A DNA stretch of 23,235 bases from contig JADZFF010000084.1 in assembly GCA_020850015.1 (NCBI GenBank), positions 1 through 23,235 of the forward strand, written 5' to 3'. This stretch comes from Bdellovibrionales bacterium (GTDB lineage Bacteria > Bdellovibrionota > UBA1018 > JADZFF01). The notes under the pieces are model-generated. The model saw nothing but the letters and a program-made list of their open reading frames with translations, made no database searches and was not told where the DNA came from. Numbering within the stretch: the stretch's first letter is position 1; each line of letters starts with the position of its first letter. This document shows, piece by piece, positions 1-23,235 of this stretch. The translations under genes were made by a program, and so were the position numbers.

Positions 1-91
1 CCATGCGCCCGAGTCTGGTCCGCAATGGTGCGGGTCAGACGCTTAAGCCCACCCTCCGGGGTTGCCGAGACCTCGGAGGGAGCTTTCTTAA

Positions 92-126
92 GGCCCCGGT
101 TTCCGAAAGGAAGCCGGGGCCTTTTT
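92..126 (+). terminator. Intrinsic (rho-independent) terminator, presumably for a + strand gene ending at or before the window edge
   Basis: The 13-bp stem 92-104 GGCCCCGGTTTCC pairs with 109-121 GGAAGCCGGGGCC (12 Watson-Crick pairs plus 1 G-U). The loop is a GAAA tetraloop at 105-108, followed immediately by TTTTT at 122-126. The T-tract is present only in the + orientation. Confidence 0.6.
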
Positions 127-160
127 ACGTTCGTTCGCAGAGTGGGAGGGGTCTTCGCGT

Positions 161-240
161 TGTCCCCCCACGGCAGCGTCGGACTTCCTGTCCTACTCGC
201 TTGCGCCATCCTGGCGCTCGCATGCTGCGTTGGGGGGACA
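161..240. other. Nested inverted repeat / long imperfect hairpin inside a ~345-nt gap that has no credible ORF
   Basis: 161-170 TGTCCCCCCA is the exact reverse complement of 231-240 TGGGGGGACA. After a 2-nt mismatch the helix continues with 173-177 GCAGC / 224-228 GCTGC. An apical hairpin is formed by 203-208 GCGCCA / 212-217 TGGCGC with a 3-nt loop. Function and strand are unknown. Confidence 0.4.
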
Positions 241-417
241 GAGCCCTCCAAGAGGCATCAAGCCGCGAAGGACCAGGAGGGTCCGAAGCGGGTTTGTTGT
301 GGCCCACGGAAAGCGAGGCAGGAGCCGAGCTTCCGCCAGTCCTGTGGACTGTCCCGGAGGAGGATGCGGAGGGAAGGGCCCCCGCCTCCCCAGGCCCCAG
401 GCGGTCCCTTACCTCCC

Positions 418-445
418 TCAACTCCGGACGGGATTGTGCCGATCA
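418..445 (+). promoter_or_regulatory. Weak candidate FliA (sigma-28)-type promoter upstream of the FlaG-like gene
   Basis: GCCGATCA at 438-445 matches 7 of 8 positions of the established -10 consensus GCCGATAA. The upstream TCAACTCC (418-425) is a poor match to TAAAGTTT, and the spacer is 12 nt rather than 11. The site lies ~28 nt upstream of the GTG start at 473. This is suggestive only. Confidence 0.2.
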
Positions 446-472
446 GAGGGTTGAGACAGGGGGTCTGCCGCC

Positions 473-859
473 GTGAAGCTCACGCGGGTCGCCGAAAACA
501 TCCGAGTCCAGGAACGCGCGACGGCCGGCCGCGTGGTGCAGGAGCGCCCTGAAAAAGAGGGGTTCCAGCAGTTCGCCCAGGACCGCCAGCAGGATGACGC
601 AAGCCCGGACTCCAAGAAGGACAGACGCGAGCCTTCCCGTGAAGAGGTGGAGGACGCCATCCAGCATTTCGCCACGGAACGCCTCGCACGGGAGCGCGGC
701 TTCCAGGCCGACCTCGTCGGGTCGGGCCCCGGACTGAGGGTGGTCCTCAAAGACGGCACCGGCGCGGTGGTGCGCCAGTTCACGGGCGACGAGTTCGTGA
801 AGCTGAGGGAGTCCGTCGCTGCAGGCCCCTCGGGCGCCCTCCTGGACCGAAAGCTCTGA
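473..859 (+). CDS. flaG: FlaG-family flagellar protein-like (128 aa, GTG start)
   Basis: The C-terminal half LRVVLKDGTGAVVRQFTGDEFVKLRESV...GALLDRKL follows the FlaG pattern (L.F.VD...VVKV.D..TGEVIRQIP.EE.L.L....GLL.D.K). The N-terminal half is charged and low-complexity, as in FlaG proteins. The gene lies 19 nt upstream of the next gene. Confidence 0.55.
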   Translation: MKLTRVAENIRVQERATAGRVVQERPEKEGFQQFAQDRQQDDASPDSKKDRREPSREEVEDAIQHFATERLARERGFQADLVGSGPGLRVVLKDGTGAVVRQFTGDEFVKLRESVAAGPSGALLDRKL

Positions 860-877
860 TTCGCGTATCCCTGAGGG

Positions 878-1633
878 GTGCGCCTCTTCGTGCTTTCGGA
901 TCTCCACATCGAAGACGATCGCGACCCGACTCTCGCGGCGCTGATCCGCTTCCTCGATACCGAAGCGCGCCCGGGCGACACCGTCGTGCTCGCGGGCGAC
1001 ATCTTCGACCTCTTCGTCGGCGCGAAAGCCGTATTCCTCGCCCGTTACGCGGGACTCCTGAGCGGGCTCCGGAACGCGGGTGAACGCGGAGTCGTGCTTC
1101 ACTACATCGAAGGCAACCACGACTTCCACCTGCGGGGCGCCCTAACGGCCATCCCCGGGCTAACCCTTCACGATGCTGAAGTCCCGCTCGAGCTCGGCGG
1201 ACGCCGCTTCTACGTGGCCCACGGGGATCTCGTGGACCGGAAGGACACCGGCTACCTGGCGCTTCGGCTCTTCTTCCGAAGCCCCCTCATGAAGGCCTTC
1301 GTGGCCGCCGCTCCATCAGCATGGATCGAGCGGATCGGCGACTTCAGCCGCGACCGCAGCAAGGGGCGCAACGCGCGCCTGTCCACGCAGCTCCCGCTCG
1401 ACCGGCTCGAGCGCCTCCGGTTGGCCTACCGGAACTTCGCCTGCGAGAAGATGCGCGAGGGCTACGACCACATCATCCTTGGCCACTGCCACGACCTCGA
1501 CGAGAAGGCCTTCATCATCGACGGGCGAAGGGGGCAGTACATCAACATGGGTTACCCCAAGGTCCACAAGAGCATCCTGGCCTGGGAAGCGGGCGAGGAG
1601 CGCGTGAGCCGCGTCCCCTTCGCGGCGAACTAG
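878..1633 (+). CDS. lpxH: UDP-2,3-diacylglucosamine diphosphatase (LpxH-like calcineurin-type metallophosphoesterase)
   Basis: Metallophosphoesterase motifs appear in LpxH order: LSDLH (D-x-H), GDIFDLFVG, GNHDF, HGD, GHCH. Length (251 aa) and spacing are collinear with E. coli LpxH as I recall it. The start codon is GTG. Confidence 0.7.
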   Translation: MRLFVLSDLHIEDDRDPTLAALIRFLDTEARPGDTVVLAGDIFDLFVGAKAVFLARYAGLLSGLRNAGERGVVLHYIEGNHDFHLRGALTAIPGLTLHDAEVPLELGGRRFYVAHGDLVDRKDTGYLALRLFFRSPLMKAFVAAAPSAWIERIGDFSRDRSKGRNARLSTQLPLDRLERLRLAYRNFACEKMREGYDHIILGHCHDLDEKAFIIDGRRGQYINMGYPKVHKSILAWEAGEERVSRVPFAAN

Positions 1634-2538
1634 CGCGAGCCCGCTTCGCTTCGGTGATGCCCGGCCCGCTCGGGGTGCCAAGCCAGCTCCGCCAGCACGG
1701 CGAAGTGATCGGAGAGGTGGCGGCCCGCCACGGTCTCGTCGAAAGCTAGCTGAGTCGCCAGCACCTCGAGCCGGCCGCGGGAACCTGAGTCGCCCATCCA
1801 GATGTAGTCGAACCGGACCGACCCCTTCCGTCCGGGGATGTTGGAGTTGCGCGCGGGATTCCAGGAGTAGCCGTCGCGCGCGGCGGGGGGCAATGCCGGG
1901 TTCTGCTCCACGAACTCCCCATGCGCGTCCCGAAGCCCCGCCCAGCCCGAGAGGAAGGCGTGCGAATCCGAGCCTGGCTCGGTGTTAAAATCCCCGAGCA
2001 GGAGCAGCGGGCTTCCATCCGACCGCTCGGCGATGAACTCCCAAAGCTCCTGCGCCTGGAGCAGGCGGATGCGCTCGTTCCCGGAATGCGCGTTCAGGTG
2101 CGTGACGAACACGTCCACCGTTTCCCCATCGGGGACCCGCACCCGCGCGTGCAACATCCCCTTCGGAGTGAAACAGTCGTTCCACGAACACCTGGCGTAG
2201 GCGCGCCAAGCCGAGGCAACGATCGGCCAACGCGAAAGCACGAGCAGCCCGTCTCCGCCCAGGGGCCCCTTCCGGTTGCCCCGGGCCAGGTGAGGATAGG
2301 CCGGAATCCGCTCCAGAAGCGCCGTGCTCGGGTCGAAGGCTTCCTGGATCCCGATGATGTCCGCGCCCGTGGCTTCGATGCGCTCGGCGATCCTTGGAAT
2401 CCGGGAGGGCCGGATCAAGAAGGGGCTCTTGAGCCCCCAGATGTTAAAGGTCAGAACCCGGAGCTCGCGGGCCTCCACTGGCGCCGCCACTGCGCACCCC
2501 AAACCCAGAATCACGCCCCAAAGCCTGGCGAGCTTCAT
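1630..2538 (-). CDS. Secreted endonuclease/exonuclease/phosphatase (EEP) family protein, sphingomyelinase/phosphodiesterase-like
   Basis: EEP motifs are present: LRVLTFNIWG, IGIQEAF, LLLGDFNTEP, and SDHFAV near the C-terminus. I prefer the start at internal Met15 (MKLARLWGVILGLGCAVAAPVEA), which gives a classical signal peptide. The longest ORF extends to 2580. Confidence 0.8.
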   Translation of the reverse strand: MKLARLWGVILGLGCAVAAPVEARELRVLTFNIWGLKSPFLIRPSRIPRIAERIEATGADIIGIQEAFDPSTALLERIPAYPHLARGNRKGPLGGDGLLVLSRWPIVASAWRAYARCSWNDCFTPKGMLHARVRVPDGETVDVFVTHLNAHSGNERIRLLQAQELWEFIAERSDGSPLLLLGDFNTEPGSDSHAFLSGWAGLRDAHGEFVEQNPALPPAARDGYSWNPARNSNIPGRKGSVRFDYIWMGDSGSRGRLEVLATQLAFDETVAGRHLSDHFAVLAELAWHPERAGHHRSEAGSR

Positions 2539-2651
2539 CCTCCGTCCCTTCCCCATCAGCGAGCTTACCCATTGTAGCAAAAGGAAAAAATAGCCCTAGT
2601 CGGAAACCTTGTCTTTAGAGTCCGACCGTATTACTCAGAACTTGGGCGAGG

Positions 2652-3704
2652 ATGCCGCACCCAGCGGTAGAAGCGGAGCCCTGTCCCGTGAAAACGCTCC
2701 CCGCCCTCCTTGCCGGAATCGCCCTGCTGGCAACCCTGCCTCGGGCCTCTTCTGCCAGCGAGTCAGACCAATATTTCGCCTGGATCGAGGGCGTGGCCGA
2801 ATCTGGCCAGGCCCTCGACGAGCGTCTCCGCACCGTGATCCGCCGTAGTTTGCGAGGGATCAATCAGCGCACGATCCTGGGGCCGCGATCCTGCGAAGAG
2901 GTGGCGCTCAGAATCGCCACCGACCTGGGCAACGAGGCGGGCGCGATGGAGTTCCTTCCCGGTTCATTGGGAAATCTCCCCACCCAGCCAGGAACCCCCT
3001 GGGAGCACGCCCGGTACCGCCGGGTGAGCTACCTTGGCCCAATCCAATTCCGTGACTTCACGCTCATGCTCGCCTCCGCACCCACTCTGCGCGCCCACGG
3101 CGTGCTCTTCGGGATCGACAAGCTTCAGCACCTCTTCTCGACGGGCGCCATAGTCTACCGGAAATACCTCCGAGCGAGGGAAAGGGGCAGTTCTCCCGAG
3201 CATGCAGCCGCGGCTGCCGCGGATTTCGCGATCTGGACCGAGAACCACACCCTCGGCTACAGGAGCGATGGCGTGTTCTCCTTCGCCGACATCCACGCCG
3301 ACCTGATCGGGCTTCGTCTCCTGCGAAGCTGGTGCGAGGGCAACGAACCGGGGCTCGTCGAGGACCCCTTCGCCGGCTGGATCCTCAGCCGAGGGTTCAC
3401 GCTCGCGGGACTGCTGAGCCCCTACCTCGACGAGGCCTTCAACCCCTCCGTGCGGAGGCCGGCCTACTATGCCTTCACGCGCAATAGGGTGCGCGCCCAC
3501 TACTGCGCCCCGCTCCTGGGCGAAGCCTTGGACTCGATCCGGAGCGGTTACGAAGCTCGCCTTTCCCCACCGGATCTTGTGATCGAGGAAAGAATCGCGC
3601 GCGCGATCCGGGAAGGCGACGCGCCCGACCCCGGCCCTTACCGGTTGGAGAGCCTTTGCGCCGAGGAGCCCCACAAGGTCAGCCACCATCCTGCCGGGCG
3701 CTGA
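2652..3704 (+). CDS. Hypothetical secreted protein, no family recognised
   Basis: This is a 350-aa ORF with non-biased, protein-like composition. An N-terminal hydrophobic stretch KTLPALLAGIALLATLPRASSA looks like a signal peptide. A GTG at 2688 with GGAG 9 nt upstream is an alternative start. No catalytic motif was recognised. Confidence 0.55.
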   Translation: MPHPAVEAEPCPVKTLPALLAGIALLATLPRASSASESDQYFAWIEGVAESGQALDERLRTVIRRSLRGINQRTILGPRSCEEVALRIATDLGNEAGAMEFLPGSLGNLPTQPGTPWEHARYRRVSYLGPIQFRDFTLMLASAPTLRAHGVLFGIDKLQHLFSTGAIVYRKYLRARERGSSPEHAAAAAADFAIWTENHTLGYRSDGVFSFADIHADLIGLRLLRSWCEGNEPGLVEDPFAGWILSRGFTLAGLLSPYLDEAFNPSVRRPAYYAFTRNRVRAHYCAPLLGEALDSIRSGYEARLSPPDLVIEERIARAIREGDAPDPGPYRLESLCAEEPHKVSHHPAGR

Positions 3705-3816
3705 GCGGGAGGGTCGCCGCCGACACTCTTCTCGCATCAGGGAGGGTGATATCCTGAACACGTCTCCTCACGGAGCGGGCGCGGCTTCCTGATCTCGGCA
3801 AGACCCGGAGGTTCCC

Positions 3817-4374
3817 ATGTCCACTGCTCCCGTGATGAAACCACAGTCCTATCCGGCTCCGCAGCAGCGGCCTCCGCTCGGTCTCGTGCCCCAGCCCGCG
3901 GCCCTGCAACCCGCCGGGTTCTGGGAGCGCTTCGCCGCGGCTTTCATCGACGGCCTCATCATCACGGCCGTTCAGGCCCCGTTCCAGTACCTGATGGACA
4001 GCTCGGTGGCCGTTGCCCAGCGGGAGATGGAAAGCGGCGACCCGGAACGCGTGCAACAGGCCACGATGATGCTTCTGGTGCTCGCGATCGGCAAGATCGG
4101 CCTCGTGGCCGTGCTCACCTTCGCCTACTACGGCCTCTTCTACCGCTCCAAGGGCGCCACGCCGGGGAAGCTGGCGCTGGGTCTGCGCGTGATCGACATG
4201 CGCCGGCAGGAGTACCCAGGGCTCGGGGCGACCTTCCTTCGAGAGTTCGTCGGCAAGACGCTCTCGGCGATCTTCTTCATGATCGGTTACCTCATGGCGG
4301 GCTTCCGCTCGGACAAGCGCGCCATGCACGACCTGATGGCGGGCACGCAGGTGATCCGCAAGCCGCGGGCCTGA
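3817..4374 (+). CDS. RDD family membrane protein
   Basis: AGFWERFAAAFIDGLII opens the RDD domain. It is followed by TM segments, TPGKLALGLRVID and the terminal HDLMAGTQVI. A GGAGG sequence lies 5 nt upstream of the ATG. Confidence 0.8.
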   Translation: MSTAPVMKPQSYPAPQQRPPLGLVPQPAALQPAGFWERFAAAFIDGLIITAVQAPFQYLMDSSVAVAQREMESGDPERVQQATMMLLVLAIGKIGLVAVLTFAYYGLFYRSKGATPGKLALGLRVIDMRRQEYPGLGATFLREFVGKTLSAIFFMIGYLMAGFRSDKRAMHDLMAGTQVIRKPRA

Positions 4375-5160
4375 TCACTCCGCGGCGGGCATGGCGGCGG
4401 GGTCGCGGGCGCCGTCCCAGGGGATGGTGTCCGTGGCCGGCTCCAGGATCCTGAGCACCACGCGGCGGTTCCGCATCGTGGCGTTCGAATCCACCTTGCC
4501 GTCGTTCAGCCGCTCCGGGACCCAGGGCCTCGTGTCGCCATACCCGATCGCCAGAAGGTTTTCCGGATCGAATCCACGCTCCACGAAGAGACGTACCACG
4601 CGAGAGGCGCGCGCGGCGCTGAGCTCCCAGTTCGTGGGGTAAGGGCCGCTCAACACGGGCCTGCCGTCGGTGTGGCCCTCCACGACGATCCGGAATTTTT
4701 TCATCTCCATGTACTGGCGCTCGCTCAGGGCGTCCATGATCGAGCGCAGGACCGACCGGCCTTGCTCCGTGACGTTGGCGCTCAGCGTGTCGAAAAACAG
4801 CGTGCTGTGGAAGACCATGGCCACGCCCTCTGGCTCCGAATAGATCACGACGTCCTTCTCGACCCCGTTGCTCTCGACGAGTTGGGTAACAAACCGCGCG
4901 GTCTCCGCGCTCTCGCTCTTGTAGTCGCCGCCGAAGGCCTGGGCCACGGACTCGCGCACGGGCTCGAATTTCCGCTTGTCCAGCGTGGACATGCTGAACA
5001 TCATGATGAAGAAGCCGCAGAGAAGGGTCATCATGTCGGCATAGGAAACGAGCCAGTTCGACTCGTCGTCCGCCGCCTTCTTGGGCGGCTCCTGGCCCTT
5101 GCGGGCCTGGAGATCGTCCTGGATCGCCTGGGCTTTTTTCAGGAAGGAACTGATCGCCAT
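4375..5160 (-). CDS. motB: Flagellar-type stator subunit MotB (OmpA-like peptidoglycan-binding C-terminus)
   Basis: The N-terminal plug/TM region WLVSYADMMTLLCGFFIMMF carries the conserved channel Asp (D42, 5035-5037). The C-terminal OmpA-like domain reads RIVVEGHTDGRP...NWELSAARASRVVRLFVERG...AIGYGDTRP. Confidence 0.85.
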   Translation of the reverse strand: MAISSFLKKAQAIQDDLQARKGQEPPKKAADDESNWLVSYADMMTLLCGFFIMMFSMSTLDKRKFEPVRESVAQAFGGDYKSESAETARFVTQLVESNGVEKDVVIYSEPEGVAMVFHSTLFFDTLSANVTEQGRSVLRSIMDALSERQYMEMKKFRIVVEGHTDGRPVLSGPYPTNWELSAARASRVVRLFVERGFDPENLLAIGYGDTRPWVPERLNDGKVDSNATMRNRRVVLRILEPATDTIPWDGARDPAAMPAAE

Positions 5161-5182
5161 GAGCCCTCCCGCGCGCAGAGGC

Positions 5183-5968
5183 CTAGGCGGCCTTGCGCAC
5201 CACCCTGTCTTTCGGCAGCACGAACGAGTTGAGCGTCTCGCGCATGCTGATCGGGTTGGTCTGGGACCTCAGCATCACGCAGCCCTCCACCACCATCCGG
5301 CGCAGCGCCACCTCCTCCTCCGTCCGCACGGTGAGGTTCTCCGCAATCGGGAGAAACACGAAGTTCGCGATCGCGATCCCGTAGAGCGTGCCCACGAGAC
5401 CGATCGACATCGCCGGACCGATCATGGCCTCAGCGCCCGGTTTCCCGAGCTGCTGAAGAAGCGCGATCATTCCAAGAGTCGTGGCCAGAAGCCCGAACGC
5501 CGGCGGGAATTTACCGATCGCGCGGAACATGTTGGCCTCGTACATGTAGCGGTGCTCCACGGTCTTGATCCTCTGCTCAAGCGCGTCGCGGATCTCGCGC
5601 TCCGAAAGCACCCCGCCGGCCACGAGCGATACGGCCTCTCGGAGGAAAGGGTGCCTAATGCCGGGCAGCATGTCGTTCAGCGCCGTCACGCCGCCGATCG
5701 AGGCTTTCTTGTTGAGATCCAGGATCTGCTCGATCACCTGGTGATACTCGTTCCTGTGCGTGCCCAGAACCCTCAGAAAAAACACTTTCAAGAGGGCGAC
5801 CAGCTTCGAAACCGGGAACATGATCGACGCCGCGGCCATCGTGCCCCCGCAGACGATCACGACGCCGTGGAAGTTCAGGAAGAACTTGGCATCCATTCCA
5901 CTCTCGTGGATCGATGCGCCCACGATCCCGAGCCCAAGCAATACTCCGAAGAAGGACGAAAAATTCAT
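5183..5968 (-). CDS. motA: Flagellar-type stator subunit MotA/PomA (MotA/TolQ/ExbB proton-channel family)
   Basis: The 261-aa protein has two N-terminal TM helices, a long cytoplasmic loop, then FPPAFGLLATTLGMIALL and GPAMSIGLVGTLYGIAIANFVFLPIA (the conserved Pro-containing TM3/TM4). It sits directly upstream of motB with a 22-nt gap. Confidence 0.85.
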   Translation of the reverse strand: MNFSSFFGVLLGLGIVGASIHESGMDAKFFLNFHGVVIVCGGTMAAASIMFPVSKLVALLKVFFLRVLGTHRNEYHQVIEQILDLNKKASIGGVTALNDMLPGIRHPFLREAVSLVAGGVLSEREIRDALEQRIKTVEHRYMYEANMFRAIGKFPPAFGLLATTLGMIALLQQLGKPGAEAMIGPAMSIGLVGTLYGIAIANFVFLPIAENLTVRTEEEVALRRMVVEGCVMLRSQTNPISMRETLNSFVLPKDRVVRKAA

Positions 5969-5969
5969 A

Positions 5970-6494
5970 TCAGGCCGACTCCTTACGGCTCCGCATGCGG
6001 TCCACGGCGGTCTGCCAGAGCTGGTACTGACTCACGACGTAACTTCCGTCCAGCTCCCTCAGACGCATCACCAGATCCTTCACGCAACTCTCGTAGAAGC
6101 GCACCTTCCGATCTCCAGACTCGTTGAGAAAGTGCTTGAACGCCTCCTTCGAAATGAAGAAGGTCCTGCACCTGGACTTCGCCCGAACAGTCGCGGAACG
6201 CGGCTGGTCGTCCACGAGCGACATCTCCCCGAAGTAGCTTCCCGCCGCAAGCTCCCCCACATCGTAGATCTCCTCGGTGCTCGGGTTCTTCTTGAAAACA
6301 CCCACCGCCCCCTCGGCGATGAGGAAAAGGCCCCAGGAAAACTCGCCCTCGACCACGACGTTCGAATAGGCCTCGAAGTCCCTGGCATTTCCGAGCTTGA
6401 GGAGCGCATCAAGCTCGGGGTTCGTGAACGGTGCGAAAAGCTTGATCTCGCGGAGCCACTGCACAGAGGGTTGCGTGAAGTTCGGGTCTACCAT
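5970..6494 (-). CDS. Stand-alone cyclic-nucleotide-binding (CAP/CRP-effector-type) domain protein, no recognisable HTH
   Basis: The canonical phosphate-binding cassette FGEMSLVDDQPRSATVRA (6186-6233) retains the conserved Glu and Arg. It is preceded by the beta-roll segment GEFSWGLFLIAEGAVGVF. At 174 aa the protein is too short for a CRP-type DNA-binding domain. Its start overlaps the upstream stop (ATGGTAG), and its stop is 1 nt from the motA ATG. Confidence 0.85.
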   Translation of the reverse strand: MVDPNFTQPSVQWLREIKLFAPFTNPELDALLKLGNARDFEAYSNVVVEGEFSWGLFLIAEGAVGVFKKNPSTEEIYDVGELAAGSYFGEMSLVDDQPRSATVRAKSRCRTFFISKEAFKHFLNESGDRKVRFYESCVKDLVMRLRELDGSYVVSQYQLWQTAVDRMRSRKESA

Positions 6495-8881
6495 CCGGCC
6501 ACCTTCTTGATTTTGGCGAGCGTGCCATCAGAGCTCGGAGGTGGCGGAGCGGCCTGGAAAGCGTTGGGAGCGGTGCCGTCGCCGTATCCATTCGAGGCAA
6601 ACATGCGTTCGTTGGTTTCCACCAGGTTGATCTTGCCGTCCGTGGACATCTTCTTGATGCGGTTGAGGATCTTGCGCTCCACGCCCGCGTAGGAGTCGCG
6701 ACCCTGCACCTGCACGGCCTCGAGCTCCTCCTCGAGCTCCGCAACCAGGTCGCGCGGGCACTTGCTGAATACCATCTGCCGAATCTCGGCAGTGGTGCCC
6801 TTCAGGAACTGCAGGAGCTCGTCGTGCCTGAGGCTCAGCACCACCTCGAGCAGGTGCTGGTCGCGCAGGTAACGGAGCGTCTCCAAGCTGATCAGCTTGT
6901 TCTTCACGCTGTGCGCGCTGTCCGGGTTGCTGCTCTCCAGGTGACCCACGACGCTTTTCTGTACGTCGAGCCCGGTCTTTTCGAGCAGGCTCACGAGCAC
7001 GTCGGTTCCCGGCAGGGCCTCCGTGTTCAGGCGCGGGTTCTCGTGCCGCTTGCGCTTGAGGGCGCTCGCCACATTGCTGATGTAGTCCTTAGGCAGGTGG
7101 TCGATCCGCGAAAGCTCCGTGAGGATGCTGGTCTTCGTCGTCTCGTCGAGCCGGCGATACACGGCGTCGCGCTTCTGGGGATCGCACTGCGTGAGCACGA
7201 TCGCCTTCACGGTCAGGGACTCGTTGCGGACCAGCTCCAGGACCTGCATGTCGTCCATGTCCACCATGAACTCGAACAGGGCCGTGGATCGGTTACCCAT
7301 GACATAGAGCTTGGACGCGACCGTGATGTTGTGGAGCGCGCGCAGGAGCTCGAGCTTCTCCTCGTCGGAGAGCTTGATCGTGTTCCTGGCGTAGAACTCA
7401 AGAAGCTCGGTCACGTCGCGCTGCAGGCTCGGGTCGCGAAGCATGTCGACGACGATGCCTTCACCGAAGATTTCGATGTACTGCGCGGTGGCTTCCACGC
7501 CCTCCTCGGTGAGGATTCGGCTGAATACCTGCTTCGCCACCTTGGGATTCTCGGCGTAGACCTTAGAGAGGGATTCGATGAAGCCTTCGATCTCGTATCT
7601 GAGCTTCACGCGCGAGGCGCGGTCGTCGCTGCCGGACCCGGACGAGGCCTGAGCGGCGTTGCCGTTGCCCAGGGGGTCTGAGATCAGGTTCTGGAAAATT
7701 CGCTGCACCGGACCTGCGGCATCCGGGTTGCCGTGCGGGCGGTAGGCGGCGAGCGCAAGGAAGATCAGAAGAGAGAGAATCGCGCAGGCAAGCACGAGCC
7801 CGTAGACCTTGAACTTGTTGAGCTCGGCCTGGACGGCGTCGCCGCTCTCCACCCGCTCGATCTTCTCGAATCGCTCGAACTTCTCAGAGCGATTCGTATT
7901 GTCCTGTGAGGAATTGGACGAATTGTTCTGGGACACGGTCTGGTTCTTCTCGGAGCTCGAGAGGCTGCGCTGGTCGAGATACCTCGAACGCGCGTCCCGC
8001 GTGAGCTTCGATGCGGCGTCGGAGCCCCCCTGGCCCACCGAGGCGATACCCCGCGAGACACGGCTCCTGAACTCGGCCATGCGCTCGGGCGACGGGAACT
8101 GCACGGAGCTTCCGTCCACCTCGACGTTCTTGTACATCGCGTTGCGGAGACGGGCCATCTCGAGGATCGAGGAGCGCTCGTCGGGGAAGAGGCCGGAATC
8201 CATCAGGATCTTCGCGCCGATCTTCCGCACGCGCACGGCGGTGTCGCCGTCCTGGAGGAACTCTCCCGTGGATCCGTACTGGGCCTCCTCGAGGTTCACG
8301 GGATCCAGAGCCACGTCGAGGTCGCTCAGCAGGCAGCGGTCCGGGCAGTACTTGTTGAACAGCTCCTCGAGGTTGGAACGGATCTCTTTCGTGACCTTCT
8401 CGCGGATCTCGGCCACCTTGCGGCTGCTCGAGGCCGGCTGCGGGAAACGGATCACCTTCTGCTCGATCGTCACGGGGTAGGAGAGCGCATCGAGGTGCTG
8501 CTGCACGAGGTCCATCACCTTGCCACGCGACACTGGCCCAAGCATCTCGTCCACGAGGATCTTCAGAAGGACGCTCGACGCCCCGATCTCGAGGGATCTG
8601 CTCTGAATGGACTCATCGAAACCCGGCGCGATGGTGTCCGGAATCAGCGTGTCCACGGACGACTCCACCGCCAGTACCTTGCAGTGATCGGAGCAGTAGC
8701 GCTCCAGGAGCGGTTCCACCAACGAGCGAACCTGATTCTCCGCCTCGCGCTTCGCCCGATCCACGGAGCCGGGCCCCGGGGCGCCCGACGCGGGCTGGGA
8801 AAGGGCCGCGAGGGCCAGCGCCGTCCCGGCGAGGCCCGCGCACGCGGCCGTCAGTTTTCTGAAAGAGAAATCCGTTCTCAT
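6488..8881 (-). CDS. Bitopic inner-membrane protein: signal peptide + two periplasmic ring-building-motif-like repeats + TM helix + complete FliG-like (N/M/C) cytoplasmic module
   Basis: The cytoplasmic part (aa ~445-760 in ORF numbering, 6623-7570) is collinear with T. maritima FliG as recalled. FEFMVDMDDMQVLELVRNESLTVKAIVLTQCDP aligns with FSFVRDTDPVQLVNFLQSEHPQTIAVVLSYLDP. LRYLRDQHLLEVVLSLRHDELLQFLKGTTAEIRQMVFSKCPRDLVAELEEELE aligns with ILKLDDRSIQLVLREVDTRDLALALKGASDELKEKIFKNMSKRAAALLKDELE. The TM helix VYGLVLACAILSLLIFLALAAY lies at 7742-7807. The periplasmic repeats lie at ~8453-8755 and ~8093-8425. I prefer the start at Met8 (8881), which forms an ATGA overlap with the upstream stop; the longest ORF starts at 8902. 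Confidence 0.8.
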   Translation of the reverse strand: MRTDFSFRKLTAACAGLAGTALALAALSQPASGAPGPGSVDRAKREAENQVRSLVEPLLERYCSDHCKVLAVESSVDTLIPDTIAPGFDESIQSRSLEIGASSVLLKILVDEMLGPVSRGKVMDLVQQHLDALSYPVTIEQKVIRFPQPASSSRKVAEIREKVTKEIRSNLEELFNKYCPDRCLLSDLDVALDPVNLEEAQYGSTGEFLQDGDTAVRVRKIGAKILMDSGLFPDERSSILEMARLRNAMYKNVEVDGSSVQFPSPERMAEFRSRVSRGIASVGQGGSDAASKLTRDARSRYLDQRSLSSSEKNQTVSQNNSSNSSQDNTNRSEKFERFEKIERVESGDAVQAELNKFKVYGLVLACAILSLLIFLALAAYRPHGNPDAAGPVQRIFQNLISDPLGNGNAAQASSGSGSDDRASRVKLRYEIEGFIESLSKVYAENPKVAKQVFSRILTEEGVEATAQYIEIFGEGIVVDMLRDPSLQRDVTELLEFYARNTIKLSDEEKLELLRALHNITVASKLYVMGNRSTALFEFMVDMDDMQVLELVRNESLTVKAIVLTQCDPQKRDAVYRRLDETTKTSILTELSRIDHLPKDYISNVASALKRKRHENPRLNTEALPGTDVLVSLLEKTGLDVQKSVVGHLESSNPDSAHSVKNKLISLETLRYLRDQHLLEVVLSLRHDELLQFLKGTTAEIRQMVFSKCPRDLVAELEEELEAVQVQGRDSYAGVERKILNRIKKMSTDGKINLVETNERMFASNGYGDGTAPNAFQAAPPPPSSDGTLAKIKKVAGW

Positions 8882-9660
8882 TCGGAGCTTACCTTCCTCC
8901 ACTTGGACTGGTCTGACTTGCGCTCGAGGTAGGCCTTGAGCGCAAGGTTGTTCGGGTCGAGCTTCACGGACTGCTGCCAGGAACGGATCGCAAGATCGCG
9001 GTAGCCGAGTCGGTCGAGCAGGGTCCCGCGCATCTCGTAGAGGCGCGGGTCGGTTGGGAAGCTGCGCAAGAGCGCGTCGGTCTCGAGCAGACCCGCCTCG
9101 TAACGGCCCAGGCGGAAAAGCTGTTTCACCTTGTCGAGCGAGGCGAGATAGCTCGTGCCTCCGCGCGGGCCCGGGTCCTCCACGGGCCGAAGCCCGAGGC
9201 CCTGCTCAATCTCCTGCCGCTCGCGGTCGTCGGCCGGATTGCCCTGCGGCATGCGGTTCACGATCTCCAGATCCGTGGCCGTGGGTTTGCGCTCGGTGTA
9301 GCTCTGATCCATGGGTACGCCGTCGGCGTCGAGCGAGGCCGGCCTCCGGCCTTCGCCGCCTTCGATCGACTCGGCGAACTGAGGCGTGAGCGGCACCATG
9401 AAGTCCTGGAACTCCGGCTGGTCGCCCGGCAGCTCCACCTCGAGCGAGCGATGGCCCTTCTTGGTGCGGAACACCACGCGGTCCTGGCTCTGCTTCTGAA
9501 TCCACGCGGTATCGAGGAATGGGTTCTCGATCACTCCCTTCCCCGCCCCGCCATTCGGGGAGGGGCCGAGCCCGATCGATGAGCATCCGGAGGCGATGCT
9601 CAGTACGACCAGGGCGCAGAGGGTCACCGCCGCGGTCATCACCGCGTCCATCCGGGCCAT
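8878..9660 (-). CDS. TPR-repeat lipoprotein (periplasmic)
   Basis: MARMDAVMTAAVTLCALVVLSIASGC is a signal peptide ending in a lipobox-like ASGC. The C-terminus carries two TPR-like units: LGRYEAGLLETDALLRSFPTDPRLYEMRGTLLDRLGYRDLAIRSWQQSVKLDPNN. The start is uncertain. An alternative TTG at 9720 has GGGAG upstream but would overlap the preceding gene by 29 nt. Confidence 0.7.
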   Translation of the reverse strand: MARMDAVMTAAVTLCALVVLSIASGCSSIGLGPSPNGGAGKGVIENPFLDTAWIQKQSQDRVVFRTKKGHRSLEVELPGDQPEFQDFMVPLTPQFAESIEGGEGRRPASLDADGVPMDQSYTERKPTATDLEIVNRMPQGNPADDRERQEIEQGLGLRPVEDPGPRGGTSYLASLDKVKQLFRLGRYEAGLLETDALLRSFPTDPRLYEMRGTLLDRLGYRDLAIRSWQQSVKLDPNNLALKAYLERKSDQSKWRKVSSE

Positions 9661-9691
9661 ACGGGCCCGCCGGCGATCCTGATGAGCCCCC

Positions 9692-10882
9692 TCAGAAGAG
9701 GGCACTGATTCCCAAGCCAATCTCCACTCCCGTCACTGATCCCGCCTCGCTGCCGTCGATGAACCGGGTGGCCTTGGGCCTGAAACCCAGGTTTCCGTTC
9801 ACCGCCCAGTGCTTTCCCAATCGCCATTCGTAACCCGCGCGCACCAGTCCCCCGAGGAATCCCGAGGCATAGGTGCCCCCGATCCCGGCGAAGATGCTGT
9901 GCCTCACCTGATTGAAGTTCTCGAGCTCCCCGATGAGGTTCCACGCATGCACGAAGAGCAGCGTGAGGTTGAAGCTCGCGTAAAGCTTGTTGTCCGCGTC
10001 GGTGGTGTTTCCCACCAGCTGGTTCGCGTCGAGGAGGTAGTTCAACTCGAATCCGACTTCCTTCTTCCGGTTGTCGTACCGCTCCATCATCCGGAACCCG
10101 ATGCCCAAGGTGCTGGAGTACTCTTCCACGTCCCGCTCGAAGAAATAGTAGATGGTCGGCCGGTAGAGGATCGTGGGCACGTAGTCCACGCTCTTCCTCG
10201 CGTCCTCGACCTGCGAGTAGTCCACGCCCCGGCGGAAGGCGGCGGCGCGCGAGGTCTCGGAGTTGTAGCTCTTCGACCACACCACGGCCCCAGTCTCGGA
10301 GTCCGTGATGAACATCGAGAGCATCAGACCGGTGGGCTGGTAGGCGAAGGCCACGTCCATGAAGTTCGAGATCCCGCTCTGCGAGGCCAGACGTGAGAGC
10401 TCCTGCGGGTTGCTCGTGGGCGTGGTGATCACGACGTAGTCGTTGTTGAGGCGCGCCTGCTTGGACTTGCAGGGCAGGCACTGGATGATCTTGCTCTTCG
10501 TATTGTTTAGGATCCGCTCGGTGACGAGCAGCTCGAGGTGGCTCTTGAACGACGGCGGGATGTTCTCGCTCGTGGCCACGTTGCGGATCGAGAGGTTCTT
10601 CAGCCCCTCGACCTCGCCGTTCTTCAGGTCGTACTCGAAATCGGACACGACATCGTCGAGCACCTGGTAGAAATTGCGGACGCGCTCGTCTTCGCTTGCG
10701 GCCGGCGCGGGCGCCACCGGGCCCTGCTGAAGCGGAGCTTCGGCGGTAGTGGAGGCGGCCTGGCTGGACTTCACCGCATCTGCTGCCCCCGCAGAGGGCG
10801 GAAGGAGGGCGCAGAGGGCCATCAGCCCTCCCAAGACGCCCGAAAACTTTAACGTGATGCGGCAATGCACGTGATGCTTCAC
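9692..10882 (-). CDS. Outer-membrane protein: signal peptide, periplasmic N-terminal domain, C-terminal beta-barrel
   Basis: The GTG start is preceded by GGGGAGGAAGG. The signal peptide reads LKFSGVLGGLMALCALLPPSAGAADA. The C-terminal ~200 aa show alternating hydrophobic/aromatic strands (GFELNYLL, YASFNLTLLFVHAW, FAGIGGTYASGF, VRAGYEWRL, WAVNGNLGFR). The protein ends in ...GLGISALF, with the terminal Phe typical of BAM substrates. Confidence 0.7.
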   Translation of the reverse strand: MKHHVHCRITLKFSGVLGGLMALCALLPPSAGAADAVKSSQAASTTAEAPLQQGPVAPAPAASEDERVRNFYQVLDDVVSDFEYDLKNGEVEGLKNLSIRNVATSENIPPSFKSHLELLVTERILNNTKSKIIQCLPCKSKQARLNNDYVVITTPTSNPQELSRLASQSGISNFMDVAFAYQPTGLMLSMFITDSETGAVVWSKSYNSETSRAAAFRRGVDYSQVEDARKSVDYVPTILYRPTIYYFFERDVEEYSSTLGIGFRMMERYDNRKKEVGFELNYLLDANQLVGNTTDADNKLYASFNLTLLFVHAWNLIGELENFNQVRHSIFAGIGGTYASGFLGGLVRAGYEWRLGKHWAVNGNLGFRPKATRFIDGSEAGSVTGVEIGLGISALF

Positions 10883-10985
10883 CCTTCCTCCCCAGGCTCT
10901 TCGGCGAAGTTCCTAATAGCTTGAATACGTTAGGGTTTTGACTGACTCATTTAATCTACTATAAGACCGATAAGAAAGATGAGGT
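10883..10985. promoter_or_regulatory. Divergent intergenic region, locally AT-richer; presumed promoters for the minus-strand six-gene operon and the plus-strand lipoprotein gene
   Basis: This is the only sizeable non-coding gap flanking the operon. It contains TTGAATACGTTAGGGTTTTGACTGACTCATTTAATCTACTATAAGACCGATAAGAAAG, which is much lower in GC than its surroundings. I could not assign convincing -35/-10 or sigma-54 boxes by eye. Confidence 0.35.
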
Positions 10986-11984
10986 ATGGGGGGAAGAACC
11001 ATAAAAACAGCCGCAATCCTGGGAAGCACCCTGCTTGCCGGCTGCTCTACGCCCCAGGGTGCCATTCCCCTGCCGGAGCTGCCCGAGGTGCCGGCCTACG
11101 TACGGGTTCCCCACCCCGGCAACGCCGATTTGAACGAGGTCCGGGCCCTATTCCAGAGCCCCGAGGCCCCAACTCCTGAAACCCTCGCCGCCTGCACCGC
11201 CGACTACGAGCGGATCCAGACGATGACCCAGAGCAAGGAAGACCACTCGCAGGCCGCGCAGGAGCTCGTGGGCCTGCGTCCCGAGGCCTATCACTGGTGC
11301 CTGTACTGGCAGTTCGTGCGCCTCGAGGACCGCATCAAGGAACTCCCGTACCATGACGAGCGCCAGGCCGAGGTCCTCAAGGCCTATGCCTTCATTGTTC
11401 CCGTGGCCCGCGCATTCCGCGAGGTCTACCAGGACTCGCGGTATTTGCGGATCGCCGCCTTCCGCTACCAGAAGGTCAGCGAACGCATCTTCTTCAGACA
11501 GGTGGCCCTGACCTCCGAAGGGGCACGTGACCTGCTGGCCGCCCAGTCGCTGGATCCGCACTCGGTGTGGCAAGCGATGAAAGACACTCAGTCTCCCACT
11601 TTGGAGCGGCTCGGGTTCGTGCCCCCGCCCTCCGAGGTGGACACCTTGATCAAAGAAGCCCCAGCCGGACCCGCCACGGCTGACGTGCCCGCTCCCGCGG
11701 GTGATGCGCCTCCGGCGGCCGCGACGGAACCCGCCGCTGCGCCCGCCGAAGCCGAAGTGGACTCGGAATGGGAGAAGGAGCTCCAGGCGATGGGGGACAA
11801 GGCAGAACCTCCAGCCGCGGCTCCGGTGGACCCCGCGGCGCCTCCCGCGCCCGAGGCCACCGCCCAGGCCGCGCCCCCACCGGCTGATCCGGCCCGCGCC
11901 CCCAGCGCGACGACCGAGCCCTCCCTCGAAGGAATCGAGGAGTTCTCGGCACCGACCGACCCTCCGGCAAACCCTGCCGATTGA
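10986..11984 (+). CDS. Lipoprotein with a Pro/Ala-rich C-terminal tail, family not recognised
   Basis: MGGRTIKTAAILGSTLLAGC carries a canonical lipobox, LLAGC. A globular ~200-aa region follows, then ~115 aa of PA-rich low complexity (PAGPATADVPAPAGDAPPAAATEPAAAP...). Confidence 0.7.
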   Translation: MGGRTIKTAAILGSTLLAGCSTPQGAIPLPELPEVPAYVRVPHPGNADLNEVRALFQSPEAPTPETLAACTADYERIQTMTQSKEDHSQAAQELVGLRPEAYHWCLYWQFVRLEDRIKELPYHDERQAEVLKAYAFIVPVARAFREVYQDSRYLRIAAFRYQKVSERIFFRQVALTSEGARDLLAAQSLDPHSVWQAMKDTQSPTLERLGFVPPPSEVDTLIKEAPAGPATADVPAPAGDAPPAAATEPAAAPAEAEVDSEWEKELQAMGDKAEPPAAAPVDPAAPPAPEATAQAAPPPADPARAPSATTEPSLEGIEEFSAPTDPPANPAD

Positions 11985-12026
11985 CCCCTCACGCGCCGCG
12001 CCTGACCCTCTGGATTGGGGGACTCT

Positions 12027-12998
12027 ATGCGCTGGAATTGCCCGCACTGCTCGATTGAACTGTACCTGGACGACGCTCGCGTCGGGAACGGCTGGTCCTT
12101 CGCGCGCTGCTACAGCTGCGCGGGATTCAGCCTGGTCCGCAAGTCCAACGTGAATACGATCCGGATCGACCAGGCCCCGACGCCGGAAACGATCCTTCAG
12201 CCCCAACCTTCCGTTCCGCGCGTCGAGGTCCCCGCGCAGGGGCCGGTGGCGAACGCGCTGACCCGCCTCGGCGTGGCTCAGAAGAACCTCGGAGAGGCCC
12301 AGACCTCAAGGCCGCAGGTGATCCCCGGCCGCCGCACTCAGCCGCCCGGCCAGACCACGGCGGCGGCTGCCGCCCCGGCCGCGAAAAACATCTTTGGCAC
12401 CCGAACTTTGCCTCAACCGCTTCCGCTCAACCCGCGCACCAGCTCCACTCCTAAGGCTGCGGCGGCCCGCCGTTCGCGCGGGCTGATTCCAGTCGTGCTC
12501 GGGATCATGGCCGTGCTGGTCACAGGCAGCGGCGCCTTCCTTTACGTCCAAGGGCAGAACATGTGGGACCGCGCCCGCGCGGAGCTGGGCCCGGACACCG
12601 ATGGCGTGAAGCTCGGCGCCTCGGCGCCTCAGCGCGCGGCCGGAGCCAAGGCCAGGAAGTCGCAACACAAGGACGCGACGATCTTCTCCGACCGCATCGG
12701 CCAGGGCGCCATGGCCCCCAACCGGGAAATGGGACCCGGAGCCGTGGTCCGCGCCGACGAAGAGACCGACGGGATCCCCGGCCGCATGGTGGTGCGGCCC
12801 ATCCAAAACGCGGTGAACCTGCGGATGGGCCCGGGGACGAAGTACCCCATCGTGGGCCAGGCCGACGCGACGATCACCTACACCGTGACGGAATGGCGCG
12901 AACAGTGGTTCCGCATCATCCCGAACACGGGGCCTGCGGAAGAGGCCTGGATCCGCAACGACTACGTGAACACGGTCAAAGAGACTTCGCAGGAGTGA
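12027..12998 (+). CDS. Zinc-ribbon (MJ0042-type CxxC...CxxC) - Pro-rich linker - TM - periplasmic SH3-like domain protein
   Basis: The N-terminus reads WNCPHCSIELYLDDARVGNGWSFARCYSCAGFSL (12039-12119). The TM helix GLIPVVLGIMAVLVTGSGAFLYV lies at 12480-12548. The C-terminal bacterial SH3 pattern is VNLRMGPGTKYPIVGQADATITYTVTEWREQWFRII...EAWIRNDYV (12786-12968). I prefer the ATG at 12027 (GGGGGA 4-5 nt upstream) over the TTG at 12015. Confidence 0.7.
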   Translation: MRWNCPHCSIELYLDDARVGNGWSFARCYSCAGFSLVRKSNVNTIRIDQAPTPETILQPQPSVPRVEVPAQGPVANALTRLGVAQKNLGEAQTSRPQVIPGRRTQPPGQTTAAAAAPAAKNIFGTRTLPQPLPLNPRTSSTPKAAAARRSRGLIPVVLGIMAVLVTGSGAFLYVQGQNMWDRARAELGPDTDGVKLGASAPQRAAGAKARKSQHKDATIFSDRIGQGAMAPNREMGPGAVVRADEETDGIPGRMVVRPIQNAVNLRMGPGTKYPIVGQADATITYTVTEWREQWFRIIPNTGPAEEAWIRNDYVNTVKETSQE

Positions 12999-14508
12999 TC
13001 GGCTCGCAGGCCCAGATCAGGATCTCCTTGGCCTTGAGGCCCCAGCGCAGGATCTCATTTCTCTGGGCCACGGCGCATCTCGCGTTCTTGAACCGGGGCT
13101 CGCCGGAGTACCGGTTGTCCGAGACGTAGAAGACGGAGCGCTCAAGCCGCGGCCAGGTTTGCGGGGTGTCGGCTGGCAAGTCGCCGTCCAGCCCGAAGAA
13201 CCGCGGCCATTCGTCCCAGTCGCGAATCGTCTTCGGAGAAAGCGTCGCTCGGTTGGGGTCGCCGCCTGCCCGCGCGATCGCCGCGGCCGCCTGCGAGGCC
13301 GTCTGGTAGCGGGATCCGATCACGGGCACCTCCGATTTCGCGAGCGGCTCGAGCGCCTGCCTCCAGCCGTAGAGGTCGTTCGTCACGTCCCACTTCGGGT
13401 CGGGCGCGTCCTTTCCCCGCGCGAGGATCGATGCCGCGGCCGTGAACACGGGCGCGTGGCATGCCAGGAGCATCAGCGCCACCAAGGGAAAACCCCAGGC
13501 CAGGTGCAGGCGCGCCAGGCTCCGCTCGCCCGTCGATGCAAGGCCCGAGGCCGCGCGGTAGCCGAGCTCCCAAGCCAGCGGAATCCACACCACCATCGGC
13601 CAGTGGGGCTTGAAGTCCGCGATCAGGGGCTGGAAAAAATAGACGAGCGCGGGCGGCGCCACCCAGATCGCCGTGAACCTCGCCACCTCGTTTCGACGGT
13701 CGATCCACAGCCTCCTCCCGAACCAGATCAGGTACAGCACGAGCGCCGGGCCGCCGAGCCCCAACTGACTTCCCCAGAAGCGCAGCCAGCGCAGGATGGA
13801 GAAACCGCCGGAATGGCGATCCTTCAATTGGTAAAGCAGCGACACCCACTCGTGTTCGAGATTCCAGGCCACCGTCGGCGCCGCGGCCACGAGCCCCCCC
13901 AGGAAGATCGCCGCGAGCGCGGGAACCCTCCGCTTGCGCGCAGGCCAGACGCAGACCGCGGCGGAAAGGGCCACGAGCACCCCGGAGTGCTTCGAGAGCG
14001 TGGCGATGAGCACGCCGGCGAAGAGCAGCGCCGCGCCGGGAAGGTTCTGGGCGGACACCCGCCAGGCACCCCAGAAGGCCAACGCCCAGCCCAGCAGGAG
14101 CGGAAGGTCCGGCACCATCATCCAGCCCGCGGCGCCGAAACCAGGAAGCGTGAGCAACATGGCACCGGCGGCCCAGGCGTAGTGCCGGTGCACGCCCAGG
14201 CTCAGAAGCCAGCGGGAGCCGATGAAGGCCAAGCCGCCCGCGCAAAGCGCGGCGGGGAGGCGGACCACGAAGGGGTGCGCGGAGCCGAACAGGGGGCGCA
14301 GGAGCCCCTCCGCGGCCGCGATCAGCCAGGCCACGAACGGAGGGTGGTAGGCGTAGCCCAGGGCGGGGCGCTGAGAGAGCACCCAGTAGTAGGCTTCGTC
14401 GTCGGAGAGCCCCAGCAGCGCGCCGTGCGCGGCGAAGAGAGCGAAGATCAGCGCGGCGATGCCCGCGCCCGCGGGAAGCCTGGGCTCAGTTGACTGAGCC
14501 ACCGTCAC
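12976..14508 (-). CDS. GT-C fold glycosyltransferase, family 39/83 (ArnT / PMT-like, polyprenyl-phosphate-sugar dependent)
   Basis: This is a polytopic 510-aa membrane protein. The first-loop motif LSDDEAYYWVLSQRPALGYAYHPPFVAWL carries the acidic DE typical of ArnT/PMT enzymes. There are ~10 or more hydrophobic helices and a soluble C-terminal domain. Confidence 0.75.
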   Translation of the reverse strand: MTVAQSTEPRLPAGAGIAALIFALFAAHGALLGLSDDEAYYWVLSQRPALGYAYHPPFVAWLIAAAEGLLRPLFGSAHPFVVRLPAALCAGGLAFIGSRWLLSLGVHRHYAWAAGAMLLTLPGFGAAGWMMVPDLPLLLGWALAFWGAWRVSAQNLPGAALLFAGVLIATLSKHSGVLVALSAAVCVWPARKRRVPALAAIFLGGLVAAAPTVAWNLEHEWVSLLYQLKDRHSGGFSILRWLRFWGSQLGLGGPALVLYLIWFGRRLWIDRRNEVARFTAIWVAPPALVYFFQPLIADFKPHWPMVVWIPLAWELGYRAASGLASTGERSLARLHLAWGFPLVALMLLACHAPVFTAAASILARGKDAPDPKWDVTNDLYGWRQALEPLAKSEVPVIGSRYQTASQAAAAIARAGGDPNRATLSPKTIRDWDEWPRFFGLDGDLPADTPQTWPRLERSVFYVSDNRYSGEPRFKNARCAVAQRNEILRWGLKAKEILIWACEPITPAKSL

Positions 14509-15520
14509 CGCCCTGCTCGCGGAACACGTAGGCGGGAACCTCGAACCGGATCACGGTGCTGATGCCTTCCTTGAACCGCTCCCAGTACCCGTGCGCGTGC
14601 CGTGCGTCCGCCGTGGGAAGCTCCAGGGTCAGCGTGGGAATCCCACGCTCCTGCCCGGCGTAGTTTCCGAGACTGCCGGGGAAAAACCCGCCATGCTGGG
14701 CTTTCACACGGGAGCGGAGCTCCAGGCACTTGTGCACGTACTCCTTGGGAAACTGCTTGAGGGCGATGGACATCGGGCCGTCGTAGTCCATGAAGTTCAG
14801 GGGCGAGTGCACACTCAACACTTTGTGGGGCTGCACCTCCTCGATGAGCCTCACCTGGAAGCGGGTCTCGGGCTCCGAGTTAGGCCCGGTGCCCGGATAG
14901 CGGCGCGGATTTCCGCCGAAGCGCTTGCGCCACTTCTGGAGCGCCTCGCGCGACCAGTCGGCCGTGCCGAAGTTGCGGTTCACGTCCACGCCGTTTGCGT
15001 TGGTGCGGGTGCGCCTCTCAGCGTAGAAGCCGTCCGGGTTCACGAGCGGAGCCACGATCACGCGAGCCTCCGTGAGGCTCTGCGGATGCTCTCCGAGCCA
15101 CTGCACGAGTTGGAGGGCCACGTAAAGAGGGGTGATCTCATCCGGGTGCACCATGGAGAAGATGAGCGTGGTGTTCTCCTCCGCCTGGGCGTTCCCGAAC
15201 TCCGCGTAAACCAGCGGGCGGCCCCGGACCGAGGTCCCGCCGAGCTTCCACCTGCGCCAGTCACAGGGGGGCAGGGTCCATCCCAGCCTGTTCACCTCGG
15301 CATCGAGGTCCGCGCACCAGCTCTTGAGCGCCGCTTCGTCGCTGGCGCGGCCGATTGCAGGAGCCGAACCCGTGGTCCCGGCCGTGGTCTCAGGCACCTC
15401 GTCCGTGGACGCGGCCTTCTTGCCGCCGAAAGCCCAGGCATCGCCCGCCGCGAGCGCGAACACACCCAGCCCGGCGGCCCCGGCGCAGAGTGCGGCTGCG
15501 ATGGTTCTCCCAAGGATCAT
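14486..15520 (-). CDS. Secreted M14-family zinc carboxypeptidase (murein peptide amidase/MpaA-like)
   Basis: The signal peptide is MILGRTIAAALCAGAAGLGVFALAAGDAWA. Zinc and catalytic motifs appear in M14 order: HPDE (HxxE), NPDGF, VDVNRNF, SEPET and a later His in LSVHSP. Confidence 0.8.
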   Translation of the reverse strand: MILGRTIAAALCAGAAGLGVFALAAGDAWAFGGKKAASTDEVPETTAGTTGSAPAIGRASDEAALKSWCADLDAEVNRLGWTLPPCDWRRWKLGGTSVRGRPLVYAEFGNAQAEENTTLIFSMVHPDEITPLYVALQLVQWLGEHPQSLTEARVIVAPLVNPDGFYAERRTRTNANGVDVNRNFGTADWSREALQKWRKRFGGNPRRYPGTGPNSEPETRFQVRLIEEVQPHKVLSVHSPLNFMDYDGPMSIALKQFPKEYVHKCLELRSRVKAQHGGFFPGSLGNYAGQERGIPTLTLELPTADARHAHGYWERFKEGISTVIRFEVPAYVFREQGGDGGSVN

Positions 15521-15538
15521 GGTTCCCGTCTCCGACGC

Positions 15539-16168
15539 CTAGGCCGTCTTTCCCGCGTTTCCGAGCTTCCGGCGCCCCAGATACCATTTTGCCACAAACA
15601 CGAGGATGATCGCCCCGATGAGGCCGAAGATCCCGAACTGCACCCTTTTGATCACCCGGATGATGGAATCCACCTCGGCCCCAAAATAAAAGACGGAATA
15701 AACGATGGCCGGAACGGAGAGCACGGCTGCCAGGCCGTCATAGGTGAAAAACACCCGGGGCGGCAGCTTCAGGGTGCCCGCCGAAAAATAAATGGCGGCG
15801 CGCATGCCCGGCATGAACCTGGCCATGAAGACGACCTTGTTCCCCCTCCGGTGCAGCTGACTCTGGACGTAATCCAGCCGCTCCGGGGAAAGCACCTTCC
15901 GGAACAACCACCTGTTCGCGAGCTTCCGGCCGTACTTGCGTCCCAACAGAAAAATGGCGCTGTCCCCGAACATCACGCCCGCGAAGCAGACAAAGATCGT
16001 CACCCAGACGTTGGCCTCGCCCATGTAGGCGATGTAGCCGGCGGCGAAGAGCGTGACGTCCTCCGGGATCGGGAGCCCGAATCCGCAGGCCAACAGAATG
16101 AGGAAGATCGACAGGTAGATGGCCAGGGGCCCGGAGAACTGAGTGAGCATGTCGACGAGCCAATCCAC
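15539..16168 (-). CDS. DedA family (SNARE-associated/VTT domain) inner-membrane protein
   Basis: The motifs FGLPIPEDVTLFAAGY, LGRKYGRKL and GNKVVFMARFMPGMRAAIYFSAG are the characteristic DedA motifs. Confidence 0.85.
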   Translation of the reverse strand: MDWLVDMLTQFSGPLAIYLSIFLILLACGFGLPIPEDVTLFAAGYIAYMGEANVWVTIFVCFAGVMFGDSAIFLLGRKYGRKLANRWLFRKVLSPERLDYVQSQLHRRGNKVVFMARFMPGMRAAIYFSAGTLKLPPRVFFTYDGLAAVLSVPAIVYSVFYFGAEVDSIIRVIKRVQFGIFGLIGAIILVFVAKWYLGRRKLGNAGKTA

Positions 16169-16174
16169 GTGCCG

Positions 16175-17095
16175 CTACTCCTCTTCCTTCCTGCTCAGGG
16201 GATGAGCCCCACGATACTGATCCAAAAGCTCCCCGAGGTCCACATGCGTATAACGCTGAGTGGTGGAAAGCCGCGAATGTCCTAGCATTTCCTGAATCGA
16301 CCTCAAATCTGCCCCAGACGAAAGCAGATGGGTAGCGAAACTGTGCCGCAGGCCATGAGGTGAGATTTTCCCGCCCAGCGCCGCCATGCCCTCGACGCTG
16401 GCCGCGAGCCGCACCAGATGCCGGGCCAGGATCCGAGCCACACTCCTAGAGGTCAGGCGCCCGCCCCGGGAGTTCGTGAACGCGGGTACCGCCCCGCGAT
16501 CCGCGAACGCGGCCTCCAAGGCCTCTCTCGCGGGCGGACCGAAGGGAACCTGGCGCACCTTGTTTCCCTTGCCCAGCACCCTCACCCAGCCCCCGGAGAG
16601 GTCGATATCGGTGCGGTCCAGGCCCACCGCCTCGCTCACCCGGAGGCCCGCGCCGTAAATCAGCTCGAAGAGCGCGCGGTCGCGCCGGCCCAGCGCCGTG
16701 GAGCTGTCGACGGTTCGCAACAGCTCCACGACCTCTTCAATCCGCAGATAACGGGGAAGCGGCCGTTGAACGCGGGGCGTGGGAACAAGCTTGCCGATCT
16801 CGCGCTCCATCGCGCCCTTGCGCTTGAGGTGCCGGAGAAATCCCCGAATGGCGGCCAGCCTTCGGCCGAGGGAGCTCCGATTGAGCCGGCCGTCGAGCCC
16901 CGCCAGGTAACGCCGCAAGAGCGCGGGCGTGAGCTCACGCTCCAGATCCTGGGCCAGTCGGATCCCCTCCGTCCGCTCCAGACTCGCTAGCCAGTCCTCG
17001 AGGTCGCTGCGGTAGGCGCGAAGGGTGTGCTCGCTCCAGGTCCGCCCAAAGCGCCCCTCCTCCAGATAGCCTTCCATGGCCTCGCTCAACCTCAT
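16175..17095 (-). CDS. xerC: Site-specific tyrosine recombinase, XerC-like
   Basis: The catalytic region reads LIYGAGLRVSEAVGLDRTDIDL...VLGKGNKVRQVPF...HGLRHSFATHLLSSGADLRSIQEMLGHSRLSTTQRYTHV (R..H-x-x-R..Y). YGAGLR and LRHSFATH resemble XerC more than XerD, but that distinction is not certain. Confidence 0.8.
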   Translation of the reverse strand: MRLSEAMEGYLEEGRFGRTWSEHTLRAYRSDLEDWLASLERTEGIRLAQDLERELTPALLRRYLAGLDGRLNRSSLGRRLAAIRGFLRHLKRKGAMEREIGKLVPTPRVQRPLPRYLRIEEVVELLRTVDSSTALGRRDRALFELIYGAGLRVSEAVGLDRTDIDLSGGWVRVLGKGNKVRQVPFGPPAREALEAAFADRGAVPAFTNSRGGRLTSRSVARILARHLVRLAASVEGMAALGGKISPHGLRHSFATHLLSSGADLRSIQEMLGHSRLSTTQRYTHVDLGELLDQYRGAHPLSRKEEE

Positions 17096-17140
17096 GGTTG
17101 ACCAGTGTAATCATCCAAGAAGGTGTGGTAAAGCCGCCGG

Positions 17141-18444
<1,304 letters not shown>

Positions 18445-18463
<19 letters not shown>

Positions 18464-19548
18464 GCGAGGAAGGGCCCGACTGGAAAACGGAAGAGAAAGC
18501 GGGAGAAACGCCGTCTGAGTCTCTCTCTCCGTCTGAGTCATCGTCGCCGGCCCAGTCCGCGGTCACGGTCTCGGATTCCGCCCCTGAGACGGCGACAGGA
18601 ACTCAGACCGCGACCGACCCCGAGTCCCTAGTTCCCGGCCCCTGGTCCCAGAAGCTCTGGGGCCCTTTGCTCGTGGCGGCGGCCGCCTCGCTTTGGGCCA
18701 CCGACGCGCTCTTCCGGTTCCCCGCGCTCCAGAGCCTGAGCCCGGTGACGCTCGTCCTGGCCGAGCATACGATCGCCCTCCTGGCGCTCCTGCCCTGGGT
18801 GTTCTGGCGCCGGCATACGGTGCTCGATCTGAATTGGAAGGAGTGGATCGCGGCCATCGTCACTGGGGCCGGCGGATCGGCGCTCGCCACGGTGATGTTC
18901 ACGGCGAGCTTCAAGTACGTGAACCCTTCCGTCGCCATCCTCCTGCAAAAGCTTCAGCCCGTGCTCACCGTGCTCCTGGCATTCCTGATCCTGGGCGACC
19001 GCCCGCGGCTCGCGTTCTTCGCCTGGGCCCCGCTCGCTCTGCTCGCGGGACTCGTGATCAGCTTTCCCGAGCTCGATTTCCGCTTCCTGGTCACCGACCT
19101 CGAGTTCAACCCCCATTCGCGCGGGGTGATCTACGCGCTCGGCGCGGCCGGCATCTGGGCGGCTTCCACCGTCGCGGGCAAGGTGCTGCTGAAGCGCATC
19201 CCTTCCATGCGCGGCACCTTCTGGCGCTTCTGGTTCGGCTGGGTGGCGCTCCTGGGGCTTCAGCTCTTCGGCGAGATCGAGACCTCCTGGAAGTCCTTCA
19301 CTGACTTCGCGCTCCTCCAGACGGTGGGCTACATGGCGCTCGGGCCCGGCCTGGGCGCGGTGGTGTTCTACTACCTCGGCCTGAAACGCACGCACGCCAG
19401 CACGGCCACATTCGTCGAGCTGGTATTCCCCGTGGCCGCGGTGGTGCTCAACACGTTTTTCCTCGATCTGCCGCTGTTGCCCGTGCAGGTGCTCGCGGGC
19501 GCGCTCCTGCTGCTTTCCGTAACCCAGATCTCCGTGAAGGGGCACTAA
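18445..19548 (+). CDS. EamA/DMT-superfamily transporter with a ~65-aa Ser/Glu/Pro/Thr-rich N-terminal extension
   Basis: About ten hydrophobic helices form two EamA-like halves (WATDALFRF...ASFKYVNPSVAILLQKLQPVLTVLLAFLILGDRP; ...YYLGLKRTHASTATFVELVFPVAAVVLNTFFL). The start is ambiguous, with GTG codons at 18445, 18448 and 18460. The last forms a GTGA overlap with the trmFO stop. Confidence 0.75.
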
Positions 19549-19668
19549 GCCGCGCTCAGGGCTCGAAGTCGCGCTGGCGGACACGCAGTGTTGCCAGCCG
19601 TTCAAGAGCCATACGGCTCTCGATCGCCTTGAACGCCGCCCAGCTCTCGATGGGCGTCGGGATCTGAG

Positions 19669-21498
19669 TCAGCCCGCCCTGAGGTGGTAGCGCACGCTCG
19701 TGATCACCTTGCCGCGCCTGAAGAGCAGTGCCGCGCGGATCATGAAGGCCGTCTGGTTGTGGAGGAAGTTGTGCCACCAGACCCTCGTCACGAACTCCGG
19801 GATGATGACGGTGATCGCCTCGCGGGTGGCGGTCTGCTCCAGGTCGTCGAGATACTCGATCAAGGGGCCGATCACCGAGCGGTAAGGAGACTTCAGGATC
19901 ACCAGCGGGATGTCGTGCCCCCAGCGCATCCACTCCTTCTGCATGCGGTCGGCGGCGGCCGCGTCGATCTCCACGTAGACGGCGCGCACGTCGTCAGTGA
20001 TGGAGAGCGCATACCGGAGGGCGTCGATCACCCCGCGATGCACGCCCGAAACCGGCACCACGGCGGTGTGGCGCATGGGCGCGAGGTGCGGAGGCGCGTC
20101 CACGTGCGAGAGCGTAAGCTCTTCGCCCACGCACAGGTAATGTAGATGAATCTTCCGAAAGAGCGCAACAATCAGAGGCACCACGAGCGCGACGATCCAC
20201 GCGCCATCCTGGAACTTGGTCACGCCCACCACCAGGAACACCACGCCCGTGGTGACCGCGCCGAGGAGGTTCAGCGCGAGCCCCGTTCGCCAGCCCGGTT
20301 GCCGCTCCCTGCGGTGGTGAACGACCATGCCGGCCTGCGAGAGAGTGAAGCCCAGAAAAACGCCCACCGCGTAGAGCGGAATCAAGGAGTGGGCGTCGCC
20401 GCCGAAAAGCGCCAGCAGAATGAACGAAGCGCCGCTCAGCCAGAGAATGCTGTTCGAGAACACCAGGCGGTCGCCCTGCACGGCGAGCTGGCGCGGCAGG
20501 TAGCGGTCGCGCGCGAGAACCGCCGCGAGCCAAGGAAGGCCGTTGTAGCTTGTGTTTGCGGCGAGAATCAGGATCAGCGCGGTGGCCACCTGAATGAGGT
20601 AGTACCAGGGGCCGGTTCCGAACACGGACCGCGCGAGCTGCGAGATCGAGGTCTCCGCGGCCTGGGGCGTGATCCCATACGCGTGCGAAACTGCGGTGAT
20701 ACCAAGGAACATCACGCCCAGAATGAGCGTCATCCAAACGAGAGTGGTGCGGGCATTCTGCGCTGAGGGGTGCTTGAAGGCGGGAACGCCGTTGGAGATC
20801 GCCTCGATCCCGGTCAGCGCCGCGCATCCCGAGGAGAAAGCACGGAGAATCAGGAACAGGGGCACCGCCTCCGAAACGGGTTCAAGGATGGGCGCCGCAT
20901 GCGGCACGTCGCCCGAGGCGATCCGCCAGGCGCCGAATCCGATCAGCGCGAGAAGAGAAAAAATGAAGACATAGGTCGGATACGCGAAAAAAGTGGCGCT
21001 TTCCCTCACGCCCCGCAGGTTGAGCCAGGTCAGGATCGCGATGAAAGCCCCGCCCAGGAGCACACGGTGCTCGGCGATTTCGGGAAAGGCCGATGTTACC
21101 GCGCCCACGCCGGCGGCTACGCTCACCGCCACTGTCAGCAGGTACCCGAACAGCAGGGCGGCACCCGCCGTGAGCCCGGCGAGCGGGCCGAGATTTTCGT
21201 TCGCCACCACATAAGCGCCGCCGCCGTTGGGGTAGGCCTGGATGGTCTGACGGTAAGAGAGGGTGACGATCACCATGAGCGACACGATGGCGAAGGCCAC
21301 CGGTACCGACCAGGTCAGGGCGAGCGCCCCGAAGGCCGCGAGGGGAATCAGGATCTCTTCCGTGGCGTAAGCCGTGGAGCTCAGGGCGTCGGAGGAGAGG
21401 ACGGCGAGCGCTTTCCACTTCGGAATCTTCTCCTCGCTCGCCTGCGCGTTTGCGAGAGGCCGACCCAGGAGAAGACGTTTAATCCCCGTGATGCCCAT
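19669..21498 (-). CDS. APC-superfamily amino acid/polyamine permease with a cytoplasmic C-terminal domain
   Basis: The N-terminus KWKALAVLSSDALSSTAYATEEIL is typical of this APC subgroup. About 12 TM helices follow, then a ~150-aa soluble C-terminal domain. Confidence 0.8.
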   Translation of the reverse strand: MGITGIKRLLLGRPLANAQASEEKIPKWKALAVLSSDALSSTAYATEEILIPLAAFGALALTWSVPVAFAIVSLMVIVTLSYRQTIQAYPNGGGAYVVANENLGPLAGLTAGAALLFGYLLTVAVSVAAGVGAVTSAFPEIAEHRVLLGGAFIAILTWLNLRGVRESATFFAYPTYVFIFSLLALIGFGAWRIASGDVPHAAPILEPVSEAVPLFLILRAFSSGCAALTGIEAISNGVPAFKHPSAQNARTTLVWMTLILGVMFLGITAVSHAYGITPQAAETSISQLARSVFGTGPWYYLIQVATALILILAANTSYNGLPWLAAVLARDRYLPRQLAVQGDRLVFSNSILWLSGASFILLALFGGDAHSLIPLYAVGVFLGFTLSQAGMVVHHRRERQPGWRTGLALNLLGAVTTGVVFLVVGVTKFQDGAWIVALVVPLIVALFRKIHLHYLCVGEELTLSHVDAPPHLAPMRHTAVVPVSGVHRGVIDALRYALSITDDVRAVYVEIDAAAADRMQKEWMRWGHDIPLVILKSPYRSVIGPLIEYLDDLEQTATREAITVIIPEFVTRVWWHNFLHNQTAFMIRAALLFRRGKVITSVRYHLRAG

Positions 21499-22213
21499 GG
21501 ATCTCGTCTTCGAGCTCGGCCAGGTACCGCTTCATCCGCTCGATCCGGGACTTCGCCAAACGGAAGCCGGTGAGCGTCTGCATGCGCTCGCCGAGGGCGA
21601 AGAGCTTGGTGAAAAAATGATCAACGGAATAGGTCTTGTCGTCCGGCGCGCGCTCCGTGCGGAGAAAGGGGTCGTCGGCGTGGTAGAGGCGCGCGCCGAA
21701 GCCGCCGCCGGTCGCAAAACAACGCGCGATCCCGATCGCGCCGAGCGCGTCGAGCCGGTCGGCGTCCTGGAATACGCGGCCCTCGAGGGTCCCAGGGGCC
21801 TGGCCCCGCGAGAAGCTGTGACAGAGGATCGCGTCGCAGACCCTCTCGACTTGGGAGGGCGTGAACCCTTCGGCGACGAGGAGCCGGCGAGCCGCTTCGG
21901 CCGAACGCTCGGAGCTGAGCCGCGCTTCCGGGTGGTTCTTGGGGAGGTTCGCGATGTCGTGCAGGAGAGCTGCAGCGGCCAGCAGCTCGGGTTCCCCGCC
22001 CTCGGACTCGGCGATCACGAGCGCGTTGGCCAGCACTCGCAGGGAGTGTGAGAGGTCATGCGCGCCGTCGGAGTCGGTGGCCGCGGCCTTCGCCGCAAGG
22101 TGCAGCCGCAGAATCCGGGGAAGCTCCATCAAGCGCTGAATGGGAGTGAGCTCGGTTGCCTCCCCTGATGCGGCCGGACGGCCGTGAGTGGGCAGTTCTG
22201 AGAAGAGATTCAT
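21479..22213 (-). CDS. HD-domain phosphohydrolase, YedJ-like
   Basis: The motifs AHDLSHSLRVL, LLHDIANLPKNHP, ILCHSFS, QDADRLDALGAIGIARCF and YSVDHFFTKL are collinear with E. coli YedJ as recalled. I prefer the start at Met53 of the longest ORF, giving a 244-aa protein. The TTG at 22369 would add an uncharacteristic 52-aa extension. The stop overlaps the permease start by 20 nt. Confidence 0.8.
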   Translation of the reverse strand: MNLFSELPTHGRPAASGEATELTPIQRLMELPRILRLHLAAKAAATDSDGAHDLSHSLRVLANALVIAESEGGEPELLAAAALLHDIANLPKNHPEARLSSERSAEAARRLLVAEGFTPSQVERVCDAILCHSFSRGQAPGTLEGRVFQDADRLDALGAIGIARCFATGGGFGARLYHADDPFLRTERAPDDKTYSVDHFFTKLFALGERMQTLTGFRLAKSRIERMKRYLAELEDEIHGHHGD

Positions 22214-22431
22214 AGGGTTGAAAGGGAATCTGCCACAAAGGCGCCCCAAAGGCGACAGAGGGCCCACGGAGCGGGTCGGGGGCGACTCATGAGGGGATTC
22301 GACAGTGTCCAAGGCCTGGTCATCGATGAAGCTGAAATTATTGAGTTTTATTGGGCGCAGGCGTTGCAATCCCAGGGGTGAACGGTTCGTTGTCTCTTGG
22401 TCTTGGGATCTTGGGGAATCGGGGGATGCCC

Positions 22432-23235
22432 ATGAATGCCGTCGGATCGTCGCGCGCCTGTCGCTGGCTTGGAACGCTATTGGGGTTCGTCCTGGTCGTC
22501 CTGCACGGAGACGCGCTGGCCTCCGCGAGAGGGAGCAGCCTGGAGGCCTACGAGCAGGAGCTCGGCGCGGCCCAGGAGCTTTACACCGACGCCTGCGGAA
22601 ACATCAGTGCCACGCTCTACGCGGACGGGCCGAGCTCGACGGTGGCCGTGGCCGAGTCCTTGAACCGCCGGCTGGCGTCGCAGTCCACGCGGATCGACCG
22701 CGAGCTGGGGACCTACCTCCGCTTCCTGGAGAATCCGGAGGCCGAGCTCCCGTCTTATTATAATCGCAGGATCGGCACCGCGCAGGCCGAGCTGGTGCAG
22801 GAGCAGGACGAGCTCGACGGTCTCTACCACCGCCTTCACCGGACCTCCGAAGCCCGCCTCGCCGCCAAACGCGCGCGCGTGGGCGAGATCCGCTCCGGAC
22901 TCCAGCGCCTCACTCACGATGCCCGCGATCCAGAGGCCTTTCACTCATTCAAAGCCGAGCAGATCCGGCTGGCCCAGGAGCGAGTGGCGGGCCTGAATCG
23001 GCTTGGCGTCCGCGTGAACGCGCTTCAGCGGCGCACGCAGTCCTGCCTTGCCACCGCCACCGGAAACGCCCGTTTCGCCGAGCACCCGCGTGGGCACTAC
23101 AACCGGGCCATCCGCGATACGCAGGAATATCAGGACTACGATCCCTTCCAGGACAGCGCGGCGGGGCCGGTGGACACCGCCGAGGAAGTCGTGCCTGCCG
23201 CACGGCCAGCCAATGGTGGCTCGGGCGCGCTGTAA
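22432..23235 (+). CDS. Hypothetical secreted, probably coiled-coil-rich protein
   Basis: MNAVGSSRACRWLGTLLGFVLVVLHGDALA is a signal-peptide-like N-terminus, with GGGGG 6 nt upstream of this ATG. The rest is helical and charged (EAYEQELGAAQELY, AQAELVQEQDELDGLYHRL). The stop codon TAA falls exactly at the window end. No family was recognised. Confidence 0.5.
   Translation: MNAVGSSRACRWLGTLLGFVLVVLHGDALASARGSSLEAYEQELGAAQELYTDACGNISATLYADGPSSTVAVAESLNRRLASQSTRIDRELGTYLRFLENPEAELPSYYNRRIGTAQAELVQEQDELDGLYHRLHRTSEARLAAKRARVGEIRSGLQRLTHDARDPEAFHSFKAEQIRLAQERVAGLNRLGVRVNALQRRTQSCLATATGNARFAEHPRGHYNRAIRDTQEYQDYDPFQDSAAGPVDTAEEVVPAARPANGGSGAL

What the first reader, a model, noticed from the sequence alone, without database searches (positions are those of the whole stretch)
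4375..10882. Six-gene coupled operon linking a MotA/MotB stator to a membrane-anchored FliG-like protein, a cNMP sensor, a TPR lipoprotein and an OM barrel: candidate non-flagellar envelope-spanning stator-driven machine
Seen in sequence: six same-strand ORFs run from 10882 to 4375 on the minus strand. Their junctions are a 31-nt gap (or 29-nt overlap, depending on start choice) at 9660-9720, an ATGA start/stop overlap at 8878-8881, a 7-nt overlap ATGGTAG at 6488-6494, a 1-nt spacer at 5969 and a 22-nt spacer at 5161-5182. One AT-richer region lies upstream (10883-10985), and a convergent gene abuts the motB stop, so this looks like a single transcription unit. Predicted locations cover every envelope layer: an OM barrel, a periplasmic lipoprotein, an IM protein with both periplasmic and cytoplasmic domains, the IM stator with its peptidoglycan anchor, and a cytoplasmic sensor. 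Established knowledge: MotA/MotB 5:2 stators generate torque by acting on the FliG C-terminal domain of the flagellar rotor. FliG is normally soluble and docks on the FliF MS-ring. Other MotAB-family motors (Tol-Pal, ExbBD, GldLM, AglRQS, Zorya) use different partners. Inference: no rod, hook, export-gate (flhA/fliPQR), fliM/fliN or filament genes occur anywhere in the 23 kb, and the FliG-like module is covalently tethered to its own periplasmic ring-like domains. The locus therefore looks like a stripped-down rotor-stator pair wired to an OM component, not a flagellar locus. I do not recognise it as a described system.
Basis: partly seen in the sequence, partly recalled or inferred. Interest (0 to 1): 0.92.

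Follow-up and report, generated by a model that had tools for sequence, protein, structure and literature searches.

The report
Non-flagellar FliG rotor with own stator
An uncultured class of predatory-type bacteria that already has a normal flagellum also carries a conserved operon with its own MotA/MotB ion motor, a membrane-anchored FliG "rotor" protein fused to ring-building periplasmic domains, and outer-membrane partners; this looks like a second, undescribed envelope machine built from flagellar motor parts.

Summary
Six tightly coupled minus-strand genes (10882-4375) encode:
- an outer-membrane protein (a TolB-N/LpoB-like periplasmic domain plus an 8-stranded barrel);
- a TPR lipoprotein;
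- an ~800-aa protein made of a signal peptide, two FliF/SctJ-type ring-building (RBM) domains, one TM helix and a full FliG (N/M/C);
- a PKA-type cNMP-binding protein;
- a flagellar-type MotA and MotB.

The gene order is kept in about 70 species-level Bdellovibrionota genomes, mostly class UBA1018. Distant variants keep the same five core families in a different order (OMP-TPR-MotA-MotB-fusion). In one lineage the OMP N-domain and the TPR protein are fused into one protein.

One carrier, FG-1, is a flagellated magnetotactic Bdellovibrionota. It also has a complete canonical fliE-F-G-H-I...fliMN-PQR-flhBA cluster, so the fusion is not the lineage's MS/C-ring.

The FliG module has lost the FliM-binding EHPQ motif. 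Its MotA/FliG charge pairs are shifted, which suggests a private interface.

No paper in the searched library describes the system. Function, ring formation and rotation are inferred, not shown. Long disordered linkers on both sides of the TM helix are a caveat for a rigid-rotor model.

Verdict: a real, conserved, apparently undescribed stator-driven envelope system of high interest.

The parts
9692..10882 (-). Outer-membrane protein (396 aa): Sec signal peptide, periplasmic alpha/beta domain (about residues 70-207, conserved CxxC at 135/138), and a C-terminal 8-stranded beta-barrel (238-394) ending in Phe.
   Evidence: AF2 model pLDDT 83 with 8 strands. Foldseek hits: LpoB C-domain, TolB, GNA1162 for the N-domain; NspA, OmpW, OmpA-TM, OmpX for the barrel. 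No Pfam family. The family is about 60% identical and annotated only as 'hypothetical'. C-terminal F is conserved.
8878..9660 (-). TPR lipoprotein (260 aa from ATG 9660; the ORF extends to TTG 9720): lipobox ASGC, low-complexity middle, about two TPR repeats at residues ~170-246.
   Evidence: Pfam TPR_2/TPR_14, weak. PDB TPR hits down to 6e-9. Lipobox present in most orthologues. Present in 75 of 81 loci. Fused to the OMP N-domain in L082.
6488..8881 (-). Rotor-like fusion protein (797 aa from ATG 8881; residues below are numbered from GTG 8902): cleavable signal peptide, RBM-a, RBM-b, S/N/T-rich linker, conserved juxtamembrane helix plus one TM, cytoplasmic linker, FliG N-like, M and C domains.
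8090..8767 (-). Two tandem ring-building-motif-like domains (residues 46-152 and 153-271), each alpha-beta-beta-alpha-beta with an invariant CxxxC (C70/C74, C186/C190).
   Evidence: AF2 secondary structure with pLDDT above 90. Foldseek hits: FliF 7bk0_B 5.7e-4, 6scn_A 1.6e-3, YscD 4alz, PrgK/PrgH 5tcp and 3j1x. Invariant Cys. Only 131 cluster representatives in 1.84 billion carry this domain.
7742..8089 (-). Periplasmic disordered S/N/T-rich linker (residues 272-339; 39-97 aa across the family) followed by the most conserved periplasmic element, the juxtamembrane helix 'EKIERVExGDAVQAEL', and the single TM helix (340-387).
   Evidence: pLDDT below 50 for residues 286-351 and a helix at 353-387. 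Length, composition and conservation. Invariant columns E346-D355.
6587..7618 (-). Full FliG-like module: N-like helical domain (429-540), FliG_M (541-625), FliG_C with torque helix (626-772).
   Evidence: Pfam FliG_M 8.6e-8 and FliG_C 6.7e-16. TIGR00207 fliG 2e-15, below cutoff. PDB 3ajc 3e-11; 3hjl covers residues 493-754. Foldseek 3hjl aligned over 319 columns. Alignment to the canonical FG-1 FliG.
5970..6494 (-). Stand-alone cNMP-binding protein (174 aa) with an intact phosphate-binding cassette FGEMSLxDxxPRSATV and a conserved C-terminal helix. Accessory regulator.
   Evidence: Pfam cNMP_binding 7.6e-18. Closest solved relatives are PKA/PKG CNB domains at about 1e-21. Family conservation. 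Absent in 12 loci and in distant operons.
5183..5968 (-). MotA (261 aa), flagellar-stator type (PomA/MotP-like, 4 TM).
   Evidence: Pfam MotA_ExbB. NCBIfam MotP/MotA/PomA at 1e-44 to 1e-39, below equivalog cutoffs. PDB flagellar MotA 9lu9 2e-33 and PomA 6e-28. Channel prolines invariant, but the R88/E96 equivalents are not conserved.
4375..5160 (-). MotB (261 aa): TM with invariant Asp42, plug, OmpA-like peptidoglycan-binding domain.
   Evidence: Pfam MotB_plug 2e-18 and OmpA 9e-15. NCBIfam MotD/MotS/MotB. Family conservation.
10883..10985 (.). 103-bp AT-richer divergent intergenic region with a Shine-Dalgarno before GTG 10882; presumed promoter region for the operon and for the divergent lipoprotein gene.
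   Evidence: Sequence. No sigma-70 consensus found.
10986..11984 (+). Divergently transcribed lipoprotein (332 aa, lipobox LAGC, Pro/Ala-rich tail), a candidate seventh member.
   Evidence: Conserved next to the OMP gene in 58 of 81 loci. Lipobox. Inverted together with the six genes in the window lineage and in L003 (coordinates). No Pfam or PDB match.

Best explanation
The locus encodes a self-contained, non-flagellar, ion-driven rotor-stator machine that spans the cell envelope.

Shown:
- A flagellar-type MotA/MotB stator, with a conserved channel Asp, plug and peptidoglycan anchor, is co-inherited with a type-I membrane protein.
- The cytoplasmic part of that protein is a complete FliG (N/M/C). 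Its periplasmic part is two FliF/SctJ-type ring-building domains.
- The set also includes an OM-anchored pair: an 8-stranded barrel with a TolB-N/LpoB-like periplasmic domain, and a TPR lipoprotein.

Inferred:
- The fusion protein oligomerises into a ring through its RBM domains. This would present a ring of FliG_C torque helices to MotA5B2 units.
- Ion flow turns MotA, which drives (or strains) the FliG ring.
- The motion or force passes across the inner membrane through the TM helix and conserved juxtamembrane helix to the periplasmic RBM ring, and on to the OM-anchored OMP-TPR complex. Alternatively, that complex is the scaffold that positions and activates MotB, as MotX/MotY/FlgT or PflA/PflB do in flagellar motors.
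- The module has no FliM-binding motif, so there is no CheY switch. In most UBA1018 members a cAMP/cGMP-binding protein, translationally coupled between rotor and stator genes, is proposed to gate engagement, playing a YcgR-like brake or clutch role.
- The shifted charge pattern on both MotA and the FliG torque helix would insulate this pair from the cell's canonical flagellar motor.

The cellular output is unknown. Candidates are envelope or OM remodelling, surface movement, or prey contact.
For: - Operon anatomy and translational coupling.
- Domain identities.
- Functional residues kept: MotB Asp42 and the MotA channel prolines are invariant. The FliG K264/D288/D289 equivalents (K701, E725, E726) are in register, with basic residues one position from R281 and R297.
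- Periplasmic location of the RBMs: AxA signal peptides and an invariant CxxxC pair in each RBM.
- Co-inheritance: the same order in about 70 species. Distant operons keep OMP-TPR-MotA-MotB-fusion with profile E-values of 1e-21 to 1e-49.
- A fusion of the OMP N-domain with the TPR protein in L082 (a domain fusion that points to a physical partnership).
- Independence from the flagellum: FG-1 carries canonical FliF (499 bits) and FliG (310 bits, with EHPQ, GG and MFVF) in a full flagellar cluster, plus extra weak FliG hits and many MotA/MotB. The cells have one polar flagellum.
- The fusion has ESLT in place of EHPQ, PG in place of GG, and LVSL in place of MFVF.
- Flanks are housekeeping genes, not flagellar genes.
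Against: - Nothing shows oligomerisation, rotation or a load.
- The TM helix is flanked by poorly conserved, predicted-disordered linkers: 39-97 aa in the periplasm and 34-52 aa in the cytoplasm. These would transmit torque poorly unless they become ordered on assembly.
- The RBM assignment rests on an AF2 model and modest Foldseek E-values (5.7e-4 to 1e-1). There is no sequence similarity to FliF.
- The canonical MotA R90/E98 pair is not conserved in register, so the FliG-MotA contact is assumed, not demonstrated.
- The barrel has very short external loops, so there is no obvious surface effector.
- Two distant fusion genes stand alone without an adjacent motAB.
- All carriers are uncultured.
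Confidence: 0.55

Rival explanations
1. A Tol-Pal/TonB-like force transducer rather than a continuously rotating ring. In this reading the MotAB unit pulls or winds the flexible tethers of the FliG-anchored membrane protein. That exerts force on OM-anchored partners (the TolB-N-like domain protein and the TPR protein) for OM tethering, invagination or envelope homeostasis.
For: The domain inventory parallels Tol-Pal: a MotA/TolQ-family motor, a TolB-N-like fold, a CpoB-like TPR protein and an OmpA-like PG binder. There are long disordered linkers on both sides of the TM. The barrel has minimal surface loops, so it acts as an anchor. The neighbours include PG-related genes (an M14 peptidase and an SH3 lipoprotein).
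Against: The stator is of the flagellar 4-TM type with a plug, not TolQR/ExbBD. A complete FliG with a conserved torque helix and tandem ring-building domains is not needed for a simple tether. There is no TolA/TonB-like domain, no TolB propeller and no Pal.
Confidence: 0.2
2. An accessory part of the canonical polar flagellar motor of this class, for example an extra ring or stator-recruiting structure for the unusually thick, sheathed-looking flagellum, using one of several MotAB pairs.
For: Carriers are flagellated with a 53-nm-thick polar flagellum. FG-1 has many MotA/MotB paralogues. Two flagellin genes lie 4-6 kb from the locus in L001. TPR and OM-anchored scaffolds are known around Vibrio and Campylobacter stators (my own knowledge).
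Against: A second FliG with its own membrane anchor and RBM ring cannot occupy the FliF-bound FliG sites. It lacks the FliM-binding EHPQ motif. The operon is never embedded in flagellar gene clusters in 79 loci. The canonical cluster in FG-1 is complete without it. The MotA/FliG charge register differs from the canonical one.
Confidence: 0.12
3. It is this lineage's replacement for FliF plus FliG, that is, the true MS/C-ring as a natural fusion.
For: The topology mimics engineered FliF-FliG fusions: PDB 8z4d appears among the sequence hits, and such fusions assemble rings (papers listed).
Against: FG-1 has separate canonical fliF and fliG inside a complete flagellar cluster. The fusion lacks RBM3 and the beta-collar, having only about 225 structured periplasmic residues. 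It also lacks the EHPQ/MFVF motifs. No export-gate or rod genes are nearby.
Confidence: 0.03
4. A Zorya-like anti-phage defence system or a decaying flagellar remnant.
For: MotB matches the ZorB models and the cNMP domain matches Pycsar effector models in PADLOC.
Against: There is no ZorA hit, and no ZorC/D or other effector. These matches are generic MotB and CNB homology. The locus is syntenic and vertically conserved, with many invariant residues across about 70 species, unlike defence islands or pseudogenes.
Confidence: 0.03

Closest known systems
Bacterial flagellar rotor-stator core (FliF MS-ring, FliG, MotA5B2/PomAB)
   Same: Flagellar-clade MotA with a plug-bearing, PG-binding MotB and the channel Asp. 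A full FliG N/M/C fold with an acidic pair and a Lys of the torque helix in register. RBM-type periplasmic domains on the membrane protein that carries FliG. A topology equivalent to engineered FliF-FliG fusions.
   Different: One polypeptide instead of FliF plus FliG. Only two RBMs, with no RBM3 or beta-collar. A cleaved signal peptide and a single TM. No EHPQ/MFVF/GG motifs. No FliM/FliN, export gate, rod, hook or filament genes. Shifted MotA/FliG charge register. It coexists with a complete canonical flagellar cluster in the same genome.
Injectisome inner-ring lipoprotein SctJ (PrgK/EscJ) and SctD (YscD/PrgH)
   Same: Two tandem RBM domains in the periplasm followed by a C-terminal TM helix, as in SctJ. 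These proteins are structural hits in Foldseek.
   Different: No lipobox, no T3SS genes, and a large cytoplasmic FliG module that no SctJ or SctD has.
Tol-Pal system (TolQRA-TolB-Pal-CpoB)
   Same: A MotA/TolQ-family ion motor encoded with an envelope-spanning set that includes a TolB-N-like fold, a TPR protein and an OmpA-like PG-binding domain. It links the inner membrane to the outer membrane.
   Different: The stator is of the flagellar 4-TM type with a plug. There is no TolA, no TolB beta-propeller and no Pal. The partner is FliG-like.
Periplasmic stator scaffolds of polar flagella (Vibrio MotX/MotY/FlgT; Campylobacter PflA/PflB)
   Same: TPR/Sel1-type and OM-anchored proteins encoded with, or acting on, MotB-type stators. 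This suggests a possible role for the OMP-TPR pair (comparison from my own knowledge, not tested).
   Different: No sequence or fold match to these proteins was seen here. They assemble around a canonical basal body.
Other 5:2 motor systems (GldLM/PorLM, AglRQS-Glt, ExbBD-TonB, ZorAB)
   Same: The principle of a MotAB-family motor energising an envelope process.
   Different: None of them uses FliG. Their A subunits belong to the non-flagellar clade. There is no PADLOC ZorA hit.
YcgR-type flagellar brake
   Same: A small second-messenger-binding protein genetically tied to a rotor-stator pair.
   Different: A PKA-type cNMP-binding domain instead of a c-di-GMP-binding PilZ domain. Any interaction with MotA or FliG is untested. 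PilZ genes lie near the variant operons.

Membership tests
Flagellar FliG (TIGR00207 / Pfam FliG_M + FliG_C) | FliG middle and C-terminal domains detectable by profile | tested here: met
   FliG_C 6.7e-16 (58.9 bits against a 23.3 cutoff) and FliG_M 8.6e-8 (32.7 against 25). PDB FliG 3e-11. Foldseek full-length FliG.
Flagellar FliG (TIGR00207 / Pfam FliG_M + FliG_C) | Scores as an equivalog of flagellar FliG (NCBIfam cutoff) | tested here: not met
   TIGR00207 scores 56.9 bits against a cutoff of 226.7. Canonical FG-1 FliG scores 310 bits on K02410, while the extra copies score about 115.
Flagellar FliG (TIGR00207 / Pfam FliG_M + FliG_C) | FliM-binding EHPQR motif, Gly-Gly linker, MFXF hinge | tested here: not met
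   ESLT, PG and LVSL sit at the aligned positions. These residues are family-invariant or nearly so.
Flagellar FliG (TIGR00207 / Pfam FliG_M + FliG_C) | Torque-helix charged residues (E. coli K264, R281, D288, D289, R297) | tested here: inconclusive
   K701, E725 and E726 are in register. Basic residues 717 and 735 are one position off the R281 and R297 equivalents.
Flagellar FliG (TIGR00207 / Pfam FliG_M + FliG_C) | Soluble protein docked on the FliF C-terminus; encoded in a fliE-F-G-H-I context | tested here: not met
   Covalently membrane-anchored. The flanks are non-flagellar in 79 loci.
FliF MS-ring protein | RBM1-RBM2-RBM3 with beta-collar between two TM helices | tested here: not met
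   Only two RBM-like units, a cleaved signal peptide and one TM. Structural similarity to FliF chains at 5.7e-4, but no sequence similarity to FG-1 FliF.
Flagellar stator MotA/MotB (FIT clade) | 4-TM MotA with a large cytoplasmic domain; MotB with TM Asp, plug and OmpA-like PGB | tested here: met
   Channel prolines and Asp42 are invariant.
Flagellar stator MotA/MotB (FIT clade) | MotA R90/E98 (PomA R88/E96) rotor-facing charges | tested here: not met
   S/A/G and N/K/S sit at those columns, while K87-K88 and E/D99 are conserved nearby.
Flagellar stator MotA/MotB (FIT clade) | Passes NCBIfam equivalog cutoffs for MotA/PomA/MotB | tested here: not met
   Best scores are 150.6 bits against a 394 cutoff (MotP) and 147.5 against 283 (MotD).
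Tol-Pal | TolQ/TolR (3-TM A subunit), TolA, TolB beta-propeller, Pal lipoprotein | tested here: not met
   The A subunit matches flagellar MotA and PomA, not TolQ. Only a TolB-N-like fold is present, attached to a barrel. Pal appears only as a generic OmpA-domain hit.
Zorya defence | ZorA with a long cytoplasmic tail, plus ZorB and ZorC/D or ZorE | tested here: not met
   No ZorA hit and no effector. ZorB hits reflect generic MotB homology.
Injectisome SctJ | Lipoprotein with two RBMs and a C-terminal TM inside a T3SS locus | tested here: not met
   The fold resembles it, but there is an AxA signal peptide and no lipobox, and no T3SS genes.
Ring-forming rotor (functional class) | Oligomerises into a closed ring and rotates | not testable with these tools
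   No multimer prediction or experiment is available. This is inferred from the RBM fold only.

The most novel reading that the evidence does not exclude
Class UBA1018 Bdellovibrionota and some relatives possess a second, free-standing rotary nanomachine built from a FliG ring fused to its own RBM ring. It is driven by a dedicated, insulated MotAB stator, coupled to an OM-anchored complex and gated by cyclic nucleotide. This would be the first non-flagellar use of the FliG-MotA torque interface. It could be a living model, ancestral-like or secondarily stripped-down, of a flagellar rotor without a type III export apparatus.
Probability: 0.45. Interest if true: 0.92.

Novelty: new variant of a known kind. 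Interest (0 to 1): 0.82.

Why it matters
FliG-MotA torque generation has only ever been seen inside flagella. All other MotAB-family motors (Tol, Ton, Gld, Agl, Zor) use unrelated partners.

A conserved FliG rotor that is covalently tied to its own ring-building domains, has a private stator and OM partners, lacks any export apparatus or axial structure, and coexists with a normal flagellum would be a new type of envelope machine.

It would give a minimal rotor-stator pair for structural and single-molecule work. It bears directly on how the flagellar motor could have evolved, or can be dismantled, in modules. It offers a natural example of how paralogous stator-rotor pairs avoid cross-talk. 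It would also add cAMP/cGMP to the messengers that control such motors.

In addition, it flags an unexplored expansion of MotAB systems in a poorly known, probably predatory class (up to 10 MotA hits in the FG MAG KEGG table; every hit shown is from FG-1).

Tried and rejected
- One literature query was swamped by 'second flight' matches. The other five found nothing describing the system.
- Attempts to name the organisms of the distant variants through cluster look-ups returned no taxon names except one Silvanigrellales MAG.
- A search from the Silvanigrellales variant found only 10 relatives, none cultured.
- The 578-aa protein next to the second MotAB pair in L049 shows no detectable similarity to the fusion family, so it was not counted as a member.
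- The family profile does not detect FG-1 FliF by sequence.
- The conserved C-terminal 'GW' of the fusion was considered as a docking motif. It is better explained by the overlapping ATGGTAG start of the cNMP gene, because it occurs only where that gene is present.
- The promoter scan found no sigma-70 consensus, and terminator-like sites were at chance level.
- Rfam and tRNA scans of the window were empty.
- The defence-system reading was rejected.
- The 'lineage's own MS/C-ring' reading was rejected.

Full report
**Origin and observation**

The window is a contig of a Bdellovibrionales MAG. The 804-aa ORF product is 100% identical to NCBI 'hypothetical protein IT285_06935', which sits on a 23,308-bp contig. 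Six minus-strand ORFs run from 10882 to 4375.

- a 31-nt gap between the OMP stop (9692) and ATG 9660 of the TPR gene;
- an ATGA overlap at 8878-8881, which sets the true start of the large protein at ATG 8881 (797 aa, as in the NCBI model);
- an ATGGTAG overlap at 6488-6494;
- a 1-nt spacer at 5969;
- a 22-nt spacer with GGGAGGG before motB.

A convergent RDD-family gene ends at 4374. The rest of the window holds housekeeping genes: phosphoesterases, an SH3 lipoprotein, an M14 peptidase, a DedA/VTT protein, XerC/D, TrmFO, EamA, an amino-acid permease and an HD protein. It holds no flagellar gene, no tRNA and no Rfam hit.

**The stator**

The last two genes are a flagellar-type stator.
- MotB has MotB_plug (2e-18) and OmpA (9e-15) domains. 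Its closest NCBIfam models are MotD/MotS/MotB.
- MotA matches MotP/MotA/PomA models at 1e-44 to 1e-39. It matches solved flagellar MotA and PomA structures over its full length (9lu9 2e-33, PomA 6e-28).
- Across about 70 orthologues the MotB channel Asp (D42) and the MotA channel prolines are invariant.
- Both proteins score well below the equivalog cutoffs.
- The rotor-facing pair known from E. coli R90/E98 (PomA R88/E96) is replaced by S/A/G and N/K/S. A conserved Lys-Lys and an acidic residue sit nearby.

**The rotor-like protein**

Pfam finds FliG_M (553-622) and FliG_C (654-760). A family profile hits T. maritima FliG at 3e-11 and aligns to full-length A. aeolicus FliG from residue 493.

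An AF2 model from 63 homologues (mean pLDDT 77.6; domains above 90) gives this layout:
- an N-terminal signal helix;
- two alpha-beta-beta-alpha-beta units (46-152 and 153-271);
- a disordered stretch (286-351);
- a long helix that includes the TM segment (353-387);
- a second low-confidence linker;
- an all-helical cytoplasmic part (425-772).

Foldseek against the PDB ranks full-length FliG and Salmonella C-ring FliG first, with 319 aligned columns. The next hits are Salmonella FliF MS-ring chains (5.7e-4 and 1.6e-3, about 270 columns), YscD, PrgK/PrgH and another MS-ring entry. The periplasmic part is therefore a tandem of ring-building-motif folds.

Homologues have AxA signal-peptidase sites, and each RBM carries an invariant CxxxC pair. 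Both features fit a periplasmic location.

The architecture is: signal peptide, RBM-a, RBM-b, S/N/T-rich linker (39-97 aa), conserved juxtamembrane helix plus TM, cytoplasmic linker (34-52 aa), then FliG N/M/C. The best-conserved segments are the juxtamembrane/TM element and FliG_M.

**Comparison with a canonical FliG from the same class**

The FG-1 FliG sequence comes from the supplement of PMC13200544. The fusion family aligns to it over the M and C domains (50 bits).
- The FliM-binding EHPQ is ESLT.
- The Gly-Gly linker is PG.
- The MFVF hinge is LVSL.
- In the torque helix the equivalents of K264, D288 and D289 are kept in register (K701, E725, E726).
- The basic residues sit one position away from the R281 and R297 equivalents.

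Together with the altered MotA charges, this reads as a co-diverged, private interface. That is an inference.

**The outer partners**

The 396-aa protein has no Pfam family. Its family is about 60% identical and annotated only as hypothetical.

Its AF2 model (pLDDT 83) has an alpha/beta domain (about 70-207) and eight long antiparallel strands (238-394). Foldseek matches the first part to the LpoB C-domain, TolB and GNA1162, and the second to NspA, OmpW, OmpA-TM and OmpX. The chain ends in Phe in nearly all members, as expected for an OM barrel. The external loops are very short, so it looks like an anchor.

The next protein has a lipobox and about two C-terminal TPR repeats.

The 174-aa protein is a single cNMP-binding domain with an intact PKA-type phosphate-binding cassette and a conserved C-terminal helix.

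**Conservation**

A scan of one genome per GTDB species returned 79 loci. All are Bdellovibrionota or Oligoflexia-labelled MAGs, or mislabelled ones, plus the FG-1 and FG-2 genomes.

tblastn of the window proteins shows the order OMP-TPR-fusion-(cNMP)-MotA-MotB wherever the contig reaches. The cNMP gene is missing in 12 loci, where motA follows the fusion directly.

The divergent lipoprotein gene (10986-11984) is present in 58 loci. In most genomes the SH3...TrmFO block lies downstream of motB. In the window and its closest relative L003, the block [lipoprotein + six genes] is inverted as one unit (coordinates).

A profile of the RBM pair, searched against 1.84 billion cluster representatives, finds only 131 proteins. 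These include:
- divergent 730-990-aa proteins with the same RBM-TM-FliG layout, one from a Silvanigrellales MAG;
- a 570-611-aa short form with one RBM.

The neighbourhoods of three divergent long forms read [about 400 aa]-[TPR-like]-MotA-MotB-fusion. Profiles show that the first two genes are homologues of the OMP (1e-46 and 1e-49) and of the TPR protein (1e-21 and 1e-24).

In the short-form locus on a 7.5-Mb contig, a 689-aa protein fuses the OMP N-domain (74-250) to the whole TPR protein (438-683). It sits next to MotA-MotB and the 611-aa short form. That fusion points to a physical partnership between the two.

So five families co-occur through gene-order change and domain fusion, and the cNMP sensor is an add-on. 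Two distant fusions stand without an adjacent motAB.

**Not the flagellum**

FG-1 and FG-2 belong to GTDB class UBA1018 (proposed name Bdellonasia). The cells are vibrioid, with one thick polar flagellum and a pointed anterior pole (PMC13200544).

The FG-1 annotation in that paper's supplement lists a contiguous canonical cluster: FlgB, FlgC, FliE, FliF (499 bits), FliG (310 bits), FliH, FliI, FliJ, FlgD/E, FliL, FliM, FliN, FliO-R, FlhB, FlhA, FlhF and FliA. It also lists further weak K02410 hits (one shown at 115 bits). The stored part of the table holds up to 10 MotA and 5 MotB hits.

FG-1 also carries the OMP-TPR-fusion genes (L064 and L065, both cut by contig ends), and FG-2 carries the full operon (L030). 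The fusion is therefore a paralogous system beside a complete flagellum.

One caveat: the same supplement scores no complete flagellum system in one of the two FG MAGs (apparently FG-2, the second column), which also lacks an rRNA operon and a T2SS, so it looks less complete.

**Mechanism**

The best-supported reading (confidence about 0.55) is a self-contained stator-driven machine.
- PG-anchored MotA5B2 units act on a ring of FliG_C domains.
- The ring is built by the RBM domains of the same polypeptide.
- The periplasmic face meets an OM-anchored OMP-TPR complex, which is either the load or the scaffold that positions MotB.
- A cNMP-binding protein gates the contact where it is present.

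Shown: composition, topology signals, conserved catalytic or torque residues, co-inheritance, and independence from the flagellar regulon.

Inferred: oligomerisation, rotation, coupling and regulation.

The main internal objection is the pair of long, variable, disordered linkers around the TM helix. These suit a Tol/Ton-like pulling or winding mechanism better than a rigid shaft. I carry that reading as the chief rival (0.2).

A flagellum-associated accessory structure (0.12) cannot be excluded without imaging. A natural FliF-FliG replacement, a Zorya-like defence system, or a decaying remnant are contradicted (and the strong conservation).

**Novelty**

Five informative full-text searches found no description of a membrane-anchored FliG with a dedicated MotAB outside flagella. 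The recent MotAB phylogeny paper treats the non-flagellar homologues as ExbBD, TolQR and AglRS types only. Database names are 'hypothetical protein', 'FliG C-terminal domain-containing protein' or an automatic 'FliG'.

I rate it a new variant of a known kind: the FliG-MotAB rotor-stator, redeployed without an export apparatus or axial structure. There is about a 0.45 chance that it is a truly free-standing rotary organelle.

Noticed in passing
L049:1617-6025: Directly upstream of the main cluster, this genome has a second set: TPR protein (197 aa), MotA (243 aa), MotB (284 aa), a 578-aa protein (signal peptide, ~170-aa periplasmic part, one TM, helical cytoplasmic part) and a 199-aa protein. 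The 578-aa protein shows no detectable similarity to the fusion family but has the same layout.
   Followed up: partly
L082:4226-9836 (7.5-Mb contig, organism unnamed): Short-form system: a 689-aa protein that fuses the OMP N-domain to the TPR protein, then MotA, MotB and a 611-aa one-RBM FliG-like protein, with two separate OMP_b-brl genes upstream.
   Followed up: partly
L087:1-512 and the Silvanigrellales contig of P0314 (gene at 555-1262): A PilZ-domain gene lies about 5-6 kb upstream of the variant OMP-TPR-MotA-MotB-fusion operons, which lack the cNMP gene. It may be a c-di-GMP counterpart of the cNMP regulator, or a coincidence.
   Followed up: no
PMC13200544 supplement file 10 (FG-1 KEGG table): The stored part of the table lists 10 K02556 (MotA), 5 K02557 (MotB) and 4 K02410 (FliG) hits but only one FliF. 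This suggests a large expansion of stator-like systems in class UBA1018.
   Followed up: partly
window 4375-11984 versus L001, L009 etc.: The block [divergent lipoprotein + six genes] is inverted as one unit relative to the conserved SH3/510-aa/M14/VTT/Xer/TrmFO flank in the window and in L003, compared with most other genomes.
   Followed up: partly
L001:3766-5886: Two tandem flagellin genes (Flagellin_N/C) lie 4-6 kb upstream of the cluster on a 737-kb contig. No other flagellar genes are in the 22-kb view.
   Followed up: no
L064 and L065 (FG-1, two contigs): FG-1 has two copies of OMP-TPR-fusion, and both contigs end at the same residue (595) of the fusion gene. This suggests either a recent duplication or strain variants that break the assembly.
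   Followed up: no
window 6488-6494 and fusion C-termini in the loci: The conserved C-terminal '...KKVAGW' of the fusion ends in GW only where the cNMP gene follows (32 loci) and never where it is absent. The W is probably constrained by the overlapping ATGGTAG start/stop.
   Followed up: yes
window 12976-14508 (-) and 2652-3704 (+): A 510-aa and a 350-aa protein with no Pfam family. The 510-aa gene is syntenic with the cluster's flank (SH3, M14 peptidase) in 38 loci.
   Followed up: no
L084:13790-15262: A stand-alone distant fusion gene (747 aa, no adjacent motAB) sits in a contig that also encodes a TLC ATP/ADP translocase, hinting at an energy-parasitic or intracellular lifestyle for that organism.
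   Followed up: no

Follow-up and report, generated by a model that had tools for sequence, protein, structure and literature searches.

The only published natural fusion of FliF and FliG that we found is that of the Chlamydiaceae, described by Bergeron 2016 in PeerJ (PMC4768692). It is much shorter than the protein presented here, about 330 amino acids, and has two RBM-type domains, two TM segments and a FliG_M-like domain only. No MotAB is reported for it, and the injectisome is its supposed partner. FliF-FliG fusions engineered in Salmonella and Vibrio have yielded purified MS-rings and solved structures (PDB 8z4d; PMC11481574), thus a covalent link between the two proteins is compatible with ring assembly.

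The window, which is the whole analysed stretch of 23,235 nucleotides from a Bdellovibrionales bacterium (GenBank assembly GCA_020850015.1, contig JADZFF010000084.1), carries a set of six genes at 4375-10882 on the minus strand, one of which encodes a FliF-like/FliG fusion protein. No other flagellar gene is found within the window. The features are as follows:

9692..10882, minus strand: first operon gene, secreted outer-membrane candidate of 396 amino acids (signal peptide, C-terminal ...GISALF)
8878..9720, minus strand: TPR lipoprotein of ~235-280 amino acids (weak Pfam TPR_2 and TPR_14 matches, below gathering score)
6488..8881, minus strand: fusion gene, 797 amino acids (signal peptide, two RBM-like repeats, spacer, TM helix, FliG N/M/C)
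8783..8881, minus strand: Sec-type signal peptide, residues 1 to ~33 (charged n-region, hydrophobic core, AxA-like sites)
8441..8770, minus strand: repeat 1, residues 38-147, alpha-beta-beta-alpha-beta (AF2, invariant columns, hhalign, Foldseek)
8087..8434, minus strand: repeat 2, residues 150-265, same topology and same evidence
7886..8047, minus strand: S/N/Q-rich low-complexity disordered spacer, residues ~279-332 (pLDDT <50, sequence not conserved)
7823..7885, minus strand: highly conserved charged juxtamembrane segment ERFExxEKIERVExGDAVQAELxKFKVYG, residues 333-353
7742..7822, minus strand: single TM helix, residues ~354-380
7289..7630, minus strand: FliG_N-like helical domain and N-M connecting helix, residues 418-531 (Foldseek, phmmer)
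7037..7273, minus strand: FliG middle domain, residues ~537-615 (Pfam FliG_M, alignment to 1lkv, conservation)
6623..6943, minus strand: FliG C-terminal domain, residues 647-753 (Pfam FliG_C, alignments, conservation)
6491..6511, minus strand: conserved extreme C-terminus IKKVAGW (family consensus), preceded by a variable tail
5970..6494, minus strand: stand-alone cyclic-nucleotide-binding protein, 174 amino acids (Pfam cNMP_binding, 7.6e-18)
5183..5968, minus strand: MotA/PomA paralogue of flagellar type, 261 amino acids, 4 TM (Pfam MotA_ExbB, NCBIfam, PDB)
4375..5160, minus strand: MotB paralogue, 261 amino acids (Pfam MotB_plug 2e-18, OmpA 9e-15)

The fusion resembles the chlamydial protein (PMC4768692) in being a single natural polypeptide with two RBM-type domains, a TM helix and a FliG-like domain outside a complete flagellar gene set. 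It differs in size (560-990 amino acids across the family), in the presence of FliG N, M and C, of invariant CxxxC pairs and of a long spacer, and in its operon with a dedicated MotAB, a TPR lipoprotein and an outer-membrane protein. The likeness is one of architecture.

The reading frame of the fusion spans 6488-8902 on the minus strand and gives 804 amino acids when read from a GTG. The ATG at 8881 is the likely start because it overlaps the upstream stop codon (ATGA), has a GGAGGA 14 nucleotides upstream and gives a product of 797 amino acids identical to the NCBI MAG protein IT285_06935. A sequence-only reading of the window had called the gene a natural fusion, and this is borne out by more than 200 full-length homologues with the same architecture from independent assemblies. 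An assembly or frameshift artefact was rejected because the architecture is uninterrupted in these proteins at 41-80% identity. A decaying relic without function fits no better, since many residues are invariant, including all four cysteines, and the GC3 of the fusion (0.87) is similar to that of the adjoining genes. Nothing was found in favour of an artefact or a relic; we count this explanation as already refuted by the homologue set and the invariant residues, and its probability as negligible.

The signal-like N-terminus noted in the sequence-only reading is a predicted cleavable signal peptide, standing in place of FliF TM1. Its features are common to the fusion and its homologues, and the AF2 model has a helix at residues 7-26. 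Because of this signal peptide the topology (signal, two RBMs, one TM) is SctJ-like and not that of the two-TM FliF. The TM helix had been placed at 7742-7807, that is residues 359-380, in agreement with a hydropathy scan (354-383) and AF2 (helix 347-379).

Both repeats show the alpha-beta-beta-alpha-beta topology in AF2 with pLDDT >90 (two-unit model pLDDT 88), with only short insertions between beta-1 and beta-2. Repeat 1 has YCSDHC at residues 62-67 (C63-x3-C67, nt 8681-8695), an invariant P86-G87-F88 and an invariant F146-P147 at its end. Repeat 2 has YCPDRC at residues 178-183 (C179-x3-C183, nt 8333-8347), a conserved insertion of 18 residues (N196..E207) between beta-1 and beta-2, and an invariant F262-P263 at its end. 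The four cysteines are invariant in 52 homologues and in every divergent relative examined. The CxxxC-bearing repeats are located as first described; the K-I-L-x-D strands correspond to beta-2 of each repeat. hhalign shows the two repeats to be homologous (probability 96.5%, E 9.5e-10, 103 columns); judged from this alignment, they are a tandem duplication.

The earlier comparison with ring-building motifs also agrees with the model. The best matches of the periplasmic part among solved structures in Foldseek are FliF MS-ring chains (7bk0_B, E 4.9e-6; 6scn_A, 2.4e-5; 8z5v_A), and SctD/YscD (4alz) is among the best (E 4.3e-4). The TM-scores to FliF are low, 0.26-0.28, and the two-domain geometry differs from FliF. 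The alpha-beta-beta-alpha-beta fold is common. No Pfam match, to YscJ_FliF or any other family, was obtained for the periplasmic part at E up to 10, and its family profile matched no PDB entry by sequence. That profile found 152 proteins among 1.84 billion; the 61 long matches scanned held FliG_C in 51, FliG_M in 31 and MgtE_N in 24, with one TonB_N as the sole further Pfam match and no FliF. Going by these 61 proteins, the periplasmic part pairs exclusively with FliG-type domains. Predicted fold and architecture are thus the basis on which it is called FliF-like, and they support that name. SctJ (EscJ/PrgK) is similar in having a signal peptide, two RBM-fold domains and a C-terminal TM helix. 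In comparison with SctJ and SctD, the fusion has no lipobox, its repeats are much larger (110 amino acids with long strands), a cytoplasmic FliG domain is added and T3SS genes are absent.

All members of the family have a long low-complexity spacer that separates the TM helix from the periplasmic domains, and in Bradymonadales relatives a Pro-rich, TonB-like spacer is found at the equivalent place. In the juxtamembrane segment E339, E342-E345 and G347-A349 are invariant.

The cytoplasmic part had been described as collinear with full-length FliG, and the domain identities and fold matches can be read directly. FliG_M (PF14841, residues 546-615, E 8.6e-8) and FliG_C (PF01706, residues 647-753, E 6.7e-16) both score above the Pfam gathering score, and PDB FliG is matched by sequence at E 1e-12. 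With the AF2 model, the top 13 Foldseek matches are all FliG, including full-length chains, and the cytoplasmic part matches 3hjl (326 columns of 321 residues), 8wo5 and 8umd end to end. Residues 415-532 have no match to Pfam FliG_N, and the phmmer alignment to A. aeolicus FliG begins at FliG residue 50, fusion residue 479; the predicted fold is what supports the putative FliG_N identity. An MgtE_N identity for the cytoplasmic part was rejected because FliG matches far better. Automatic annotation labels the protein FliG, and it scores far below the NCBIfam TIGR00207 FliG equivalog cut-off (56.9 vs 226.7 bits).

Losses and retentions of FliG motifs are likewise seen directly in the alignments. 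E554-S555-L556-T557 (nt 7211-7222) aligns to EHPQ of T. maritima FliG; this position is E-S-x-T, and the R160 position Glu589, across 65 family members, so the proposed loss of the FliM-binding EHPQR motif holds family-wide. An invariant ELSRIDxLP lies at residues 589-597. The Gly-Gly linker is replaced by an invariant P624-G625, and the MFXF position is L-V-S-x throughout the family. The equivalent of the torque helix is residues 707-729 (nt 6695-6763), which had been taken for the last helix, but two further helices follow. Its charges had been read as kept. This applies to the equivalents of E. coli FliG K264 (K694, conserved), D288 and D289 (E/D718, E719) but not strictly to the arginines, which are one residue off: at R281 the family has D/E711, directly preceded by K/R710, and at R297 it has S/N/G727, directly followed by R728. 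The relatives in Bradymonadales and L078 do not conserve the acidic cluster of the torque helix.

Compared with the MS-ring/C-ring core, FliF plus FliG, the order of the parts is the same (periplasmic RBMs, TM helix, FliG), FliG M and C are homologous and the partner is a flagellar-type MotAB. The fusion differs in having two repeats and not three RBMs, no beta-collar, no second TM segment of FliF type and no sequence similarity to FliF; a cleaved signal peptide takes the place of TM1, the EHPQR, GG and MFXF motifs are lost, and genes for an export gate, a rod, FliM or FliN are absent from its surroundings.

The MotA paralogue matches NCBIfam MotP/MotA/PomA over its full length (E 1e-44 to 1e-39, below equivalog cut-offs) and aligns end to end with MotA/PomA in PDB (E 1e-33 to 1e-28). 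The pore prolines are kept, and the PPAFG and FLPIA motifs are invariant or present. The equivalents of R90 and E98 are Ser/Ala and Asn, with conserved K87-K88 and E/D99 alongside, and the canonical pairing of MotA R90/E98 with FliG R281/R297 is not preserved at aligned positions. MotB has a TM segment with the conserved channel Asp (SYADMMTLL), a plug region and an OmpA-type peptidoglycan-binding domain, and NWELSxAR and NRRVV are conserved. By these motifs the stator of the operon looks functional. The sequence-only reading had proposed that the fusion engages MotA; this is supported on a basis it did not cite, namely a dedicated motA-motB pair in the same translationally coupled operon at essentially every locus.

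In 76 loci the order is outer-membrane barrel-like protein, TPR lipoprotein, fusion, cNMP-binding protein (absent in one subclade), MotA and MotB, with overlapping stop and start codons. The barrel-like gene lies directly upstream in 63 of the 76 loci and has homologues in the L078, L081 and L082 clusters. Its product has a periplasmic N-domain with an invariant CxxC (C134/C137) and a beta-barrel-like C-half with an invariant final Phe in 44 orthologues; it has no Pfam or PDB match and is presumed to be the outer-membrane component. The TPR lipoprotein (68 of 76 loci) has an invariant lipobox Cys46 (...IASGC) and C-terminal TPRs, its true start is probably downstream of 9720, and homologues are found beside motAB in Bradymonadales clusters. 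The ATG of the cNMP gene overlaps the stop codon of the fusion. The protein has an intact phosphate-binding cassette, FGEMSL..PRSATV, invariant in 60 orthologues, and its C-terminus carries a conserved RLRxL...YVxSQYQLW motif; it has a homologue near the Lujinxingia cluster. The neighbourhood of the locus (M14 peptidase, VTT protein, XerC/D-like gene and a GidA-family gene, PF01134) is conserved across the whole phylum. The core of five genes, consisting of those for the barrel-like protein, the TPR protein, MotA, MotB and the fusion, is seen again in L078 and in Bradymonadales, differently ordered. In Bradymonadales, the cultured Lujinxingia vulgaris among them, the fusion in this core is a version with one repeat. 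The fusion system is so far found in two lineages containing predatory bacteria, Bdellovibrionota and Bradymonadia.

Because the fusion sits by its own MotA/MotB and two outer-envelope proteins, the set looks like an undescribed non-flagellar machine. We lean slightly towards the six genes forming a self-contained, MotAB-powered and FliG-coupled envelope machine, made of flagellar motor parts but apart from the flagellum. The signal peptide would direct export of the fusion, one TM helix would anchor it, and its FliG N/M/C would be the surface acted on by the co-encoded, peptidoglycan-anchored ion motor of MotA5B2 type. Each RBM-like domain may be stapled by its CxxxC pair and held off the inner membrane by the long spacer. 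We infer ring formation as in SctJ/FliF rings, and rotation, both of which are assumed in the model. Through the periplasmic domains the motor might be linked to the TPR lipoprotein and to the barrel-like protein of the outer membrane. As the surface for FliM docking and the hinges for switching have been lost, the device would be switchless, and the small cNMP-binding protein is a likely on/off or brake input. Candidate outputs are surface motility, prey contact or outer-membrane work.

Against a ring machine speak the 65-residue disordered spacer, which would be a poor torque shaft, the R90/E98 pairing that is off, the acidic cluster lost in relatives, the low TM-scores to FliF and the commonness of the fold. 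ExbBD-TonB, TolQR-TolA, GldLM, AglRQS-Glt and ZorAB also combine a motor of the MotA/MotB family with a periplasm-spanning partner and outer-membrane components, and the 5:2 motors ExbBD-TonB and TolQR-TolA work as linear force transducers. The fusion might act likewise, with MotA rotation tugging the FliG of a single or a few molecules and the force passing through the TM helix and spacer to domains that grip the outer-membrane protein. The universal spacer, which is Pro-rich in Bradymonadales and in one member weakly matches Pfam TonB_N, and the co-encoded barrel-like partner are what such a transducer would use. We nevertheless consider it unlikely: the closest folds of the periplasmic domains are ring-forming proteins, MotA is of flagellar type with a large cytoplasmic torque domain and not of ExbB/TolQ type, and the partner is FliG, which to our knowledge is otherwise known only in flagella and polymerises into rings in every known context.

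Bdellovibrionota are flagellated, every recognisable component is flagellar, and in one relative (L001) the operon is 8 kb away from flagellin genes. The fusion could thus be a genuine flagellar part, be it the MS/C-ring proper or, round a sheathed motor, an accessory ring or a platform for stator docking, and TPR proteins do scaffold stators in some flagellar motors (PMC13023049). This is distinctly improbable for a protein that lacks the FliM-binding motif as well as any RBM3 or beta-collar in which an export gate could sit, that falls far short of the FliG equivalog and has no adjoining flagellar genes. Moreover, the core operon occurs in Lujinxingia vulgaris, of the order Bradymonadales, in which a published genome comparison lists gliding for two of the genera compared and rates Bradymonas sediminis as deficient in its flagellar gene set (PMC7188933). 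An anti-phage defence system based on MotAB, whether Zorya-like or of another kind, is hardly credible. ZorAB are MotAB homologues, the MotB matches ZorB models and the cNMP domain matches Pycsar effector models, but PADLOC gave generic MotB/ZorB similarity only and no ZorA or effector match, MotA lacks the ZorA tail, no effector genes are present, and the locus lies in a conserved chromosomal neighbourhood and not in a variable island.

For the non-flagellar envelope machine that we prefer, contact with the outer-membrane proteins, regulation through cNMP and separateness from the flagellum are what we infer. In its fullest form, which we hold as possible but short of an even chance, this would be a new rotary or force-transducing machine in which an SctJ/FliF-like-FliG ring with its own MotAB, gated by cyclic nucleotide and coupled to the outer membrane, powers gliding, attachment to or invasion of prey, or remodelling of the outer membrane. 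It is also conceivable that the fusion machine stands for the type of minimal rotor-stator core that the pre-flagellar ancestor is postulated to have had.

The gene at 6488-8881, read from sequence alone as a natural FliF-like/FliG fusion, is the third in a tight operon with the following content:

9692-10882, minus strand: 396-aa secreted protein with an invariant CxxC, a barrel-like C-terminal half and a terminal Phe
8878-9720, minus strand: TPR lipoprotein
6488-8881, minus strand: the fusion
5970-6494, minus strand: cNMP-binding protein of 174 aa, its ATG overlapping the fusion stop
5183-5968, minus strand: MotA
4375-5160, minus strand: MotB

The fusion reading frame spans 6488-8902 on the minus strand and would encode 804 aa from a GTG start. 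ATG 8881 is the likely start because it forms an ATGA overlap with the upstream stop, has GGAGGA 14 nt upstream and gives a 797-aa product identical to IT285_06935, an annotated protein from a Bdellovibrionales MAG; residues of the fusion are numbered from this ATG. GC3 of the gene is 0.87, comparable to the adjoining genes. A word-indexed protein search rendered 210 proteins, the best 120 of which are full length (731-839 aa, 47-100% identity), and a scan limited to one genome per species gave 73 fusion loci, nearly all labelled as Bdellovibrionota, Oligoflexia or Bacteriovoracaceae MAGs and one from an apparent isolate, 'Bdellovibrionota bacterium FG-2'. Full-length homologues in so many genomes rule out the frameshift or assembly artefact that had been named as fatal to the fusion. 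The homologues are called 'hypothetical protein', 'FliG C-terminal domain-containing protein' or, automatically, 'FliG' in the databases. The extreme C-terminus, IKKVAGW (6491-6511, minus strand), is conserved behind a variable, disordered tail and might be a docking peptide.

The observations of the sequence-only reading are confirmed: the two repeats, their YCSDHC and YCPDRC motifs and the KILxD strands are all present, and the TM helix (7742-7807, residues 359-380), the ESLT motif (7211-7222, residues 554-557) and the torque-helix equivalent (6695-6763, residues 707-729) lie where they had been placed. Its interpretation is largely supported, with caveats.

The cytoplasmic half matches FliG_M (E 8.6e-8) and FliG_C (E 6.7e-16) in Pfam, both above gathering scores. 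MgtE_N, the competing assignment, scores E 0.045, below threshold, and is rejected as a better match. The NCBIfam FliG model aligns over positions 107-328 of 338, scoring 56.9 bits where the equivalog cut-off is 226.7, and phmmer finds the Thermotoga maritima and Aquifex aeolicus FliG structures at about 1e-12, in agreement with the family profile. An AlphaFold2 model built with 52 homologues has a mean pLDDT of 76 and exceeds 85 across most folded parts; the first 13 PDB matches that Foldseek gives for it are all FliG, and the full-length chains 3hjl, 8wo5, 8umd and 8vib are matched along their whole length (326 columns and 321 residues for 3hjl). These sequence matches and structural alignments support the proposed collinearity with FliG N, M and C in the predicted structure, FliG_N being seen at the level of fold and not by the Pfam sequence model.

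FliG motifs and their equivalents in 65 family members
EHPQ: invariant E554, S555 (64 of 65), variable 556, invariant T557
R160 position: invariant E589
Gly-Gly linker: invariant P624-G625
MFXF hinge: L-V-S-x
K264: K694, conserved at the aligned position
D288: E/D718, conserved at the aligned position
D289: E719, conserved at the aligned position
R281 position: D/E711, with K/R710 one residue earlier
R297 position: S/N/G727, with R728 one residue later

The suggested loss of EHPQ thus holds throughout the 65 members, with E-S-x-T at the aligned positions, and the family has lost the switch-related features of FliG. The torque-helix charges were said to be kept; the 'R...EE...R' pattern is indeed present but does not line up exactly with that of E. 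coli FliG.

The periplasmic half consists of two repeats, each predicted by AlphaFold2 to be alpha-beta-beta-alpha-beta with pLDDT above 90:

Repeat 1: helix 38-62, strand 67-78, strand 99-111, helix 116-130, strand 137-144
Repeat 2: helix 150-178, strand 183-195, strand 214-228, helix 233-246, strand 253-260

Residues 35-285 modelled alone reach a pLDDT of 88. The repeats are homologous to each other (hhalign probability 96.5%, E 9.5e-10), and each has an invariant C-x3-C at the alpha-1/beta-1 junction and an invariant terminal Phe-Pro. The claim that they resemble ring-building motifs (RBMs) stands at the level of fold, but no sequence model recognises them: Pfam models gave nothing but noise even with E allowed up to 10, and the family profile of this half gave a single chance serpin match in the PDB. 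The best solved match of the isolated model in Foldseek is the Salmonella FliF ring (7bk0_B, E 4.9e-6; 6scn_A, 2.4e-5), and SctD/YscD (4alz, 4.3e-4) and the MS-ring chain 8z5v_A from Vibrio are also among the best; in the search with the full-length fusion model, FliF ranks after FliG. TM-scores reach only 0.26-0.28, as the two domains are placed differently relative to each other, and generic two-layer alpha/beta folds (MamM CTD, OsmC, KH-like) appear lower in the list. Because of the missing sequence match, the low TM-scores and the generic folds, the RBM assignment is the best-supported reading of the predicted fold rather than proof of homology or ring formation.

N-termini throughout the family resemble cleavable Sec signal peptides, AxA sites included, from which a topology of SctJ type follows: like SctJ, the fusion has a signal peptide, two RBMs and one C-terminal TM helix, unlike FliF with its two TM segments. 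Repeat 2 is separated from the TM helix by a disordered spacer of 50-65 residues and a strongly conserved, charged juxtamembrane segment. The protein falls outside FliG by equivalog score, EHPQR, GG and MFXF, and outside FliF by all sequence tests. The best description is a FliG-domain paralogue joined to domains of SctJ/FliF fold; it is neither a FliG nor a FliF.

MotA of the operon aligns end to end with flagellar MotA, MotP and PomA (NCBIfam E 1e-44 to 1e-39, below equivalog cut-offs) and matches solved MotA/PomA-type structures at E 1e-33 to 1e-28; ExbB and TolQ are absent from both sets of matches. Conservation extends to the pore prolines, the channel Asp of MotB, the plug and the motifs that bind peptidoglycan, and the operon apparently encodes a functional, dedicated stator of flagellar type. 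The equivalents of MotA R90 and E98 are Ser/Ala and Asn, adjoined by conserved K87-K88 and E/D99. As the torque-helix positions of the FliG domain are also changed, the rotor-stator interface seems remodelled on both sides, with opposite charges apparently still near the canonical positions. Charge patterns of MotA and torque helix differ between Bdellovibrionota, the 986-aa variant L078 and Bradymonadales without a simple compensatory rule, and the acidic torque-helix cluster is not conserved in the latter two. The window MotA also has a one-residue Gly insertion in its rotor-facing loop (G92, 5693-5695), missing in 65 of 66 family members.

The same gene order is found across 76 related loci as far as the contigs reach, with MotA in 71, MotB and the TPR lipoprotein in 68 each, the cNMP-binding protein in 65 and the 396-aa protein in 63. 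The cNMP gene alone is missing in a subclade of nine loci (L046, L047, L050, L053, L055, L056, L058, L066 and L073) with 41-45% identity to the window protein, where motA directly follows the fusion. Elsewhere its product retains the complete phosphate-binding cassette and also carries its own conserved motif at the C-terminus. The family of the 396-aa, presumed outer-membrane protein has no Pfam, NCBIfam or PDB match; the invariant CxxC at residues 134-137, found together with the invariant C-terminal Phe, makes it a second operon component with paired cysteines. A promoter and terminator scan gave nothing above background.

Divergent to the operon, and beside it in 53 of 76 loci, is a 332-aa lipoprotein (10986-11984, plus strand) with an LLAGC lipobox, an Ala/Pro-rich tail and no family match. 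A zinc-ribbon/TM/SH3_3 protein (12015-12998, plus strand) and a 510-aa multi-TM protein (12976-14508, minus strand) lie upstream of the operon in the window and in L004, its closest relative in this comparison. They directly follow motB in most related loci (compare locus L001, 14725-17868), indicating a local rearrangement in the window and L004, and may be further parts of the system. A block encoding an M14 carboxypeptidase, a VTT/DedA-type protein and a XerC/D-like recombinase (14486-17095, minus strand) stays near the operon even in distant relatives, which argues for vertical inheritance of the region.

The profile of the periplasmic part has only 152 matches among 1.84 billion representative proteins. 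About 95 of these are below 1e-10, the full-length ones being two-repeat fusions of 720-990 aa and the others contig-end fragments; a second tier comprises proteins of 560-620 aa that match repeat 1 only. Pfam finds FliG_C in 51, FliG_M in 31 and MgtE_N in 24 of 61 long matches, the only other hit being one TonB_N, and the CxxxC motif is retained in all long matches examined. The short form occurs in Bradymonadales, including the cultured Lujinxingia vulgaris (FRC98_01300). In L. vulgaris, a related MAG and L078 the fusion is again beside MotA, MotB and homologues of the 396-aa and TPR proteins (profile HMM E 1e-17 to 1e-49), in the order MotA-MotB-fusion, unlike the window operon, and a homologous cNMP protein lies near the L. 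vulgaris cluster. The Bradymonadales operons contain additional genes: in L. vulgaris (GCA_007997015.1, L081, 1090-15710) the core is part of a stretch of 14 same-strand genes, 13 of them close-packed and the stretch closed by the cNMP-binding gene after a 148-nt gap. Most lack a family match (products of 540, 233, 658, 329, 362, 182, 284 and 162 aa), and Pfam matches of the extra genes are uninformative. The L078 variant (8001-10961) carries a 150-residue Asn/Ser-rich extension behind the signal peptide.

The FliG domain is held to the inner membrane by the protein's own TM helix, the models show periplasmic domains with a predicted ring-building fold, and two envelope proteins always accompany the fusion and stator. 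The fusion would oligomerise and be turned or pulled by peptidoglycan-anchored MotAB, the motion being relayed through the spacer and RBM-like domains to the lipoprotein/outer-membrane pair. The cNMP protein would act as a gate, comparable to the braking of flagellar motors by proteins of YcgR type. Chief among the alternatives is a linear transducer resembling TonB, a reading favoured by the long spacer, which in Bradymonadales is proline-rich and TonB-like. Three points make action inside the flagellum less likely. There is no FliM site, no third RBM with its beta-collar and no flagellar neighbour. The same core operon occurs in L. vulgaris of the Bradymonadales, an order in which a genome comparison scored Bradymonas sediminis as flagellum-deficient and listed gliding for two genera (PMC7188933). 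Flagellin genes lie 8 kb from the operon in one relative, and such organisms very probably own a normal flagellar motor too. A search with defence models led us to reject a defence system. We rate the operon as a rotor and stator of flagellar type put to use again in a new architecture; the chance that it represents a new kind of machine is substantial.

The closest published case found is the FliF-FliG fusion of Chlamydiaceae, a protein of about 330 aa in which two RBM-type domains and two TM segments are combined with a FliG_M-like tail (Bergeron 2016, PMC4768692). Engineered Vibrio/Salmonella FliF-FliG fusions have yielded purified MS-rings with solved structures (PDB 8z4d; PMC11481574), so a covalent link is compatible with ring assembly. 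The literature searches turned up only the chlamydial protein and engineered fusions, and no description of the present fusion family or operon; the periplasmic MgtE_N-like FlgY/FlbB of the E-ring, described in a review, is a different protein.

The operon, conserved and present in two predatory lineages, is the larger finding. To our knowledge, FliG is known solely as the flagellar rotor and MotAB solely as its stator. A conserved operon in which FliG brings its own membrane anchor and is joined by MotAB and by new partners in the outer envelope would extend the 5:2 ion-motor machines; export apparatus, rod, hook, filament and switch are all absent from it. It would be a naturally occurring 'minimal rotor plus stator' in which torque generation can be studied apart from a switch complex, and bears on the origin or re-use of the flagellar motor core. 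The question is directly testable because Lujinxingia vulgaris is cultured, and the operon may explain an as yet unassigned motility or predation function in the two predatory lineages.

What the first reader, a model, noticed from the sequence alone, without database searches (positions are those of the whole stretch)
5970..6494. Stand-alone cNMP-binding protein wedged between the FliG-like gene and motA: possible cyclic-nucleotide control of a stator-rotor interface
Seen in sequence: this 174-aa protein has an intact phosphate-binding cassette, FGEMSLVDDQPRSATV (6186-6233). It has no room for an HTH output domain. It is translationally coupled on both sides, overlapping the upstream stop and ending 1 nt before the motA ATG. 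Established knowledge: the best-known small-molecule brake on the flagellar motor is the c-di-GMP/PilZ protein YcgR, which contacts MotA and FliG. CAP-type CNB domains bind cAMP/cGMP, or occasionally other ligands. Inference: the gene position argues for stoichiometric co-production with stator and rotor. That suggests a cAMP/cGMP-responsive clutch, brake or assembly factor, an arrangement I am not aware of for MotAB systems.
Basis: partly seen in the sequence, partly recalled or inferred. Interest (0 to 1): 0.72.

Follow-up and report, generated by a model that had tools for sequence, protein, structure and literature searches.

The report
cNMP sensor inside a rotor-stator operon
A small cyclic-nucleotide-binding protein sits, in every genome examined, between a FliF/FliG-like fusion gene and its own motA-motB genes in an uncultured branch of Bdellovibrio relatives, which suggests but does not prove that cAMP or cGMP switches a flagellum-derived motor module directly.

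Summary
Window 5970-6494 (minus strand) encodes a 174-aa stand-alone cNMP-binding protein (Pfam PF00027, E=7.6e-18). Its phosphate-binding cassette is intact and it has no HTH domain. Its start overlaps the upstream stop by 7 nt, and its stop lies 1 nt before the motA ATG.

The gene belongs to a tightly packed six-gene module: outer-membrane-like protein, TPR lipoprotein, 804-aa fusion, CNB, MotA, MotB. The fusion has two FliF-like ring-building repeats, one TM helix and FliG M and C domains. In all 24 further loci examined, the genes the contig reaches keep this order. Four of those loci were found through the fusion protein rather than the CNB. The labelled genomes point to the uncultured Bdellovibrionota class UBA1018.

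The cassette residues G89, E90, R99, S100 and A101 are invariant in 38 family members, as is a family-specific C-terminal motif, QYQLW.

Best reading: a cAMP (or cGMP) sensor that binds and gates this dedicated motor module. The ligand, the binding partner and the direction of the effect are all inferred. I found no description of the arrangement in the searchable literature. I rate it a new variant of second-messenger motor control, with interest about 0.7.

The parts
5970..6494 (-). Stand-alone cyclic-nucleotide-binding (CNB) protein, 174 aa
   Evidence: PF00027 at E=7.6e-18. The AF2 model shows a CNB fold, and Foldseek top hits are PKA-R, PKG, CRP and DNR at E about 1e-10. More than 148 homologous clusters of about 168 aa at 50-60% identity.
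6186..6233 (-). Phosphate-binding cassette FGEMSLVDDQPRSATV (residues 88-103)
   Evidence: F88, G89, E90, M91, S92, L93, D95, R99, S100, A101 and V103 are invariant in 38 family members. It aligns with the cassette of PKA RI-alpha, YFGEIALLMNRPRAATV.
6015..6041 (-). Family-specific C-terminal helix motif YV(V/I)SQYQLW (residues 152-160)
   Evidence: Q156, Y157, Q158, L159 and W160 are invariant. The motif lies in predicted helix 150-173, beyond the CNB core. A variant, SQ(K/R)QLW, is kept in the Silvanigrellales homologues.
6488..8902 (-). 804-aa fusion. It comprises an N-terminal signal/TM segment (aa 17-35), two FliF-like RBM repeats (aa 45-290, nt 8033-8770), an S/N-rich linker, a TM helix (aa 366-387, nt 7742-7807), FliG_M (nt 7037-7246) and FliG_C (nt 6623-6943, torque helix nt 6713-6769).
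   Evidence: Pfam FliG_M and FliG_C. A family profile matches FliG structures 3ajc and 3hjl at E about 6e-11. The AF2 model of aa 45-290 (pLDDT 87.2) shows two alpha-beta-beta-alpha-beta repeats. Foldseek top hits are the Salmonella FliF MS-ring 7bk0_B (E=2.5e-6) and 6scn_A, then YscD.
5183..5968 (-). MotA/PomA-type stator A subunit, 261 aa
   Evidence: PF01618 at E=1e-19. The best PDB relatives are flagellar MotA and PomA, at E=2e-33 to 1e-27. It is the most conserved gene of the module, with mean pairwise identity 0.67.
4375..5160 (-). MotB-type stator B subunit, 261 aa, with plug, channel Asp42 and an OmpA-like peptidoglycan-binding domain
   Evidence: MotB_plug at E=2e-18 and OmpA at E=9e-15. 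The SYAD42MM transmembrane motif is present.
8878..9720 (-). TPR lipoprotein (lipobox IASGC)
   Evidence: TPR_2 and TPR_14 hits are weak and below the curated cutoffs. The lipobox is seen in the sequence. The gene sits directly upstream of the fusion in every locus whose contig reaches it.
9692..10882 (-). 396-aa secreted protein, probably an outer-membrane beta-barrel. It has a signal peptide, a C-terminal ...GISALF and an invariant CxxC.
   Evidence: The sequence features are. There is no Pfam family beyond a weak DUF3575 hit. It is the first gene of the module in every locus whose contig reaches it, and the alignment shows invariant residues.
10986..11984 (+). Divergently transcribed lipoprotein (lipobox LLAGC) that travels with the module
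   Evidence: It is next to the OM-like gene on the opposite strand in 14 of the 16 loci whose contig reaches that side; it was not found in L012 and lies about 3.5 kb away on the same strand in L013. In the window it was inverted together with the six genes.
5966..5981 (-). CNB stop to motA start junction, with a GAGG Shine-Dalgarno-like sequence inside the last CNB codons
   Evidence: The pattern GAGGCnGCnTAA(0-3 nt)ATG recurs across loci. The gap is -1 to +3 nt in 17 of 18 loci.

Best explanation
The 174-aa protein is a stand-alone sensor for a cyclic nucleotide, most likely cAMP and possibly cGMP. It works as a dedicated cytoplasmic subunit or regulator of a flagellum-derived rotor-stator module. 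It is translated from one compact operon together with a membrane-anchored FliF(RBM)-FliG fusion protein and a private MotA/MotB proton-channel stator. I propose that ligand binding to the canonical cassette repositions the C-terminal helices, as C-helix extension does in CRP and lid closure does in PKA-R. That movement would expose or hide the invariant YVxSQYQLW helix. The helix would then bind or release a cytoplasmic partner, either the FliG-like domain of the fusion or the MotA cytoplasmic domain. The effect would be to switch stator engagement or torque transfer on or off.

Shown: the gene, fold, invariant cassette, lack of an output domain, conserved gene order and conserved translational coupling. 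Inferred: the identity of the ligand, direct binding to the motor proteins, which partner is bound, and whether the ligand activates or brakes.
For: The CNB domain is highly significant and the fold is confirmed.

The cassette residues G89, E90, R99, S100 and A101 are invariant in 38 members spanning 48-80% identity. CRP-family members that do not bind cNMP generally lack these residues (own knowledge).

Ser after the cassette Arg is typical of cAMP-activated CRPs. Bdellovibrio has annotated adenylate cyclases and is not known to make cGMP (PMC6717892).

No HTH or other output domain is present.

In 24 of 24 further loci the genes the contig reaches keep the order fusion-CNB-MotA-MotB, including 4 of 4 loci fetched independently through the fusion.

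The fusion stop overlaps the CNB ATG by 1-7 nt in 16 of the 18 loci where it could be scored (0 nt in L007; L017 is masked). The gap from CNB stop to motA ATG is -1 to +3 nt in 17 of 18 loci.

In the window lineage the module was inverted as one block without internal change.

The partner machinery looks functional. MotB keeps its plug and channel Asp42. The FliG-like torque helix keeps its charged residues, SP(K/R)xLVxELEEEL. MotA keeps a conserved basic/acidic pair of patches, NKKAS...ALN(D/E).

The FliG_M EHPQ motif that binds FliM is replaced by NESL, which leaves room for a different cytoplasmic partner.
Against: There is no experimental or computational test of ligand binding or of protein-protein contact.

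The linkage was observed mainly within one uncultured lineage. Labelled members fall in GTDB class UBA1018. Neighbouring housekeeping genes (M14 peptidase, DedA, XerC, TrmFO) are syntenic there too, so part of the conservation is simply shared ancestry.

Homologues with the same C-terminal motif in four Silvanigrellales loci are not next to motAB or a FliG-like gene. The subfamily can therefore exist away from the module.

The conserved last residues of the CNB (..EAA) and of the fusion (..AGW) are explained at least partly by the overlapping SD and ATG signals, not by protein function.
Confidence: 0.5

Rival explanations
1. The CNB protein is a constitutive structural subunit of the module. 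For example, it could replace FliM/FliN beneath the FliG-like domain. The nucleotide would then be only a structural cofactor, or not be bound at all.
For: The FliM-binding EHPQ motif of FliG_M is lost, and no fliM or fliN gene lies in the module. Tight translational coupling suggests fixed stoichiometry. W54 and the QYQLW motif are invariant and lie outside the ligand site.
Against: Strict invariance of the ligand-contacting cassette residues E90, R99, S100 and A101 over deep divergence is what one expects of a working sensor, not a relic.
Confidence: 0.15
2. It is a motor-linked sensor, but for a different ligand. Candidates are c-di-GMP or 3',3'-cGAMP (CRP-like proteins such as Clp bind c-di-GMP, and Bdellovibrio makes cGAMP), or cCMP/cUMP as in Pycsar effectors.
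For: PADLOC shows CNB-level similarity to Pycsar effector sensor domains at E=2e-9. In B. bacteriovorus, cGAMP controls gliding motility (PMC9140294, listed).
Against: The cassette is of the classical cAMP/cGMP type and aligns residue for residue with PKA-R. No Pycsar cyclase or any other cyclase gene lies beside the module. The known c-di-GMP-binding CRP-like proteins use residues outside the cassette (own knowledge).
Confidence: 0.12
3. It is a general cytoplasmic cAMP receptor or buffer whose targets lie elsewhere. Its position in the operon would reflect co-expression or inherited gene order, not physical interaction with the motor.
For: Silvanigrellales homologues with the same C-terminal motif are encoded next to unrelated genes, namely a Ser/Thr kinase, hisIE and mutM. 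Flanking housekeeping synteny is also conserved in the module-bearing lineage.
Against: The gene is wedged between two motor genes with overlapping or near-abutting start and stop codons in every locus. The block stayed intact through an inversion. The CNB and fusion families are of similar size, and many cluster pairs share the same longest-contig length.
Confidence: 0.13
4. It is a truncated CRP/FNR-type transcription factor fragment that acts by heterodimerising with full-length regulators, or it is a decaying pseudogene.
For: The best NCBIfam match is CRP, covering residues 9-130 of 214 at E=1.6e-14. Helix 127-148 resembles the CRP dimerisation helix.
Against: The length of about 168 aa is uniform across more than 148 clusters, with strong purifying conservation, so it is not a decaying fragment. 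No HTH is present in any member. The CRP equivalog cutoff is far from met (53.9 against 266 bits).
Confidence: 0.05

Closest known systems
YcgR / MotI (DgrA) / FlgZ: PilZ-domain c-di-GMP brakes and clutches of the flagellar motor
   Same: A small soluble second-messenger receptor proposed to act directly on MotA and/or FliG.
   Different: The fold and ligand differ: a CNB domain binding cNMP instead of a PilZ domain binding c-di-GMP, and there is no PilZ hit. The gene is embedded and translationally coupled inside the stator operon. The partner is a membrane-anchored FliF/FliG fusion, not the flagellar C-ring. No interaction has been shown.
CAP/CRP and PKA-R/PKG-type cyclic-nucleotide-binding domains (PF00027), including Bdellovibrio Bd1971 (cNMP-EAL)
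   Same: The same fold and an intact cassette with Gly-Glu...Arg-Ser-Ala. B/C helices follow the beta-roll, as in CRP.
   Different: There is no covalently attached output domain: no HTH, kinase-binding segment, EAL or channel. Instead there is a family-specific terminal helix, YVxSQYQLW. The scores are far below the CRP equivalog cutoff.
Flagellar rotor-stator pair FliF/FliG with MotAB/PomAB
   Same: MotA and MotB belong to the flagellar (PomA/MotA, plug-bearing, OmpA-anchored) type. The FliG_M and FliG_C domains have a charged torque helix. The periplasmic repeats are most similar to the FliF MS-ring.
   Different: FliF-like and FliG-like parts are one polypeptide with only two RBM repeats. 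The EHPQ FliM-binding motif is lost. No export apparatus, rod, hook or fliM/fliN genes are in the module. All scores lie below the NCBIfam flagellar equivalog cutoffs. The positions of the MotA charged residues are shifted relative to PomA R88/E96.
Chlamydiaceae FliF-FliG natural fusion (Bergeron, bioRxiv 10.1101/023564)
   Same: It is a natural protein with two RBM-like periplasmic repeats, a TM helix and a C-terminal FliG-like domain, found outside a complete flagellar gene set.
   Different: The chlamydial protein is about 330 aa, has only FliG_M-like sequence, and is not reported with a cognate motAB or a CNB gene.
Other envelope-spanning systems powered by MotAB-family ion-driven motors (Agl-Glt gliding machinery, Tol-Pal, ExbBD-TonB)
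   Same: An inner-membrane ion-driven motor encoded together with a TPR protein, a lipoprotein and an outer-membrane-type protein. This suggests force transmission across the envelope.
   Different: Those systems use TolQ/ExbB-type A subunits and TonB/TolA/GltG-like transducers. None uses a FliG-like cytoplasmic domain or a CNB protein (own knowledge).

Membership tests
Cyclic nucleotide-binding domain (Pfam PF00027, CAP_ED) | Profile match above the curated gathering score | tested here: met
   64.7 bits against a cutoff of 27.5, E=7.6e-18, residues 38-125.
Cyclic nucleotide-binding domain (Pfam PF00027, CAP_ED) | Phosphate-binding cassette with Gly-Glu and Arg-(Ser/Thr/Ala)-Ala | tested here: met
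   FGEMSLVDDQPRSATV is present, and G89, E90, R99, S100 and A101 are invariant in 38 members. It aligns with the PKA RI-alpha cassette.
Cyclic nucleotide-binding domain (Pfam PF00027, CAP_ED) | Eight-stranded beta-roll followed by B/C helices | tested here: met
   AF2 model at pLDDT 81.9. Foldseek hits to PKA-R, PKG, CRP and DNR at E about 1e-10, probability 1.00.
Cyclic nucleotide-binding domain (Pfam PF00027, CAP_ED) | Actual binding of cAMP or cGMP | not testable with these tools
   This needs ITC or DRaCALA on purified protein.
CRP/FNR transcription factors | C-terminal helix-turn-helix DNA-binding domain | tested here: not met
   No HTH family was found by Pfam or NCBIfam. The protein ends at residue 174 after two helices. 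The CRP equivalog scores 53.9 against a cutoff of 266 bits.
YcgR/PilZ-type flagellar brake | PilZ domain (with YcgR N-domain) binding c-di-GMP | tested here: not met
   PF00027 is the only Pfam family detected.
YcgR/PilZ-type flagellar brake | Direct contact with MotA and/or FliG | not testable with these tools
Only gene adjacency and coupling were shown.
Flagellar stator MotA/MotB (neighbouring genes) | MotA_ExbB channel domain; MotB plug, TM Asp and OmpA-like domain | tested here: met
   PF01618, PF13677 and PF00691 all score above cutoff. Asp42 lies in SYADMM. The best PDB relatives are flagellar MotA and PomA.
Flagellar stator MotA/MotB (neighbouring genes) | Reaches an NCBIfam flagellar equivalog cutoff (MotA, PomA, MotP, MotB, MotS or MotD) | tested here: not met
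   The best MotA-side model scores 150.6 against 394 bits. The best MotB-side model scores 147.5 against 283 bits.
FliG rotor protein (upstream gene) | FliG_M and FliG_C domains with a charged torque helix | tested here: met
   PF14841 scores 32.7 against 25, and PF01706 scores 58.9 against 23.3. The family profile matches 3ajc and 3hjl. The motif SP(K/R)xLVxELEEEL is conserved.
FliG rotor protein (upstream gene) | EHPQR motif of FliG_M that binds FliM; the fliG equivalog cutoff | tested here: not met
   The motif position reads NESL, and only the Glu is kept. TIGR00207 scores 56.9 against 226.7 bits.
FliF / SctJ ring-building proteins (upstream gene, periplasmic part) | RBM alpha-beta-beta-alpha-beta repeats | tested here: met
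   The AF2 model (pLDDT 87.2) has two such repeats. The Foldseek best hits are FliF 7bk0_B (E=2.5e-6) and 6scn_A (E=3.1e-5), then YscD. TM-scores are low (0.26-0.29), so the similarity is per domain and not in overall arrangement.
FliF / SctJ ring-building proteins (upstream gene, periplasmic part) | Sequence-level membership (Pfam YscJ_FliF) and ring formation | tested here: not met
   There is no YscJ_FliF hit even at E<=1. Oligomerisation cannot be tested here.
Zorya or Pycsar anti-phage systems | ZorA plus ZorC/D, or a Pycsar cyclase next to a CNB effector carrying a toxic domain | tested here: not met
   PADLOC gives no ZorA hit for MotA and only generic ZorB/MotB and CNB-domain similarity. 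There is no cyclase and no TIR or TM effector part.

The most novel reading that the evidence does not exclude
The module of six genes, or seven with the divergent lipoprotein, encodes a self-contained non-flagellar nanomachine that spans the envelope. A ring or array of a FliF(RBM)-FliG fusion protein would be driven by its own MotAB stator and connected through a TPR lipoprotein to an outer-membrane protein. The CNB protein would be a built-in cAMP/cGMP gate. This would be a previously undescribed organelle derived from the flagellar rotor, and the first direct cNMP control of a MotAB-type motor.
Probability: 0.3. Interest if true: 0.9.

Novelty: new variant of a known kind. Interest (0 to 1): 0.7.

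Why it matters
The well-established direct second-messenger control of MotAB-driven motors is by c-di-GMP through PilZ proteins. In bacteria, cAMP and cGMP are best known to affect motility through transcription. A CNB protein built into a stator operon would add a new signalling input acting at the level of the machine.

The surrounding module matters too. It combines a natural FliF-FliG fusion with a private MotAB, a TPR lipoprotein and an outer-membrane-type protein. That bears on two open questions: how flagellar rotor and stator parts are re-used, and what minimal rotor a MotAB unit can drive.

Both ideas can be tested directly by biochemistry and cryo-EM of six recombinant proteins, even though the hosts are uncultured. 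The labelled members fall in class UBA1018, and some are magnetotactic cells with a thick polar flagellum (PMC13200544).

Tried and rejected
- **Hidden output domain or RNA element.** Pfam, NCBIfam and the AF2 model show none. There are no Rfam hits in the window, so no c-di-GMP or cGAMP riboswitch.
- **Promoter and terminator scan across the module.** It found no sigma-70-like sites, and terminator-like sites occur at chance level. This is consistent with one operon but uninformative.
- **Anti-phage reading (Zorya or Pycsar).** Rejected.
- **Ortholog in cultured Bdellovibrio bacteriovorus (motAB1/2/3).** No named cultured-strain protein appears among the best 120 clusters for the CNB or the fusion, and none among the 17 GTDB species loci with at least 45% identity. 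The papers on HD100 stators do not mention a CNB or FliG-like neighbour.
- **Literature.** Ten searches found no description of a CNB gene in a motAB operon or of this module.
- **Search of 1.84 billion representative proteins.** The results were dominated by multi-CNB repeat proteins. About 20 single-domain representatives of 165-246 aa cover the profile through position about 167. This shows a small family and nothing more.
- **Pfam at relaxed thresholds.** The OM-like protein, both lipoproteins and the periplasmic repeats gave nothing usable.
- **Multimer prediction of CNB with MotA or FliG.** It could not be run.

Full report
**1. The observation**

All genes of interest lie on the minus strand. 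ORF 5970-6494 encodes 174 aa. It matches Pfam cNMP_binding at E=7.6e-18 over residues 38-125 and matches nothing else. The best NCBIfam hit is CRP, but it covers only the sensor part and falls far below cutoff.

FGEMSLVDDQPRSATV is residues 88-103, nt 6186-6233. The upstream 804-aa ORF (6488-8902) overlaps the CNB ATG by 7 nt. The CNB stop is followed after 1 nt by the motA ATG. The window is a contig of a Bdellovibrionales MAG with about 65% G+C.

**2. The CNB protein**

An AlphaFold2 model built on 38 homologues has pLDDT 81.9. It shows an N-terminal helix, the beta-roll, and helices 116-124, 127-148 and 150-173. Foldseek finds PKA-R, PKG, DNR, CRP and Clr at E about 1e-10, which marks a generic CNB fold. 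Sequence searches of the PDB agree.

The family has more than 148 clusters at 90% identity. Nearly all members are 157-187 aa and 50-60% identical to the window protein.

Across 38 members the cassette residues F88, G89, E90, M91, S92, L93, D95, R99, S100, A101 and V103 are invariant. So is a C-terminal motif outside the CNB core, Q156-Y157-Q158-L159-W160, and so is W54.

Ser after the cassette Arg is the CRP-like, cAMP-type state. Bdellovibrio is reported to have adenylate cyclases and is not known to make cGMP (PMC6717892).

**3. The surroundings**

The upstream protein is more than FliG-like. It has the following parts:

- an N-terminal hydrophobic segment;
- a periplasmic region whose model (pLDDT 87.2) consists of two alpha-beta-beta-alpha-beta repeats;
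- an S/N-rich linker;
- a conserved segment just before a single TM helix (aa 366-387);
- a cytoplasmic FliG region.

The best structural matches of the periplasmic region are the Salmonella FliF MS-ring (7bk0_B at E=2.5e-6, 6scn_A at E=3.1e-5) and then YscD. The low TM-scores show per-domain similarity only. The cytoplasmic region matches FliG_M and FliG_C and the FliG crystal structures 3ajc and 3hjl.

The torque-helix charges are kept, as SP(K/R)xLVxELEEEL. The EHPQ motif that binds FliM is replaced by NESL.

MotA is of the flagellar PomA/MotA type, at E=2e-33 to solved stators. MotB has its plug, Asp42 and an OmpA-like domain. MotA carries a conserved NKKAS...ALN(D/E) segment. Its charges are shifted by about two residues relative to PomA R88/E96 (the PomA numbering is from my own knowledge).

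Upstream of the fusion lie a TPR lipoprotein and a 396-aa secreted protein ending in ...GISALF, which is typical of outer-membrane barrels. All six genes overlap or are separated by 22 nt or less.

**4. Conservation**

- Two CNB homologues looked up by exact sequence sit in the same six-gene order.
- A scan of GTDB species genomes with the CNB alignment returned 17 loci at 45% identity or more. In each, the genes the contig reaches keep the order OM-like, TPR, fusion, CNB, MotA, MotB.
- Hits at 38% identity or less, from Silvanigrellales, Burkholderiales, Myxococcota and others, have no such neighbours.
- Four loci fetched through divergent fusion proteins, independently of the CNB, all carry the cNMP_binding gene between the fusion and MotA.

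That makes 24 of 24 further loci keeping the order for the genes they reach.

Start/stop coupling is conserved. The fusion stop overlaps the CNB start by 1-7 nt in 16 of the 18 loci that could be scored; it abuts with 0 nt in L007, and L017 is masked. The usual form is GGATGGTAG, reading ..GW* in one frame and MV.. in the other. The gap from CNB stop to motA ATG is -1 to +3 nt in 17 of 18 loci, with a GAGG sequence inside the last CNB codons.

Mean pairwise identities are MotA 0.67, CNB 0.56, OM-like 0.55, fusion 0.51, MotB 0.48 and TPR 0.43.

In most genomes the module is flanked on one side by a divergent lipoprotein gene. On the other side lie a zinc-ribbon/SH3 gene, a PMT-type glycosyltransferase, an M14 peptidase, DedA, XerC and TrmFO. 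In the window, and in its close relative L004, the lipoprotein gene plus the six genes are inverted as one block.

**5. Who carries it**

Labelled members include the MAG UBA1018 (L012), a JAMPXJ01 genome (L003) and 'Bdellovibrionota bacterium FG-2' (L013). A 2026 paper places FG-2 and JAMPXJ01 in the uncultured GTDB class UBA1018, sister to Bacteriovoracia. It describes FG cells as vibrioid, magnetotactic, and carrying a single thick polar flagellum (PMC13200544).

Flagellin genes lie 5-7 kb from the module in several loci. The hosts are therefore flagellated, and the module exists in addition to a flagellum. No cultured Bdellovibrio protein appeared among the listed hits, but absence there is not proven.

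**6. Interpretation**

A small ligand-binding protein lacks any output domain. Its ligand site is invariant. It has a conserved extra helix. Its gene is wedged in and translationally coupled between a rotor-like gene and a stator gene. The most economical reading is a nucleotide-gated subunit or regulator of that motor module.

By analogy, the mechanism would be ligand-driven repositioning of the C-terminal helices, as in CRP and PKA-R, which changes binding to the FliG-like domain or to MotA. I give this a confidence of 0.5.

The rivals are listed here with their weights:

- a constitutive structural subunit replacing FliM/FliN (0.15);
- a different ligand such as c-di-GMP, cGAMP or cCMP/cUMP (0.12);
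- a general cAMP receptor merely co-located with the module (0.13), which has some support from the four unlinked Silvanigrellales homologues that keep the SQxQLW motif;
- a transcription-factor fragment (0.05).

Whether the module is an independent machine or an accessory of the polar flagellum cannot be decided here.

**7. Comparison with known systems**

The protein would work like YcgR, MotI or FlgZ, but it is not a member of that family because it has no PilZ domain. It is a bona fide CNB-domain protein but not a CRP/FNR regulator, because it has no HTH.

Its partner resembles the chlamydial natural FliF-FliG fusion (10.1101/023564). Here, however, the partner has a full FliG_M and FliG_C region and a cognate stator.

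It is not Zorya or Pycsar. A recent survey of MotAB diversity does not mention such an arrangement (PMC12505986). Ten literature searches found no description.

**8. Verdict**

The finding is a new variant of second-messenger control of MotAB-type motors, set inside a module that may itself be new. I rate interest at 0.7. The main limits are that function rests on genomic context within one uncultured lineage, and that no binding data exist.

Noticed in passing
window 4375-11984 compared with L001-L019: In most genomes the module is followed by a zinc-ribbon/SH3 gene and then PMT-glycosyltransferase, M14 peptidase, DedA, XerC and TrmFO. In the window and in L004, the block of divergent lipoprotein plus six genes is inverted as one unit. 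As a result the zinc-ribbon/SH3 gene (12015-12998) now follows the lipoprotein gene instead of motB.
   Followed up: partly
window 6488-6494 and 5966-5981; same junctions in L002-L019: The conserved C-terminus of the fusion (..AGW*) and the N-terminus of the CNB (MV..) are two readings of the same overlapping bases, GGATGGTAG. The conserved CNB C-terminus (..EAA*) is GAGGCnGCnTAA, which contains a Shine-Dalgarno-like GAGG for motA. Terminal residue conservation may therefore reflect translation signals rather than protein function.
   Followed up: yes
window 8033-8770 (fusion aa 45-290): Each of the two RBM-like periplasmic repeats carries an invariant CxxxC pair (C70/C74 and C186/C190, within YCxDxCKLL and FCPxQCLLAD). 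This suggests disulfides or metal sites, which are not a feature of FliF that I know of.
   Followed up: no
window 9692-10882: The first gene of the module encodes a 396-aa protein with no Pfam family. It has a signal peptide, an invariant CxxC (C135/C138), many invariant residues and a C-terminal ...GISALF typical of outer-membrane beta-barrels.
   Followed up: partly
L001/L002 77-907; L086 1-506; locus: A flagellin gene lies 5-7 kb upstream of the module in several genomes, beyond meaB or M48-peptidase genes. It shows the hosts are flagellated. Whether it reflects a functional link is unknown.
   Followed up: no
L021 5062-5730, L022, L023, L024 (Silvanigrellales MAGs): CNB proteins 33-36% identical to the window protein keep the cassette and the RLRELDEEFILSQKQLW-type C-terminus. 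They are encoded away from any motAB or FliG-like gene; in L021 the neighbours are a Ser/Thr kinase, hisIE and mutM.
   Followed up: partly
window 7886-8030 (fusion aa ~292-339): A Ser/Asn-rich low-complexity linker of very variable length and sequence separates the RBM repeats from a strongly conserved pre-TM segment, ERFExxEKIERVExGDAVQAEL.
   Followed up: no
window 5970-6494 against PADLOC: The CNB domain gives E=2e-9 matches to the sensor domains of Pycsar TIR effectors, which sense cCMP/cUMP. This is a reminder that CNB domains can read pyrimidine cyclic nucleotides. No Pycsar cyclase is nearby.
   Followed up: partly
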